NCBI GenBank assembly: GCA_031409335.1
Contig: JANNWY010000193.1
Location: 1 to 64,000, forward strand
Length of the DNA: 64,000 bases
DNA from: Chthoniobacteraceae bacterium
Lineage (GTDB): Bacteria > Verrucomicrobiota > Verrucomicrobiia > Chthoniobacterales > Chthoniobacteraceae
Direction: 5' to 3'
Part shown: positions 1 through 64,000 of the stretch, in pieces
Layout: every line of letters starts with the position of its first letter
How positions within the stretch are numbered: position 1 is the stretch's first letter
Notes under the pieces: model-generated
The model's database searches: none
Told to the model about the DNA's origin: nothing
Seen by the model: the letters and a program-made list of their open reading frames with translations, nothing else
Position numbers and translations under genes: made by a program

Positions 1-730
1 GAACTCCGGCACTTCCTTCTCCAAATGGGCGACCAGGCTCGTGATCTGCGCAGGCTTCGTGCGGCAGCGCGGCTGGCTCTTTGCTTCCACGACCGCCCAG
101 GCCGGCGGCAGGTGCGCAGCCCGCAGTTTTTTGACCGCTCCATTTTCCAGTTCCCGCACCCAAAGATTCTTCGGAGACTTGTGCGCCTGGTAATAATCTC
201 CCCCGGCGCAACGGGCGTAACCCGCAGTCTCACCCAGTTTGCGCCATGCGCTCACCTTGTAACAGGTGCCTTGGAAAAGCGCCGGATCCACAAACGTCTC
301 TGCCACCGCCACGGGATGTCCCCATCGCTCCTGCCAGTCGGCGCGCAAACGCGCGAGCATCATTTTCATGAACCGACTGACCAGGTTGGGCGCGTGGCAC
401 TCCGGCAGGATCAGCAGCCGCGCATGATTAGCCACCAGCGCCAAGCGCCGATGCCTCTGCTCATCGCTCCAGCCAATCCACGCGTCCCGTGCCCGCAAAT
501 GTCGCGAACCCGCGCTCCAAGCCGCCAACCCAAGCCACTCCCCCCGATAGGTCGCCACATAGCGCAAGTGTTCCCCCACCAGTTGCCGAACTCTGCAGAT
601 AATGATGTCGCACCACCTGTGCATCAAAATGAACCTGTTCCTGCGACTCGATCAGCCGCACCTCCAGCAGCTCCAAAACTTCCTGCTCTTGCAGGGCCGG
701 ACGCCGAAATCGAATCGCTGGTTTTTCCAT
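1..730 (-). pseudogene. DUF4338-domain transposase N-terminal part with one frameshift near 589-592
   Basis: The ATG730 frame gives ...VVRHHYLQS. A second frame from 588 is open to base 1: RQLVGEHLRYVATYRGEWLG...RDAWIGWS...NLVSRFM...DWQERWGHPVAVAETFVDPALFQGTCYKVSAW..LGETAGY...LEKEVPEF. These are typical DUF4338 motifs, followed by the VP(D/E)xR-like start of an ISAs1-associated domain. Confidence 0.7.
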
Positions 731-826
731 GCCATTGATTTCAGCACCTTCGGGGAATCTTGTTCAGCGTTTACCCTTTAACCTCTTATCGTCAGCCTTC
801 TGCGCTAAAACTTAATTCAGCCCTAG
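1..826 (-). mobile_element. Partial IS element (ISAs1-like, DUF4338-containing transposase), running off the window start
   Basis: Transposase-like reading frame on the minus strand. An AT-richer leader (735-820) ends at CTAGGGCTGAATTAAG (minus strand, ~826-811), the probable terminal inverted repeat. The other end is outside the window. Confidence 0.6.
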
Positions 827-884
827 GTGAACGGTCCCGCCAATTGTCCCGCTCGCCGCTGGAGCGGCAAGCCACGGGGCGATC

Positions 885-3734
885 TCACGCCTCCAGCAAT
901 TGCCGCAAGACGAACGGCAGAATCCCACCGTGGCGCACGTAATCGACTTCGATCGCCGTATCGATGCGGCTGCGCAGCTTCACCGTGCCGGTCGTACCGT
1001 CGGTGCGATGGATCACGAGCGTCACGTCGCTCATCGGTTTGATGTCGTTGCTGAGGCCGAGCAGGTCGAAGGTTTCGGTGCCGTCGAGGCGGAGCGTGCC
1101 GGCGTCCACGCCTTCGGGGAATTGCAGCGGGAGCACGCCCATGCCGCAGAGATTGCTGCGGTGGATGCGCTCGAAACTTTGCGCGACGACGGCTTTCACG
1201 CCGAGCAGGCGCGTGCCTTTCGCGGCCCAATCGCGCGAGCTGCCGGTGCCGTATTCCTGACCGGCGAAGATGATGAGCGGCACGTCGCTCGACTGATATT
1301 TGATCGCGGCATCGTAGATCGGCATCACGGTGCCTTCGGGTTGATGTTTCGTCACGCCGCCTTCGGTGCCGGGGGCCATCAGGTTTTTGATGCGCACATT
1401 TGCAAAGGTTCCGCGCGTCATGATGCGGTCGTTGCCGCGCCGCGAGCCGTAGCTGTTGAAATCCTCGTACGCGACTTCGTGCTGCGTGAGGTATTCGCCG
1501 GCGGGCGAGGTTTTCTTGATCGCGCCTGCGGGCGAAATGTGGTCGGTCGTCACGGAGTCGCCGAAGATGCCGAGCGGGCGCATGCCGTGCAATTCACCGA
1601 TCGTGCCGGGCTCCATGCCGAAGTTCGTGAAGAACGGCGGTTCCTGAATGTAAGTGCTCGTTTCATCCCACGCATACACGTCGCCGACGGTGCTCGGGAT
1701 TTCGTTCCATTTCGGATTTTGCGTGGCGAAGTCCGTGTAAAGGCGGCGGAAAACTTCCGGGCTGAGCGCGCTCTCCATCGCCGTGGTGATCTCGGCGAGA
1801 CTCGGCCAGAGTTCGCGGAGGAAGACGGGCGTGCCACTTGCGTCGATCGTGATTGGCTCGGTCGTGAGGTCAATGTCCACGCGGCCCGCGAGCGCGAAGG
1901 CGACGACGAGCGGCGGCGACATGAGGAAGTTCGCCTTGATGTTTTGATGCACGCGCGCCTCGAAATTGCGGTTGCCGCTGAGCACGCTGGCGGTGATGAG
2001 ATCGTTCTTCGCGATGGCCTCTTCCAGCGCGGGGTGAAGCGGGCCGCTGTTGCCGATGCAAGTCGTGCAGCCGTAGCCGACGGTCTGGAAACCGAGCTGA
2101 TCGAGATAGGTCTGGAGACCAGTTTTTGTAAGGTAATCCGTGACAACGCGCGACCCTGGCCCGAGCGAAGTTTTCACCGCCGGATTCACCGTGAGCCCGC
2201 GCTCGACCGCTTTTTTCGCGAGCAAACCCGCCGCGAGCATCACGCTCGGATTCGACGTATTCGTGCAGCTCGTGATCGCCGCGATGAGCACGGACCCGTG
2301 CCCGATTGTCGTGTCCGCGGGCCGGTAGGAAGTGCGCGTGATGTCTTCCGCCGGAGTCGGCGCGGGCCGGTTCGTCACCATCTCCGCGACGTTCGCCGGA
2401 GCCCCTTCGCGCATGTGCGTGGAGCCGGTGGTGCCTTCGGTGGAAAAGAGTTCGGGGGCCGCAGTCGGCGCGCTGCCGTTGATATGCACGGGCACTTTGT
2501 TCGCCAAATCCGCCGAGGTTTTTCCGTAGCCGCCGTCTTTCAGCGTCTTCGTGAAAAGGTCGGTAAAGGTGCTCTTCAAATCCGGCAGATTGATGTGATC
2601 CTGCGGGCGCTTCGGTCCGGCCACGCCGGGAACGACGGTCGAGAGATCGAGTTCGAGATCGACCGAATAATCGATCTGCCCCTTTTGCGGAATGCCCCAC
2701 AAACCCTGCGCCTGGTAGTAATGCTCGAACGCCAGCACCGCATCGAAGTCCCGCCCCGTGCCGCGCAGATAGCGCACCGTCTCATCGTCCACGCCAAAGA
2801 AGCCCATCGTCGCGCCATATTCGGGAGCCATGTTCGCGATCGTCGCGCGATCCACGACCGGCAGCGATTCCGCGCCGGGTCCGTAAAATTCCACAAACTT
2901 CCCGACCACCTTCGCCTTGCGCAGCATTTGCGTGATGTGCAGCACCACATCGGTCGCCGTCACGCCCTCGCTCACGATGCCGGTGAGATGCACGCCGACG
3001 ACTTCGGGCGTCAGGAAATACACGGGCTGCCCGAGCATCCCCGCCTCCGCCTCAATGCCGCCCACGCCCCAGCCGACGACGCCGAGTCCGTTGATCATCG
3101 TCGTGTGCGAGTCCGTGCCGACGAGCGAATCCGGGTAATACACGCCGTCTTTTTCGAGCACACCTTTCGCGAGATATTCGAGATTTACCTGATGCACGAT
3201 GCCGATCCCCGGCGGCACCACACCGAAAGTCTGAAACGCCTGCTGCCCCCATTTCAGCAGCATGTAACGCTCGCGATTCCGCTTAAATTCGAGATCCAGA
3301 TTCATCCGCAGCGCCTGCGCCGAGCCAAAGAAATCCACCTGCACCGAGTGATCCACCACGAGATCGACCGGCACGAGCGGCTCGATCATTTTCGGATCGC
3401 GACCGAGCCGCGAAACCGTCGAGCGCATCGCCGCAAGATCGACCAGCAAAGGAACGCCGGTGAAATCCTGCAACACCACGCGCGCCACCACGAACGGAAT
3501 CTCGACCTGCGCCGGAGCCTTCGCATTCCAGTTCGCCAGCGCCCGCACATCGTCCTCCGTCACCTTCTTCCCGTCGCAATTTCGCAGCACGCTCTCGAGC
3601 ACGATGCGGATGGAAATCGGCAGCCGCGAGATCGGCCCCACACCTTGCCTTTCGAGCGCGGGCAGCGAAAAAAGCGTGCCCTGTTTGCCATTGCCGAGGT
3701 CGAAATTCTGCTTCGTCTGAAATGCGTCGCTCAT
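885..3734 (-). CDS. acnA: Aconitate hydratase A
   Basis: 949 aa; motifs [62 protein letters not shown]. Confidence 0.97.
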
Positions 3735-3895
3735 GATTTATTTTATGGAATGTGCCCGAGGAGCAAAGCGCACGCGCTCATCGCGGGCAAGCACATCGCG
3801 CCCGGTGATTCTGCTTTCAAAAACCCAAGGAAACGACGGCTCGCTTGTCTTGCTATTGCATCGCGCTTAAGTCTCTCGCGCGGCTGCCACAAACC

Positions 3896-6433
3896 ATGCG
3901 TCCCATTCTTCTCCCACTCGTCCTCGTCGCGATCAGCACATCTGCTTGGGCGGCGAGTTTGGAGGACGCGCGTGGGTTTTTGCTGACTGGCAAATACGCC
4001 GAAGTCGTGAAGGCCGCGGAGGAATCCGTCTCGCAAAATCTCCCGACCGAGGAGTGGCCGCTGCTGCACGCGGAGGCGCTCATGGCTTCGGGCCGATACC
4101 CGGAGGCGCTGATGGCGATCGTTCAGGGATTGCAGCGTTTTCCATCCAGCCTGCGCGTGCGCCTGCTCGGCTACGACGTGCTGCGCGCAAACGGACAGGT
4201 GGAGCGCGCGAAGGCGCTTTTCGACGAACTCGATCAGCTCGCCGCCCGCCGCGAATGGGCGTATCGCCAGCCGGCTGATCTGGTCGCGATCGGACGCGCC
4301 GCGCTCATCGCGGGCGCCGATCCGAAGATCGTGCTCGATCGCTTTTTCGAGCCGGTGAAAAAAGCCGCGCCGGAGTTTCGCGAGAGCTACATCGCCAGCG
4401 GGGAACTGGCGCTCACGAAGAATGACTTCGCGCTTGCGGGAAAGATGTTCGACCAGGCGGCGAAGAAATTTGCGGATGATCCAGATATCCAGTTTGGCAT
4501 CGCGCGCGCGTTTGCCTCGAGCGATGCGGAGGCCACTGGCAAGGCGCTGGAGCTGACGCTGAAACTCAATCCGAATCACGTCGGTGCGCGACTGCTGCTC
4601 GCGGAGCGCGCGATCGACTCGGAGCAATATGAGCAGGCGGACGAACTGATCGGCGAGGCGTTGAAGATCAATCCCGCGCTTCCCGAGTCGCACGCGCTGC
4701 GCGCCGTGCTCGCGCATTTGCGGGCGGATGCGAAAGCCGAGAAGCAGGCGCGTGAGGCGGCGCTGAAATTCTGGCGGACGAATCCGGCGGTGGATTGGCA
4801 AATCGGCAGCAAACTTTCGCGCAAGTATCGCTTCGCGGAAAGTGCCGAGCGGCAGCGGCAGGCGCTGAAGTTTGATCCCGCCTACCTCCCCGCGAAGATG
4901 CAGCTCGCGCAGGATCTCCTGCGGCTCGGGCAGGACGACGAGGGCTGGGAACTCGTGGACGAGGTGCAAAAGGCCGATCCGTATGATGTCGTCGCCTTCA
5001 ACCTCACGACGCTGCGCGACCGGATCGCGAAATTTCAAACCTTGAAAAGCGAGCATTTCCTAGTGCGCATGGACCCGCAGGAAGCCGCGATTTATGGCCA
5101 GGACGCGCTCGCGCTTCTCGAAAAAGCGCACGCCACGCTGACGAAAAAATACGGCCTCGAACTCAAGCAGCAGACCATCGTGGAAATTTTTCCCGAGCAG
5201 AAGGATTTCGCGATTCGCACGTTCGGGCTGCCCGGCGGGCAGGGTTATCTCGGCGTGTGTTTCGGGCGGCTCATCACCGCCAACAGCCCGGCGGCGCGGC
5301 CTGGCAGTTCGGCCAACTGGCAGGCGATATTGTGGCACGAATTTTGTCACGTCGTGACGCTCACGCTGACGAAGAACAAGATGCCGCGCTGGCTCAGCGA
5401 AGGCATCAGCGTTTTCGAGGAGCGGCAGCAGCGGGGGAATTGGGGCGAGAAGATGCAGCCGCGTTATCGCGCGATGATCCTCGGCGATGATCTGACGCCC
5501 GTGAGCCAGCTCAGCGGTGCGTTTTTGAAACCGAAGACGCCCGCGCATCTCGGCTTCGCGTATTTCGAATCGTCGCTCGTCGTCGAGTTTCTCATCGAGC
5601 GTTTCGGGCTGGAGAAAATGAAGCGCATCCTCGCCGACCTCGCGAAGGGCGTGGAGATCAACGAAGCCATCGCCGCGCACGCGCAACCGATCGCGAAGAT
5701 CGACGCGGAATTTGCGGAGCGCGCGAAGGCGCTGGCGAAAGCGACGGGGCCGCTGATCGATTGGGCCAAGCCGAAACCAGGCGATGTGAAAGATGACGCG
5801 ATCGAGGAATTTGTGGCGAAGAATCCGACCAGCTTTGAAGGGCTGATGGCGCTGGCGATGAAGCGACTCGAAGCCAAGGAGTGGGAATCGGCAAAGGCTC
5901 CGCTGAAAAAGTTGATCGAGCTTTATCCGAATCAGCACGACGCCAACAGCGCCTACAGCTTGCTTGCGCGGGCGCATCGCGAGCTCAAGGAAACCGACGC
6001 GGAACTCGCCGTGCTGAACAAGATCGCCGAACTTTCGCCCGACGCCCCCGACGCCTTCGCCCGCCTCATGGAACTCGCCAAAGAGCGCCAGGACTGGCCT
6101 GCCTTGCTCGCGAATGCCGAGCGTTTCGCCGCCGTGAATCCACTCTCCGCGCTGCCGCATCGCGCGGAAGCCGACGCAAACGAAGCCCTCGGCAAAAAGC
6201 CCGCCGCCATCGCCGCGTATCGCACCGTGCTGAAACTCGATCCCGAAAATCCCGCCGACATTCACTACCGCCTCGCGCGCCTGCTTCACGAAATCAAAGA
6301 TCCCACCGCCAAACGCGAACTGCTTCTCGCGCTGGAAGAAGCCCCGCGCTTTCGCGAAGCGCTGAAACTGCTGCTGGAAATCGATGGCGGCCGCCCTGGA
6401 AACGCCGGCGCGAAGAATCCCCGAAAACCATGA
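3896..6433 (+). CDS. Secreted TPR-repeat protein with central peptidase MA-like (HExxH) domain
   Basis: Signal peptide MRPILLPLVLVAISTSAWAA, many TPR-like helices, and LWHEFCH...PRWLSEGIS gluzincin-like motif. Start set at ATG3896. Confidence 0.8.
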   Translation: MRPILLPLVLVAISTSAWAASLEDARGFLLTGKYAEVVKAAEESVSQNLPTEEWPLLHAEALMASGRYPEALMAIVQGLQRFPSSLRVRLLGYDVLRANGQVERAKALFDELDQLAARREWAYRQPADLVAIGRAALIAGADPKIVLDRFFEPVKKAAPEFRESYIASGELALTKNDFALAGKMFDQAAKKFADDPDIQFGIARAFASSDAEATGKALELTLKLNPNHVGARLLLAERAIDSEQYEQADELIGEALKINPALPESHALRAVLAHLRADAKAEKQAREAALKFWRTNPAVDWQIGSKLSRKYRFAESAERQRQALKFDPAYLPAKMQLAQDLLRLGQDDEGWELVDEVQKADPYDVVAFNLTTLRDRIAKFQTLKSEHFLVRMDPQEAAIYGQDALALLEKAHATLTKKYGLELKQQTIVEIFPEQKDFAIRTFGLPGGQGYLGVCFGRLITANSPAARPGSSANWQAILWHEFCHVVTLTLTKNKMPRWLSEGISVFEERQQRGNWGEKMQPRYRAMILGDDLTPVSQLSGAFLKPKTPAHLGFAYFESSLVVEFLIERFGLEKMKRILADLAKGVEINEAIAAHAQPIAKIDAEFAERAKALAKATGPLIDWAKPKPGDVKDDAIEEFVAKNPTSFEGLMALAMKRLEAKEWESAKAPLKKLIELYPNQHDANSAYSLLARAHRELKETDAELAVLNKIAELSPDAPDAFARLMELAKERQDWPALLANAERFAAVNPLSALPHRAEADANEALGKKPAAIAAYRTVLKLDPENPADIHYRLARLLHEIKDPTAKRELLLALEEAPRFREALKLLLEIDGGRPGNAGAKNPRKP

Positions 6434-7305
6434 CTCGAACTCGGGCAGTAGTCGCCATCACCGCGATGCTCATGCTAGGAGGATGGGCCTTCGCGCAACG
6501 CAGCCCGCGCTTCAACTTTTCCCCACAGGCCAGCGGCGGCACCCTCACCGCGCGCGATGCCATGCAGCACAGCAATCCCACGCCGACTTGGAAAAACGAG
6601 CCCGGCTTTGAAAAAGACGTCTTCACCTTCGTCCGCATCATGTATCGCTCCGGCCGCCGCACCTACCATCCGTATGGCGGACGCCGCTGGCAGACCGATT
6701 TCCCCGACGCCGACCTGAACATTTCCTATCGGCTCCAGCAGATGACTTCCATCAAGGTCGATCCCAACGGCCGCGTCCTCGAACTCACCGACCCCGAGCT
6801 GAATCGCTACCCCTTCATCTACATCGTCGAGCCCGGCGACCTCGGTTTCAGCGACGAGGAAGTGACCATCCTCCGGCGCTACCTGCTCAATGGCGGCTTC
6901 CTCATGGTGGATGATTTCTGGGGCGAGGATGAGTGGGAAAATCTCGCTTTTGAAATGAAGCGCGTCTTCCCCGAACGCGAATTCCAGGACATCCCGCGCG
7001 ACCACGCCATGTTCCACTGCGTCTTCGACATCCCAAGCGACCTCAACCTGCAGATTCCCAACGTCGTCCTCGGCACGAACAGCCAGTACACCGGCATCAC
7101 GTGGGAACGCGAGGACGCCCGGCAGGTCCACATCCGCGCCATCTACGACGACAAAAACCGCATCATGGTCGTGGCCTGCCACAACACGGACAATGGCGAC
7201 GGCTGGGAGCGGGAAGGGGAGAACCAATACTTCTTCAGCGAATTCTCGGAAAAGAAGAGTTACCCGCTCGGGATCAACATCATCTTTTACGCGATGACGC
7301 ATTAG
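6430..7305 (+). CDS. DUF4159 domain protein
   Basis: ATGA overlap with the upstream gene; signal peptide; WQTDFPDADLN, YPFIYIVEPG, LRRYLLNGGFLMVDDFWG, NTDNGDGWERE, GINIIFYAMTH. Confidence 0.85.
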   Translation: MTRTRAVVAITAMLMLGGWAFAQRSPRFNFSPQASGGTLTARDAMQHSNPTPTWKNEPGFEKDVFTFVRIMYRSGRRTYHPYGGRRWQTDFPDADLNISYRLQQMTSIKVDPNGRVLELTDPELNRYPFIYIVEPGDLGFSDEEVTILRRYLLNGGFLMVDDFWGEDEWENLAFEMKRVFPEREFQDIPRDHAMFHCVFDIPSDLNLQIPNVVLGTNSQYTGITWEREDARQVHIRAIYDDKNRIMVVACHNTDNGDGWEREGENQYFFSEFSEKKSYPLGINIIFYAMTH

Positions 7306-7400
7306 GCACCGTGGCGGCCCGCCCGGTTTGTGGGTAAATCGAACATCGCGACGGAGCTTGCAACGATGAGTGCGCTTCCTACTCTTCGCGCTCTTCTGCC

Positions 7401-7898
7401 ATGCCGAAATCGAACGATATTTTTTCCCTCATGCCGCCCGAAGTGGCGTCGCAACTTTTCGCCCATCTCCACGAAAACGAAAAGCCGCTCTACAAGGCGA
7501 CGATCGACACGCTGGCAAAGCAGCGCAATTTGCGCCCGGTTTTCGTCGAGCGGAAGCCGCGTGAGGAGCGCTTTCCGTGGATGCGGGAGATGGTGGCGAA
7601 AAAGCAGAATGAAAGCGTCGCGTCGCACCTGCTTCAGATCTGGTTTGTCGGCGCGCACAGCAAATTGCTGTGCGATTTCCTCGACGCGCTCGGGATCGCG
7701 CATGATGCGAATGGCACGGTCGAGGAACTGCCCGACGCGCCCCCGAAGGAGGCGCTGTTGAAGGCGATCGACGAGTGTTTGGCGAAGCACGACCCGAAGA
7801 TCGTCGCCGTGTATCTCAATGCCTTTCAGGCGCTAGACGACAAGGGCTGGTCCACGCTCGCCGAGCTGCTCGCGGAAGATCCGCGTCTGCACTTGTAA
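7401..7898 (+). CDS. Conserved hypothetical protein
   Basis: 165 aa ORF with host-like codon usage; FLDALGIAHD.NG motif. Confidence 0.75.
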   Translation: MPKSNDIFSLMPPEVASQLFAHLHENEKPLYKATIDTLAKQRNLRPVFVERKPREERFPWMREMVAKKQNESVASHLLQIWFVGAHSKLLCDFLDALGIAHDANGTVEELPDAPPKEALLKAIDECLAKHDPKIVAVYLNAFQALDDKGWSTLAELLAEDPRLHL

Positions 7899-7920
7899 GC
7901 GCCGCCGCGCGCGAGCCGCG

Positions 7921-8529
7921 ATGCTTTACTGGCTGGAACAACTCGGCGTCGCCGTCGCCGCGATCACCGGCGTGCTCGCGGGGCGCGGGAAAAGCGTGGA
8001 CCTTTTCGGCGTCGTCGTGCTCGCGGTCGTCACGGCGTTTGGCGGGGGCACGATCCGCGATTTGGCGCTCGGCGATACGCCGGTGTTTTGGGTGCGCGAT
8101 GGGAATTACATCCTGACTGCCGTCGCGGCGGCGCTGGGGACTTTCGTCATTGCGCGGTTCCACGAGTTTTCAAATCGCGCGCTGCTGTTCGCGGACGCGG
8201 TCGCACTCGCGTTCTTCACGATGGTCGGCGTGAAAAAAGCGCTCGTCTTTGGCGCGCCACCGCCAGTGGCCGTGACGATGGGTGTGATCACCGGCGTCGC
8301 GGGTGGCATCCTGCGCGACATTCTCACTGGCGAGATTCCGTACGTGTTTCGGAAGGAGATCTATTTCTACGCCACGGCGTCGCTGTGCGGCGCGATTGTC
8401 TTCGTGTTCCTCCAGCGGTCCCCCTGGAGCGTGCCGACGAGTATCTTTGTCGGCGCCGGTGTGACGCTCGCGCTGCGCCTCGCCGCGATCCGCTGGCGGC
8501 TGGCGCTGCCGCTTTTCAAAGCTCAGTAA
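7921..8529 (+). CDS. TRIC / UPF0126 family membrane protein
   Basis: Duplicated motifs D.FGVVVLAVVTAFGGGTIRD and GVITGVAGGILRDIL; hydrophobic throughout. Confidence 0.9.
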   Translation: MLYWLEQLGVAVAAITGVLAGRGKSVDLFGVVVLAVVTAFGGGTIRDLALGDTPVFWVRDGNYILTAVAAALGTFVIARFHEFSNRALLFADAVALAFFTMVGVKKALVFGAPPPVAVTMGVITGVAGGILRDILTGEIPYVFRKEIYFYATASLCGAIVFVFLQRSPWSVPTSIFVGAGVTLALRLAAIRWRLALPLFKAQ

Positions 8530-9128
8530 AAAACCGTTTCCGAGTCCGGCCGGTTCGCCTGCACGTACTGCGCGGGGCTGGACACCGCGGGCCGTGGCGT
8601 GATGCGATCGCGCGTGATTTCTACCTTCGCACCCACGCCGACTGTGCGGTAAAGCTCGATCACGTCGCGCGATTTCATCCGCACGCAACCGTAGCTCGCG
8701 GGCGTGCCGATCTTCCACTCCTCCGCCGTGCCGTGGATGTAAATCGTGCGCCGGTAGGTATTCCGATTTTGTGATTCGAGACCGCGGAGCCAGAGGATGC
8801 GCGAGACGATCGGGTCGCGGCCCGGCGCATTGACGCGCACCACTTCGCCAGTGGGCCGGCGATGGCGAAACTTCATTCCCGCAGGCTGGCCGCCGCCGAT
8901 TTTCTTCGCGATCTCCATGCGCCCCAGCGGTGTGGCGCGACTGCCGGGCCGGTCGCCGAGTCCGAATTTCGAGGTGGACACCGGATACGTCGCGATGGGT
9001 TCGCCTTTCCGGAAGACGACCATTTTTCCGTCGGTCACGCTGACCTTGATCGTGTGAATCTTGTCGCGCGTGGCGCAACCTCCGAAAAGGAGGGCGAGGC
9101 TGAGTAGGATGAAGTTGCGTGTTTGCAC
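8523..9128 (-). CDS. L,D-transpeptidase (YkuD family) lipoprotein
   Basis: Lipobox LFGGC; catalytic IYIHGT...ASYGCVRM motif. Start uncertain (GTG9128 or 9152). Confidence 0.88.
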   Translation of the reverse strand: MQTRNFILLSLALLFGGCATRDKIHTIKVSVTDGKMVVFRKGEPIATYPVSTSKFGLGDRPGSRATPLGRMEIAKKIGGGQPAGMKFRHRRPTGEVVRVNAPGRDPIVSRILWLRGLESQNRNTYRRTIYIHGTAEEWKIGTPASYGCVRMKSRDVIELYRTVGVGAKVEITRDRITPRPAVSSPAQYVQANRPDSETVFY

Positions 9129-9174
9129 GCGCGGACCATAGCGGCGAAGCACCGGCTGGAAAGCGCGAATGCGC

Positions 9175-10887
9175 TCAGCCTTTGACCTGTTCTTTTGCCC
9201 AAGCGTCTTTCAGCGTGATCGTCCGGTTGAACACGAGGCTGCCCGGTCGGGAATCCACCGCATCTACGGTGAAATACGCGAGCCGCTCGAATTGGTAGCG
9301 TTCCTCCGCATTGGCGTCGGCGAGGCTGGGTTCGAGTTTTGCGGTAATGACTTCGAGCGAACTCGGATTCAGCGCGGTGCGGAAATCGCGACCGTCGGCC
9401 TCGGGTTCGGCCTCGGTGAAAAGCCGGTCGTAAAGCCGGACTTCGGCATCGATCGCGTGCGCGGCGCTCACCCAGTGGATCGTGCCCTTGATCTTCCGAT
9501 CGGCAGTCGGGCCGCCGGTTTTCGAATCGAGGTCAGCCGTGCAGCGCAGCTCGGTGATGTGTCCGGCGGCGTCCTTCACCACTTCGTCGCACCGGATGAT
9601 GTAAGCGTATTTCAACCGCACTTCGCCACCCGGTTTCAGTCGGAAAAATTTTGGCGGCGGCACTTCCGCGAAGTCATCCCGCTCGATCCACACCTCGCGG
9701 CTGAACGGCACGGTGCGCGTTCCCGCTTCCGGCTGCGCGGGATTGTTCGTCGCCGTGCATTGGTCGGTTTTGCCTTCGGGAAAATTGGTGATCACCACCT
9801 TGATCGGACGCAGCACTCCGAGCCGGCGCAGCGCGCGCGCATTGAGGTCCGCGCGGATCGCGTGTTCGAAAACCGCGATGTCCGTCGAGCTTTGGTATTT
9901 CGTGACACCGATGTTGTAGGCGAATTGCCGCACCGCTTCCGGCGTGATCCCGCGCCGGCGCAATCCGCTGAGCGTCGGCATCCGCGGATCGTCCCAGCCG
10001 GTGACGATGCCTTCTTTGACGAAAGCGAGCAGCTTGCGCTTCGAGATGACGATGTGGGTCGGCATCAGCTTTGCGAATTCATACTGACGCGGGCGCGGCT
10101 GCGGCACCGGGAGGTTGTCGAGGATCCAGTCGTAAAGCGGGCGATGCACTTCAAACTCGAGCGTGCAGATCGAGTGGGTGATGCCTTCGAGGCTGTCCGA
10201 AAGACAGTGCGCGTAGTCGTATAGCGGATAGATGCACCAGGCGTCGCCGGTGTGATGGTGGGCGGTGTGGCGGATGCGGTAGAGCAGGGGATCACGCAGC
10301 CAGACGTTGGGATGCGCCATGTCGATCTTCGCACGCAGACTGCGCGCGCCATCGGGAAACTCGCCGGCTTTCATCCGCGCGAAAAGATCGAGATTTTCCG
10401 CCACGCTGCGATTGCGGAAAGGCGACGGTTTTCCCGGCTCGCCGGGCGCACCGCGGTAGGCGTCGGTCTGCTCGGGTGTGAGATCGCAGACATAAGCCTT
10501 GCCAGCCTCGATGAGCATCACGGCGTAATCATGAAGCTGATGGAAATAGTCGCTCGCGTAGAACGGCTCGCCGCCAGCCTTCGCGCGGAGTTCCTGATCC
10601 GCCCACCCGTCGATCAGCCAGCGCACATCGGCGATGATGCTTTCCACATACTCGACTTCCTCCTTCGCCGGATTCGTGTCGTCCATCCTGAGATTGCACT
10701 CGCCGCCAAACTCATGCGCGATGCCGAAGTTCAGGCAGATCGATTTCGCATGGCCAATGTGCAGGTAGCCATTTGGCTCGGGGGGAAAGCGCGTGATGAC
10801 CCGCTGCACTTTGCCGGACGCGAGGTCGGCGGCGACAATGTCGCGGATGAAATCGGAAGGCGTCGGTGCGGCGTCGGGCTGGCTCAT
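9175..10887 (-). CDS. glnS: Glutamine--tRNA ligase
   Basis: TRFPPEPNGYLHIGHAKS (HIGH), ISKRKL, GWDDPRMPT, YQFERLAYF, FNRTITLKD. Confidence 0.97.
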   Translation of the reverse strand: MSQPDAAPTPSDFIRDIVAADLASGKVQRVITRFPPEPNGYLHIGHAKSICLNFGIAHEFGGECNLRMDDTNPAKEEVEYVESIIADVRWLIDGWADQELRAKAGGEPFYASDYFHQLHDYAVMLIEAGKAYVCDLTPEQTDAYRGAPGEPGKPSPFRNRSVAENLDLFARMKAGEFPDGARSLRAKIDMAHPNVWLRDPLLYRIRHTAHHHTGDAWCIYPLYDYAHCLSDSLEGITHSICTLEFEVHRPLYDWILDNLPVPQPRPRQYEFAKLMPTHIVISKRKLLAFVKEGIVTGWDDPRMPTLSGLRRRGITPEAVRQFAYNIGVTKYQSSTDIAVFEHAIRADLNARALRRLGVLRPIKVVITNFPEGKTDQCTATNNPAQPEAGTRTVPFSREVWIERDDFAEVPPPKFFRLKPGGEVRLKYAYIIRCDEVVKDAAGHITELRCTADLDSKTGGPTADRKIKGTIHWVSAAHAIDAEVRLYDRLFTEAEPEADGRDFRTALNPSSLEVITAKLEPSLADANAEERYQFERLAYFTVDAVDSRPGSLVFNRTITLKDAWAKEQVKG

Positions 10888-10956
10888 GTGTGGAGAAAGG
10901 CGCGGACGTTACACGCAGCGCCGCGCGGATGGGTAGCGGAAACAGGCGGGTGCCAG

Positions 10957-11418
10957 CTAGTGGCGGCGATGTCCGCCGTGTCCGTGATGCCGCCCATACC
11001 CGTAACTCGAAAAGCCGATTCCCCATCCGCCGTAAAACGACGGCGCCCACGGATCGTCGTAGTAATAGCCGTCGTCGTAAGGGCTGTTGTAGTTTCGCGC
11101 CGCGAATCGTTCGGACGCGCGCAGCACGGAATCGATCACCCACGCTCTCACCCCCGCCTTGCGCAGCCGCACCGCATCCTCGCGCGTCACCACGTAGTTC
11201 ACGCCCACATCGTTCAGATGTTTCACGACGAGTTCATCGCTCACTCCAGCGCGTTTCAGCTCGATCACATCCTCGGGATCGAGCGCGCGGCGGCGCTCCA
11301 TCTTCGTGAGAAGTTCGGGCCGCAAATCGCGCTGCCGAATTTGCGCGAGTTCGCCGTCGTTGAATGTGGAGCAACCGGCGAGCGCCAGCGCCAGAACGAG
11401 CAGGAATCGGGAAGTCAT
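10957..11418 (-). CDS. Hypothetical lipoprotein with Tyr/Gly/His-rich tail
   Basis: MTSRFLLVLALALAGC lipobox; repeated L(K/R)xAGV helices. Confidence 0.75.
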   Translation of the reverse strand: MTSRFLLVLALALAGCSTFNDGELAQIRQRDLRPELLTKMERRRALDPEDVIELKRAGVSDELVVKHLNDVGVNYVVTREDAVRLRKAGVRAWVIDSVLRASERFAARNYNSPYDDGYYYDDPWAPSFYGGWGIGFSSYGYGRHHGHGGHRRH

Positions 11419-11425
11419 ACGCGGT

Positions 11426-11767
11426 TCAATCGAACCATTCGTCTTCCGGGTCAAAGGCGGGAATCGGAATGTTGATGATCTTCAAATTGCCAATCGCGCG
11501 ATGGCGGCATCCCGGTTTGATGAAAATGGAGGTGAGCGGTTTCACCGGGATGAGTTCGCCGTCGAGTTCCAGGTGACCTTCGCCTTCGAGGATCACGTAA
11601 ATCTCGGTGAGCTTTTTGTGGTAATGGGTGCGTGCGTCTTCCTGAATGTCCACGAGATGCACGGTCGCGAGCGGATTGTCGGGCACCGCAAATGCGCGGC
11701 GCGCGATGCCGCACGGGCACCGCGTGGGGGCGATTTCATCGAGCTGGCTGACGAGGTAGTTTTCCAT
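11426..11767 (-). CDS. Cupin domain protein
   Basis: HYHKKLTEIYVILEGEG...PGCRHRA cupin motifs; N-terminal CPCG. Confidence 0.88.
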   Translation of the reverse strand: MENYLVSQLDEIAPTRCPCGIARRAFAVPDNPLATVHLVDIQEDARTHYHKKLTEIYVILEGEGHLELDGELIPVKPLTSIFIKPGCRHRAIGNLKIINIPIPAFDPEDEWFD

Positions 11768-11800
11768 AGGTCACATGGGTCGCATAGGTCACATGGGTCT
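11765..11800. repeat. Four tandem 9-bp repeats (CATAGGTCA/CATGGGTCG)
   Basis: cataggtca catgggtcg cataggtca catgggtct read directly from the sequence. Confidence 0.85.
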
Positions 11801-13783
11801 TATCCGTGGCAGTTGGCGGACCGCTTTTCTGAAAGACGTGCCTGCTTTGCCCTGCTGCCGATAGCGCGCGGCGATGTACAGCTCCGCGGCGTCCCGGATC
11901 GCGCGCGCGTGTTCCGGATGGCGCGCGGCGGCCCGCTCGGCAAATGTGTGCGCTCCTTCCGACGGCTCGCGCACCACGCCAGCGGACGCGAGCGTCCCGC
12001 AAAATTTTCGGTAGTCGCGCACGAGCGGATCGATCCGTTCGCGTCGCGTCCGGCCGAGCCATGCGCCGAGGATTCCGAAGATCAGCATCATGCTGATAGC
12101 GATCCAGAGCACGATGACGGGTGGCGTGAAAGCGCCGATGCCAACGACGTTGAACACTGTGCGCTGCTCGTCTTCATCGTAGTTCACGACACGCAGATCC
12201 CACTGGTATTTGACGTTGTCCCACGCCAGACGCGCTTCGCGGAGCATCTCCCGGAGACCCGCCGCTCCGGTCGAAGTTTCGCCGATCGGGTTTTCCCCGA
12301 ATGCGCGCGATTCGAGGAACGATTCCGATCCCGAGCTGATCCGATCCGGCGCGATTACATTGGTCGGGTCGATCCGCACCCAGCCCTCGCCTTTCAAGTG
12401 AACCTCCGCCCATGCGTGCGCATCGAGCTGGCGGACGAGCACGTAGTTTCCCAGCCGGTTGAACTCGCCGCCGTGATAGCCGATGACGATTCGCGCGGGG
12501 ATTCCGGCGATGCGCATGAGCGTGGCAAACGCAGCCGCGTAGTGTTCGCAAAAGCCGATCCGGCGGTGGAACAAAAATTCAGTAAGCGGGTCCGCGCCGT
12601 AGGTGCTTGGCGTGATCGAATAGACGAAGTTTTCCTTCCGGAAAAAGGTCAGCGCCGCATCGATCACGGCGCGATCGTCGGCGGCGTTCGCGCGCCATGA
12701 AGCGACCAGATCCTGCACCTGCGCGGAGATCAGTTGCGGCTTCTCAAGCGCGGCCTTGCGGTGTTCTTGCATCAGGCCTGGTTCGCGATTTTCCAGTCGC
12801 GAGGTGACGGTGTAACGCAGCGGCGCAATCGTCGGGCGGAAACTTTGCAGGAAGCCGCCAGCCTGAAAATCGGTATCCCGCGCGATGATGGCCGGACGAT
12901 CGAGCGCGAAGATCCAGCGACTGCCATGCGGATCCATGATGATGCTCTGGCGAATGCCCGGCCCGGCGAGTTTACCGCTCGTGTTTTCGACCGGCATGGA
13001 TGCGCCACCACGCGCCCAGATCAATCCTTCGCCGCGCCAGAGCACCGCGCCGCGCCAGTAGAGTTGCGAAAGTGGCGGCACGTTCCCATCGGGAAAGTCG
13101 GCGCGGAACGCGCGATTTTCGCTGCGAGTGAGGGCGGCGAAATTTCCCGGCGAAAGCTGGTCGCTCATGCCGGTGACGCCATTCACGGAGCGCGAGAACT
13201 GCGGTCGAAAAGCGCCGCCACCGCGCGGAAAAAACAGGAATAGCAGCAGCACGACTGGCAGCGCTTGCGCGATCAATTTTCCCGATATGCCGACGGATCG
13301 CAGGAAGGTGCCAGCGTGCGATGTGTCGTGCAGCCGGATGAGCGCGGCGGCGAGCAGCAGTGCAATCGCGCCGACGTAAAGCCAGCGCGTGAGATCCTGC
13401 GAAAAGAAAAGTCCGCACAGGCACAGGAACCAACCGAAGAGAACGAGGACTTGGAAATCGCGGACGGTGTTCGACTCCAGCAGCTTGAGCGAAAGCAGGA
13501 TGAGCAGGATGCCGAGGCCGGGTTCGATGCCGAAAAATCCGCCATACGACAGCGCGATGCCGCCGAGCCCGATCGCGAGCAGCGCGATTTTCACCGGCAC
13601 GGATGGCAATCGCAAATGCCGGTGGCTCACCAGCAGCCGGAGGAGAATCGCGACCGCGAACATCGCGACGGCCCATGGTGCGATGTGATCGAGCAACGGA
13701 ATCGCCGCGAGTGCGAGAGCGATGCAGACTGCCGTGAGTGGACCGGCGGCGAGGGTACTGTGTCGTCCGCGCCACCAGCTCAT
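11789..13783 (-). CDS. DUF3488/transglutaminase-like membrane protein (TgpA-like)
   Basis: N-terminal TM helices; GFCEHYAAAF, GIPARIVIGYHGGE, DAHAWAEV, GWVRIDPT triad motifs. Confidence 0.92.
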   Translation of the reverse strand: MSWWRGRHSTLAAGPLTAVCIALALAAIPLLDHIAPWAVAMFAVAILLRLLVSHRHLRLPSVPVKIALLAIGLGGIALSYGGFFGIEPGLGILLILLSLKLLESNTVRDFQVLVLFGWFLCLCGLFFSQDLTRWLYVGAIALLLAAALIRLHDTSHAGTFLRSVGISGKLIAQALPVVLLLFLFFPRGGGAFRPQFSRSVNGVTGMSDQLSPGNFAALTRSENRAFRADFPDGNVPPLSQLYWRGAVLWRGEGLIWARGGASMPVENTSGKLAGPGIRQSIIMDPHGSRWIFALDRPAIIARDTDFQAGGFLQSFRPTIAPLRYTVTSRLENREPGLMQEHRKAALEKPQLISAQVQDLVASWRANAADDRAVIDAALTFFRKENFVYSITPSTYGADPLTEFLFHRRIGFCEHYAAAFATLMRIAGIPARIVIGYHGGEFNRLGNYVLVRQLDAHAWAEVHLKGEGWVRIDPTNVIAPDRISSGSESFLESRAFGENPIGETSTGAAGLREMLREARLAWDNVKYQWDLRVVNYDEDEQRTVFNVVGIGAFTPPVIVLWIAISMMLIFGILGAWLGRTRRERIDPLVRDYRKFCGTLASAGVVREPSEGAHTFAERAAARHPEHARAIRDAAELYIAARYRQQGKAGTSFRKAVRQLPRIRPM

Positions 13784-14703
13784 GTCGCGCTTTCTCCCGG
13801 ATAAAGTGCGAGCACGCGGAGGCACGCGTGAAAATGCGCGTCGCCGCGATCCGCGGGAATGACGGTTCCCGGCACCTCGAGCGAGTAGCCGTGGCCGCCG
13901 CGCTCGGCGGTGACGATCCAGCGCGCGAGCTGGGAAAGGCGCGCCTCGTGCGCGAGCCCGGCAGTGTCCTGCCAGCCGAGCTGCAAGGTTTCATCGGCTT
14001 CGCCGGCCCATTGTTTGATCGTGAGGCCACGATCGCGCGCCGCCGCTTTCCAGTCGATATGCCGCTGCGATTCACCGGCGACGTAGGCGCGCGAGCCTGC
14101 AAAATCATCGCCCTCGGTGCGAACTCCGACGCCGTGATGCCGCGCGGGCGTGAACTTGCGCGGCAGCGGGCGCGAGCCTTCCAGCGCCGGATAAACCCAT
14201 CTTGTTTGCCTGATTTCGAGCGCCATTCGCGCGGAGAAAAATCCGAGTGGATAGAGACTGGACGCCATCAACTTCAGCGTCTCAAAACGCCCCCGCGCTG
14301 GCGCGGCGATTGCCAGGTCATCATGCTCAATCCGTGGCCCGCTGATTTCAGAAAACGCGACGGATTCTCCCCGGCCCCGCGCTTTGACCCGAATGGCCGC
14401 GTGTCTGCGCCCGCTGGCTGCGATTGCGCCAATGCGGACGCGATGACTTTCTCCCGCAAGAACCGGCGCGATCGGCCCGCAGGAAACACGCAGCCCGCGC
14501 AGATTCGCGTGGGAGTGCAGGAGGGAAACCAGCGCGACCGACGCGACGACGAAACACAACAGATACGCCGCGCCATTGTTTTGACTGGCACCCGCGTACC
14601 ACATTGCGATGAGCAGCGCGACGAGTCCGGTCGTGTTCCGATTTGGCACCACGCGGACGCGGCCTGAGACACCCTCGGAAAGCGGTGTCTCGCGCGCCGT
14701 CAT
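13780..14703 (-). CDS. DUF58 domain protein
   Basis: GDDFAGSRAYVAGESQRHIDWKAAAR motif; ATGA overlaps with both neighbours. Confidence 0.9.
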   Translation of the reverse strand: MTARETPLSEGVSGRVRVVPNRNTTGLVALLIAMWYAGASQNNGAAYLLCFVVASVALVSLLHSHANLRGLRVSCGPIAPVLAGESHRVRIGAIAASGRRHAAIRVKARGRGESVAFSEISGPRIEHDDLAIAAPARGRFETLKLMASSLYPLGFFSARMALEIRQTRWVYPALEGSRPLPRKFTPARHHGVGVRTEGDDFAGSRAYVAGESQRHIDWKAAARDRGLTIKQWAGEADETLQLGWQDTAGLAHEARLSQLARWIVTAERGGHGYSLEVPGTVIPADRGDAHFHACLRVLALYPGESAT

Positions 14704-15611
14704 GGCACCGGCACGGTCCGCAGCAAATTGAGCGCGAGTGCGCGACCGGATTCGCCCGGCGTTTGCAAATCTTCGCCGAGCCGGTGCGCCATCACCGCGA
14801 CGCCGACCGCCTGCAAATCCTCCGGTAACACCATGTCGCGCCCCTGCATCAGCGCCCACGCTTGCGAAGCATGGAGCAGCGCGAGGCCGGCGCGCGGCGA
14901 GAGCCCCGTGCGATGGCGCCGACGGCTGGCGTCGAGCAGGTCTTGCAAATAATCGAGCAGCGCAGGCGCGGCCTGCACGTCGCGGACGGCTTTCTGAATT
15001 TCATTCAACGCATCCATCGGCAGCACTGGCGCGAGGTCGCGCAGTCGCTCGCGGCGGTCGCGCCCGAGCAGCATCGCGCGTTCGCCCGCGCGGTCCGGCA
15101 CGCCGAGTTCGATGCGCATGAGGAAGCGATCGAGCTGCGATTCTGGGAGCGGAAACGTGCCGATCTGATGCTGTGGATTTTGCGTCGCAAGCACGAAAAA
15201 AAAGTCGGGCAGGCGATGCGTCACGCCGTCCACGGTCACGCAATCTTCCTCCATCGCCTCGAGCAGCGCGCTCTGCGTTTTCGGCGTCGCGCGATTCACT
15301 TCATCGACGAGGACGACTTGAGAGAAAAGCGGTCCTTGATGAAACACGAAACGCTGCTGCTCACGGTCGAAAATCGAGTTTCCAACGATGTCCGCCGGCA
15401 GCATGTCGCTGGTGAATTGAATCCGACGGAACTGCAGCCCGACGGAGCGCGCGAGAGCGTGCGAGAGCGTGGTCTTTCCCACGCCCGGCAAATCCTCGAT
15501 CAGCAAATGGCCGCGCGCCATCAGGCACGCCACCGCAAGCCGCACGGCAGCCTCCTTGCCGACGATGATTTGGCTGATTTGCGAGACGAGCGTCTCGATG
15601 CGGGATTTCAC
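14700..15611 (-). CDS. moxR: MoxR family AAA+ ATPase
   Basis: EDLPGVGKTT, RIQFTSDMLPAD, DEVNRATPKTQSALLEAMEE, LPESQLDRF. Start set at GTG15611. Confidence 0.93.
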   Translation of the reverse strand: MKSRIETLVSQISQIIVGKEAAVRLAVACLMARGHLLIEDLPGVGKTTLSHALARSVGLQFRRIQFTSDMLPADIVGNSIFDREQQRFVFHQGPLFSQVVLVDEVNRATPKTQSALLEAMEEDCVTVDGVTHRLPDFFFVLATQNPQHQIGTFPLPESQLDRFLMRIELGVPDRAGERAMLLGRDRRERLRDLAPVLPMDALNEIQKAVRDVQAAPALLDYLQDLLDASRRRHRTGLSPRAGLALLHASQAWALMQGRDMVLPEDLQAVGVAVMAHRLGEDLQTPGESGRALALNLLRTVPVP

Positions 15612-15711
15612 AGGCCGGGAATTTCCCGCGCGAATGCTCAAGTGTCGAGAGGTGAGTGCCCTGCAACGAGTTTTTCGTTGAGTTCGCGGGGTGCCCGGCC
15701 AATTTTTGGAC

Positions 15712-15900
15712 ATGCCTCTGCATCGCTCGCGAAATCACAAAGTCATCGCTGGCGTGTGCGGTGGACTCGCGGACTGGCTGGGGTGGTCGCCGACGATGGT
15801 GCGCGTCATCTTCGTGATCGTTTCCATCGCCAGCATCGCGTTTCCAGGCATCATCGTCTATGTCGTGATGTGGGTGCTGATGCCAAAGGCGCGCGAGTGA
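15712..15900 (+). CDS. PspC domain protein
   Basis: LHRSRNHKVIAGVCGGLADWLG...VRVIF...YVVMWVLMP. Confidence 0.9.
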   Translation: MPLHRSRNHKVIAGVCGGLADWLGWSPTMVRVIFVIVSIASIAFPGIIVYVVMWVLMPKARE

Positions 15901-15930
15901 CGGGATGTCCGTATTTTTCAGCCAAATCAA

Positions 15931-16398
15931 ATGCCCAAGTCCAAGCCATCCAAGAAATCCAACCTGACGTTGCTCGGGAGAAGCGTCAGTCCCATTCCCG
16001 CCACGCCAACCGCGGCGACGCTGGAGACATTTCAGAATGCGTATCCGCGGCGCGACTACTGGATTCGATTCGAGAGCTTGGATTTCACGTCGCTGTGTCC
16101 AGTAACAGGCCAGCCCGATTTCGCGCGCATCACCGTGGACTACGTGCCGGACGTGCGCTGCATCGAGACGAAGTCGTTCAAGTTTTACCTCTCCTCATTT
16201 CGCAACACGCGCAGCTTCAACGAGGAAGTCGTGAATCGAATCCTCGAAGACCTCGTCGCCGCGTGCGCGCCGCGTCAGATTTGGGTGCATGGCGAATTCG
16301 CGCCACGCGGTGGCATCGGCGTCACGGTCGAGGCATTTCATCCCGCCGCAGCCCGGCGGAACGGTGCGCTGCCGGCGCGATCGTCCCATCGCCGATGA
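15931..16398 (+). CDS. queF: preQ1 synthase (7-cyano-7-deazaguanine reductase, short type)
   Basis: FTSLCPVTGQPDFA, IETKSFKFYL, FAPRGGI. Confidence 0.93.
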   Translation: MPKSKPSKKSNLTLLGRSVSPIPATPTAATLETFQNAYPRRDYWIRFESLDFTSLCPVTGQPDFARITVDYVPDVRCIETKSFKFYLSSFRNTRSFNEEVVNRILEDLVAACAPRQIWVHGEFAPRGGIGVTVEAFHPAAARRNGALPARSSHRR

Positions 16399-17093
16399 GT
16401 CGGGAGAAAGTGATCGTCCTGCTCAGTGGCGGGATGGATTCCGTCACCGCGCTTTACGAGGCGCACGAGCGCTACGAAATCGTCTGCGCCGTCAGCTTTC
16501 ACTACGGCGCAAAACACAACGACCGCGAAATCCCATTCGCCGCGCACCACGCCGCGCGGCTCGGTGTGCCGCATCGGCAGATTCGGTTGGGTTTCATTGG
16601 TGAACTCTTCAAGTCGGACCTGCTGCAATCCGGCGGAGAAATCCCGACGGGTCACTACGAGGAGCAGACGATGAAGCAGACCGTCGTGCCCTTCCGCAAT
16701 GGCATCATGCTCTCGATCGCCGCCGGCCTTGCCGAAAGCCTGGAAGCCAATGGCATCGTCATCGCCGCCCACGTCGGCGACCACGCGATCTACCCCGATT
16801 GCCGCGAAGATTTCATGAAATCCATGGCCGACGCCATCCGCCTCGGCACCTACGCAAAGGTGAAAATCCTGCGCCCATTCATCGCCATGACCAAAGCCGA
16901 CATCGCCCGCCGCGGCTACGCCCTCGGAGTGGACTACTCCGCCACCTGGTCCTGCTACGTCGGCGGGGAGATGCACTGCGGTGAATGCGGAACCTGCGTC
17001 GAACGCCGCGAAGCCTTTCAATTGGCAGGAATCCCAGACCCAACCCCCTACAAAAGCACATCCCCAATGCCGCCCCGACCGGTGGGTCATTAG
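16395..17093 (+). CDS. queC: 7-cyano-7-deazaguanine synthase
   Basis: VLLSGGMDS, VPFRNGIML, YPDCR, TWSCY...HCGECGTCVER; ATGA overlap with queF. Confidence 0.95.
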   Translation: MSREKVIVLLSGGMDSVTALYEAHERYEIVCAVSFHYGAKHNDREIPFAAHHAARLGVPHRQIRLGFIGELFKSDLLQSGGEIPTGHYEEQTMKQTVVPFRNGIMLSIAAGLAESLEANGIVIAAHVGDHAIYPDCREDFMKSMADAIRLGTYAKVKILRPFIAMTKADIARRGYALGVDYSATWSCYVGGEMHCGECGTCVERREAFQLAGIPDPTPYKSTSPMPPRPVGH

Positions 17094-17147
17094 GCGGAGA
17101 TTGGGAATGTGGGGTTTGCTGGCGGCGAACTGGACTTCGCCGAAATC

Positions 17148-20100
17148 TTACCGAGGCAGGAACTGTTTGGTGTTCAAAACGCGGAAGCGATAGAACTTCT
17201 CGACGCTGGAGTTGGGATCCGTTGGCTTGTAGTCCCTCAATTCCTTGTCGTTTGGGTCGATGAATCGTTCGATGGTCGCCGAGCCCCGATAAGCTCCAAT
17301 GACCTTGTCCTTTTTCGGGTCAAACTTGTCCGGTGGAGTTCCAGCCACTTTCTTCACGGCCTGGCAGCGCATGTAGATCGTATAGACGTTCGATTTCGTC
17401 GTCACACGCGGGTAAATGTGCGAGTAGGGACGTTCCCTCATGTTGTCGCCAGTTTGGGCGTAGTGTGTATCCCAAAATGAGCCCCAATCGCTCAATGGTG
17501 TGGATGCAGACACCGGTGAAACTGGTGTCAACGCTGCCTGTAGGCCAAGGGCACCAGGAGTTGCCGGATTCACGGTGCGGAAGGGATATAAATCCATGTC
17601 GCAAATCTCCGTCGCAGAGCGGAAAAGTCCACGATCCGGGTCTTTGAGACGGTCCTCGAATTGGTCGAGTGTCTTCTCCGCATCGATGTCGAAGCGGAAT
17701 GGCACCGTTTGACTTACAGGTGCCTCGGTGTGCCCTGCATCCGCTTGTTTGGTAGGAACTGCCATGATCTTTACTGCTTTCAGCACGCCGCGCAGCGCGG
17801 TATCGCGCCGAATGTAAGACCGGCCCATGCTATTGCCCCGCCGCTTGTCAGAATCGCCTTTGGCGTAGCCAAACGGGGCGATGACATAGTTTAAGTTGAC
17901 CTTGCCTCCCGATGAAAAAGGTTCGCTAATCGCGTAAGGCTCCACGATCGGCAAATTGAACAGGTCAAGAATCAGATGGTCCGCAGGCTGGCCGACCTGC
18001 TGGGCACCCGGATGACGTATCGTCCCGCGATCGGGACGAAAGAGCAGCGTCTGCCAGGGCAACCCGCGCACCACGCCTGTTGGCAGCGAGCCGAACATGA
18101 CCGCGGAGGACATCTGACGATTGGGCGAGAAGAACGATTTGCCTGTTTCTTCAATCGCACGCCCGCGGAAGTAGGGAACCTTTCCACCCACGTCGTTGTC
18201 AGCGATGTTAAAAAACACGTTTCCCTCATCCACTTTGTTTGCCATCGCGCCGTCCGTATGTTTTGAAAGTCCGCGATCCCAATCTCCCGGCCCACCGTCG
18301 GATCGTTTTACTCCGTTGATACCGGCTGGGATAGTCGGAGGCTTGCTGCCCCGGTTGACCCCGCCAGCGGCGAGTAGCCCAGCATTGCCGCTAACGGCAA
18401 AATCGAGATAGGGATCGGCGTGACCGACTTGCAATCCGTGAATTCTTGGGGATGTGCTGGTGTATTTGGCGAGTTCCCCGCGCGGTGCAAATGCTTCTGC
18501 TGGCACGACACGCTGAGCCGCGCCAAGGCGCAAGTCACCCCTTTGATCGCCCGTTAGCGTTTCCCATCCGGCCCCTTTCGCTTTGGCACCGACATATTCC
18601 ATGGTGCGAATCACATCTTCCGTTCCGTTAAAAATCGTCCACGTGCCTTCCTGTCCATTCAGGCGATTCGTGAAAGAGCCGATGGTGCCGGCCACACCGG
18701 GGATTTTGGCTTTGAAGGTAACATCCTTTGGAAAGTCGATAACGAAGGTTTGGACCAAGTCTCCTCTCCCCGGATTTGTGTCGCCAGGCCTTTCGGCGGC
18801 AAAGATGTCCACCGTGTAGCTGCCGCAGGAATAGGTGAGTTCTGGCCCGGTTGGAATGTCAATAGCGTTGCTAACGAATGGGTAATATTGGACGGTGGTT
18901 CCATTGACATAGGCTCCATCAACAGTCGATACGTGTTTCTCGAACTTTTTGCCCGCCGCCTGGCCGGCTAGATATGTCGTCACCTTATCCAGCGTAGGGT
19001 TCTTTGGCTCAGAGAAAAAATGCAATTGATTCATAAATCCAAGAATCGGAAGATACGACCTGCCAAATCCCACGTCATGGGAACCGACGTTGACGATGTT
19101 GATTCGTTTGTCGCCCACCAAACCCACAAGTTCAATATCTGTGGTGCCTATTTTAGTCGGTCGGTTGACCGTTACGCGCATCCAGTAGGTGTCACGGAGC
19201 ACCGGGAATCCCGCCATCACTGTGGACATTTCAAACAGAAGCGTTGCTTGAATTTTGGTAGCCGGGTTGGCCCGGTGAAACACAATCGCCGCTTCCGAAA
19301 TCATCGGGAATCTCCCCAGCCCCTGGAACCGGCTCGTAGGGTTCGTGCGCAGCGGTGTGACTTGGCCCGACCAGTCCACCGACCGGGGTGCATAGGTATT
19401 GTAAGCCTTGGCATCAAGGTTGGGGTCGTAATAAAATGGGGTGTATGGACGGAATTCTTCGCCCAATCGAATCCTCCGGCTCGTATCGACCAAGTTCACG
19501 CAGCGGCAGTAGTCGAAGACCAGCGTGAGGATTTGTTCAGTTTCCTCCTTCGAGTATTTTTCCTCAAACGAACCGCCAAACCCCGGAATCTGAAACGCGG
19601 AACTGGTGAGCGTTTTCAGATACGTCATGATCGTTACATTCTTCGGATTGAAGTCGATCGTCGCACTTTTTGCGTTCGAGCGAGTGAAAAAGAACGTATT
19701 GTCTTGCGCTCCATTTCCAATGGGATCCTTGTAGAAGGTCGAGGTGAAGGCGAACAAGTCATCGTAGGCAGTGCGCTGCGTCGGATCGGCATGCACCGGC
19801 CAGAACGTCACGCGTGGGCGCCCAAATAGGTTTAGTTCTGGCGAACGACTGTTTACGGTCAGGAAAAAACGAACCTTTTCCAACGACTCCGGAACTATAT
19901 TTGGGCTGTTTAGAGTCGTTGCCTCGGACGTATTTGCTGGGACGCGCTCCTGCTTGAATACCAACTCGTCCACCGTCGAATAAAGATGTTTGGTGGCGAT
20001 CGCAAGTTTCGGCTCAGTCTCCGTTTTCTTCACATTAGGATCGAGGCTCACCGAATCGTAAGCTGCGTTATAGGAGGCTCCCATGGAGGTACTTTGAGGG

Positions 20101-21395
20101 GGCGCAGGGTTTGGGGGGGTGGGGAGCAGGGTTTGTTTGGGCCCCCGGTAACCATACGGCGAAAACGGAGTCAACTGCGCTATCGCATCTTTCATCTCGA
20201 TCAATTTCCTATCAAGGGTCACACGCGGCCAGTCTTTGGGAAAGTTTCCCCACATCCATCCAATCGCCGGGCTGAGCGAGGTAGTCGCAGGATGCCCTGG
20301 ATAGCGCTGATATTCGCCGCGCGCGGGCTGGGCGGCAGAAAGATTCAAACTTCCAACCGATGCATTGATTCTGCCGGAGGCATCGACATTGCCACTTTCC
20401 TGCTCACTACTGGCGGTGGGGGTGTCCCAGAAGGTCCCTTCCGATGCAGTATTGATGTTTAGGCGGGTGCAATCGTCGTCGGTCCAAAAAGCCGTCCTTC
20501 CGATGATCGGATTATCCGCGCTCGCCCCCGGAATTTTCCCGCCGCTCGAATCTTCCGCAGCGGCCATGGAACCGTCCCGCATCACATACAGCCATTTGAC
20601 TGGCATTGGCAGATAAGGAACCTTCGATGGGGCAGAAGCGCCACGTTTGCCCAGAGCGTCCTTTGGGAGAAACTTGAGTTTGTCGTCAAGGAGCCCCGAG
20701 GTCTTGATGTCAAACCCCTCAACAATACCGGGCTCGGGCGTTAGATTCGCGTTTTCAGCTTGATCGTATTTTGCTCGCGGATCCACGATCGGATAGCGAG
20801 GCTCCACGATTTGCGGATCTCCCTTTGTCAGTTCCGCTGGCATGGGAGTAACGATGGGTTCGTTTAAGTCAACATATCCAAATATCTTGAATGTGTCTTC
20901 TCTTTCGGACTCCGACATCGACCACCGCCAGTTATCGATCACATCCACTTCCTTCTTGTCCCATTGATTTCCGCTGAATTCCGTAACCCCAACCTTCATT
21001 TTTTCCGCGGAGAAAAGTTTGAAGATTGAATCGTTGCCACCAGCGCGATACGTCGGCTGGCGAACCCCGCTCGCGCCATTTGTCACATTTTTGATTCCCG
21101 TCACTTTTCCGGAAAACGTCCGGATTGCACCGGGCTGTGAAGCCCACGTTGTTGGTATGGCGACGCCGCCACCGGTTTCTGAGGTGGCCTCGCGGATCTG
21201 GCTGATTACCAGGTTCACCGTGCTATCGGCGATTTGTCGGCTGGTCACTTCATTGTTACTGATGACGGTCGCCGCGCGTTCGTTTCCCACAGCGGTCATG
21301 AATGAGACGACCAAGCCGGATAACAGCACCAGCATGGCAAGAACGATAATGAGCGCGACGGCTCTTTCACGATGAAAGCGGAATTGAGTTTTCAT
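17148..21395 (-). CDS. Verru_Chthon cassette protein A (large PilX-like protein)
   Basis: ERAVALIIVLAMLVLL N-terminus; WASQPGAIR, PMPVKWLYV, NPIIGRTAFWTDD, EYQRYPGHPATTSLS, FSPNRQMSS.VMFGSLPTG, PWQTLLFRP, DNMRERPY, YRGSATIERFIDPND. Confidence 0.88.
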   Translation of the reverse strand: MKTQFRFHRERAVALIIVLAMLVLLSGLVVSFMTAVGNERAATVISNNEVTSRQIADSTVNLVISQIREATSETGGGVAIPTTWASQPGAIRTFSGKVTGIKNVTNGASGVRQPTYRAGGNDSIFKLFSAEKMKVGVTEFSGNQWDKKEVDVIDNWRWSMSESEREDTFKIFGYVDLNEPIVTPMPAELTKGDPQIVEPRYPIVDPRAKYDQAENANLTPEPGIVEGFDIKTSGLLDDKLKFLPKDALGKRGASAPSKVPYLPMPVKWLYVMRDGSMAAAEDSSGGKIPGASADNPIIGRTAFWTDDDCTRLNINTASEGTFWDTPTASSEQESGNVDASGRINASVGSLNLSAAQPARGEYQRYPGHPATTSLSPAIGWMWGNFPKDWPRVTLDRKLIEMKDAIAQLTPFSPYGYRGPKQTLLPTPPNPAPPQSTSMGASYNAAYDSVSLDPNVKKTETEPKLAIATKHLYSTVDELVFKQERVPANTSEATTLNSPNIVPESLEKVRFFLTVNSRSPELNLFGRPRVTFWPVHADPTQRTAYDDLFAFTSTFYKDPIGNGAQDNTFFFTRSNAKSATIDFNPKNVTIMTYLKTLTSSAFQIPGFGGSFEEKYSKEETEQILTLVFDYCRCVNLVDTSRRIRLGEEFRPYTPFYYDPNLDAKAYNTYAPRSVDWSGQVTPLRTNPTSRFQGLGRFPMISEAAIVFHRANPATKIQATLLFEMSTVMAGFPVLRDTYWMRVTVNRPTKIGTTDIELVGLVGDKRINIVNVGSHDVGFGRSYLPILGFMNQLHFFSEPKNPTLDKVTTYLAGQAAGKKFEKHVSTVDGAYVNGTTVQYYPFVSNAIDIPTGPELTYSCGSYTVDIFAAERPGDTNPGRGDLVQTFVIDFPKDVTFKAKIPGVAGTIGSFTNRLNGQEGTWTIFNGTEDVIRTMEYVGAKAKGAGWETLTGDQRGDLRLGAAQRVVPAEAFAPRGELAKYTSTSPRIHGLQVGHADPYLDFAVSGNAGLLAAGGVNRGSKPPTIPAGINGVKRSDGGPGDWDRGLSKHTDGAMANKVDEGNVFFNIADNDVGGKVPYFRGRAIEETGKSFFSPNRQMSSAVMFGSLPTGVVRGLPWQTLLFRPDRGTIRHPGAQQVGQPADHLILDLFNLPIVEPYAISEPFSSGGKVNLNYVIAPFGYAKGDSDKRRGNSMGRSYIRRDTALRGVLKAVKIMAVPTKQADAGHTEAPVSQTVPFRFDIDAEKTLDQFEDRLKDPDRGLFRSATEICDMDLYPFRTVNPATPGALGLQAALTPVSPVSASTPLSDWGSFWDTHYAQTGDNMRERPYSHIYPRVTTKSNVYTIYMRCQAVKKVAGTPPDKFDPKKDKVIGAYRGSATIERFIDPNDKELRDYKPTDPNSSVEKFYRFRVLNTKQFLPR

Positions 21396-21437
21396 GTTGT
21401 GGGTTGGTCTTTTGGGCTTCTTAGTTTCATTTACAGA

Positions 21438-22823
21438 CTAGTTTTCGGGGTCTTTGCTCCATTTCGACGAACGGATGACAACGTCGGTGGAAAATACGCG
21501 ATAGTTGATCTTGTCTGCCTGTAGTCGCGATTCGAGCAAGGCAAGATCCTTCAGCAGGTCTTCTTCATCTTCGACATGCGTGAACAACTGCTTGTCCCTG
21601 ATCGTCCAGTCCGGGATCACTTTACCAGCGGCGCGCACAGCTGAAGGCTCGTCAATCGCAACCATCACTACCTGAACTATCGGCGGAAGTTTGTTGTCGC
21701 GCACTGAGTTGGCCAGTCCTACATTGCCCTTATCCTTTTCCTGAACGCGCCACGAATCATATTGATAGTCAGGAGCCAGCGAGCCAATTTTTGTTTTGCC
21801 ACCTCCTGGCCGATCTTTCTCGGAAACTTTTGGGAGAATCACCAGGGCGATGACATTGTCGGCCATGACCCGACCGTAGGAGAATCGACTCGTGGCATTG
21901 GTGGCGTTTTGAGTCGTTCGCTGCAACGCCCCAACACCCCTGTCGTTTTCCATCCAATAAGGACGGATCCAGGTTGAATTCGTCGCAATTGCGCGACTTC
22001 CGGGAACGGTGGTTGTCCGGCCTTCGTAGAAAGCCTGCTTCCGATTGAGATACTGTGGGGTGACCGAATACCTCCATTCCCAATTGAGAGCGGGTGTCGA
22101 ACGGGTGGGGTCGTTCGGTTTTCCGTCAACTACTTCCAACCTCTTAAAGATCTGCAATTCCTCAGCCGGGACACTCAATTCCATCAACCGAAATCGAATG
22201 CGGGGAGGCACGCCTGGCTCCGTGTCAGTCGCAAGGGGAAGCACGTTCGGCCGCCATGGATCGTCTCCATATTCGATGAAATAGCCACAGGCAGTCAACA
22301 TGGCGTCCAGTCCGCGGAAGCGGCGAGTCGCTTCGAAACCAGACTTGGGCAGTCCAGGTTCTTCAGTGATTCCTAGTGGTGCGAAGAAGAAAATGCCATG
22401 GGTTGGGTAGGCGCGTTCAGCGGGTCGGGTGAGCCCGGGGATGGCGGGATTCGCGGTGAAGATCCCTGGAACTGTGCCACTGCCAGTAGTTGCATTGCTG
22501 AGATGACCGGAGACAAAATGGAGTTCGGATTGACGCCGGAAAAGGTAGTTCGCCGCAGCATCACCTGATGCAGTATCCGTCGCACGATAGTATGTGCTTA
22601 GTGTGGCTTGACTGAGGCGCCGATTGAGCGCCTCGAATGCTGCCCGGCTTGCCTGAAACTGCGCAATTTTCGAGGTCGTGCGTTTCCAGACATTTTGGGT
22701 CTGATCGACCGTGCCAAGTAGCAGCAGCATCAGCAAGGCAATCAGGCCCGTCGAAACCATCAATTCAACAAGAGTAAAACCTTCGGTGGAGAAATGTCTG
22801 CGGGATTTGGACGAGATATTCAT
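21438..22823 (-). CDS. Verru_Chthon cassette protein C (prepilin-type N-terminus)
   Basis: G|FTLVELMVST methylation motif; FQASRAAFE, LSQATL, RQSELHF, HGIFFFAPLG, RFRLME, LPPIVQVVMVAIDE. Confidence 0.88.
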   Translation of the reverse strand: MNISSKSRRHFSTEGFTLVELMVSTGLIALLMLLLLGTVDQTQNVWKRTTSKIAQFQASRAAFEALNRRLSQATLSTYYRATDTASGDAAANYLFRRQSELHFVSGHLSNATTGSGTVPGIFTANPAIPGLTRPAERAYPTHGIFFFAPLGITEEPGLPKSGFEATRRFRGLDAMLTACGYFIEYGDDPWRPNVLPLATDTEPGVPPRIRFRLMELSVPAEELQIFKRLEVVDGKPNDPTRSTPALNWEWRYSVTPQYLNRKQAFYEGRTTTVPGSRAIATNSTWIRPYWMENDRGVGALQRTTQNATNATSRFSYGRVMADNVIALVILPKVSEKDRPGGGKTKIGSLAPDYQYDSWRVQEKDKGNVGLANSVRDNKLPPIVQVVMVAIDEPSAVRAAGKVIPDWTIRDKQLFTHVEDEEDLLKDLALLESRLQADKINYRVFSTDVVIRSSKWSKDPEN

Positions 22824-22844
22824 GGGATGATGACTGGGTATGGT

Positions 22845-23462
22845 TCAATCGATGTCATTCTCGCTTTCCATCCTGGCGACGATGAAGGTGCGGGAGCGCA
22901 CATTCAAAGCCTTGCCATCTTTGAAAAGGTCCGAGGATTTCTTGACCGAGTTGAAATCCGCTTTCGACTTCGGTTGAAGGAAATCACCGATTACCACAAC
23001 GATTCGTTTTGAATCTTTCAATTCGCGTTTCGGATCTGGATTCCGACTCTCGACACCTGGCTGGTAGGAGTTTTCCACCAGTAATTTTGCCTCATAAAGG
23101 CGCCGTGATTGCACTTCCTTCGATTGGGACGGGCTGTCCTCGGAATCGGTTCGTCGTCCCTCCTCGTCGAAGTAGTAAATGTCTCCCCCTCTGTTTTCGT
23201 CGAGAGTTTCAATATGCTTCCATCGGGTCACCTGCACCATCGCATTCATCTCCTGCATGATGGTGATGTCGTTCGTTGAATCGACGGATGCCCGGAAGGT
23301 TTGCATTCCGGTCGGCAGGAGGCCGAACAGGGCTACGAATGCGAAGGCGATGATGCCGATGGCGAGGGTAACTTCGACCAAACTGAAGCCGCCGTTTCGG
23401 GCTTCAATTGACCTCGGCAGGTTGCCGGAGAGGGGAGTGTCTTGTGAGGGCAGGCGGTGCAT
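22845..23462 (-). CDS. Verru_Chthon cassette protein B (prepilin-type N-terminus)
   Basis: G|FSLVEVTLAIGIIAFAFVALFGLLPTG and YFDEEG motifs. Confidence 0.88.
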   Translation of the reverse strand: MHRLPSQDTPLSGNLPRSIEARNGGFSLVEVTLAIGIIAFAFVALFGLLPTGMQTFRASVDSTNDITIMQEMNAMVQVTRWKHIETLDENRGGDIYYFDEEGRRTDSEDSPSQSKEVQSRRLYEAKLLVENSYQPGVESRNPDPKRELKDSKRIVVVIGDFLQPKSKADFNSVKKSSDLFKDGKALNVRSRTFIVARMESENDID

Positions 23463-23663
23463 ACATCGTATTTACACAGCTCGATCCGTTCTCTGTCAAA
23501 GGTTTTGTTTGACTATTTTTAACCTGCGCAACTTCACCTGCCTCGCGTTTCACCGCGCGGACCCCTCGATAGGGCGACGGACTCCGCGCTGGGACGCTCT
23601 GTGAAACTACCTGACGGTCTTGCGTTTACTGGCGTTTCCCGGCAATCGAGAGCCAGAGCGAAA

Positions 23664-24119
23664 TCAGGCTTTGCCGCCGAATGACACGTAATCGTCGAGA
23701 TCCAGCAAGTCTGCCCAAGTGGAAATATCCTCGCGCAGCGGGCCGGCGTCTTTGTGGAGGCCGTTGAAGAATTCCCGGGTTTCGACATCGGATGGCACCA
23801 CTTGGTCGCGCCATGCCGACCACTGCACGATCTCCCATGGTGCCCGCTTTTGTGTCGCATTCGCTTCGATCCACTCGAGGATTTCTCCGTCGCCTTTTCC
23901 TTTCGCGAGTTCGGCCTTGAGGCCATCGGGGTCGATGCCGGTGTATTTCAAAAAGTGCTGATCGAGCGGGCAGGCGAAATGGTAGTCGCCATTTTTCCCA
24001 ATGAGTTCAGCGCGGCCTTTGTCGAGCATCCGCGGCAGCAATGCGTAGCCGCCGAGCCTTGTCCGGGCGCTGCGCGGCGGGCGTGTCGTGAGATCGGTGG
24101 GTGGGATTTTCATGGGCAC
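23664..24119 (-). CDS. DUF5069 domain protein
   Basis: DLTTRPPRS...LGGYALLPRMLDKGRA...YHFACPLDQ...DLLDLDD. Confidence 0.85.
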   Translation of the reverse strand: MPMKIPPTDLTTRPPRSARTRLGGYALLPRMLDKGRAELIGKNGDYHFACPLDQHFLKYTGIDPDGLKAELAKGKGDGEILEWIEANATQKRAPWEIVQWSAWRDQVVPSDVETREFFNGLHKDAGPLREDISTWADLLDLDDYVSFGGKA

Positions 24120-24120
24120 G

Positions 24121-24777
24121 TCAGATGCGGACGATGAGCTTTTCCGCGGGAAAGCGCACTTTTGGCAGGGCCGCGTATTTGTCGTCGCCGGAGCGGTATC
24201 CAGCGGCGCAGGCGACGGCGGCGGTGAGTCCCTTTTCCCGCAGGCCGAGGATTTCGTCGTATTGCGATGGGACGAAGCCTTCCATCGGGCACGTGTCGAT
24301 GCTGAGCAGCGCGGCGGCGGTCATGAAATTTCCGAGCGCGATGTAACCCTGCCGCGCGGCCCATTCGGCGGCCGCTTTTCCGCGTTCTCCGTCCACGACA
24401 TCGGCGGTCAGCATTTTTTTGAATCCCGCCAGGTCTTGCACGTTTCCCCCGCGCACTTCCGCGATGCGCGCGATGTATTCATCCACATCCGCCGCGGTAT
24501 TCGCCGTGCGCACCGCGAAGACGACGTAGTGCGAGCAATCCGCGGGCTGCCGCTGATTCCACGAGGCGGGCACGAGCTTTTCGCGCGTCGCCGCGTCCGT
24601 GATGACGAGAAAGCGGTATGGCTGCATCCCGTAGCTCGATGGGGAAAGGACGAGCGTTTCCTCCAGCGCTGACCAATCGACTGCGGCGATTTTTTTTGCG
24701 GGATCGAATGCCTTGGTGGCGTAGCGCCACTGGAGTTTACTGAGAAGTGTCTCGGTGGAGATGGTTGGATGAGTCAT
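24121..24777 (-). CDS. Nitroreductase family NAD(P)H-dependent oxidoreductase
   Basis: WRYATKAFD, LSPSSYGMQP, IDTCPMEGF, KVRF. Confidence 0.93.
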   Translation of the reverse strand: MTHPTISTETLLSKLQWRYATKAFDPAKKIAAVDWSALEETLVLSPSSYGMQPYRFLVITDAATREKLVPASWNQRQPADCSHYVVFAVRTANTAADVDEYIARIAEVRGGNVQDLAGFKKMLTADVVDGERGKAAAEWAARQGYIALGNFMTAAALLSIDTCPMEGFVPSQYDEILGLREKGLTAAVACAAGYRSGDDKYAALPKVRFPAEKLIVRI

Positions 24778-24784
24778 TGGTAAA

Positions 24785-24809
24785 ATCTGTAACCGTCTCA
24801 GTTACAGAT
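24785..24809. promoter_or_regulatory. Putative operator ATCTGTAAC-N7-GTTACAGAT upstream of the nitroreductase
   Basis: Perfect 9-bp inverted repeat a few bases upstream of the ATG; AT-rich, no U-tract. Confidence 0.6.
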
Positions 24810-24855
24810 GCAAGTTGTTCGGCGAAATATTTTCGCGTGATCCCGAGTCAGCGGC

Positions 24856-25584
24856 TCACCACGGCACTGGCTTGCGCGAATTGAAAAAGCCGCCGGTCGT
24901 CCCGTCCGCGGGCAGGGTGGCGAGCCACACGGGCGTGTCCGCGCCTTGCTCCACGGTGCCGGGCGCGCTGGGGCCGCCCATGTCGGTTTTCACCCAGCCA
25001 GGGCAGGCGGAGTTGACCTTGATCGGCGTGCCGCTCAACTCGGATGCGAGTTCGATGGTGAACATATTCAGCGCACTCTTCGATGAGTCGTAGCCGAGCA
25101 CTTTGTAATCGCCGAGCGGCTGGGCGGGATCGGCTTGGAGGGTGTGCGAGCCGAGTGAACTCGAGACGTTGACGATGCGCCCCGCGCTGCTTTTTCGCAG
25201 CAGCGGCAGCAGGGCCTGGGTGACTTCCACCACGCCGAAAAAATTTGTCTCGAAGACCTCGCGAATCGTTTCCACGGGCGTCTCCGCGGGTTTCAGTGTG
25301 GCATCGTGCATGACGCCCGCATTATTCACGAGGATGTCGAGTTTGCCGTATTCGCGCTCGATGAAATCGTGCGCCCGTTGCGCGGACGGGCCGTGCTTCA
25401 CATCGAGCGTGAGGGTGTGCGCGTCGAAGCCCTCGCCGCGCAGCACGGCCGCCGCGTCCTCTCCGCGTTTTGGCGAGCGCGCGCCGATGAGCACGGTGAT
25501 GCCGAGCTTGCCGAGCTGGCGGGCGATCTCGAAGCCGATGCCTTTGTTGGCGCCGGTGATGAGGGCGATTGTTTTCGTGGTCAT
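24856..25584 (-). CDS. Short-chain dehydrogenase/reductase (carbonyl reductase-like)
   Basis: TGANKGIG, NNAG, YDSSK, CPGWVKTDMGG. Confidence 0.93.
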   Translation of the reverse strand: MTTKTIALITGANKGIGFEIARQLGKLGITVLIGARSPKRGEDAAAVLRGEGFDAHTLTLDVKHGPSAQRAHDFIEREYGKLDILVNNAGVMHDATLKPAETPVETIREVFETNFFGVVEVTQALLPLLRKSSAGRIVNVSSSLGSHTLQADPAQPLGDYKVLGYDSSKSALNMFTIELASELSGTPIKVNSACPGWVKTDMGGPSAPGTVEQGADTPVWLATLPADGTTGGFFNSRKPVPW

Positions 25585-25605
25585 GATTTGGAAATAGTCC
25601 GCGGG

Positions 25606-27024
25606 TTACTTCGCGCCAAACGCCCAGAGATGGGCCGCGGTGCGAATGTAGAGTTTGTTTTCGACAAATGCAGGCGTGGCATGGAGCGCCTCGCCGAGAT
25701 CGTTCGTGGCGAGGATTTCGATTTTGTCGCCCGCTTTTAGCACGAGTAATTTTCCATTCGCCGCTCCGAGCCAGACTTTTCCATCCGCGCCCACGGGCGA
25801 CATGTAGTAGTCCCCCGCGACCCCGAGCCGCTGCTTGTCGATCACGATTTTTCCGGACGCGAGATCGTAAGTCGTGAGCAGGCCGCCATCTTTCGCGAGC
25901 CATAGCCGGCCCTCATACGCGAGCGGTGATGCGACGTACGGCGCGCCCTTTTCGCTGATCCACGGCACATGCGTTTCGGTGATGTCGCCCTTGCCGCCGG
26001 GCGCGATCGCGAGCACGACATTTTTTCCGCGCGCCATCCAGGTCAGCCCGACCTCCCATTCCTCGCGCTCCCACATGCCGTTTTTGTTTCTGTCGTTCAC
26101 GTCAAAAAAATCCTTGAACCCGGTGGGCGCAAGCTCGGCGCGCGCGAGTTTGCCGTCCTTGTCCGCGTCCATGCCGCCGAGCAGTTGGTCGAAAGTCGGC
26201 ATCGGTTCGCTGGCGGTGCCCGGGCTCCATGTGGCGATGTAAAGACGGCCATCCGCGCCGACCGTCGGCGTGGTGCAGGGATACGAGGAAAGGCCGCGCA
26301 CGATCCACCGCTCCTCGCCAGTCTTGAGATCGTAGCCTTTTGCGCGCGTGTCGCCGAGCACCACGAGCGCGCCATCCCACACCACAGGCGAGCCAAAGCT
26401 CACGCGGAAATCCTTGCGCGAAGCGCGCCAGCGTTCCTTCCCCGTCTTCGCGTCGATCGCGTAGAGCCCCTGGCCGGGCCCATCTTCATCGCGCAGCAGA
26501 TACACGATGCCATCGTGCAGGATCGGCGAACTGCCGGTGCCGAATCCGTCCTTCGACTGCGCCATCGGCATGGGCAGCGTCCACAGTTCCTTCCCGTCGG
26601 GATCATGGCAGAGCAGGCCGAACGATCCGAAGTAAGACACCACCCGCTCGCCGTCGGTCGCGCAGGTCGAGGCGGCGGGGGAGCCGAGTTTTTGGAAATA
26701 AGTTTCGAGCTGTTTCACCGCGACCGGTTTGCGCCACAGCACCGCGCCATCGCGTTGGGAAAGAGCGAGCACTTCGAGTTGGCCGTCGCGAAAGCCGGTC
26801 AGGAAAATCCGTTCTCCCGCGATCACCGGCGATGACGAGCCGGAGGGAAGTTCGACTTTCCAGAGCAGATTTTTTCCCGGGCCAAATTCGACCGGCGGCT
26901 TTTCCCCGGCAGCCACGGCAGTGAATGAGCTGCCGCGGAATTGCGACCAGCCCGGCGAGGCGGCGTGGCTGCTGGCTGCAAGGTTGAGCGCGAGGCTCGC
27001 GGTAAAGCTCGGAAGGTGGTGCAT
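25606..27024 (-). CDS. PQQ-like beta-propeller protein with EF-hand insertion
   Basis: WSQFRG start, repeated G..LW / SSP motifs; DADKDGKLARAE and DRNKNGMWEREE EF-hand-like loops. Start uncertain (27024 or 27099). Confidence 0.82.
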   Translation of the reverse strand: MHHLPSFTASLALNLAASSHAASPGWSQFRGSSFTAVAAGEKPPVEFGPGKNLLWKVELPSGSSSPVIAGERIFLTGFRDGQLEVLALSQRDGAVLWRKPVAVKQLETYFQKLGSPAASTCATDGERVVSYFGSFGLLCHDPDGKELWTLPMPMAQSKDGFGTGSSPILHDGIVYLLRDEDGPGQGLYAIDAKTGKERWRASRKDFRVSFGSPVVWDGALVVLGDTRAKGYDLKTGEERWIVRGLSSYPCTTPTVGADGRLYIATWSPGTASEPMPTFDQLLGGMDADKDGKLARAELAPTGFKDFFDVNDRNKNGMWEREEWEVGLTWMARGKNVVLAIAPGGKGDITETHVPWISEKGAPYVASPLAYEGRLWLAKDGGLLTTYDLASGKIVIDKQRLGVAGDYYMSPVGADGKVWLGAANGKLLVLKAGDKIEILATNDLGEALHATPAFVENKLYIRTAAHLWAFGAK

Positions 27025-27091
27025 CACACTTTCTTGAATGGCCCGCGCGGATTTGGCGAAGCCATTTTCCAGCACGAGCCCGGATTGCGTC

Positions 27092-27736
27092 TCATGCATT
27101 CACGCCTTGGATTGCGCGCTGATCCTTCGCCGCATCCGCCGCGCGCCAGAGATACCATGCCGCCGTCGTCGCGTGCGGGCGCCAGCGTTCGCCGAGCGCG
27201 AGGAGTTCTTTTGGCTTCGGCATTTCGGCAAGGCCGAAGGCAATGCGGCAACCATTTCGCACGCCAAAATCGTCGATCGGCAGCACATCGGAACGGCCGA
27301 GTTTGAAGATGAGCAGCATCTCCACCGTCCAGCGTCCCACGCCTCGCACCGTCACGAGCCGTGCGATGATTTCCTCATCCGGCATTGCCTGGATCACGCG
27401 CGAAGTCGGCACCGTCCCATCCAGCGTCTTCGCCGCAATGTCGCGAATCGCCGCGATTTTCGCCCACGAAAATCCGCACGCCCGCAGCGCATCGTCATGC
27501 ACTTCCGCGAGGTGCTTCGCGGTGGGAAAGCGCGTGCCGGGAAACAGCGCGCGAAACCGCCGCAGGATCGTTTCGGCGGCGATTCCGTTCAATTGCTGAT
27601 GCGCGACCGCGCTCACCAGCGATGCAAATGGCGAGCGCTTTGTGTCCGGCACGATGGCACATGGTCCGTGCGTGCGGATCAGCCGTCGCATGACGTTGCA
27701 TCGCCTGCTCAGATACGCGTGAGCCTCGGGCGTCAT
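27092..27736 (-). CDS. alkA: DNA-3-methyladenine glycosylase II (HhH-GPD family)
   Basis: LVTVRGVGRWTVEMLLIF..GR.DVLPIDDFGVR, WRPH.T.AAWYLW. Confidence 0.88.
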   Translation of the reverse strand: MTPEAHAYLSRRCNVMRRLIRTHGPCAIVPDTKRSPFASLVSAVAHQQLNGIAAETILRRFRALFPGTRFPTAKHLAEVHDDALRACGFSWAKIAAIRDIAAKTLDGTVPTSRVIQAMPDEEIIARLVTVRGVGRWTVEMLLIFKLGRSDVLPIDDFGVRNGCRIAFGLAEMPKPKELLALGERWRPHATTAAWYLWRAADAAKDQRAIQGVNA

Positions 27737-27738
27737 GC

Positions 27739-27832
27739 GGGGAAATGACCAATCACCAATCACCAATCACCAATTGGCAGCCGGTTCCCACGCGCGCCGA
27801 CATTTCGGACATTGGACATTGGTCATTTCCCC
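27739..27832. repeat. Intergenic heptamer tandem repeats in inverted arrangement
   Basis: (CACCAAT)x3 facing GACATTG-type repeats; terminal IR GGGGAAATGACCAAT / ATTGGTCATTTCCCC. Confidence 0.8.
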
Positions 27833-28275
27833 TCCTCGCCCTGCTCCAGTTGGCGCAGCACATCGCTGCGATCGTCCACTTCATCCCACACTTCGCGGCT
27901 CACATAGATCGGCGCGCGCTGCTGAATCGCGAGCGCGATGCAATCGCTCGGACGCGCATCCAACTCGACGATCTTTTTTTCAAAAAGCTCATTCTCCGCC
28001 GTGATGATGAGCCGCGCGAAATACGTCTCGCTCTTCAAATCGTTCACGATCACGCGCTCCACCTTCGCGCCGAGCGCCGCGAGCAGATTCGCCATCAGAT
28101 CATGGGTCAGCGGGCGCTCCTTCGGCGTCGCGTTCATGAACATCGTGATCGCCGCGCCCACACTTTCATCCACGTAAATCACGAACACCTTTTCATCATT
28201 GCCGACAAAAACCGCGCGCCCGGAATTGAACGGAAGCACCGCGCGGACTTTGATTTCGACGACTGGTCTGCTCAT
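27823..28275 (-). CDS. Bifunctional nuclease family protein (DUF151)
   Basis: RPLTHDL, YFARL, LDARPSDCIALA, PIYV. Confidence 0.9.
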   Translation of the reverse strand: MSRPVVEIKVRAVLPFNSGRAVFVGNDEKVFVIYVDESVGAAITMFMNATPKERPLTHDLMANLLAALGAKVERVIVNDLKSETYFARLIITAENELFEKKIVELDARPSDCIALAIQQRAPIYVSREVWDEVDDRSDVLRQLEQGEEGK

Positions 28276-28334
28276 GCGTCCCAAGTTTCCGCCTCGGCCC
28301 GCGCGTGTCGAGGGGGAAAACGGGCCGCGCGAGT

Positions 28335-29297
28335 TCAGCGCGCCTTCTCCACGACCTCGCTCAATTTCACCGCGCCGCCGCCGCGCCGTTTGCTTTCGTC
28401 CGCCGCTTCCATGAACGCGAAAATTTCCAGCGTCTCCTCCGGCGTCACCGGAGCGATGCCGGTTTGGAAAAAATTCACGACCTCGCGGACGAGCGGCGCG
28501 TAGGTTTCCACGCCGGGCTTTTGCTCGGCAAAGCCGTTGCTGCCAAACACGGAAACCTTGTGCGGAAGCGGCTTCGTGCGGATCGCGTGCAGCACGCCGA
28601 TACGCCCGCCGCTCCATGTGCCGGTGATCGTATCCGCGTCCGCGCTGCTCGTGCGCATCACGGATTCACAGCCGCGGCCGAGCACGGTGAAAAGCGCCTC
28701 GGTCGGGTGAATGCCGTACCAAAACAAATCGGGATGATGGGCCTCCAGCGGCGACGGGCCGTAGGAAATCGCGCTGCGGATTTCGCCGATGTCCGCCTTC
28801 TTCACTTCAATCATCGTGTCGTAGTAGCGATAGGCGGACGAGGTGAAAACCGGCACGTTCGCGTCCTTTGCAAGCCGGAAAATCTCGATCGCATCGCGCA
28901 GCGTGCCGCCGACCGGCTTGTCGATGAAGAGCCGCTTTTTCGCCGCGATCACAGGCCGCGCCTGCGCGAGATGCGGGCGGCCATCGACGCTGAGCAGCAG
29001 CACGCAATCCACCTCGCCGCACAGCGCCTCGATCGTCGGCACGAACTTCACGCCAAAGTCGCGCTGCATCACCGTCGCGTATTCTTCCACGCGCTCGATG
29101 CTCGATGGAATGTCGGCGCTGCCACTTTTGAAGGCCGCGACCACTTTCCCGCCGGGCACATGATCTGGCGTGGTCGTGTCGTTGAGCAGCTTGGTGAAGG
29201 CGGTGACGTGCGAGGTATCCATGCCGATGACGCCGATTTTCAAATCGTCGGCGAAGGCGGCGGTGCAGATGAGGAGGGAGAAGAAGTGGAGTTTCAT
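28335..29297 (-). CDS. Gfo/Idh/MocA family oxidoreductase (signal peptide)
   Basis: KIGVIGMDTSH, SVDGRPH, FIDKPV, WYGIH. Confidence 0.85.
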   Translation of the reverse strand: MKLHFFSLLICTAAFADDLKIGVIGMDTSHVTAFTKLLNDTTTPDHVPGGKVVAAFKSGSADIPSSIERVEEYATVMQRDFGVKFVPTIEALCGEVDCVLLLSVDGRPHLAQARPVIAAKKRLFIDKPVGGTLRDAIEIFRLAKDANVPVFTSSAYRYYDTMIEVKKADIGEIRSAISYGPSPLEAHHPDLFWYGIHPTEALFTVLGRGCESVMRTSSADADTITGTWSGGRIGVLHAIRTKPLPHKVSVFGSNGFAEQKPGVETYAPLVREVVNFFQTGIAPVTPEETLEIFAFMEAADESKRRGGGAVKLSEVVEKAR

Positions 29298-29309
29298 GGT
29301 TTGGAAATG

Positions 29310-32300
29310 TCAGCGGGCGATGGGCTGCGGCAGGCGGAGGTAGGCGAAGAAATCGCGGAGTTCCTGATCGGTGAAACCGGCTAGCAAGCCTGCGGGCATC
29401 AAGCTTGCGGGGGCAGGGCGGACTTCGCGCAGGTCGGCGCGCGCGAGGCTCACGTCCTGGCCATCGAGACCCCGGAGCACGACGGCGGCGGTGTCTTGAT
29501 CGACCACGAATCCGCTGAGCATGCGACCGTCTTTCGTCGTGAGTAGTTGGTTCACGTAGCCTTCGCGAATCTCTGCGCTGGGATCGACGATGCTCGGGAG
29601 CAGCGTGCCGAGATCGTCGCGCTGATAGGCCGTGAGATCGGGGCCGATGCGACCGCCTTTGTGGAAAAGCGTGTGGCACATTTCGCAGCGCTGCGTGAAG
29701 AGCGGGCCGCCTTTGTAGGCGTCTCCGGGCGCGGCGGCGATGACGCGGCGCAGGCGGTCGATCTCGGCGTGATTTTCAGGTGCGGTGATCGTGGTGGGTT
29801 TGGCGAAAAGTTTTTCCGCGAGCGTGGCGATGGATTTGTCTTCGTGCTCGCGGAGCAGCGCGATGGTCGCGGGCGGGATCGCGGCGGCGGGGACGCTTCC
29901 GCTTTCGATGAGTTTCAGAAACGCGTGAGTCGATGCGGACCGGCTCGTGAGCAGGGTTTGCGCGGCGGGTTGCACTTCGGCGGGGAGCGCGGGGTAAAGG
30001 CGGACGACTTCTTCGCCGATCGTGGCGTCGTCGTAGAGCAGGAGTGAAGTGAGCGCGGCTTTGCGCAGCTCGGCTGATTTTGCGGAGGCGGTGAGTTTGA
30101 GCAGCGCCGACACGGACTCGGGCAATTTCACTTCGCCAAAAAGCCGCACGCACAACAGTCGCTCATCCAGCTTTGCATTTTCGTCAGTCGCGACTTTCAG
30201 CGCGGCGGCGATTGCCTCCGGCTCGCGCAGTCGCACCTGCAAATGCGGCGAAGCGACGCCGCTGCGGGCGAGCGCGTCGAGCAGCGGTTCGGGAAGCGGC
30301 GGGAGCGCGCGACCTTTGAACGCTTCCTCCAATCCAGCCATGAGCAGCTTGCGGTGTTCGAGGCCGGGCGCGGTGTCGAGCAGGCGCGCGCAGGTGAGCA
30401 GATCGGCGCGCGTGCCCGCGGCGGCGAAGCGGCGCATGAGCCGCGCGAGGAGGTGCTGCTTCGCCATCGCGGAATCCCACGGCAGATAGAATATGACGAC
30501 ATCGCGATCGTTGGCGCAGTGGGATTCGAGCGTCCACCAGCAAAGCAGGGGAATGCACGGGTCGGCGGCGTCGGCATCGCGGCGGAGGAGCGCGGTGATC
30601 AATATCATTGCGTCATGCGGAGACAGTCGGCGTGCGGTGGATGCAAACTGTGCCCGTACCTCGGCATCTGGTTCGATCTGTATCCGTATGAAACATATTT
30701 CCTCCAACTCAGTCGAAAGCTGCTTCGCATCACCCATGAGGCGGATGCCCCACATGCGCACCACCGGTTGCGGATGCGCCATCGCGCCGATCGCCGTTTT
30801 TTCATCCAGCGCCTCCATTTGGTGCAGCGCCCACAATGCTTCCAGCGCGGGATGTTGCGCCGGCTCGCGCAATGCCGCGCGCAGCGGCTCGACGCTCGCG
30901 GGATCGCGCCTTTCCCCGAGCAGCCGCACCGCCGTGTGACGATGCCACCGATTCGGATGCGCGAGCAGCGCGATGAGTTCCGCGCTCGTTTTCACCGCGA
31001 GATTCACGTCTTTTTCCAGCGGCATATTTTTCCCGCGAATGCGGTAGATGCGGCCCGTGCTGGGATCGAGCTGGCCCTGATAGTTCTGCCCGTGCGCGAT
31101 GTATTCTTCGTAGAAATCCGCGACGTAAATCGCACCGTCGGGCGCGTTCGTGAGATACACCGGGCGGAACGCCGGGTCCGCTCCGGCGAGCGCGATGCCG
31201 GTGTCGTTCGTCTCGAAAGTCGATCCGCGCGCGAAGCGTTCCGCGATCACGATATTCCGATGGAGCGGATCGGCGGCGAAGAAGCGGCCGGCGTATTGCG
31301 TGGGCAGCGCGGTGCCATCGGCGATGATCGTGGCGTGCGAAAAGCGCGCGATCGGGTGGCGGCTCTTCATCATGTCGATGTGGCCGAACGCGTACGGATG
31401 TCCGGTCGGCCCGAACTTTCCCGGATCGATGCCCTGCTTCAGCATCAGCGCGTTTTGCATGTAGTGAAATCCGCGCGTGTCGCCGCCATTGTGGCCGGAG
31501 AAGAGCCGGCCCTCCGAATCGAAATCCAGCTCGAACACATTGCCGCCGCCTTCCGCAAAAATCTCGTACGTCTTCGTCCGCGGATGGTAGCGCCAGACCA
31601 TGCAGCCTTCGTGATACAGGCCCGCGACGCGGCTCGTCGTGGTGCTGCCCTGCGCGCCGTAGAGCCAGCCGTCCGGCCCCCACGCGAGACCGTTCGCGAC
31701 GGAGTGCGTGTCTTCGAGGCCGAAACCCGCGAGCCGCACTTCGGGTTCGGGTGCGACGTCGTCGTGCGGGTTTGTGGGAAGGGGATAGAACATCAGATAC
31801 GGCGTCTGCATGACCCAAATCCCGCCGTGGCCCCAGAGCACTGCGTTCGCCATGTTTAGTCCGTCCATCACGGTTCTCGTTTTGTCGAAAACGCCGTCGC
31901 CATCCGTGTCCTCATGCACCGTGATGCGGTCGCGTCCCCGATCGTGATTTGGTGGAGGAGGCGGGACGCGATCATACTTCGAGCGGTAAAACTGATCGCG
32001 GCTCACCATCTTCACGCCCGCCGGATACGGATACTGCCGGTATTGCGCGACCCACATTCGCCCGCGTTCGTCGAAGCTGATGTGCGTCGGCTGCGCCACG
32101 TCCGGTTCGTTCGCGATGAGGTCCACGACGAGATCGGAAGCGGTCGTCATTTTCGCCAGCGACTCCGCGGGTGAAAGTCGCGCGCCTGGCATCTGCTCAG
32201 GGTTTGCGGACAGCGGCGTGGTCGAATGACGAAAACCCGCCTCGGTGAAAAACGCGGTCGGGGGCTGCGCGGCGACGGCTTTCAAATTTGCGGGCGCAGG

Positions 32301-32741
32301 CTCGCCCGCGTTCATTTCCCACGTGCCTTCCAGCAGCAGCTCGTCAAAATATCCGGCAAAGATTGGCGCGGCGTTCACGCGCTTGGCGGGATTTTCCAAA
32401 CGCAGGGCGAAGACGTTGAACGCCTTCTTTTCGAGAATGCCTTTCGGGACTTTGAAGCGCCGCCGCGCGTCGTTCGCGAGCGCATCGGCGCCGCCGATTT
32501 TTTGTCCGTTCAGCCAAACCGAAAACGGCCCGCTGATTGCGCCAAGACTCAGCGTCATCGAGTCGCGCCAGAGATCTCTTTCCTGCGGCGTCACCATCTC
32601 ATCCGGCACGCGCACGAAACACCGCAACCACACGGGACCGCTGGCTGGGAGATCGTTTGCGGTCGGGATGGTGACGGGCTGCCACGCGTGGGCGAGGAAG
32701 GGAAGTGCGGCAACCAGCGCGAAGACGGCGGGAAATTTCAT
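29310..32741 (-). CDS. PVC-type heme-binding CxxCH protein (beta-propeller, HEAT repeats, cytochrome c)
   Basis: Signal peptide; galactose-binding-like N-terminal region; FDERGRMWV, WGPDGWLYG; HEAT repeats; CEMCH...GPDLT...SLMPAGL. Confidence 0.88.
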   Translation of the reverse strand: MKFPAVFALVAALPFLAHAWQPVTIPTANDLPASGPVWLRCFVRVPDEMVTPQERDLWRDSMTLSLGAISGPFSVWLNGQKIGGADALANDARRRFKVPKGILEKKAFNVFALRLENPAKRVNAAPIFAGYFDELLLEGTWEMNAGEPAPANLKAVAAQPPTAFFTEAGFRHSTTPLSANPEQMPGARLSPAESLAKMTTASDLVVDLIANEPDVAQPTHISFDERGRMWVAQYRQYPYPAGVKMVSRDQFYRSKYDRVPPPPPNHDRGRDRITVHEDTDGDGVFDKTRTVMDGLNMANAVLWGHGGIWVMQTPYLMFYPLPTNPHDDVAPEPEVRLAGFGLEDTHSVANGLAWGPDGWLYGAQGSTTTSRVAGLYHEGCMVWRYHPRTKTYEIFAEGGGNVFELDFDSEGRLFSGHNGGDTRGFHYMQNALMLKQGIDPGKFGPTGHPYAFGHIDMMKSRHPIARFSHATIIADGTALPTQYAGRFFAADPLHRNIVIAERFARGSTFETNDTGIALAGADPAFRPVYLTNAPDGAIYVADFYEEYIAHGQNYQGQLDPSTGRIYRIRGKNMPLEKDVNLAVKTSAELIALLAHPNRWHRHTAVRLLGERRDPASVEPLRAALREPAQHPALEALWALHQMEALDEKTAIGAMAHPQPVVRMWGIRLMGDAKQLSTELEEICFIRIQIEPDAEVRAQFASTARRLSPHDAMILITALLRRDADAADPCIPLLCWWTLESHCANDRDVVIFYLPWDSAMAKQHLLARLMRRFAAAGTRADLLTCARLLDTAPGLEHRKLLMAGLEEAFKGRALPPLPEPLLDALARSGVASPHLQVRLREPEAIAAALKVATDENAKLDERLLCVRLFGEVKLPESVSALLKLTASAKSAELRKAALTSLLLYDDATIGEEVVRLYPALPAEVQPAAQTLLTSRSASTHAFLKLIESGSVPAAAIPPATIALLREHEDKSIATLAEKLFAKPTTITAPENHAEIDRLRRVIAAAPGDAYKGGPLFTQRCEMCHTLFHKGGRIGPDLTAYQRDDLGTLLPSIVDPSAEIREGYVNQLLTTKDGRMLSGFVVDQDTAAVVLRGLDGQDVSLARADLREVRPAPASLMPAGLLAGFTDQELRDFFAYLRLPQPIAR

Positions 32742-32790
32742 GGGGACTGGGCTGCCAGTGTGAACCCTGTGGCGCGGGGAATCTTGGACC

Positions 32791-34473
32791 TCAGCCGGGC
32801 CGATCGACTGGTGCGGCGAGAACGCTCCGCGCCATCGCGCGCCGGGCTGACCACAGCCGCGCGACGAGCCACATCATCACCAGCGCGCCGACCATCAGCC
32901 AAAAATAGAACGCGCGGGGAATCGCGCGGGCGACTTGGGCAGGGATATCGGCGATCGGGAGCAATGTGCCCGCGGCATAGACCGGCAGGCTGATCGGGGA
33001 AATCGCGATGAGCCACGAGGCGAGCGGCCTCAAGCGTTCGGTGATGCCAAACACCACTCCGAGCAAGATCGGCACGACGCCAATCAGGATGACCAAGAGC
33101 CCGACGGTGCGTCCGCCCTTTTGCTCGAGCAGCGCCTGAAAGCCGACGCCGCCCGTCACCATCACCATGATGAAAAAGCCGAGGTCGCGCAGTGGCAGCG
33201 AGTAGCCGGGAAACCAGTGGCTTTCCACCAAAGCGCGGGAAAACATGAACCAGCCTGCCGCTCCGGCGATGGCCATGATCGCGACCCACCAAAAGGCCGT
33301 GGCGGCATCCGCGAGCAGCGGGAGGGCTGACGCTCCTTGTTTGCGCGCGCGACGCCAGCCGCGGATCTGATTTTCCGCCGATGGCGTGATGATGCCCGCC
33401 AGCACAAAGATCAGCGCCATCGTGACGAGACCGTAAACTCCCGAAAGCGCGACGGCTTCCATCGGGTCCGGATCCCAATTCGGCCCGATGCGGATCATGC
33501 GCATGAAGGCGCGCGAGGGAAAAAGGTTGCCGGGTTCGATGAGCGGCAGCGCATTTCCGAGCAGGACGATTTGCACCCAGATGAAAAAGCCGGTGGCCCA
33601 GATTTTTCCCAAAAGATGCGACTCCGCGCGCCGCCATTTCCGGCAGAGCATGATGATGAAAGTGAGGATGAAGCCGCCTTGCGAAAAGGCGGTGAAGACG
33701 GCTTCGGAAAAATCGAGGCCGAAAAATTTCACCGTCGGGAAGAGCCGCTCGGCGAGCCTTGAGAATCTTGCGGCGTCAGACGGAAGAATGCCGGGAAGGC
33801 TTTCCTCAAAAACGGGCGTGATGGTGAGGTACTTGAAAAAGACGAGGCCGAATTTCGCGGTCTGCGGGATGACGGTGTAGAGCGCGAAGACAAGGGCGAT
33901 GGAGACAAGAAAGGCCCAGCGGCGATTGCGCACGACGGTGCCGGTGACGAGGCCGGTGAAGTGGTAGAGCAGCGTGGATGAAATCATGACGCTGTAGAGC
34001 GGCAGCCAGACATGCCAGTTCACCTCGCCGCGCCAGAGCGACCATGCGGTGAATGGCAGCGTTGTGAGAAACAGGACGTATTCGCGGACCGGGAGGCCGA
34101 CTAGGTAGCCGATGACTTTCGACAACGGCGACATCGGGATGAGTCGCTGGTAGTCGATCACACCTTCATCGCGCTCCGCTGTCATGCCGCCCGCGACCTG
34201 CGCCGTGCCAACGACAAATAGGATGAGGCCCTGGAAAACGAGCAGCGGAATTATGCCCAGGCGCGCCCCATCCGCCGGGGTCAGGTGCTGGTTTTCGCCG
34301 ATGGTATGCACGAGCGCGACGATGAAGCCGCAGACAATCACGACGGTCAGCAGCGAAATTCCGAGGCCCTGCAATCGCAGGCGCGACTGGCAGTAGCGGC
34401 GGAAGATCGGATTCACCCAGAAATTCCAGGCGGAATGCCGGACTGGTGCGGCGAGGGATGCGGCTGAGTTCAT
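32791..34473 (-). CDS. Multi-pass membrane protein (ABC-2 permease-like)
   Basis: NPIFRR...RLR, ERDEGVIDYQRLIPMSP..K..G motif; many TM segments. Confidence 0.7.
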   Translation of the reverse strand: MNSAASLAAPVRHSAWNFWVNPIFRRYCQSRLRLQGLGISLLTVVIVCGFIVALVHTIGENQHLTPADGARLGIIPLLVFQGLILFVVGTAQVAGGMTAERDEGVIDYQRLIPMSPLSKVIGYLVGLPVREYVLFLTTLPFTAWSLWRGEVNWHVWLPLYSVMISSTLLYHFTGLVTGTVVRNRRWAFLVSIALVFALYTVIPQTAKFGLVFFKYLTITPVFEESLPGILPSDAARFSRLAERLFPTVKFFGLDFSEAVFTAFSQGGFILTFIIMLCRKWRRAESHLLGKIWATGFFIWVQIVLLGNALPLIEPGNLFPSRAFMRMIRIGPNWDPDPMEAVALSGVYGLVTMALIFVLAGIITPSAENQIRGWRRARKQGASALPLLADAATAFWWVAIMAIAGAAGWFMFSRALVESHWFPGYSLPLRDLGFFIMVMVTGGVGFQALLEQKGGRTVGLLVILIGVVPILLGVVFGITERLRPLASWLIAISPISLPVYAAGTLLPIADIPAQVARAIPRAFYFWLMVGALVMMWLVARLWSARRAMARSVLAAPVDRPG

Positions 34474-34530
34474 GGGCGGCGGTCGTTGTCTGCCACCATC
34501 CGCCGCCGTGCAACGCTCAACGTTCGCTGA

Positions 34531-35139
34531 TCATTTTTCCAGGACTTCGTAATACCGCAATTCGAGACCGGCGATGGTGACGGCTGCTTCGCGCGTCGGC
34601 ATGTCGGGCGGCGTTTCCACCCGCGCCGCGGCGGTCAGCAGGATCTGACCTTTGTGCGCGATGTCTTCGCCAAGTTTCGCGGCGAGATTCACTTCGCTTC
34701 CCTGGACGTGGCCGGGGCCGATGCACAGGATTTCGCCAAAGCCGATGCCGATGGAACAGAATAGTCGCTCGTCTTCCGGCAGCGTTTCATTCGTTGCCAC
34801 CGCGCGGGCGCTGGCCGCGCGACTCGCGGCGATGGCGTCGCCGGGCGTGGCAAAAAGGTAGAGCAAATTGTCCGCGTTCGCCTCGATGAATTCCCCGCCG
34901 TGCTCGCGAAAACACGGATCGCAGATGCGCCGGGTCCGGTGAATCATCAAGAGAAACGCGACGATCCCGAGCCGGTGCGTGGTGCGCGTGAAGCCGCACA
35001 TGTCGAGAACGAGAACCGCTTTTCGGCGCGAGTACCCGGCGTGAATCCGCGCGGTGATTTCGCCGCGGCGGTCGGGAAATTCGATCATCTCATCGAGCAG
35101 CCGCTCGAAGTCGGGAGGAATGTCGGAGCGCGCAGCCAT
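34531..35139 (-). CDS. Stand-alone class III nucleotidyl cyclase domain protein
   Basis: VLVLDMCGFT, ADNLL, SIGIGFGE, GSEVNLAAKLGED. Confidence 0.85.
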   Translation of the reverse strand: MAARSDIPPDFERLLDEMIEFPDRRGEITARIHAGYSRRKAVLVLDMCGFTRTTHRLGIVAFLLMIHRTRRICDPCFREHGGEFIEANADNLLYLFATPGDAIAASRAASARAVATNETLPEDERLFCSIGIGFGEILCIGPGHVQGSEVNLAAKLGEDIAHKGQILLTAAARVETPPDMPTREAAVTIAGLELRYYEVLEK

Positions 35140-35229
35140 TGCTCACTTTTGTAGTGCTTCGCCCCGCACAACGTCGAGCCGCCAGCACTCACTGGACACG
35201 GCGCGACTTCACCGCTTTTCTCTGCGCAC

Positions 35230-35520
35230 ATGGCCGCGCGCAACTATACCAAAATTTTCTCCATCGCTGGCATCGTCCTTGGCGAAATCTACATGCTCTA
35301 CGCCGTGCTCGCGCCGTATCGCAAAGGGCCGCCCATTCCCATCAGCGTCCCGATGCCGCCCGACACGCTGCCGATCGACGCCGTCGTTCCGCTCTGGGCG
35401 CTGGTTTTGAAATTGGGACTTAGTTCGGTCTTCTTCGGCCTCTTTGGCGCGCTGGTGGGTTTGGGAATCGGCCTGCTCGTCACCGGCCTGATGCAGAAAC
35501 GCCAGCCGCCAGCGAACTGA
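35230..35520 (+). CDS. Small hypothetical membrane protein
   Basis: 96 aa, two hydrophobic segments around a Pro-rich loop; overlaps the 3' end of the convergent gene. Confidence 0.65.
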   Translation: MAARNYTKIFSIAGIVLGEIYMLYAVLAPYRKGPPIPISVPMPPDTLPIDAVVPLWALVLKLGLSSVFFGLFGALVGLGIGLLVTGLMQKRQPPAN

Positions 35521-36214
35521 CCGCGGCTTCGAGTCGCGCCGTGATTTCCATCCAGCCGCGGCGATCATCGGAATGGTCGGTGAACGTGAGCGGCTCGCCG
35601 ATGTGCAGCGTCAGTCGCACGGGCTTCGGCGCGCGGCTGCCCGGCGGCAGCGCGCGGAAGGCGCCATCGAGATAACACGGCACCACCGGCACGCCGGTCC
35701 CGGCGACCATGCGACCGAGCCCTGGCTTGAACGCGCCCATCTTTCCATCGCGCGTCCGGGTTCCCTCGGGAAAGAGAATGTAGATCGCCGGCTCGCCGAC
35801 GAGTCGTTCGCGCAATTCATCGAGCGCGTGGGTGCCGCAGCGTTTGCGCCACATCGGCAGCGCATTCAGCGCGAGCGCGGAGAAGAAGGAGGACGCGGTG
35901 GTTTGAAAAAACACGTCGCCCGCCGCGATCGGGAATGCGCGCTGGCGCAAATGCCACGGCAGCGCGGCTGCGAGCGTGAGCGCGTCGAGATGGCTGGAGT
36001 GATTCGCGATCACTACGAAAGGCGCGGTGCGCGGCATCCGCTGGCCGCCGATGACGGTGAGCCGGTGATAGATTTTCAGATAACTCCGCGCCGCAAAACG
36101 CCACGCCGCCTGCGCGAGAAAGGCGAGCAATCCGATCTCGCGCTGGAGACTTTTCAGGCGCTCATCGGGCGGGAGATGGCGGTCGCGCGCGGGCTGGTAA
36201 TTCCAATCGTCCAT
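35480..36214 (-). CDS. Lysophospholipid acyltransferase (PlsC family)
   Basis: NHSSHLD (HxxxxD) and FPEGTRT motifs. Confidence 0.92.
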   Translation of the reverse strand: MDDWNYQPARDRHLPPDERLKSLQREIGLLAFLAQAAWRFAARSYLKIYHRLTVIGGQRMPRTAPFVVIANHSSHLDALTLAAALPWHLRQRAFPIAAGDVFFQTTASSFFSALALNALPMWRKRCGTHALDELRERLVGEPAIYILFPEGTRTRDGKMGAFKPGLGRMVAGTGVPVVPCYLDGAFRALPPGSRAPKPVRLTLHIGEPLTFTDHSDDRRGWMEITARLEAAVSSLAAGVSASGR

Positions 36215-36221
36215 TACCGAT

Positions 36222-36312
36222 CCCTCCTGCTCCTGCTCCTGCTCCTGCTCTTGATCTTCTGTAGGTGGCGATCGGAGGGATTAAGATCAAGAGCAAGATC
36301 AAGAGCAGGATT
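36222..36312. repeat. Intergenic hexamer tandem repeats in inverted arrangement
   Basis: (CTCCTG)x4 CTCTTGATCTT facing AAGATCAAGAGCAAGATCAAGAGCAGGA; 16-bp perfect IR. Confidence 0.85.
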
Positions 36313-36329
36313 GCGGATTGTGGAGCGAA

Positions 36330-37262
36330 TCATATTCCGCCGAAGAAACGGATGTAGTGAAACATCGCTGGACCGACAAAAAGCAAACTGTCGAAACGAT
36401 CCAGCAATCCACCGTGGCCGGGGATCGTCGTGGCCATGTCCTTGATGCCGAGATCGCGCTTGATGCTCGACATCACGAGATCGCCGCACTGCCCGGTGAG
36501 CGAGAGCAGCGCGCCGAGGGTGATGAGGTGAATCGGCTGATCGAGCGCGGTGCCCGCGAAGATGAAATGCGCGAGCGTGGCGAACAGCGCAGTCGTCAAC
36601 ACCAGCGCGCCGAGCGCACCGCCGATGGTTTTTTTCGGACTGGTCTGCGGCGCGAGTTTTCGCCGGCCAAACGCCTTGCCGGTGCAGTAGGCGAAGATGT
36701 CGTTCAGCTCCACGCAGAGCAGAATGGCGAGCTGGATGGCTGCGCCGGATTTGGCATTCGCGAGATAGGAAAAATGGCCGAGGCAAACGCCGAACAGCAG
36801 GAAGCAGAAAATGCCAAGCGCGACGCGTTGAATGTAGCCTTTCGGACTGTCCGCAAACAGCGCGCCGATCACGATCGCGCACACGCACAGCGACGTGAGG
36901 GCGTGAAAGACTCCGTACCATTGCGCCGCGATCGCGAACGTGATGAGCAACCCGCCGAGCGACACGATGCCGCTCACCGCGCGGTGCCGGAACAGGCCGA
37001 TCACGCGCGCAAATTCCCGATAACAAACTGCCGTGAGCACGAGCACGCCAAGGATCGCGGGAAGCCGCCCTGCGAGCAGCGGCACGACCATCAGCGGCGC
37101 GAGCACGAGCCACGATCGGTAGCGCGTCCACAGGTCGCCGCGCAGTTCGGGTGAAAGTTTTCCCGCAGTTTGCAGCGCGAGAAAAATCAGCGGCGTGAGC
37201 GCGAGCGCGGCGGCGATCCCAGCGGCGATCCAGAACGCGACGGGATGGATTCCGAGAATCAT
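36330..37262 (-). CDS. Phosphatidate cytidylyltransferase family protein (YnbB-like)
   Basis: LNDIFAY..GK.FG, SPKKTIGG, GDLVMSSIKRDLGIKD...IPGHGGLLDRFDS. Confidence 0.93.
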   Translation of the reverse strand: MILGIHPVAFWIAAGIAAALALTPLIFLALQTAGKLSPELRGDLWTRYRSWLVLAPLMVVPLLAGRLPAILGVLVLTAVCYREFARVIGLFRHRAVSGIVSLGGLLITFAIAAQWYGVFHALTSLCVCAIVIGALFADSPKGYIQRVALGIFCFLLFGVCLGHFSYLANAKSGAAIQLAILLCVELNDIFAYCTGKAFGRRKLAPQTSPKKTIGGALGALVLTTALFATLAHFIFAGTALDQPIHLITLGALLSLTGQCGDLVMSSIKRDLGIKDMATTIPGHGGLLDRFDSLLFVGPAMFHYIRFFGGI

Positions 37263-37299
37263 TTCACTCCTCTTCCGCGTGGATCATCCACCCCGCGCT

Positions 37300-37854
37300 T
37301 CAGAAACGAATCTCCCGCGGAAAATCCGGGCACAGCTTCGACGATTTTTGCCCGCGCGAATTTGCGCCGGTATAAAAAATCATCCGGCCATCGCGGTCGC
37401 ACAGCCAGACTTCGCGGGCGCCCGCGGCAAAATACAGCGCGCGTTTTTCCGCCATCTCGATCGTTGTGTTATCCGGTGAAAGCACTTCGACGCAAATTTC
37501 CGGGGCGGCGGTCAACAGGCTTTGGCGATGCGTCGTGGTAAACCGCGCACGGGAAGCCCACGCCACGTCCGCACCTTTCACACCGTCCGCAGTTGAGACG
37601 GGGCACTCGGTTATCACTCGTCCTTCCGGCAGCAGGGTGCGGAGAAGGTATGCGATCTCTGATTGAAAGTTGCCGTGGGAAGGACCGGGAGGTGGGAGCA
37701 TAACGATGTGGCCGTGACGATCGGTTTCAATGCGACCGCGCACCTTCGCCAGATCGCTGAGAATGTGGGGATCGGTGCGCAGGCGCGACCAGCAACGCAT
37801 GTTGAACGCCGTTTGCTTGGCCTGCGCCGGGAGATCGATGGTCAGTGTCGGCAT
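37300..37854 (-). CDS. Uma2 family endonuclease
   Basis: ECPVSTADGVKGADVAW, APEICVEVLSPDN, K..LYFAAGAREVW. Confidence 0.9.
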   Translation of the reverse strand: MPTLTIDLPAQAKQTAFNMRCWSRLRTDPHILSDLAKVRGRIETDRHGHIVMLPPPGPSHGNFQSEIAYLLRTLLPEGRVITECPVSTADGVKGADVAWASRARFTTTHRQSLLTAAPEICVEVLSPDNTTIEMAEKRALYFAAGAREVWLCDRDGRMIFYTGANSRGQKSSKLCPDFPREIRF

Positions 37855-37908
37855 GGGAAACGGATACGCTGTTTCGACTTTCTTGCCAACAGCGCAGCGA
37901 GCCGCAAA

Positions 37909-38583
37909 TCAGCGCGCCGTTTTCCCTCGCAAAAACGCCGCGATCCGCGCCATGCGCCGCCATGCGGTGATGACGCAGCCAACGGTCACAAACCACAGCG
38001 CGATTTCCATCAAAGGCAGCGGCTCCACTCCCGCGCGCGAACGCATCTCCGGCACTGCTGCCAGCACCAGTGCGGCCAGCGTCATCACAAACATCCGATG
38101 CGGCTTCGCCTGCGGACCGATGAAAATCTGCCCCGCGCCCACGCTCGCCCCCAGCGCCCGCACATACGCGACAAACACCGCCGCGAGCGCCGCCCCGAAT
38201 CCCAGCATCGCATCGCTCCCCGCCGCGAACCCTGCGCCAATAAAGATCGCCGCATCCGCCACACGATCCGGCGCTTCATTCCAAAGCTCGCCGGTCGGTC
38301 CACCCTTGCTGCCTTCCACCGCCACCATGCCGTCGAGCATGTTTGCCAGCAGTCGCATTTGGATGAAAAACGCCGCGCCCAGCCAGTGCAGCCGCAGCGG
38401 CCAATCTGCCCAATCCTTCGTCCCGGAAAACGACAGCGCGGCGAGAATCGCAAACACGATGCTCAGAAACGAAATCGCATTTGGCGAAATGCCGGCACGC
38501 ACGCACCACGCAGCGAGTGCGCGGAAAAGTGGCACGTCGCGGCTTTTGAGCGGACGACGACTGGCGGGATTCGCGTCACTCAT
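37909..38583 (-). CDS. CDP-alcohol phosphatidyltransferase family protein (YnbA-like)
   Basis: ISPNAIS, RLLANMLDGMVAVE...G..WNE.PDRVAD. Confidence 0.9.
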   Translation of the reverse strand: MSDANPASRRPLKSRDVPLFRALAAWCVRAGISPNAISFLSIVFAILAALSFSGTKDWADWPLRLHWLGAAFFIQMRLLANMLDGMVAVEGSKGGPTGELWNEAPDRVADAAIFIGAGFAAGSDAMLGFGAALAAVFVAYVRALGASVGAGQIFIGPQAKPHRMFVMTLAALVLAAVPEMRSRAGVEPLPLMEIALWFVTVGCVITAWRRMARIAAFLRGKTAR

Positions 38584-38593
38584 CGCGTGATCG

Positions 38594-38989
38594 CTACCCT
38601 TTCAGCGAACGCCACGGCTCCTCCGTCGAGTGATCCACGCTGAATGGCCCCGTGATTTTCGACGGCGTCAGGATCGCGAGAAATTTGCACTGCGCGTGGC
38701 TCTCGTTGTAGCAGCCATGCACGACGCCGCGCGGGATGAGCAGACTGTCACCCGGTTTCATGATCCGCTTTTCCTGCTCGATCCACTGCTCCATTTCGCC
38801 TTCGAGAATGTAGATGATTTCATCCATCTCCGGGTGCGTATGAAACGGATGCCCCGCCCCGTGCTCAATGTGCGCGCGGACAAACACGAGCGAGTCGGCG
38901 TCACTCAGACCATCCTTGAAATACCAGTGATTGATCTGACCGGGAAGTTCCTGGTTTTCGGTTTCATCGGCGGACACAAAGCGGCGCAT
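38594..38989 (-). CDS. Cupin domain protein
   Basis: HPFHTHPEMDEIIYILEG...PRGVVH. Confidence 0.9.
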   Translation of the reverse strand: MRRFVSADETENQELPGQINHWYFKDGLSDADSLVFVRAHIEHGAGHPFHTHPEMDEIIYILEGEMEQWIEQEKRIMKPGDSLLIPRGVVHGCYNESHAQCKFLAILTPSKITGPFSVDHSTEEPWRSLKG

Positions 38990-39082
38990 GGAATTTAGGA
39001 TTTAGGATTTAGGAATTAGGATTTATCCCTCCTTCGTGTGCCAGCACCCGCGCCCCACGCAAATCCTAAATCCTAATTCTTC
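38990..39082. repeat. Intergenic heptamer tandem repeats (ATTTAGG) with inverted copy
   Basis: gaatttaggatttaggatttaggaattaggattt ... aaatcctaaatcctaattct. Confidence 0.85.
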
Positions 39083-39090
39083 ATTCCCAA

Positions 39091-40305
39091 ATGCCCACCA
39101 TCGCCCTGCTCGGAACCATGGACACCAAAGGCCACGAACACGCCTTCGTCGCCGCACAAATCCGCGAGCGTGGCCACCGCACGCTCATCGTCGATCTCGG
39201 CACCGACGGACCGCCGCAAATCGCGCCCGATGTTTCACGCGAGGAAGTCGCCGCGCTCGCGGGCATCGATCTCACCGCGATCCGCGCGCGTCATGATCGC
39301 GGGGAAGCCGTCGCCGCGATGTCGCGGGCCGCGCCGCTGATTTTGGAGAAACTGCGGAGCGAAGGAAAAATCGACGGCGTCATCTCGCTCGGCGGCGGCG
39401 GCGGCACCGCTATCGCGACTGCCGGGATGCGCGCGCTGCCGCTCGGTTTTCCAAAGCTCATGGTGTCCACGCTGGCGAGCGGCAACACCGCGCAATACGT
39501 CGGCGTGAAAGACATCGTGATGATGCCCAGCATCGTCGATGTCGCCGGGCTCAATCGCATCTCGCGGCAAATCCTCACGCGCGCAGCGGGCGCAATCTGC
39601 GGCATGGTCGAGTCGCGTCCGCCCGCCGCGGGCGACAAGCCGATCATCGTCGCGTCCATGTTTGGAAACACGACTGACTGCGTGCAGCACGCGAAGGCGA
39701 TCCTCGAAAACGCGGGCTACGAAGTCCTTGTTTTCCACGCGACTGGCACTGGCGGAAAAACGATGGAATCACTCATCGAAAGCGGCCTCGTGTCCGGCGT
39801 GCTCGACATCACGACGACGGAATGGGCCGACGAACTTTGCGGCGGATTTCTCGGCGCGGGACCGACTCGTCTCGAAGCCGCCGCACGCCACGGCATCCCC
39901 GCCATCGTCGCGCCCGGCTGCCTCGACATGGTGAATTTTCACGCGCCCGAAAGTGTTCCCGCCAAATTCGTCGGACGCACTTTTTACAACCACAATCCGC
40001 AGGTGACCCTGATGCGCACGAACGCTGAAGAGTGCGCGCAACTCGGCAAAATCCTCGCCGAAAAAGTGAACCTCTCCACCGGCCCCGTCACCGTCCTTCT
40101 TCCCAAAAAAGCGATCAGCGCAATCAGCGCGCCGGGGCAGCCATTCTACGACGGTGAGGCTGACGAAGCCCTCTTCGACACGCTCAAATCGCACCTGAGA
40201 AAAGACATCCCCATCATCGAAATGGACGCCGCCATCAACGACCCCGCCTTCGCCGAAGCCTGCGCCCGCACGCTGCTCAATTCCATCCCGACCACCGCCG
40301 CATAA
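39091..40305 (+). CDS. Tm-1-like ATP-binding domain protein (UPF0261)
   Basis: GTMDTKG.E, GGGGGT, LPLGFPKLMVST, SMFGNTT.CV, VFHATGTGG, HNPQVTLMRT. Confidence 0.92.
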   Translation: MPTIALLGTMDTKGHEHAFVAAQIRERGHRTLIVDLGTDGPPQIAPDVSREEVAALAGIDLTAIRARHDRGEAVAAMSRAAPLILEKLRSEGKIDGVISLGGGGGTAIATAGMRALPLGFPKLMVSTLASGNTAQYVGVKDIVMMPSIVDVAGLNRISRQILTRAAGAICGMVESRPPAAGDKPIIVASMFGNTTDCVQHAKAILENAGYEVLVFHATGTGGKTMESLIESGLVSGVLDITTTEWADELCGGFLGAGPTRLEAAARHGIPAIVAPGCLDMVNFHAPESVPAKFVGRTFYNHNPQVTLMRTNAEECAQLGKILAEKVNLSTGPVTVLLPKKAISAISAPGQPFYDGEADEALFDTLKSHLRKDIPIIEMDAAINDPAFAEACARTLLNSIPTTAA

Positions 40306-40309
40306 ACTC

Positions 40310-41359
40310 ATGCCGCAATTTCTTTTCAGCGCCCTTTTCTCCATGTGCCTGCTCCCTCTCGCCGCCCGCGCGATCACACTCGATGAGGCACTGGATGGCA
40401 TCGCGCCCGACGTGAAAAAATGGGCGTCGGTCTGCATCATCACCGACCGCGCGGATGGCACGCCGCAATTCGCCTGGCACGAATACCGTGGCAGCGGCGG
40501 GGCGCGCGATTTCTGGCCGGCGAGCGCGATCAAACTCTACACCGCCGTGGCCGCGCTGGTGCTGCTGGCGGAGCGTGATTTTCCGCTCGATACCACGCTG
40601 ACCTTCGAGCATCGCGAAGGCGCGGGCGTGTGGACGGTCGATTGCGCGCGCACGATGCGCGAGATGCTCGGCGAAGTCTTCCGCCGCTCGTCCAATGAAG
40701 ACTACACGCTGCTGTTGCGGCTCGTCGGGATCGACCGCATGAACACGCGGTTTCTCATCCCGGAAAAAGGCTTCCCGAATTCCGCGCTCATGCGCGGCTA
40801 CGTGCTCGGGCGACCCTACGGCTACACGCGCGAGGAGCCGCAACGCATCACGCTGCGCGTGGCGGATCGCAGCGCGACGGTCGAGCACACTTGGAGCGGG
40901 CGCTTTCACGCCGAGGAACGCGGCGCGACGGTGATCGACGCGCGCACCGGCAACGTCACCAGCCCGCGTGAACTCGCCGAATGCCTGCGCCGCGTGCTCT
41001 TTCACGAACGCCTGCCAGAGTCCGAGCGATACGCGCTGACGGCGGAGCAGCTCGACTTCCTCCGCCACGGCGGCGCCGGACAGCGCGGGCTGGAAAACAA
41101 AGACGCCGACTCCGATCCGCTCGCGTGGAAAGGCGCGCTCGACGCGGTCTTTCCAAAGGCGCGCTTCTTCCACAAATGCGGCTGGATCAGCAGCCACGCG
41201 CTCGAGGTCGCCTATCTGGACGATACCGCGCAGAGCGGGCGGCGTTTCATCCTCGTCCCAGCCATCGCCGCTGGAGACGACACCCGTCCCGAGCGCGGCC
41301 AGGTGCTCATCGGAAAAATGGCGCGCGCCATCGGCGAGTGGGTGCGCACGCTGCCGTGA
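40310..41359 (+). CDS. Secreted serine hydrolase (beta-lactamase/PBP-like fold)
   Basis: Signal peptide; FWPASAIK (SxxK), SSN (SxN), HKCG (KTG-like). Confidence 0.78.
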   Translation: MPQFLFSALFSMCLLPLAARAITLDEALDGIAPDVKKWASVCIITDRADGTPQFAWHEYRGSGGARDFWPASAIKLYTAVAALVLLAERDFPLDTTLTFEHREGAGVWTVDCARTMREMLGEVFRRSSNEDYTLLLRLVGIDRMNTRFLIPEKGFPNSALMRGYVLGRPYGYTREEPQRITLRVADRSATVEHTWSGRFHAEERGATVIDARTGNVTSPRELAECLRRVLFHERLPESERYALTAEQLDFLRHGGAGQRGLENKDADSDPLAWKGALDAVFPKARFFHKCGWISSHALEVAYLDDTAQSGRRFILVPAIAAGDDTRPERGQVLIGKMARAIGEWVRTLP

Positions 41360-41411
41360 AGCTGCCGCATTTGAGCTTCCAACGCAGACCGATTTCGACG
41401 ATTTTTAACTA

Positions 41412-42185
41412 ATGCACCCTCGCATCCCTCGCCCGCTCCTCATCCCGCTCCTTGTTCTGGCAACAATCACTGGAGGATGCGAGCGAGGTCCCGATGCCAC
41501 GCTCACTGCCGAAATCCAGCGGCTGAATTCCGAACTCGAGGAAACGCGTGTCAGGCTCGAATCCGCGGAAAAGGTGAATAGCGCGAAACGAGCGCAGCCC
41601 GTCGCTACCACCCCACAGGAAACCGGGGCCAGCAAACCACCGGGACCGACCGCCGACAGCATTCAAAAGGACGATCAGATCACGGCACTGCAGGTGGAAC
41701 TCGCGGAGATAAAGAAACGCGATGCGTTCGCCTTTGCGGAGGCCAGCGCCACGCTGCGCTCGGGCACTGCCGGTGCCGCACTGGATCGTTATGAGAAATT
41801 TCTGAAGGATTTTCCGAACAGCCCAATGGCCGCGGATGCCGATCGCGCGATCACCGAACTCACCGCCGCTGCCCAGCGCGAAGCCCGCTCGCGCGCGACG
41901 CTCGTCGATCCGCGCCGGGCGCTTCGCGAGGCACTGGAGCATTTCAATGATGGCACCGTCACCGTGCAGGAAATCGCGCCATTGCTGAAAAACCGCAGTG
42001 CTGCGGATGTCGTGAAGCTGCTCGGCCCACCGAACCAAACCTACCGCGACGGCAAGGAAATCGGCTACACGGACAAAGTGATCGACACCAGCACGGGCAA
42101 CAAGGGAACGCTCGTCGTCGGATTCGACGCGGACGCCGTTGCCACCCTGCGCGTGGGCTATCTTGGGAAACCGATCAAGCCCTGA
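41412..42185 (+). CDS. Hypothetical lipoprotein with coiled coil and TPR-like segment
   Basis: Lipobox ITGGC; YEKFLKDFPNSPMA. Confidence 0.7.
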   Translation: MHPRIPRPLLIPLLVLATITGGCERGPDATLTAEIQRLNSELEETRVRLESAEKVNSAKRAQPVATTPQETGASKPPGPTADSIQKDDQITALQVELAEIKKRDAFAFAEASATLRSGTAGAALDRYEKFLKDFPNSPMAADADRAITELTAAAQREARSRATLVDPRRALREALEHFNDGTVTVQEIAPLLKNRSAADVVKLLGPPNQTYRDGKEIGYTDKVIDTSTGNKGTLVVGFDADAVATLRVGYLGKPIKP

Positions 42186-42193
42186 GCCTTGCG

Positions 42194-42595
42194 CTACTTC
42201 GGTTCAGGAACGGGGAGCACTTCCACCATCGGGCTGTCGTCCGCCGGGATCGCTGAAAAATCGCCCTGGATCACTTCGGGTGCGTTTTTCTTTTTGCTCC
42301 AATAGATCGTCGTCAGTTTTCCGTCGGGCTTCTGGCTCACGGTGTAACGTTTGTTCTCGTCGTCTTCGGCGACCATTTGAAACTGACCTGCCCCGGCCGT
42401 GACCATCATGCTGGCAGCCGCGCGGGTCGGATTGTTTGCCGCTTCTTCGATGAATTTTTTCGCCCTCGGACCGACGACCATTGCGAACACGGCGAACGCA
42501 ATGATCCCGAGAACGATCAGGCTGCCACAACCGATGCCAACCCATGCCAGGGGACCGAGACCTTTTTTCTGAGGAGCGGGAGATGATGAATCCAT
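42194..42595 (-). CDS. Hypothetical single-pass membrane protein
   Basis: KKGLGPLAWVGIGCG plus a TM helix. Confidence 0.72.
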   Translation of the reverse strand: MDSSSPAPQKKGLGPLAWVGIGCGSLIVLGIIAFAVFAMVVGPRAKKFIEEAANNPTRAAASMMVTAGAGQFQMVAEDDENKRYTVSQKPDGKLTTIYWSKKKNAPEVIQGDFSAIPADDSPMVEVLPVPEPK

Positions 42596-42680
42596 AGGGG
42601 CGGGACGCTAATCGGATCACATCGCCAACCGCAAGCAGGACCGCTCGCGAATTTCCCGGGCACGGCCGAAGCCGATCGGC

Positions 42681-44183
42681 TCAGCCCTTGGTAAACAGAT
42701 CCATCACCGGCTTCCCGAGCCCGTCCTTGGTCACGTAAAACGGACGCTCTTCGATCAAGTAGGAGAGCTTCGGCGAAACGCCCATCGCGCGATAGATCGA
42801 CGCGTGCAGGTCTTCGATGGAGACGGGATCGACCACCGCCTTGCACGGACGCTCATCCGCGGTGACGCCGTGGACGTGCCCGCGTTTCATGCCGCCACCG
42901 AAGAGCAGCACGCTGCCGGCGTCGATGAAATGCCGGTGCATTCCGTAGTGCAGCGGCAGCTCGATTTTGTCCGGCACACGCGCCTGGTCGCGGGTCTTCG
43001 AGCCTTCGCGGCCCTCGATCATCATGTCCCGCGAAAACTCACTCGCGAGCACCACGAGCGTGCGATCGAGCAGACCACGTTCTTCGAGATCGAGCACGAG
43101 TTGCGCGATCGGCGCGTCGATCATCTTCTTCATGTTCACCAGCCGCGCGTGCCCGTTCTCGTGCGTGTCCCAATTCAGGAATGGAATGTATTCCGTCGTC
43201 ACCTCGACGTAGCGCGCGCCCACTTCCGCGAGCCGCCGCGCGAGCAGACAGCCGAGCCCGAAGCGCCCGATCGTCCCCGCCTCATAGTCACCGTCACGAT
43301 TCTGTTTCGCCGAATTGATCTTCGCCGGATCGAAGCCCGCGGGAACGTATTTCGCCACGTTGTCCTTGGGCTCGAGGGAAAGATCGAACGCCTTCGCCGC
43401 GGGCGAACCGAGCAGACGATGCGCATTGTCCATCGCCCGCACGAAAGACTCGCGCTGATATTCGCTGCCGACTTTCCCCACCGGACTCGCCTCCAGCAGT
43501 CGCTTGTAAAATTTGTTCCGATCCTCAAACCGACCCGGCGTCATTCCCGCAGGCGGGCGCACCGCCGTCGCGGCGTCGTGCGGAAAGGGAATGTTGAACG
43601 GCCCATATTCACTCCCGAGAAATCCCGCGGTCGTGAATGCCTTGAGTTCCTCGGCTTCACCCAGATCGAAGCGCTGCCCGATATTGATAAACGCAGGCAC
43701 CGCCGGATCGCGCGGCCCGAGCGTGCGCGAGAGGAATGCGCCGAGATGTGGCGCGGCCACGGATTGCGGCGGCACGTAGCCCGTGTGCCAGTGATACTGA
43801 TGCCGCGAATGGAGGATGAATCCAAGGTCCGCAGCCTGCGCCGTGCGGATCAGCGACCCGCGATCCATCACGCTCGCGACTTTCTCCAGCCCCTCGGAAA
43901 AGCGCACGCCATCCACCGCCGTCGGGATGCTCGGGAAAGTGGAGAGCACCCCTTTCGGATCCATCCCCTTTTCAAACGGCGCGTACCGTTTCGGATCGAA
44001 CGTCTCCGTGTGCGCCATGCCACCCGCCATCCACAGCACGATCACCGTATCCGCAGTCGGCGCGATTTTTTCCAATTCTCCAGCGGCAAACAATCGCGGT
44101 GCCCGTGCCCCGAGCGCGGCAAGCGTCGCGGCGGATGCGGTTTTGAGGAAGTCACGGCGGGTGTGGGCGGATGGGATGTTCAT
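42681..44183 (-). CDS. DUF1501 domain protein (Tat-exported)
   Basis: TRRDFLK Tat motif; WMAGGMAHTETFDPK, GCLLARRL, WDTH, DLEERGLLDRTLVV..SEF. Confidence 0.9.
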   Translation of the reverse strand: MNIPSAHTRRDFLKTASAATLAALGARAPRLFAAGELEKIAPTADTVIVLWMAGGMAHTETFDPKRYAPFEKGMDPKGVLSTFPSIPTAVDGVRFSEGLEKVASVMDRGSLIRTAQAADLGFILHSRHQYHWHTGYVPPQSVAAPHLGAFLSRTLGPRDPAVPAFINIGQRFDLGEAEELKAFTTAGFLGSEYGPFNIPFPHDAATAVRPPAGMTPGRFEDRNKFYKRLLEASPVGKVGSEYQRESFVRAMDNAHRLLGSPAAKAFDLSLEPKDNVAKYVPAGFDPAKINSAKQNRDGDYEAGTIGRFGLGCLLARRLAEVGARYVEVTTEYIPFLNWDTHENGHARLVNMKKMIDAPIAQLVLDLEERGLLDRTLVVLASEFSRDMMIEGREGSKTRDQARVPDKIELPLHYGMHRHFIDAGSVLLFGGGMKRGHVHGVTADERPCKAVVDPVSIEDLHASIYRAMGVSPKLSYLIEERPFYVTKDGLGKPVMDLFTKG

Positions 44184-44335
44184 CTAAAAGGATAGTTGCG
44201 AGAGAAGATCGCGGAGTGGTGTCCGCGCAAGCGCGACTCGGAAATCACGTGCGCATGGCGGTCTTCATTAGGTCATACGTTACCAGAATCCACCGCCGAC
44301 GGCGAAATTTTATGCCGCGACCGCTTGCTCCCTCG

Positions 44336-45160
44336 CTAAGGGCTTTGCAGCGGTTCGGCATCGTCTTCGTCGTCCACTTCCTCCTCGATCTCCTGCTTCA
44401 TCTTCCGCGAGAGGAACGGGCGCAGGAAGCCGTAGAGCAGATAGGAGACGAAAATGACCGCGGGCATCCACTGGTAATTCATTACCGTCAGGATCAGCAC
44501 GACCACGATCGCGATGAACTTTGGCAGCGAGCGCGTGCTGCGCCAGTTGAGCGATTTGAAGCTCGGGTATTTGAAGCCGCTGAACATCATCCACGCGAGG
44601 AAGAGCAGCAGCGGCGGGAGCACCCATTTTCCGTTGCCGATGTCGCGCCCGCGTTCGTCGAACCACAGCATCGCCAGCGTGAGCGAGGCGATGACTCCGG
44701 CGGCGGCGGGGATGGGGAAGCCTTTGAATTCCTTGTTTGCGGCGACCGAGTTTGCGGCGGCGAGGCAGTTAAAACGGGCGAGGCGGAGCGCGCCGCAGAT
44801 GAGGTAGATCGACGCGATGACCCAGCCGGTGCGAGGAAATTCGTGGAGGATGATGCGATAGACCATGAGCGCCGGGGCGACGCCGAATGAGACCACATCC
44901 GCCAGCGAATCGAACTCGCGTCCGAACGGGCTTTCATTGCCGCCGAGCCGGGCGAGGCGGCCATCCAGCGCGTCGAAAATGCAGGACGCAAGGATGTACC
45001 AGATCGCGTAATGAAATTTGTCCGCCGCGAGATCGGCATCGCTGTTTTGCAGGAGCGCGCCTTCGAGAATCTTCAATATCGCGGCGAAGCCGCAAAAGAG
45101 ATTTCCCGCCGTCATCAGATTCGGCAGGAGGTAGATTTTCGGGGAGCCGGGATCGCTCAT
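44336..45160 (-). CDS. pssA: CDP-diacylglycerol--serine O-phosphatidyltransferase
   Basis: LPNLMTAGNLFCGF, DALDGRLAR...FGREFDSLADVVSFGVAP, LRLARFN; adjacent to psd. Confidence 0.94.
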   Translation of the reverse strand: MSDPGSPKIYLLPNLMTAGNLFCGFAAILKILEGALLQNSDADLAADKFHYAIWYILASCIFDALDGRLARLGGNESPFGREFDSLADVVSFGVAPALMVYRIILHEFPRTGWVIASIYLICGALRLARFNCLAAANSVAANKEFKGFPIPAAAGVIASLTLAMLWFDERGRDIGNGKWVLPPLLLFLAWMMFSGFKYPSFKSLNWRSTRSLPKFIAIVVVLILTVMNYQWMPAVIFVSYLLYGFLRPFLSRKMKQEIEEEVDDEDDAEPLQSP

Positions 45161-45164
45161 GGGA

Positions 45165-45809
45165 TCATTTCAGGATCGCGATGGCGGTCGCGCCACCGAG
45201 GACTTTGTCGCCGATCTTCACGGTCACCTCGGCATCGAGCGGGAGATAAATTTCGGTGTATGAGCCGAAGCGAATCATACCGAAGCGGAAGCCCTTTTCG
45301 ACGACATCATTGAGCTTCGACCATGGCACGATGCGCCGGGCGATTTTTCCGGTGATCTGCCGCACGACGAGCGTGGCGTTTGCCCCTTCAAAAGCCCAGG
45401 TGAGCGCTTCGTTGAACTTTGAAACGTCGGGGTGGCGGGCGTCGAGGTATGGGCCGGGATAGGTGCCGGGATAGTGTTTTGTGTAAGTGATTTTGCCCGC
45501 GATCGGCGCTTTGTTCACATGCACATCCACCACGGAAAGGAAGATGCCCACGCGGCGGCATTTCTTTTTCAAGACCTCGGTTTCCTCGACTTCCGCGATC
45601 TCGGCGATGTGTCCGTCCGCCGCGGCGACGACGATGTTTTCACCCGGCGGGATGTCGCGAGTTGGGTCGCGGAAGAAATTGATGCAAAACAGGGTGAGCA
45701 GTGAGGCAAGGACGGTGAGCCAGCGCCAGTGCATAAAAAGGCCCAACGCAAGGAGCACGAAGATGACGGTGAAAATATACCGACCTTCGAAGAGAGTCTG
45801 AAAACGCAT
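45165..45809 (-). CDS. psd: Phosphatidylserine decarboxylase proenzyme
   Basis: FFRDP.R, IFLSV.DVHVN, QITGKIARRI, GMIRFGS cleavage motif. Start set at ATG45809. Confidence 0.93.
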   Translation of the reverse strand: MRFQTLFEGRYIFTVIFVLLALGLFMHWRWLTVLASLLTLFCINFFRDPTRDIPPGENIVVAAADGHIAEIAEVEETEVLKKKCRRVGIFLSVVDVHVNKAPIAGKITYTKHYPGTYPGPYLDARHPDVSKFNEALTWAFEGANATLVVRQITGKIARRIVPWSKLNDVVEKGFRFGMIRFGSYTEIYLPLDAEVTVKIGDKVLGGATAIAILK

Positions 45810-46017
45810 TCGGCGCACTGTCCGTGGGCGCGGGGAAACGATCAAGCGTGTTCCAAGGAGATTGCCGTGTGGAATCCAGGCATCTACGATCGGGGCGATG
45901 ACATCTGTGACCAATCCGACTTTGCCGGAGTATGAACTGGAGTGATTTACGCAACACTTGGAATAGCCAAATTAAGTGATGAACTGCACTGACTTGACGA
46001 CGCCAACCCCGCTCTAA

Positions 46018-47208
46018 ATGCCCCGCATCCCCATCATCATGCCGCAGCTCGGCGAATCCATCGCCGAGGCCACCGTCGTGCGCATTCCCTTCCAGGTCGG
46101 CGACGCCATCGAGAGCGATCAGGACGTGCTCGAAGTCGAGACGAACAAAGCCACGATGGGCGTCACCCCGCCGTGCGGTGGGCGCATCGCGGAATGGCTC
46201 GTCGAGGTCGGTCAAAGCTATCCCGTGGGCGCGACGCTCGGCTTTCTCGAAGTCAGCGCGGAAGACGCCGCCCGCATCGGCGTGGATGCACCGGCTCCTG
46301 CTGTGGCCGTGGAAAACGGAAAACCTGCCGCGGCGCCGGAGACCTGGCGCTCCAGCGTCGAGCCCACCGTGCGCGGCCTGCCGGTGCCCGCTTCCGCCGC
46401 AGGTGCGAGCTACCTTTCCCCGCGCATGAAGGCGCGCATGAACGAACTCGGGATGCACGCCGCCGACCTCGCGGGCATCCCCGGCAGCGGCGCGGCGGGC
46501 CGCGTGACGATCGACGACTTTGAAAAATTCGTCGCCCGCCTCGACGAACACAAACTCAGCCCCGCCTCCTCCATGCGCGTCGCCGTCGCCGACGCCATGC
46601 GCCGCTCGTGGACACGCCCGCTCGCGACCGTCGGCATGTCCGTCGTCCTCGATCCGATGCTCGCGCACCGCAAAGCCAGCGACCCCAAACCCGGCCCCGC
46701 GCTTTACGCCCTGCGCGCGCTCGCCCTCGCCCTCGCGGAAAACAGCGCCCCCGCCGGCCGCCTCATCGGCGACAAAATCGTGCATCCCAAAGCGATCGAC
46801 ATCGGCTTCGCCGTGGAAGCCGCCGACGGCGTGCTCGTCCCCGTCCTCCGCTCTGCGGAACGCACCACGCTTTCCGAAATGGTCGTGCGCTACAACGAAC
46901 TCGTCGAACTCGCCCGCCAGCGCCGGCTGCCCGCGACCGCGCAGGGCGGCTCGATCGCGACCGTGACGAACTTCGGCACCTTCGGCCTCGAATGGGCCAC
47001 GCCGATTCCGCTGCCCGAACAAACGATGGTGCTCGGTCTTGGGGCAGGCCGCGTTGTGCCGAGTTGGGATAAGGCGAAGCAGCAATTCCTGCCCGTCACC
47101 GAAGCGTATCTCACGCTCAGCTTCGACCACCGCGTCCTCGATGGCGGTGGCGCGGGCCGGTTGCTTCAGCGCATCTCCGCGCTGCTGCAAACGCCCGAGA
47201 CGCTGTAG
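46018..47208 (+). CDS. 2-oxoacid dehydrogenase E2 (dihydrolipoamide acyltransferase)
   Basis: MPQLGESIAEAT, lipoyl motif ETNKA, E3-binding GSG..GRVT..D, catalytic FDHRVLDG. Confidence 0.9.
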   Translation: MPRIPIIMPQLGESIAEATVVRIPFQVGDAIESDQDVLEVETNKATMGVTPPCGGRIAEWLVEVGQSYPVGATLGFLEVSAEDAARIGVDAPAPAVAVENGKPAAAPETWRSSVEPTVRGLPVPASAAGASYLSPRMKARMNELGMHAADLAGIPGSGAAGRVTIDDFEKFVARLDEHKLSPASSMRVAVADAMRRSWTRPLATVGMSVVLDPMLAHRKASDPKPGPALYALRALALALAENSAPAGRLIGDKIVHPKAIDIGFAVEAADGVLVPVLRSAERTTLSEMVVRYNELVELARQRRLPATAQGGSIATVTNFGTFGLEWATPIPLPEQTMVLGLGAGRVVPSWDKAKQQFLPVTEAYLTLSFDHRVLDGGGAGRLLQRISALLQTPETL

Positions 47209-47306
47209 CGCAGCGCCTCGGAACCCGGGTAGCACGCTCGTCCCGCCGAAACGAACTTTCATCACGCATCGCTGGTAAAACTGTGAACGAGTTCCGTGAC
47301 GATGCG

Positions 47307-50300
47307 TCAGGAAAGTCCGTCGAGGCGGGACGAGCGCGCTTCCCGGAGTTCCCGTTCGCGCAGCCATGCGAAAATGACCGGCGTCACAATGAGAATATGA
47401 AGGAGACTTGAAACCATCCCGCCGATCACGGGCGCGGCGAGCGGCTTCATCACCTCCGAGCCGACGCGTGTGCTCCACATGATCGGGAGCAGGCTGGCGA
47501 CGATCGTCGCCACGGTCATTACTTTTGGGCGAAGGCGAAGACGTGCGCCTTCCTTGATCGCGTCGAGTAAATCGGCGCGCGAAAAATTTTCGCCGCGCTC
47601 GCTGCGTTTGCGCGCGAGGGCTTCCTCGAGATACACGACCATTACCACTCCCGTCTGAATCGCCGTGCCGAAGAGCGCGATGTAGCCGAACCACACGGCG
47701 ACGCTGAAATTGTAGCCGAGCAGGTATTGCAAGAACACGCCGCCGGTCAGCGCGAAGGGCACGGCGAGGATGACGTGCGCGGCTTCCTTCACGCTGCCAT
47801 AGACGAGGTAGAGCAGCAGGAAAATGATCGCGAGCACGGCAGGCACGATGAGTTGCAGCGTGCGCTTGGCGCGGATTTGGTTTTCGTACTGGCCGCTCCA
47901 TTCGATCGTCATGCCGTCGGGAAGTTTGACGTCGCGCGCGATTCGCTGGCGCGCTTCATCCACAAAGCCGCCGAGGTCGCGGCCCTGCACGTTCGCCTGC
48001 ACGAAGACCCGCAGCCGCCCGTTCTCGCTGGCGATTTCGCTCGGGCCGGTGTTGCGCGAAATCGAGGCAAGCTGGCCGAGCGGGATTTGTTTCCCCGCGG
48101 GCGTCGCCACGAGCACGTCACCGAGGCGTTCGATGTCGTCGCGCTCGTCGCGCGCGACCCGGACTTGGATGGGAAAACGCTGCCGTCCCTCAATGGTCGT
48201 CGTCACATTTTTTCCGCCGAGTCCCGCTTCTACCACATCGAGAATCTGCTGCGCGCGCAGGCCGTAGCGCGCGGCGGATTCGCGGTTCACCGCGATTTCG
48301 AGATACGGCTTTCCCTGCACCCGTGAAGGCGCGACGCCGACCGCGCCGGGGATTTCGCGCACGATTTTTTCGATCTCGAACGCCTTCGCCTGCAACGCAT
48401 CGAGATTCGCACCGAGCACCTTGATGCCGACCTGTGCGCGGATCCCGGTCGAGAGCATGAGGATGCGATTTTCGATCGGCTGGAGAAAGCCGGGCACGTA
48501 GCCGGGGACTTGCGTGAGCTTTTGCGTCAGCTCGGCGATGAGCGCGCCCTTCGTCATGCCCGCGCGCCATTCGTGCTCCGGTTTGAGCATGATCGTCGTC
48601 TCGATCATCTCGACCGGCGCGGGATCGGTGGGCGATTCCGCGCGTCCGAGTTTGCCCGCTGCGGAGAGCACTTCCGGCGTTTGGGAAATGGCGGTGTCCT
48701 GCCACGACATGATGCGTTTCACCTCGGTGAGGCTGGTGCTCGGCAGCAGCACGGGCATAAAAAGCAGCGAGCCTTCGTTGAGCGGCGGCATGAATTCCCG
48801 GCCCATGCGTGGGATGAGCGCGAGCGCGCCGACGAGCATGAGCGCGGCGCAGGCGAGGACGGATTTGCGATGCGTGAGCGCCCAGTCGAGCGTGGGATTG
48901 TAAATCGCGAGCAGCCCGCGCATGACCCAGTTTTTTTCCTCGGAATGGAACGGGCCTTTGACCAGCAGCACGCAGAGCACGGGGACGATGGTGACCGCGA
49001 GCAGCGTGGAGCCGATCATCGCGAAGGTCTTCGTGAAGGCGAGGGGATGAAACAGTTTCCCTTCCTGGCCGGTGAGCGCGAACACTGGCACGAACGCGAG
49101 AATGATGATCGCCATCGCGAAGAAGATCGGGCGGCCGACTTGCTTCGATGCGGCGAGGACCACATCGAATGTTTCACCACGGGTCAGCGCCGCGCCCTTT
49201 TTCCCCTCCGCCTCCTCGCAATGCCGGATCACATTTTCCGTCATCACGATCGCGGCATCGACGAGCACGCCAATGGCGATCGCGATGCCGCTCAGCGACA
49301 TGATGTTCGACGTGATGCCGAACTGCCGCATGAGGATGAACGAGATGAGAATCGAGACCGGCAGCGGAAACGTGACGATGAGGATGCTGCGGAAATGGAA
49401 CAGGAAAACGATGTGCGCGAGCGTGACGAGGATGATCTCCTCGGTAAGCGCGTGCTTGAGCGTGGCAATGGTGCGGTCGATCAATTCGCTGCGGTCGTAG
49501 AACGATTTGATCGTGACACCCGGCGGCAGGCTCGGCGCGATTTGCGCGATTTTTTCCTTAATGCGAGCGATCACTTCGCGCGCGTTTTCACCGGTGCGCA
49601 TCACCACGATGCCACCGACGACTTCGCGCCCGTTCACATCCAGCGCGCCGCGGCGGAAGTCGCCGCCGATCTGCACGGTGGCGACATCGCGCAGGTAAAT
49701 CGGCGTGCCTTCGCGCTCGGCGAGCACGGTCTTTTCGAGATCGGCGGTGGACTGAATGAGGCCGATCCCGCGCACCACGAATTCCATGCCGTTTTCCTCG
49801 ATCACCTTGCCGCCGACGTTGAGGTTGCTCTGACCCACGGCTTCCATCACTTCCTGCAGCGACACTTTGGCCGCGCGCATTTTCATCGAAGAGACCTCAA
49901 TCTGATACTGCCGCACGAACCCCCCGACACTCGCGACCTCCGCGACGCCGGGCACCGCATTCAGTTGATAACGCACAAACCAATCCTGCACCGCGCGCAG
50001 TTCGCCGAGGTCGTGGCCCTGCTTCGCATCATCCACATCGAGGTAATACTGGAAGACCCATCCGAGCCCGGTCGCGTCCGGGCCGAGCTTCGCGGTGACG
50101 CCGGCGGGCAGGATGTCGCCGAGATAATTCAGTCGCTCGAGCACGCGCGTGCGGGCGAAGTAGTTGTCGATCTTGTCGTCGAAAATAATCGTGAGCAGCG
50201 AGAAGCCAAACATCGAATTCGCGCGCACCGTTTTCACTCCGGCGAGGCCCTGGAGATTTACGGAAAGCGGATACGTGATCTGATCCTCGACCTCCTGCGG

Positions 50301-50471
50301 ACTGCGCCCCGCCCAGTCGGCGAAGACGATGACTTGGTTTTCGCTGAGGTCGGGGATGGCGTCGATCGGCGTGCGGCGCAGCTCGAAGATGCCGAGCGCA
50401 ATGATGAAGAGCGTGGCGCACGCGACGAGGAAACGGTTTCGCAGCGACCACTCGATGAGGCGCGGGATCAT
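47307..50471 (-). CDS. cusA: CusA/CzcA family heavy-metal RND permease
   Basis: [56 protein letters not shown] overlap with cusB. Confidence 0.93.
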
Positions 50472-52159
50472 GGCTTCACCTCGCCGCCGCATTCGAGCAT
50501 TTCGCGGCCAAAGTACGGATTGCGGATGGGCGCGGAGAGTTGCATCCATGCGGCTTTGGCGGGCGCGCCGGGGAAGGAGTCGGCGGTCATCGGGCAGCGG
50601 TAGATTTTCACCGTGGCGAATGCCGGATCGCGCGCGCGCAACTGCGCGACCCACGGGACCAGCGCATCGCCGAGCGGCTGGAATGCCTTGCGCGCCATCG
50701 GCAGGTCGGGCGCTTCCCGCAGGTCGAGAGTGCTCGCGACTGCCGGCACTTCGTCGCCGAAAACGGCGGTGAGCCGCGCGCGATTCTCCGCCGCAGTCTT
50801 CGCGAGTTGATTGAAACCGGCGAGGTCATCCGCGGCGAGCCGTTGCGCCAGCGCGTCGGCGAAAACGAAAAATTCCCGCACGGCTTCGCGCTGCGTGTCG
50901 GTGAGATCGGATGTCATTGTCCGCGCGGGCGCCACGGATTCCCCACCCCGATTGAGCTGCGCCTGCGCATCGATCAGCAGGTTGCCATTGGTCACGACGT
51001 TCTCGCCTTCCGCCAAGCCGCTCGCGACCTCGTAAAAGTCGTCACCCACACGCCCGAGCTTCACTTCGCGCGGTTCGTACACACCCTCCGCTTTCACCAC
51101 ATACACTAGCGGATTCGCGCCGGTAGCGAGGACCGCGGATCGTGGCACGGTCAGCGTTTCCGGCGTTTCGACGCGGATCACGCCGTTGGCGTAAACGCGA
51201 TGCAGCAGCTCGTGACGATGCCTCGCGGGGTCGCCGACGTGCGGGTTGTCGATGACCACGCGGATGCGCGCGGTGCGCGTGTCCATCATCACGTTCGGAT
51301 CGATGAATTCGATCGGCGCGGTGTAGGTTTTTCCTGGCACGGTGGGCGTCGAAATCTCGACCGTCTGGCCGATCTTGATCCACGCGAGATCGCGCTCGTA
51401 CACGTCACCGACGAACCACATTTTCGCGAAGTCCGCGATCTCGAAGAGCACGTCGCCCTCCTTCACATACTGGCCTTCATAGACCTTGCGCTCGACGACG
51501 GTGCCCGACTTGGGCGCGAGCAATTCGATGTTGTCGCCGGTTTGCTCGGGGAGCTTCTCGATCTGCGCGAGCGTGAGGCCCATGCGGCGCAGTTTTTGGC
51601 GGCTGCCAGCGAGGCCGGCTTCGCGTTCGGGTGAGGGCGGCTGCTTCAGCGCGAGCAGGTATTCCCCGCGGGCGACGATCAGTTCGCGGCTGAAAAAGGA
51701 GACGAGCGGCTGGCCCTCGGTCACTTCCGCGCCGACGGAAGGCACGAACAGTTTTTCGATGCGGCCCTCGACCGTGGCAGACAGTCGGCGATGCGCGGAA
51801 TCGTCGTCGTCGATCTGTCCAGCGACGTGCAGCGAACGGCGCAACGGCTCGCGCTTCACGGGCGCGGTCGCGACGTGGAGCACGTTGATGCTTTGCGCGC
51901 TGAGCGTGACGAGATTTCCGGCAGCGGGCTCCGCCGCCGCACCTTCGTACACCGGCACGAGTTTCATGCCGCAGATGGTGCAGTCGCCCGGTTTGTCGGA
52001 TTTTATCCACGGGTGCATCGGGCTTTGGTAAAATAGGACACGCCGCTCGGCAGAGGGCGTGGAATCAGGCTTTGCGGGCAGTGTGCGCGCGGCGATCCAG
52101 CCGGCGGTGGCGGCGGCGGCGACGAGGAGAATGGTGCGGATGGAGTTTGGAAAAGACAT
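50468..52159 (-). CDS. cusB: CusB-like RND periplasmic adaptor with heavy-metal-binding N-terminus and DUF3347-like C-terminus
   Basis: YQSPMHPWI...[16 protein letters not shown] core; YRCPM...W.Q....IRNPYFG..MLECG. Confidence 0.9.
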
Positions 52160-52251
52160 GGCATTGGAGAGTTGAAGTGGAGCCGCGTTCCGATGGAGCG
52201 CGGCATGTTTGTGTGCCCGGACGCGGGCACACCACGGGCGTCAAGCCCCTC

Positions 52252-52602
52252 TCAAATGAGCCGGATGCAGGTCACGTCCAGGCGAGGCTGGACGGGCAGA
52301 CGCGCGCGCGTGCGCTGCTGCGTGGACGCTGGCGGAACGACGAATTTCGGCTGCGCACCGAGGCAGACGAGGACGGGGACGACGGCTTGTTTCAAGTCCA
52401 CCGAGCCGGTCGCTGCTGGCGGTGTTTCATCGGTTGGGGCGTTTCCTTTCGCGCAGCAATCCGCGGAGGGATCGGCGCAGCAGTGGCCGCACTCCGTTTC
52501 CCCGCAAGCGGGCGCGCAGCAGACCGGGCCGGTGGCAAGACCGGAGCAGAGCAGAAGCAGCAGGAGCAGGCGGAGAAACATCGGTGTAAAAGATTTCAGC
52601 AA
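52252..52602 (-). CDS. Small Cys-rich exported protein upstream of cusBA
   Basis: Hydrophobic leader; CC..C...C..CC......CC cluster; ends TCIRLI, resembling leader proteins of metal-efflux operons. Confidence 0.6.
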   Translation of the reverse strand: MLKSFTPMFLRLLLLLLLCSGLATGPVCCAPACGETECGHCCADPSADCCAKGNAPTDETPPAATGSVDLKQAVVPVLVCLGAQPKFVVPPASTQQRTRARLPVQPRLDVTCIRLI

Positions 52603-52639
52603 AGACCAAGCTGGGTCAATGGGCGTTCAAAGGTGCTTT

Positions 52640-52751
52640 CGCGCTAAGCGCTCTCGGACTGCGGCGATTCCTTCGCCGCCTTTTTTCCGTTGCGCGGACG
52701 TTATCCCGAAAGCGGCAAAGGAATTGCCGCAGTCCAAGGGCGCTTAGCGCG
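52640..52751. repeat. Long imperfect palindrome (REP-like)
   Basis: CGCGCTAAGCGC...GGACTGCGGCGATTCCTTCGCCGC pairs with GCGGCAAAGGAATTGCCGCAGTCC...GCGCTTAGCGCG. Confidence 0.8.
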
Positions 52752-52943
52752 GCTCCGTCTCGCGCGTCCACTCGGTCCGCTGTTTTAGGAGGTAAAGCAT
52801 CTCACTGGCCATAGTCATCCACCCAGACTGCCGCGGGATCGCGACAACCGATGCGGCGGATATCGCGTTGCGGAAGGAAAATTGCAGCCGTTCGTAGTCG
52901 GCGGAATTCGACTATCGCGGAGAACCGATTCCCAAAGACTAGG

Positions 52944-52993
52944 GATGGTGCGCGGTACAGGGTTCGAACCTGTGACCCCTACCGTGTCAAGGT
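52944..52993 (-). repeat. att site: duplicated 3' part of tRNA-Val (50 bp)
   Basis: GATGGTGCGCGG...CCGTGTCAAGGT is identical to 61338-61387. Confidence 0.97.
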
Positions 52994-52999
52994 GAGGGG

Positions 53000-53905
53000 T
53001 TACACTGTAGCCGCGTCTTCGTTGCCGTTTCGTTGCCGTTTTTCCCGCGCCCACTTCCGCTTCCGGGAGCGAATTGGCGGCTTCGATTCTGCCGATACGG
53101 CCTTCGCGCCGACGATCGCGGAAACACGGCCCTCGTTCTCAATCGGGATGTGAAAGCGAGTCCCGGCAACGTCCACTGTCAGCTCGCGCCTCCACACAAC
53201 CGCCGATGTGGCGAACCCGCGCGCTTGTTCCTCGCCCTGCTTGAGCGTGATGACACCGCAAAGGGGATTCCAAAGCCGATAATGCAATTGCGTGGCCGTG
53301 GCCGATTCATCGTCGCTCCATGCGGGATTGTCTTTCGCCGCAAACGCCGCATTGCCGCGCATCCCGGCCCGCAGCGCTCCCATCACAACGTCGGACGTTT
53401 TAGTTTGTGCCGTGGCATTGCGCAGTAGCGCCGCCGTCGTCTCCTCAATCCCGAACTCGGCGCGCATCTCCTCGATCCATTGCGAGAGGACGCACACGAA
53501 CGCCCTCAGCTTCGCAGGAGTCTTTTTCGTTTCTGAGCTATTCTCTCGGGACGCCCTGAGCATGAAGATGATCGCATCGGAGGCGCGTTTCTCGATGTGC
53601 TCGAATTCCCCATCGCTGTATTCCATCGCCTGCCACGCCTCCCACGTCTCCGACGTGTAGGGCTCGCCATTAAGTGCAACTGGCACGCCATCGGGCTTGA
53701 GTAGTGAGGCCGGGTCAACGCCAGTAAATGCCGCGATGCGGTTTGCCAGCTCTGCCGACATCAGTGACAGATACCCTCTGCTTTCGATGCTTTGGACTGT
53801 AGGACATGAGCATCCAACCAGAGCGGCGAACCCTTGCTGCGTTAGTCCCGTGGCCTTACGCAAGGCTTTGAAGGCTAGCTTTAGATGGGGATTGGTCACA
53901 GGCAT
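53000..53905 (-). CDS. Cro/C1-type HTH transcriptional regulator (putative repressor)
   Basis: LRKATGLTQQGFAALVGCSCPTVQSIES...LANRIAAFTGV; divergent from the xis-rep operon. Confidence 0.8.
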   Translation of the reverse strand: MPVTNPHLKLAFKALRKATGLTQQGFAALVGCSCPTVQSIESRGYLSLMSAELANRIAAFTGVDPASLLKPDGVPVALNGEPYTSETWEAWQAMEYSDGEFEHIEKRASDAIIFMLRASRENSSETKKTPAKLRAFVCVLSQWIEEMRAEFGIEETTAALLRNATAQTKTSDVVMGALRAGMRGNAAFAAKDNPAWSDDESATATQLHYRLWNPLCGVITLKQGEEQARGFATSAVVWRRELTVDVAGTRFHIPIENEGRVSAIVGAKAVSAESKPPIRSRKRKWAREKRQRNGNEDAATV

Positions 53906-53906
53906 G

Positions 53907-53956
53907 ACTTGTATAATACAAGTTTAGTTAGTCACCACAATAACATTCTCGTTGTG
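53907..53956. promoter_or_regulatory. Divergent promoter/operator region (genetic switch)
   Basis: Palindrome ACTTGTAT-A-ATACAAGT (53907-53923) containing TATAAT/TATTAT; second IR CACAA-N11-TTGTG (53936-53956). Confidence 0.7.
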
Positions 53957-53986
53957 ATTACTTACAATGCGCGCCCATTAGTCGTC

Positions 53987-54175
53987 ATGCCAACTAAACA
54001 ATACAGCAACATCGAGCAGCTATCCGAGAAGACCGGCATAGCGAAACGCACTATTCGTTCCCTCTATCAGCAGCGCAAAATCAGCGGGATAAAAGCCGGG
54101 CACCGCACCCTGCTCTTCGATGCGGAAAAGGTCTGCGCCGAACTCGCAAGGTTCGAGGTAAAGGCCGTCCAGTAA
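53987..54175 (+). CDS. Excisionase/AlpA-like small HTH protein
   Basis: 62 aa; IEQLSEKTGIAKRTIRSL...I..IKAGHRTLLFD..KV. Confidence 0.78.
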   Translation: MPTKQYSNIEQLSEKTGIAKRTIRSLYQQRKISGIKAGHRTLLFDAEKVCAELARFEVKAVQ

Positions 54176-54375
54176 TGCGCGCCATAATTAAACCCGTCAT
54201 CCCAAAGATTGCCCACGAGCGCGGATACGTGCCAGTAACCGTCCCTTACCGCCCAAATGAGCGGGACGCCCTACGCAGGGCATTGGAAGGCATGAAGGGC
54301 GTGCGTTACCTCTGCGTCGAGTCAACCAAAGGCCGGGGAATCTCCATTTGGCGTTTAGCCAGTGAAGTGAAGTAA
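54175..54375 (+). CDS. Hypothetical protein
   Basis: 66 aa; TAATG coupling to the upstream gene. Confidence 0.65.
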   Translation: MRAIIKPVIPKIAHERGYVPVTVPYRPNERDALRRALEGMKGVRYLCVESTKGRGISIWRLASEVK

Positions 54376-54421
54376 CCGCAGAACAGAAAGCCGCTTCGCA
54401 TCTATCACGGATTTTTAAGTC

Positions 54422-55258
54422 ATGAATTACACAAAACTTTTCGCATCCATCATCACGTCAACCATCTGGACGGAAGATGACACGACGCGAATCGTGTGGA
54501 TCACAATGCTCGCCAGCGCCAGTAAGGATGGGGAGGTAATGGCGAGCGTCCCGGGACTGGCACGGATAGCCGGGGTATCAATGCAAGCGTGCGAGGCCGC
54601 ACTGAATAAATTCCTATCGCCGGACCCACACTCAAGAACGAAAGACGATGAGGGTCGAAGGATCGAGGTAATTGACGGCGGTTGGCAACTGCTGAATCAC
54701 AAGAAATACCGCGAGATGGCCAGCAAGGAGGAATCCAGAGAGGCGGAAGCGAATCGCAAAGCTCGCTACAGGGCGAAGCTAGCCAGAAACGGAAAGTCCG
54801 GGATGTCCCACAATGTCCCGGACATGTCACATGAAGTCCCAAAAAACCGGCACATAGCAGAAGAAGATACAGAAGAAAAAGCAGCAGCAGCAGCGATCGA
54901 CCTTTTCTCCGATCCCGAAAGCCCCAGCTCGGAAAACGACTTCGTGCAATCATGGAACGCACTCCCAGAGCCGTTCGCCAAAATCCAAGAAATGACCGAA
55001 GATATGGGAACTAAACTCAAGGCGAGGATGGCAGATAGGTTCTGGCGTGAGAATTGGCGAACAGCCGTGAAACAAATCCCGCAAAGTCCGTTCATGCGAG
55101 GGGAGGGCGAAAATGGATGGGTTGCAAGCGCGGACTGGTTTCTTAAACCCGATTCCGTGGATAAAAGCATTGAGGGTAAATACCGCAACGGCGCAGGACG
55201 ATCAAAAGCCCGCCCCAAGCCACTGCCAAGCGCAGCGGACGCCAGAAAGGGGCGGTAA
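54422..55258 (+). CDS. Phage-type replication initiator (replisome-organizer-like)
   Basis: N-terminal YTKLFASIITSTIW...RIVWITML...GLARIAG...PDPHSRT...GRRIE..DGGW.LLN.KYR; C-terminal WN.....PFMRG....GW.ASADWFLK.....IEGKY; internal iteron-like repeats. Confidence 0.72.
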   Translation: MNYTKLFASIITSTIWTEDDTTRIVWITMLASASKDGEVMASVPGLARIAGVSMQACEAALNKFLSPDPHSRTKDDEGRRIEVIDGGWQLLNHKKYREMASKEESREAEANRKARYRAKLARNGKSGMSHNVPDMSHEVPKNRHIAEEDTEEKAAAAAIDLFSDPESPSSENDFVQSWNALPEPFAKIQEMTEDMGTKLKARMADRFWRENWRTAVKQIPQSPFMRGEGENGWVASADWFLKPDSVDKSIEGKYRNGAGRSKARPKPLPSAADARKGR

Positions 55259-55542
55259 TGAAAAGAGCCATGCCCCGACCCACTAAAAAGCAGCTTGCTG
55301 AGTTATTGGATGAGCCCACCCACGAAGGCGTCACGTTACGCCAGCGACTTGAGCAAACGGAAGCCATCCTGAACGCGACTGACTCACGCGGAAGGCTGTG
55401 CGTCACGCGCTCTCAAATCTCCACTTTGCTCATCGGCCTTCGATCCTACGCCGGGAGGCATCCACTGTCAGACGCGATGATTGCGAGGCTAAAAGCCACC
55501 AATGGCCTAGCAGCCAGTCACTTAGTTCAAAGAAGATACTGA
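55258..55542 (+). CDS. Hypothetical protein
   Basis: 94 aa; TAATG coupling to rep. Confidence 0.6.
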   Translation: MKRAMPRPTKKQLAELLDEPTHEGVTLRQRLEQTEAILNATDSRGRLCVTRSQISTLLIGLRSYAGRHPLSDAMIARLKATNGLAASHLVQRRY

Positions 55543-55626
55543 CATATATGTAAGCCGCTCCTGCCGTTACGGTTATTCTCCCGGCGGGAGAAATTCCATT
55601 CACTCACGAACTCATCACCCACTACC

Positions 55627-55983
55627 ATGAAAAAAAGCAGACTCGATCAAATCGTCGGTCCCGAACACTTAACCGAAGACCAAGCGCGGGCGGTAGGTAA
55701 TGCCGTCGTCCGCTTCTTCTATGCTGAATACGAAGCATTCGGACCACGCATCAAAGCCGCTGCCACCGCGCAAGATCGCGATGCGATGGCCGCTCTTCGC
55801 TTAGAGGCAAAGGGGAACACGGCTTACCTTTGCAACTGGAATGCCAGAACTAAAGCGAAGTCGGAAAAGCTGGAACTCCTCGAAAAGTATTGGGGCGACA
55901 CCGCCGATAGCTTGACCGAAGCACTTACGCGAGACTTACCACCAAAGGAAGATTCTGAGGGCGGGGAATGGAAGCAATACTAA
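55627..55983 (+). CDS. Hypothetical protein
   Basis: 118 aa ORF on the same strand as the operon, following a short spacer. Confidence 0.62.
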   Translation: MKKSRLDQIVGPEHLTEDQARAVGNAVVRFFYAEYEAFGPRIKAAATAQDRDAMAALRLEAKGNTAYLCNWNARTKAKSEKLELLEKYWGDTADSLTEALTRDLPPKEDSEGGEWKQY

Positions 55984-55984
55984 C

Positions 55985-56013
55985 TTGACAAGTTAAAAGC
56001 TCTGCCATTTACT
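55985..56013 (+). promoter_or_regulatory. Putative sigma70 promoter for the capsid gene
   Basis: TTGACA-17nt-TTTACT upstream of a ~200-nt structured leader. Confidence 0.45.
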
Positions 56014-56210
56014 CGCATTCAGACAGACGAACCTTCCGTGCCTTATGGGTGCCGTTGGTTTGAAAGTTCGGCAAGCCTCACGCTCGTTGCGCATTCGCGC
56101 TGCCAGCCGCGCCAAAGAGGCAGAAAAGTGCGGCGGCTCTCTCATCCCGGTAGCGGACTACCGGGCACCCTTTCTTGCTCCCGCAAATCAAGCTCCTACT
56201 GAGTAAATTC

Positions 56211-58013
56211 ATGCCTATTCGCACCCTAAAGATACCAGCAACCCTCTACCGCTCGGCGACGATCGAGAGCAAAAAGGGGAAGCTCTCCATGAGCATTTCC
56301 AGTGATGCCCCCTGCCTTCGCGATGACTGGACCGGCGAAAGATATTGGGAAGTTTTAGACCATAGCCCCGGCGGATTCGCCGATACCCGCCTTCGCACTG
56401 GCTTGCCACTCCTGTTTAATCATAACAGGGACCAACATCTAGGACGCGCGAAGGGTTTTCAATGTGACGGCCACAAAATAACTGTCACGGCCCACGTCTG
56501 GAATCGCAGTGCCTTCGCACAGGGAAAGAAGGCGGACATGGAGGCTGGGAGCCTCGTGGACACCTCCATTGGCTACACGATCTTGGACGAGGGAAAGCAA
56601 ATCGGAAGGAAGGATGGACACCCAATCTATCGGTTCAAGTGGGAGCCGCATGAGCACAGCCTTGTAACCGTTCCCGCGGATAGCTCGGTCGGAGTAGGCA
56701 GAAGCCACAATCCCGCCGAGTTCATCGAAATTTCAATTCAAGATAACCAAAACCAAAACCAAATAGATACCAACTATATGCCAGCACCTACAACACAAAC
56801 CCGAGAGAGAATGAGTCACGAACAGCTTCTTGAGCATCAAAATAAGATGCGCCAAACGGTCGCCGGAATCTCGAATCCCCAGTGGCGGGAGCAAGCGTCG
56901 GGATTTATAGACGAGGCAATTCTTAACCAGCAAACCTTCGGCGAGTTTATCGTGCGTTGTCGGGATAGCTTCAAGACCTCCAGCGTGGCGATCGACTGCG
57001 ATACTTACGGATCAAGGGACTTCTTTGAAGCCCGGAACGGCAGTCGGCGTTCAATCGGCGAGCAAATCGCGCGGCATCCCGATATGCTCCAGTTTAGCAA
57101 AGGCGGGAAGCGGGCGGTCGCGTTCGATTTGAAAAACGTCCGTGCGTTCAACGAACTCCGCCAGCGCTCCACAACTACCACGACAAACGCTGGCGTTGTC
57201 ACTGAACAAATGCCCGGCATTCAAGGGATGGCGTTTGAAACACTGACAGTCGCCGACTTGCTCATGCCGGGAGTGACTAGCGGCGGGGCTGTGTCGTTTG
57301 CGAGGGAGGACAGCTTCACAAGTGAAGCGACCACAGCGGGCGAAGCATCACTAGCCACTGAGCAGACGTTCTCTATCTCGCCAGACACGGCCCCGGTAAA
57401 GAAGGTCAGCGCGTGGACCAAGATAAGCGATGAGCTGTTGGCCGACAGCCCGGCCTGCGCGGATCAAATCGGAAACCGCTTAGGGTTTGCTGTGAACAAG
57501 GCTAGCGACCTCCAACTGTTGTCAGGTGATGGCATGGGAACCAATATCAAGGGGATTCTCACAACCGCTGGCATCCAGACGGTTCACAAAGGAGCAGAGT
57601 CCGCGCTTGATACCATCAGGCTTGGGATTGGCGCTATTGATAGCAATTCCGATTACCGCGCAACCGGCCTTGTCATTCATCCAACGCAGTGGACAACGCT
57701 TTCTTTAATCAAGGACACGACGGGCCGATATATCGTTGGACAGGTGTTAATGCCAAACGAGTTCGGGATCATTCTTCGCATTCCTACACTTTGGGGCCTG
57801 CCTGTCTCCGTGTCCAAATCAATGGCTACAACTTCGGTGCTGGTAGTCAGCCGCGATGCCGGGTCCGTATTCCGCAGGCAGGGGTTGAGCGTGGAAGCGA
57901 GTAACAGCAACGAGAACGACTTCCTCAAGGGCTTGATTACCATTCGCGCCACTGAGCGCCTAGCCCTTGCCATCTACAACGCAACCGGGTTCTGTGAAGT
58001 CACCGGCCTGTAG
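56211..58013 (+). CDS. Prohead protease - HK97-type major capsid protein fusion
   Basis: Protease part: EVLDH, PLLFNHN, SIGY, WEPHEHSLVTVPAD.SVGVGRS. Capsid part: PGI.....LTVADLL..G.T, VKKVSAWTKISDELLADS, QLLSGDG...IKGI, KDTTGRYI, LWGLPV, FLKGLITIRATERLALAI. Confidence 0.9.
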   Translation: MPIRTLKIPATLYRSATIESKKGKLSMSISSDAPCLRDDWTGERYWEVLDHSPGGFADTRLRTGLPLLFNHNRDQHLGRAKGFQCDGHKITVTAHVWNRSAFAQGKKADMEAGSLVDTSIGYTILDEGKQIGRKDGHPIYRFKWEPHEHSLVTVPADSSVGVGRSHNPAEFIEISIQDNQNQNQIDTNYMPAPTTQTRERMSHEQLLEHQNKMRQTVAGISNPQWREQASGFIDEAILNQQTFGEFIVRCRDSFKTSSVAIDCDTYGSRDFFEARNGSRRSIGEQIARHPDMLQFSKGGKRAVAFDLKNVRAFNELRQRSTTTTTNAGVVTEQMPGIQGMAFETLTVADLLMPGVTSGGAVSFAREDSFTSEATTAGEASLATEQTFSISPDTAPVKKVSAWTKISDELLADSPACADQIGNRLGFAVNKASDLQLLSGDGMGTNIKGILTTAGIQTVHKGAESALDTIRLGIGAIDSNSDYRATGLVIHPTQWTTLSLIKDTTGRYIVGQVLMPNEFGIILRIPTLWGLPVSVSKSMATTSVLVVSRDAGSVFRRQGLSVEASNSNENDFLKGLITIRATERLALAIYNATGFCEVTGL

Positions 58014-58113
58014 CTTGTCCTAGGCTTTGCTCGCGCCGTTTCATCGCGAGCTTGCACCGACCGCTGGCGGTGGGGTTTACCAGCGGGCTCCCCTTCCTCG
58101 CGGATTAGGGAGC

Positions 58114-58165
58114 GGGTCCTTCCCAAAGGTGAGGGCATTAGCAGGTTCCTCGGGTGCCCTCTGTC
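58114..58165 (+). other. Putative cos-type packaging site (cosQ-like GGGTCCT followed by CAGGTT)
   Basis: GGGTCCT at 58114-58120 matches lambda cosQ, and lies in the non-coding gap directly upstream of the small-terminase-like gene. Confidence 0.55.
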
Positions 58166-58209
58166 GCCGGTTATCACACTTTCCATAGTGGCAACAGCAC
58201 GTCTTTTCC

Positions 58210-58680
58210 ATGAGCCTCCTATCCATAAACCAGCTTTCCAGCCTCACCGGACACAGCCGCGAACACGTAAAACGCTCGCTGTCGGACCTGCCATTTACCG
58301 AGGGCGCGAAGGGTGCGCACCTATACGATGCAACCCGCGTCCTAACTCTCAGGCTTAACGCTCACGGCCAGCTACTTGCCACCGAGCAGGAAAGCAGACG
58401 CAGTTTGAACGAGGCTAAAAAGCGCGTCCTTGAGTTGCAGGAGCAGTCGCTTAGGAAAGAGCGAATTCCGCTCAGTGTAGTGCAGAGAATCAATTCCCGC
58501 GTCTTGGATACAGTCGCCCACATATTAAAATCCCGGCGCGGTAAAGTTCTGGATGAGCACACCATGAAGGACCTATTCCACGAGCTATCCGCCGCCGGGG
58601 ATGGGGTAGATGGCTTTGTGAATCCGCCCGCCTCCATGCCTCCCACTAAGCCAAAGAGTAAGCCACGCCGAAAGAAATGA
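58210..58680 (+). CDS. Terminase small subunit-like protein (Nu1/DUF1441 type)
   Basis: N-terminal wHTH LSINQLSSLTGHSREHVKRSL...G...HLYD; coiled coil; ERIPLSVV motif; sits after the capsid gene and cos-like site. Confidence 0.7.
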   Translation: MSLLSINQLSSLTGHSREHVKRSLSDLPFTEGAKGAHLYDATRVLTLRLNAHGQLLATEQESRRSLNEAKKRVLELQEQSLRKERIPLSVVQRINSRVLDTVAHILKSRRGKVLDEHTMKDLFHELSAAGDGVDGFVNPPASMPPTKPKSKPRRKK

Positions 58681-58862
58681 GCCCGAAAGACGACCGCCGC
58701 TGCGAGCGCCTGCTCCTAAAGATGTTCGCGGAAGTCATCCGCGAAATCTTCAAAACGCCGATTCAGTGGGATTCCGAGCCATCCATTGCCAGCGCCGTTA
58801 AGCGCAGCGCACCGCCACGGCTCACGAAAGGCAAATCCAAGGGGATGGGTGCGCCCCGGTAG
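58677..58862 (+). CDS. Small hypothetical protein coupled to terS
   Basis: 61 aa; ATGA overlap with the terS stop codon. Confidence 0.45.
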   Translation: MSPKDDRRCERLLLKMFAEVIREIFKTPIQWDSEPSIASAVKRSAPPRLTKGKSKGMGAPR

Positions 58863-58937
58863 CAATCAAGGGCCGTGGCGGGCATCCTCGCGCAAAGCGA
58901 TCATCTCAGTTCGCCCGTATTGGAGCCATGCCAGCCT

Positions 58938-59270
58938 TCACCTTGGCGGGCATTGGAAACATTCCATCACCTTGCGAAACAGCGGCAGCCTTCGCGCCGT
59001 CGAAACCACTCCGCGCCGGGCACCGATGAACTCCCGGCGAATCACGTAGAGATGATCGCACCGAACCGCCGTTGCGTTGTCCAAACCGTCTGCTTTATCC
59101 AACACGAAATGGATCGCCTTCGGTTGGAAATTCGGGCGCACCGAGCGGCAGAAAAGCCCGTTCACTTCCGCAAAGTCCGCATTCTCAGCGCGGGCGGGAT
59201 TCGAGAGAATCAGAACGGGGTGACTTCCTTCCTTCTCGAAAGGGTAGTCATAGATTTCCCATTGCCTCAC
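58938..59270 (-). CDS. PemK/MazF-like toxin
   Basis: RQWEIY..PF....HPVLILSN...GLDNATAVRCDHL..I.......RGVVS; GTG start overlaps the upstream stop (GTGA). Confidence 0.75.
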   Translation of the reverse strand: MRQWEIYDYPFEKEGSHPVLILSNPARAENADFAEVNGLFCRSVRPNFQPKAIHFVLDKADGLDNATAVRCDHLYVIRREFIGARRGVVSTARRLPLFRKVMECFQCPPR

Positions 59271-59443
59271 CGAGCGTGCTGGCGGCATACCGCCTCACCG
59301 ATGCGGTTCGCTTCCTCGATGTCCTCCGCGTCATACCGCAGCGGTGAATGAGTCGCGCCCGCTCCACGAAGCATCCGCACCGGAAGAGCGGGTTTCTTTC
59401 GCGCGAGCTTTTTGGGGGATAGTTTCGCAACGGTGGTTTTCAT
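59267..59443 (-). CDS. Putative antitoxin (58 aa)
   Basis: Basic N-half and acidic C-half (YDAEDIEEANR); coupled to the ligase-like gene (TGATG) and the toxin (GTGA). Confidence 0.55.
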   Translation of the reverse strand: MKTTVAKLSPKKLARKKPALPVRMLRGAGATHSPLRYDAEDIEEANRIGEAVCRQHAR

Positions 59444-60039
59444 CACACGGGAACAGACCACAGGGCGTGCTGACGCGCAATCAAATCGAACTCGGCGAGA
59501 TGCTGCGGCTTGAACTTCAAAAGTCCGTCCACACGTCCCGCCCGGTATGAGCGGCCCCGCCGATGGATCATCAAGCCCTCGCCTCCTTTCGACACAACAC
59601 GCTCCAACATCTGCGGGAGTGAATCCATCGACGGCAAAACTTCCATCGGCACCACTTCCGCGAATTCGCCTAGATCAAGCCGCATCATTGCCGCATGTCG
59701 CAACGCGAAATCTCCCGCCACAGTCGGCGCATCAAAGATCATCAAACGCAGTGAACGCCAGTTTCCGGCCTTGCTCGCGACCGCACGGGAGACTTCATCC
59801 CGCGCGCCACGGCCCGCCCACAGCTCGCAATCGAGAATTCGGCGGGGAAGCCCCTCGGTGAACCAATCAGGGGCATTCACGGCCTTGCCAGATCGCAGGA
59901 AAAGCCGCGTGCCAGTCCACCGAACGCGCCAGCCATCTAGCTTTTCCACGACGTAGGAGCCGGAAAGATCGCCGTCGTTTCGGTCGAAATCGAAACCGTG
60001 CATCAACTTGTTAATGGACCTTAACATTTGTCCTGGCAT
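59443..60039 (-). CDS. ATP-dependent DNA ligase adenylation domain only (LigE-like, no OB domain)
   Basis: Motifs I EKLDG.R, III LDCELW, IIIa MIFDAP, IV GEGLMI, V LLKFKP; stop ~20 aa after motif V. Confidence 0.82.
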   Translation of the reverse strand: MPGQMLRSINKLMHGFDFDRNDGDLSGSYVVEKLDGWRVRWTGTRLFLRSGKAVNAPDWFTEGLPRRILDCELWAGRGARDEVSRAVASKAGNWRSLRLMIFDAPTVAGDFALRHAAMMRLDLGEFAEVVPMEVLPSMDSLPQMLERVVSKGGEGLMIHRRGRSYRAGRVDGLLKFKPQHLAEFDLIARQHALWSVPV

Positions 60040-60053
60040 CGCTATTTACCGAG

Positions 60054-61196
60054 TCACGCGGCGCGGGAAATCGAGACAACCTTTCCGTCCCGCGCTGGCG
60101 CGATCTTCCAAAAAGCTGCCGCGTCTTTCGGGCGAACAAGTTCGCGATAATGACGGAAGACAATCGAAGGGCTGTTGCCCATCTCCAAAGCGAGCCGTGC
60201 CGTGTCTCCAATGACGGGCAGGCGATATGATCCAAAACTGTGACGCAGCGCGTTCTGTGGCCAGTTCTCGCGCATCCCGGCCCGGTCCCTGTCCGCCTCA
60301 AGTTTCTTCCGCGCTCCAATCGGGAGAACGGGGCCGGATGCCTTCGCGTGTGCCATCAGCCATTCCCGCAGGTTGTCGGAAATTGGAATCAGTCGGCGGC
60401 TTCCCGTCTTCGCCTTCGCGGCCTTCACTTCGATCAAGCCCGCTTCCAAATCGACTTCCGCCCAATCGAGCCTTTCGAGTTCTGCGGATCGTAGGCCGGC
60501 AAATGCACCGATGGACCAATACGGCAGAGTTTCCGCGCTCGCCGATTCGAGAAGCCGCGCCGTCTGCGCGACCGTCAGAATCCCAATCTCGCCGGATCGC
60601 TCCTTTGCCCGCTCCACGTCCTCAATCGGATTGCGCTCGGCGTAACCCTGTCGCCGGGCAAAGCTGAAAAGCGTTCCGAGACGGCTGCGCGTCGTGTAGC
60701 GGGAAACCGCTCCAACGGAGAGCCCGCGAAGCCAGTCATGAACTTCTTTCGCTGTGATGTCCGCCACCATGCGCTCGCCAAACGTCCGCGCGAACGCATC
60801 GAACTTTAGCCGGATGTCCCGCAGATAGTCCGCGCTCGCACCATCGGCCTTGCGAGTCGCCAGCACTTCCGCCGCAACGTCGGAAAACGAGCGGCTTCCC
60901 GTCACCCGTCGCAAGTGCGCCGCGAAAAACTCCGCCGCATCCAAAATCGTTTTGCCAAACGGTGCCACGATCGCATCGGCCTTTTTTGCCAGAACGCGCA
61001 ACTCGGTTGGAAATTCCGCGCCCTCCGTTCCCTGATTGATCGTCTCAATCGTCTTTTGTTGAGCGAACGTCTCTGCCTCCTTTTTCGTTCCGAAAAACCG
61101 CCGGGCTCGTTTCCCGTCATCCTTGAAATTGACGACGAACTTGAGCAAGGGCCGGTTGGAATCGGCGTATGAGCGAATCTTGAATTGGGTTCTCAT
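60054..61196 (-). CDS. Tyrosine recombinase/integrase
   Basis: FAGLRSAE, KAKT..RRLIP, NALRHSFGSY, MGNS....RHY; adjacent to the tRNA att site. Start 61196 or 61223. Confidence 0.93.
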   Translation of the reverse strand: MRTQFKIRSYADSNRPLLKFVVNFKDDGKRARRFFGTKKEAETFAQQKTIETINQGTEGAEFPTELRVLAKKADAIVAPFGKTILDAAEFFAAHLRRVTGSRSFSDVAAEVLATRKADGASADYLRDIRLKFDAFARTFGERMVADITAKEVHDWLRGLSVGAVSRYTTRSRLGTLFSFARRQGYAERNPIEDVERAKERSGEIGILTVAQTARLLESASAETLPYWSIGAFAGLRSAELERLDWAEVDLEAGLIEVKAAKAKTGSRRLIPISDNLREWLMAHAKASGPVLPIGARKKLEADRDRAGMRENWPQNALRHSFGSYRLPVIGDTARLALEMGNSPSIVFRHYRELVRPKDAAAFWKIAPARDGKVVSISRAA

Positions 61197-61339
61197 GTGG
61201 CGACCGTTGCCATCTGTTGCCATTTTTTCAACGAAAAACGCGCAAAAATGAGGATTTACCCGTCAGCATGAGTCACAGCGTTTTTTACCTCCAATCGCCC
61301 GCGCCCCCTGTATTTATGCGGTTTCCAGAGTAATTGAGA

Positions 61340-61414
61340 TGGTGCGCGGTACAGGGTTCGAACCTGTGACCCCTACCGTGTCAAGGTAATGCTCTACCAC
61401 TGAGCTAACCGCGC
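61340..61414 (-). tRNA. tRNA-Val (GAC)
   Basis: GCGCGGT TA GCTC AGTGGTA GAGC A TTACC TTGACAC GGTAG GGGTC ACAGG TTCGAAC CCTGT ACCGCGC A CCA folds into a full cloverleaf with anticodon GAC and encoded CCA. Confidence 0.97.
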
Positions 61415-61625
61415 GTTTTAACGAGCGGAACGAATAGGCAACGCGGAGGCGGCTGGCAAGGGGAGTTTTTGACGCTGCTCCGAATTTTGCCGCGATCGAA
61501 TTTTGTGGCGATCCGAACGGAGAGTGCGTTGCAGGTTGCGTTGGCTGAAAGTGCGATTTAATCGTGGAAATGCGTTTGCGTCTCCCCGCTTCCATCCGGA
61601 TTCCGCCTGTTCCGTTTTTGTTGTT

Positions 61626-64000
61626 TTGAAAAAGTTTATCTTCGTTTTCATCGTGGTCGGTTTCGCTGCGGCGCGCGCGTCAAATGTGATGCTGGTGCCG
61701 CTCGGGGCGGACTGGCGTTTTTTCGCGACGGGCGAGGCGGCGGCGGCGAATTGGGCGGTGTCGGGATTCGATGATTCGGGGTGGACGAATGGGATCGCGA
61801 AAATCGGAATCGGTCACGCCGATCACGCGACCAGACTGCCGCCGCCGATCGTGGCACCGCGAATGACCGTGTATTTTCGCCGTCAATTCACGCTGCCATC
61901 GAGTCCGTCGGAATATACGGCGCTGCTCGCGCGGATGGTCTGCGATGCAGGCGCGGTGATTTATCTCAATGGCGTGGAAGCGGGGCGCGTCGGGATGCCG
62001 GCGGGGGCGGTCTCGGCCGCAACGCCAGCGAGCGCCGAGCCTTTGTTTCCGCAAGAAGGTTCGTTGCGCACGGTGCCGATCGCTGGCGCGGCGCTTGCCG
62101 CTGGCACGAACACGATCGCGGTCGAATTGCACGCTTCCTCGAGTTTCGATTTCGATCTCGATTTTGACATGGAACTGATCGCCAGCCGCAACGTGACGCC
62201 CGCGTTCGTGGTGCGCGGACCTTACCTTCAAAATGGCACGCCGACTGCCGTGACCGTGCGCTGGCGGACCGATGTGCCGACGTCCACTCGAGTCCGCGCC
62301 GGGGTTCTCACCGCTGATCTCAATCTCTCCGCATCGGACACCACGCCGACCATCGAACACGAGGTGCGACTCACCGGGCTTCAGCCCGACACGCGCTATT
62401 TTTATGCGATCGACGATGGCGCGGAGCTGATCGAGGGGCCCGGCGCGCAGTGGCAATTCCGCACGCCGCCCGCCGTGGCGACAGTGAAGCCAGTGCGCGT
62501 ATGGGTGCTGGGCGATTGCGGCACGGGGCGGTCGGGGACTGGACGGGCCGAGGCTGCCCGCGATGGCTACCTCCATTCGCCGCAATACCAGCCGCCGGAT
62601 GTGTGGTTGATGCTGGGCGACAATGCCTACGGAATCGGTGCCGATGATGAATATCAAAACGCGGTCTTCGACACCTATCGCTCGACGCTGCGCAGCTCCA
62701 TCCTCTGGTCCACTTTGGGCAACCATGAAACTTACAGCGCGGGCATTCCCTATTTCTCGATGTTCACCTTTCCGACGGATGGTGAAGCAGGCGGCGTGGC
62801 TTCGGGCACCGAGTATTATTACTCCTTCGACTACGCGAATATCCACTTCGTGTGTCTCGACTCGATGGAATCCGCACGCACCGCGCCCTCCGCGATGCTC
62901 TCGTGGCTGGAGGCGGATCTGGCGTCCACGTCCCAGCAGTGGATCGTCGCGTTCTGGCATCATCCGCCTTATTCGAAAGGAACCCACGACTCCGATTTCG
63001 AAATCGAACTGATCGAGATGCGGGAAAATGCGCTGCCGATTCTGGAGGAATACGGCGTCGATCTCGTGCTGTGCGGGCACAGCCATGTGTATGAACGTTC
63101 CCATCTCCTAGACGGACACTACGGCTACTCGTGGAACCTCAATCCGGCATCCATCAAGGACGCTGGCAGCGGACGCGCGGACGAGCCCGGCGGCGCGTAT
63201 GGCAAGGATCCCGGACCGCACAATGGCACGGTGTATTGCGTCGCCGGTTCCGCGGGGCAGCCAGGCGGCGGCTCGCTCGATCATCCGGTGATGTTTCTGT
63301 CGTTGGGCGAACTTGGTTCGTTGATTTTTGATGTGAATGGCGACCGTCTCGACGCGAAGTTTATCAATCATCAAGGCGTGATTCGGGACTACTTCACGCT
63401 GTCAAAGGCGCCGCTGGTGACGCTCTCCGCGCCACAGCCATCGCTGCGGGAAGGCATCGGCGGCCCGGCGCAGGTCCGCCTTTTTCGCGATCGCGAAATG
63501 GATCGCGCCATCGCGGTGCAGCTTTCGCTCGCGGGCTCGGCGACGGCGGGCAGCGACTACGGCGCGCCGCTGCTGCCAGCGGTGATTCCCGCCGGCCAGC
63601 AGACGCTCGATTTGTTCCTCGCCGCATTTACCGACACGATCGCGGAAGGCTCCGAGACCATTTCCGTCACGCTGGAGGAAGACAGCGCCTACCGGCTGCC
63701 GAAGGTCGTTCGCAGTATCACGCTGTCCCTTGCAGACCGTCCGGTCGATGCGTGGCGTTTTGAAAAATTTGGCATTCAGGCGAATGATCCCGGCATCGCG
63801 GGAGATGCGGCGGATGCCGACGCGGACGGCCAAACCAACTTTTCCGAGTATCTTGCCGGCACGGAACCACGCGACGGTGCGAGCCAGTTTGCAGCGGCGG
63901 TGGCGCGAAATGCCGCCGGTCAATTCGTGGTTCGTTTCCTGGCGCGAAAAGGCCGGGGCTACACCGTGCTTCACCGCGCGGCATTCACCGCGGGCGACTG
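61626..64000 (+). CDS. Secreted purple-acid-phosphatase-like metallophosphoesterase with FN3-like and Calx-beta domains (3' end outside window)
   Basis: Absent from the ORF track because it is open to the window end. TTG start MKKFIFVFIVVGFAAARA; in-frame GDCG, GDNAY, GNHE, HHPPY, GHSH; GSATAGSDY...EGSETISVTL; DADADGQTNFSEYLAGTEP. Confidence 0.88.
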   Translation, partial: MKKFIFVFIVVGFAAARASNVMLVPLGADWRFFATGEAAAANWAVSGFDDSGWTNGIAKIGIGHADHATRLPPPIVAPRMTVYFRRQFTLPSSPSEYTALLARMVCDAGAVIYLNGVEAGRVGMPAGAVSAATPASAEPLFPQEGSLRTVPIAGAALAAGTNTIAVELHASSSFDFDLDFDMELIASRNVTPAFVVRGPYLQNGTPTAVTVRWRTDVPTSTRVRAGVLTADLNLSASDTTPTIEHEVRLTGLQPDTRYFYAIDDGAELIEGPGAQWQFRTPPAVATVKPVRVWVLGDCGTGRSGTGRAEAARDGYLHSPQYQPPDVWLMLGDNAYGIGADDEYQNAVFDTYRSTLRSSILWSTLGNHETYSAGIPYFSMFTFPTDGEAGGVASGTEYYYSFDYANIHFVCLDSMESARTAPSAMLSWLEADLASTSQQWIVAFWHHPPYSKGTHDSDFEIELIEMRENALPILEEYGVDLVLCGHSHVYERSHLLDGHYGYSWNLNPASIKDAGSGRADEPGGAYGKDPGPHNGTVYCVAGSAGQPGGGSLDHPVMFLSLGELGSLIFDVNGDRLDAKFINHQGVIRDYFTLSKAPLVTLSAPQPSLREGIGGPAQVRLFRDREMDRAIAVQLSLAGSATAGSDYGAPLLPAVIPAGQQTLDLFLAAFTDTIAEGSETISVTLEEDSAYRLPKVVRSITLSLADRPVDAWRFEKFGIQANDPGIAGDAADADADGQTNFSEYLAGTEPRDGASQFAAAVARNAAGQFVVRFLARKGRGYTVLHRAAFTAGD

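Follow-up and report, generated by a model that had tools for sequence, protein, structure and literature searches.

The core gene set of PICI satellites, as defined for SatelliteFinder, comprises an integrase, a regulator, a primase-replicase, a capsid gene and a small terminase gene (terS), with no portal gene; phiRv1 and phiRv2 of the M. tuberculosis complex are classed with the PICIs in the same account, which also describes a common four-component variant (type B) without a recognised primase and with terS before the capsid gene (bioRxiv 10.1101/2022.09.14.508007). In EcCICFT073, the capsid gene, cos and rppA lie in this order (PMC6092414; PMC6739421; PMC9026076). As described, interference persisted when its capsid gene was deleted, and packaging was in phage-sized heads; a PICI capsid gene therefore need not make small shells, and small capsids are known in PmCI172. 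The account of phiRv1 gives an integrase, an excisionase, a primase, a terminase, a prohead protease and a capsid, and cites no published evidence of particles (PMC12268328). The cf-PICIs, such as EcCIEDL933, encode their own capsid and maturation protease and, additionally, a portal, TerL, head-tail connectors and HNH, with capsid-protease fusions occurring in those of Firmicutes (bioRxiv 10.1101/2022.09.08.507074). The EPIPs of Mycolicibacterium (about 11 kb) have TerS, a capsid gene, a serine integrase, a head-tail adaptor, a stopper and a tape measure, with no portal among the genes listed, and their small heads are visible by EM (PMC12822802). VEIMEs are described as small integrative satellites, some of them in Verrucomicrobia genomes, without a major capsid protein (PMC9618062), and PICI-like tycheposons as carrying MCP or terS, one only (bioRxiv 10.1101/2020.12.28.424599).

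The window (the whole 64,000-nucleotide stretch of Chthoniobacteraceae DNA analysed here) contains a mobile 8.4-kb island that is most likely a bacteriophage parasite, a new offshoot within an established type of element; it is read as a phage parasite because it has its own shell gene, packaging signal and packaging adaptor, but lacks the remaining virus genes. As the initial annotation had stated, an intact att pair lies about 8.4 kb apart: a 50-nt direct repeat is present in two 100% identical copies, at 52944..52993 and 61338..61387 (both minus strand), with a spacing of 8,394 bp. The second copy is placed in the intact target gene, tRNA-Val(GAC) (61340..61414, minus strand), overlapping its 3' part, and the first is a copy of the tRNA-Val 3' half (50/50 nt). 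The GC content of the island interior is 56.3%, versus 62.0% for the genome. Between the repeats, the predicted int, repressor/xis switch, O-type initiator, protease-capsid fusion, cos-like site and Nu1-like small terminase were confirmed. The reported lack of portal, TerL, connector, tail and lysis genes also held, with none of 15 window ORFs matching family profiles for these functions or for holins, and none of 13 matching tail, holin or cf-PICI-specific families in NCBIfam.

The tyrosine integrase (389 aa; 60054..61223, minus strand; phrog_1, 2e-31) is transcribed away from the tRNA; it gives a 52% match to that of a sister element, L097, and has the same catalytic-region residues. Its family is present in 80 of the 151 genomes of the host family, and of its three named relatives (genome_contigs), one is from a Chthoniobacter sp. 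MAG (50% identity) and the others are from two Verrucomicrobiae MAGs, which supports the phylum indirectly. An XRE/HTH repressor-like regulator (301 aa; 53000..53905, minus strand; HTH_31, 1.2e-6; phrog_8, 2.4e-9), homologous to the regulators of L097 (E 7e-7) and L185, is divergent from the gene for an excisionase-like HTH protein (53987..54175, plus strand; TIGR01764, E 0.005), the probable start of which is 53987, the ORF as listed beginning at 53885. This protein gave matches of 51% (L097) and 66% (L140) to the products of xis-position genes in related islands. The lambda-O-like replication initiator (278 aa; 54422..55258, plus strand; phrog_10469, 4e-22; phrog_345, 6e-13) has homologs in the prophages of G610 (E 2e-10) and G953 (E 8e-10), consistent with the phage-type initiator originally proposed. 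Family profile searches of the window ORFs yielded no primase; primases are present in the sister elements L101, L187 and L196. Within the initiator gene lie five iteron-like heptamers spaced 9-11 nt apart (54794..54840, plus strand), and none of 5000 codon shuffles reached five heptamers in 50 nt, for a pattern picked after being seen. In O-type replicons, the origin is assigned to repeats internal to the initiator gene, and by analogy these heptamers are the probable origin.

The small ORFs preceding the shell gene encode 66 aa (54175..54375, plus strand; no family match and no homolog among the related loci compared), 94 aa (55258..55542, plus strand; homolog in a 15-kb tRNA-Gln island, L178, E 8e-10) and 118 aa (55627..55983, plus strand). 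The last has no Atlas match; 28% identity over 116 aa to the same-position ORF of L097 (blastp E 0.098, phmmer E 0.001) suggests weak conservation in this sister element. A 61-aa ORF (58677..58862, plus strand) has no family match. Absent from the initial annotation's list are a MazF/PemK-like cargo toxin (58938..59288, minus strand; PF02452, 8e-4; 43.5% homolog on contig C214), a probable 64-aa antitoxin (59267..59461, minus strand; no family match), assigned from its position upstream of and overlapping the toxin, and a 198-aa fragment of an ATP-dependent DNA ligase (59443..60039, minus strand) ending before the C-terminal OB domain.

The shell gene (56211..58013, plus strand) encodes a 600-aa fusion, or 612 aa if counted from a TTG at 56175, of a prohead protease (PF04586, 8e-6), a linker/scaffold and an HK97 major capsid protein (PF05065, 1e-38), with a match to HK97 capsid structures (E 1e-40). 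The protease residues H83, S131 and E160 were invariant in 38/38 fusions, and the H/S/E residues were retained in all four satellites examined. In capsid-domain trees, the window fell within a nine-row clade (support 100/99; 98/99 under a mixture model) in which all five rows of known context lack an adjacent portal, the other four being without context, and which includes none of the seven prophage or phage rows. Grouping of the window capsid with the nearest prophage capsid clade was rejected (p-AU 0.008). The protein might nevertheless be a modifier or decoy that, like Ccm, poisons helper heads or assembles together with them, or it might be dispensable, the DNA entering helper-sized heads through TerS/cos redirection alone. 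The window capsid lies on a long branch and keeps 39 of the 49 conserved capsid columns, the lowest number among 45 rows; the deletion without effect on interference and the phage-sized heads of EcCICFT073 point the same way, as do the 36 of 38 integrase-centred regions of the host family without a capsid, terminase or portal match (many contigs being short), from which it follows that capsid-less relatives persist. However, members only about 30-46% identical still share the full protease triad, the linker and the HK97 domain, beyond a decoy's apparent need, and portal-less elements carry capsid fusions from at least three tree places or families (the window clade, the ClpP type and the phrog_617 type). 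We regard the modifier or decoy role as possible but somewhat doubtful.

The cos-like site (58114..58174, plus strand) consists of a cosQ-like block, a cosN-flank-like block (58142-58150) and a third block near 58168, the first two resembling the lambda right end and the EcCICFT073 cos. The motif is common to six satellites and two or three prophages, and lies upstream of terS at eight of nine sites tested. With a model built from eight other elements, the window site ranked first among 127,984 window positions and seventh of 15.9 million genome-wide, a ranking that is partly circular, as the motif was originally spotted with the window in view; a model from two prophages alone still placed it at rank 1. 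On these rankings, the site is more than a chance occurrence. The Nu1-like small terminase that follows (156 aa; 58210..58680, plus strand) was assigned from weak matches, under cut-off, to phrog_141 (1.6e-5) and DUF1441 (1e-4), families also matching the TerS of sister elements, and from Atlas neighbours (0.95 to DUF1441 clusters, 0.93 to Phage_Nu1 clusters). RppA and the satellite TerS proteins weakly match the same PHROGs (57 and 141); their profile comparison (hhalign) gave a probability of 0.9%, and PDB searches found no Rpp chain. This packaging module bears on two further readings, namely domestication of the shell protein into a compartment of encapsulin type, or packaging of the DNA with neither portal nor helper. 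The capsid weakly matches the family 3 encapsulin NF041188 (E 1e-8, far under cut-off), and helper-free packaging has been proposed for HK97 mini-genomes (about 8.75 kb) described as having no portal. Those mini-genomes lack terminases, whereas the window retains TerS and a cos-like site of the gpA-prophage type, both of which are sensible only with a TerL and a portal, and we consider both readings extremely improbable.

The initial annotation had called for the same design to be sought in related genomes, and it was found to recur in the host's order. L097, L185, L193 (G1051), L196 (G1026), L187, L101 and L170 carry this gene set and likewise lack portal and TerL, and L098/L099 have a capsid gene followed by terS. 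Two of the elements have both att ends: L185 (G756; 46-bp att, 9.15 kb, tRNA-Arg) and L187 (G870; 39-bp att, 10.2 kb, tRNA-Pro), the latter with a ClpP-type fusion and no TerS found. L097, L098 and L101 stop at or near the capsid gene, their far sides being unseen. A tape-measure-like gene occurs in two sister elements and not in the window. These data bear on whether the island arose by deletion from a full gpA-type prophage, with both ends kept. Prophages of the host's order do carry related initiators and integrases (G503), similar cos sites, and protease-capsid fusions with up to 34% identity. Nevertheless, their gene order is terS-terL-portal-capsid, whereas the window has capsid-cos-terS and terS is joined directly to the capsid gene in sister elements; phrog_141 was the best match or among the matches for TerS in six of the seven satellites scanned with a match, versus phrog_57 only in 5/5 prophages; the capsid clade is separate; and similar sizes recur at different tRNAs. 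A deletion origin is thus largely refuted and very unlikely, and the claim of a satellite-type element is upheld by recurrence and the separate capsid clade.

A related possibility is that the lineage is real but that the window copy is ageing and has lost its mobility. In addition to its low capsid conservation, this copy has a cos unlike the others in its third block and at the base adjoining the presumed nicking position, and a ligase cut short; its regulator-to-terS block is inverted relative to int, which adjoins the regulator in L097 and L185. The capsid gene is disrupted in three of six other genome-borne copies (G756, G1026 and G006; assembly error possible), and no helper was found in the host genome. 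However, the att repeats are identical, every core frame is open, and the integrase catalytic-region residues and protease triad agree with L097. Ageing is a serious contender at slightly less than even chances, and we would give even chances to the copy still being fully working.

The anticipated type of helper, with a gpA-type TerL and a lambda-type portal, was found in related genomes, as prophages with a gpA TerL, a lambda-family portal and the same cos-like motif, but not in the host's own (no matches to two TerL and two portal families; 98%-complete assembly, 326 contigs). From these comparisons, gpA-terminase prophages of the host's order are likely to be the helper type.

Compared with PICI type B, the window has four of the five core parts (int with att sites, regulator, capsid and terS, the last supported weakly, by phrog_141, Atlas neighbours and its place after the cos-like site), a size near the 9.5-kb median, and no tail, holin or cf-PICI-specific genes. 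The core regulator is of the alpA, merR or stl type, and that of the window is an XRE-type HTH repressor divergent from xis; an O-type initiator stands instead of the primase-replicase, without which type B is accepted. The type B order of terS then capsid is seen in the sister elements, but the order int, regulator, replication, capsid, terS is broken in the window by the inverted block. EcCICFT073, as described, is likewise a small island between att sites; it has int, a regulator, a replicon, a capsid gene and, immediately following a cos that contains a cosQ-like block, a Nu1-like gene, and it is without portal, TerL, tail or lysis genes. It differs in having alpA, a primase and a lambda gpE-family capsid with a decoration protein rather than a repressor/xis switch, an O-type initiator and an HK97-family capsid fused to a protease, in the orientation of its core block relative to int, and in its RppA, with which the window TerS has weak PHROG matches in common but a profile-comparison probability of 0.9%. 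The phiRv1/phiRv2 elements (about 10 kb) have a similar gene set, but with a primase and separate protease and capsid genes, in a different phylum (PMC12268328). The window resembles the EPIPs in size, TerS and capsid gene, but has none of their serine integrase, adaptor, stopper or tape measure (PMC12822802), and it has both of the genes of which tycheposons have one. Membership of the cf-PICIs, with which it shares a capsid and maturation protease, was rejected, as portal, TerL, connectors and HNH were all unmatched among 15 ORFs (four small ORFs being without assignment). A P4-like satellite was rejected because no Sid, Psu, Delta or alpha primase-helicase family was found among the window ORF matches, and VEIME membership because the window has a capsid gene. 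The claim that the gene set fits no described satellite exactly does not stand: the element is not a new class, given the PICI core with capsid and terS but no portal, the EcCICFT073 order and the phiRv1 gene set. Its novelty lies in the lineage of its host, in replication of the O type and in a dedicated self-maturing capsid lineage. The literature search found no experimentally tested satellite in Verrucomicrobia, in line with the initial annotation, but predicted capsid-less VEIMEs are in print; "Verruco" does not occur in the main text of the SatelliteFinder preprint (bioRxiv 10.1101/2022.09.14.508007), the supplement of which may list such hosts.

The best explanation, which we consider probable, is that the island is a phage satellite resembling the PICIs and belongs to a lineage present in the host's order, the existence of a satellite lineage being in itself highly probable. 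From the observed anatomy, recurrence, satellite-associated capsid clade and cos-like site common to gpA-type prophages, we infer that the element builds or remodels capsids and is mobilised as follows. Infection by, or induction of, a lambda-like helper with a gpA TerL would lift the repressor, and Xis and Int would excise an 8.4-kb circle, which the O-type initiator would replicate, starting at the repeats within its own gene. Either by itself or, like Rpp, in a pair with the TerS of the helper, the satellite TerS would recruit the helper's TerL to the cos of the satellite. Proheads formed around the helper portal would incorporate the protease-capsid fusion and would most likely be small ones fitting 8-10 kb and excluding the helper genome, and the helper would supply portal, TerL, connectors, tail and lysis. 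A function of the capsid protein in head assembly is reasonably likely; small self-matured shells are a less than even prospect. Tentatively, the lineage may stand midway between classical PICIs and cf-PICIs, with one polypeptide as protease, scaffold and shell, a small head that the element builds and matures itself, a portal stolen from a gpA-type helper, and its own TerS directing the helper's TerL to a cos common to both.

These findings extend capsid-encoding PICI-type satellites to abundant, little-studied soil and sediment bacteria, with a shared packaging signal that points to the helper type. In family f14, eight of 301 genomes matched at nine places, corresponding to four portal-less elements, four full prophages and one unresolved case; portal-less capsid elements thus equal full prophages in number there, and prophage counts for this family may therefore take in satellites. 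What PICI capsid genes do is not settled in the accounts cited, given the lack of an interference phenotype for the EcCICFT073 deletion and the unreported particles of phiRv1, and the single-gene protease-scaffold-capsid of a dedicated lineage is a directly testable capsid system. If the midway position is correct, this lineage would be a clean system for asking what PICI capsid genes do, and Verrucomicrobiota would have its first satellite and helper worked out as a pair.

The initial annotation had placed att repeats about 8.4 kb apart around a gene set without portal, TerL, connector, tail or lysis genes. Both points were confirmed: identical 50-nt repeats (52944-52993 and 61338-61387), copying the 3' half of tRNA-Val(GAC), bound 8.39 kb, and family searches of the element ORFs gave no match to any of the absent families. 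The GC content is 56.3% inside the element, versus 62.0% for the genome. From the tRNA side, the gene order is integrase, truncated DNA ligase, probable antitoxin and MazF-like toxin. Opposing these genes is a block in which xis and a small ORF precede an O-type initiator (its gene containing five short repeats, iteron-like in appearance) and two uncharacterised ORFs; the block continues with the protease-capsid fusion and the cos-like site, followed by TerS and another small ORF. An outward-pointing XRE repressor lies at the far end. Relative to its integrase, the element carries the block 53000-58862 (repressor to terS) in the orientation opposite to that of the sister elements at loci L097 and L185. 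No convincing inverted repeat was found flanking this block, and a scan for promoters and terminators gave results at chance level. The left flank (window 47307-52159) contains a CusA/CusB-like heavy-metal efflux pair, named by eye from the translations.

The search for similar elements at tRNAs proposed in that annotation recovered two complete att-bounded members from genomes of the host's order. One, of 9.15 kb, lies at tRNA-Arg (genome G756, locus L185); its capsid gene is frameshifted, and it also carries integrase, repressor, xis, an O-type initiator and terS. The other, of 10.2 kb, lies at tRNA-Pro (G870); besides integrase and xis it has a primase, an HNH-like ORF and a capsid fused to ClpP, and no TerS was found in it. 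Two further genomes of this order contain integrase, initiator, terS and capsid (G1051) and primase, terS and a broken capsid (G1026). A 400-genome sample of the phylum yielded nine matches besides the window, seven of them with a portal match (1.5-kb flanks seen). Locus L097 comprises tRNA-Arg, integrase (52%), repressor, xis (51%), a replication ORF, a 118-aa ORF homolog, terS and capsid, the contig stopping 39 nt past the latter; L098 and L099 have capsid, a small Cys-rich ORF and terS, and L101 has a primase, a terS-like ORF and a ClpP-capsid fusion. Matches were obtained for 5 of the 151 genomes of the host family: the window, a portal-less element at tRNA-Asp (G500), a fragment near tRNA-Cys (G006) and full prophages in G005 and G503. 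Three candidate members (G825, G576 and G582) proved to be prophages and were rejected.

Several of these loci have features of their own. Three sister elements have the small Cys-rich ORF, which resembles a zinc finger, downstream of the capsid gene (L193:6430-6651, L098:1441-1602 and L191:6796-7092; E 6e-11, 6e-8); no counterpart was found in the window. Tape-measure-like ORFs follow the capsid in two portal-less elements, those of G756 (L185:15813-17285, 490 aa) and G500 (L170:3708-5342, 544 aa). No family match names them; the 490-aa ORF has a homolog of 425 aa in the tail region of the G963 prophage (E 1e-11), and few satellite tape measures have been published according to the available text of PMC12822802. 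The cargo of the G870 element (L187:8305-10293) consists of a 500-aa GHKL-type ATPase and a SWIB-domain ORF, and is possibly defence-related.

The integrase family was far commoner than the capsid-type matches, being present in 80 of the 151 host-family genomes. Named relatives of the integrase are the basis for assigning the phylum. No capsid, terminase or portal match was found in the available DNA of 36 of 38 integrase-centred regions, several of which are complete 5-17-kb islands; the head module is therefore an optional add-on to a widespread tRNA-island family. The islands L140-L179, which share this integrase, have varied replicons and cargo and no head genes, the complete ones (~5-17 kb) lying at tRNA-Arg, Leu, Lys, Ser and Gln. 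In two other genomes tRNA-Val(GAC) is likewise the target, and their integrases are 58-63% identical. The host genome has a second island of ~9.6 kb, at tRNA-Thr (contig C316, 42913-52591), bounded by att repeats of 48 nt that are 92% identical. It contains a related integrase, ORFs resembling primase/helicase and an 849-aa cargo gene, and gave no capsid match.

The element might alternatively be a plain remnant of a prophage. In capsid-domain trees (omitting phrog_617-type rows, duplicates and the partial proteins P0007, P0011 and P0028), the window fell within a nine-member clade with strong support (100/99; 98/99 under a mixture model). All five members with a known context lacked an adjacent portal, and none of the seven phage or prophage capsids fell within this clade. 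Placement of the window in the nearest prophage clade, a group chosen after the first tree had been seen, was rejected (p-AU 0.008). Gene order also differed, being terS-terL-portal-capsid in prophages, whereas terS and capsid are directly joined in satellites. The remnant reading was rejected, and the satellite-type nature of the element is upheld by the capsid clade and the recurrence of att-bounded elements of similar size. An encapsulin reading was also rejected. Among other portal-less elements, the capsids of G1026 and of the ClpP pair (L101 and G870) come from different parts of the tree, and that of G500 belongs to another family; given these several origins, the design arose, or underwent refitting, on more than one occasion. 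The protease triad of the fusion is invariant, so the fusion, judged from its sequence, probably matures itself.

The lambda-like helper predicted initially, with a gpA-type TerL and lambda-type portal, was found in part. Within the host's order there are prophages with gpA TerL, lambda-family portals and protease-capsid fusions, and the helper type of the Verrucomicrobiota lineage is identifiable, but the TerL and portal families PF03354, PF05876, PF05136 and PF04860 had no match in the whole host assembly (98% complete, 326 contigs), in which no second capsid gene of the same type was found. The gpA-type prophages of G610, G963 and G953 (L183, L194 and L197) form an uncharacterised phage group and are the likely helpers. 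Their tail regions are almost wholly without PHROGs match, and their candidate tape measures are only 357-425 aa long.

Six satellites and two prophages carry a three-block motif upstream of terS, and a third prophage has a close approximation to it; blocks one and two of the motif are similar to the right end of lambda and to the EcCICFT073 cos. This three-part model replaced a first two-part pattern that matched few phage loci, and G953, a misfit at the third block, was left out of training. With a model trained without the window, the window site ranked first of 127,984 window positions, as it did after training on the two prophages alone, and seventh of 15.9 million genome positions. This test was not fully blind, because the window was already under examination when the motif was first recognised. 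The cos-like site is a putative cut site.

No close relative of the element was found by a single-protein scan of viral_contigs. Integrase patterns had no match in viral_contigs, nor capsid patterns in genome_contigs; no phage or plasmid record matched the capsid fusion with 80% coverage, and of 48 candidates in the TerS search the query itself was the sole one returned. The closest capsid fusions were metagenomic proteins (36-46% identity). In four contig runs from one study, element depth was similar to that of the flanks (X1, 10.5 versus 7.4-14.4; X2, 6.7-8.4 versus 5.8-8.1) and there was no att joint among the joints listed, 15 further joints lying outside that list; these blanks carry no evidential weight, because contigs lose rare forms. 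No element protein was found within 0.9-1.5 kb of the tRNA-Val(GAC) loci of three same-genus genomes, none of which joined the window's left flank, and attB was therefore not reconstructed. Present activity is argued against by the failure to find a helper in the host genome, by a capsid keeping 39 of 49 conserved columns (the lowest of 45 rows), by a cos deviating at conserved bases and by breakage of the capsid gene in three of the six other genome-borne copies.

The element is best read as following a cos-type PICI life cycle. A helper would trigger derepression, followed by excision and O-driven replication; TerS would steer the helper TerL to the satellite cos, and portal, connectors, tail and lysis functions would be taken from the helper. 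At 156 aa, the window TerS reaches the length of those of G610 (157 aa) and G963 (136 aa), a hint that it may replace the helper TerS fully rather than act in the Rpp-like manner. The fusion may form the whole shell, modify helper heads or be dispensable. PmCI172, in the text available, and EPIPs, in that of PMC12822802, carry capsid genes and make small heads; the case of EcCICFT073, in the accessible parts of its reports (PMC6092414; PMC6739421; PMC9026076), cautions against presuming small heads.

The claim that this gene set fits no known satellite exactly was not supported, and its novelty had been overstated. Capsid and TerS without portal already form the PICI core in the available text of bioRxiv 10.1101/2022.09.14.508007, the succession of capsid, cos and rppA in EcCICFT073 parallels that of the window, and phiRv1, as far as the text of PMC12268328 goes, shares protease, capsid and terminase with the element. 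Categorical novelty was rejected. The element does not qualify as a cf-PICI: those have portal, TerL and connectors, all absent here (bioRxiv 10.1101/2022.09.08.507074, available text). The element was not filed as a canonical PICI, because the primase module and standard order tested for were not found, but it would work like one and would correspond to a four-component type B PICI. Among papers available without subscription, our literature search found only VEIMEs as satellites in Verrucomicrobiota, without capsid genes in the accessible text of PMC9618062. The element is not a new class. It is real, as is the PICI-like satellite lineage that it represents in Verrucomicrobiota, which has apparently not been described before.
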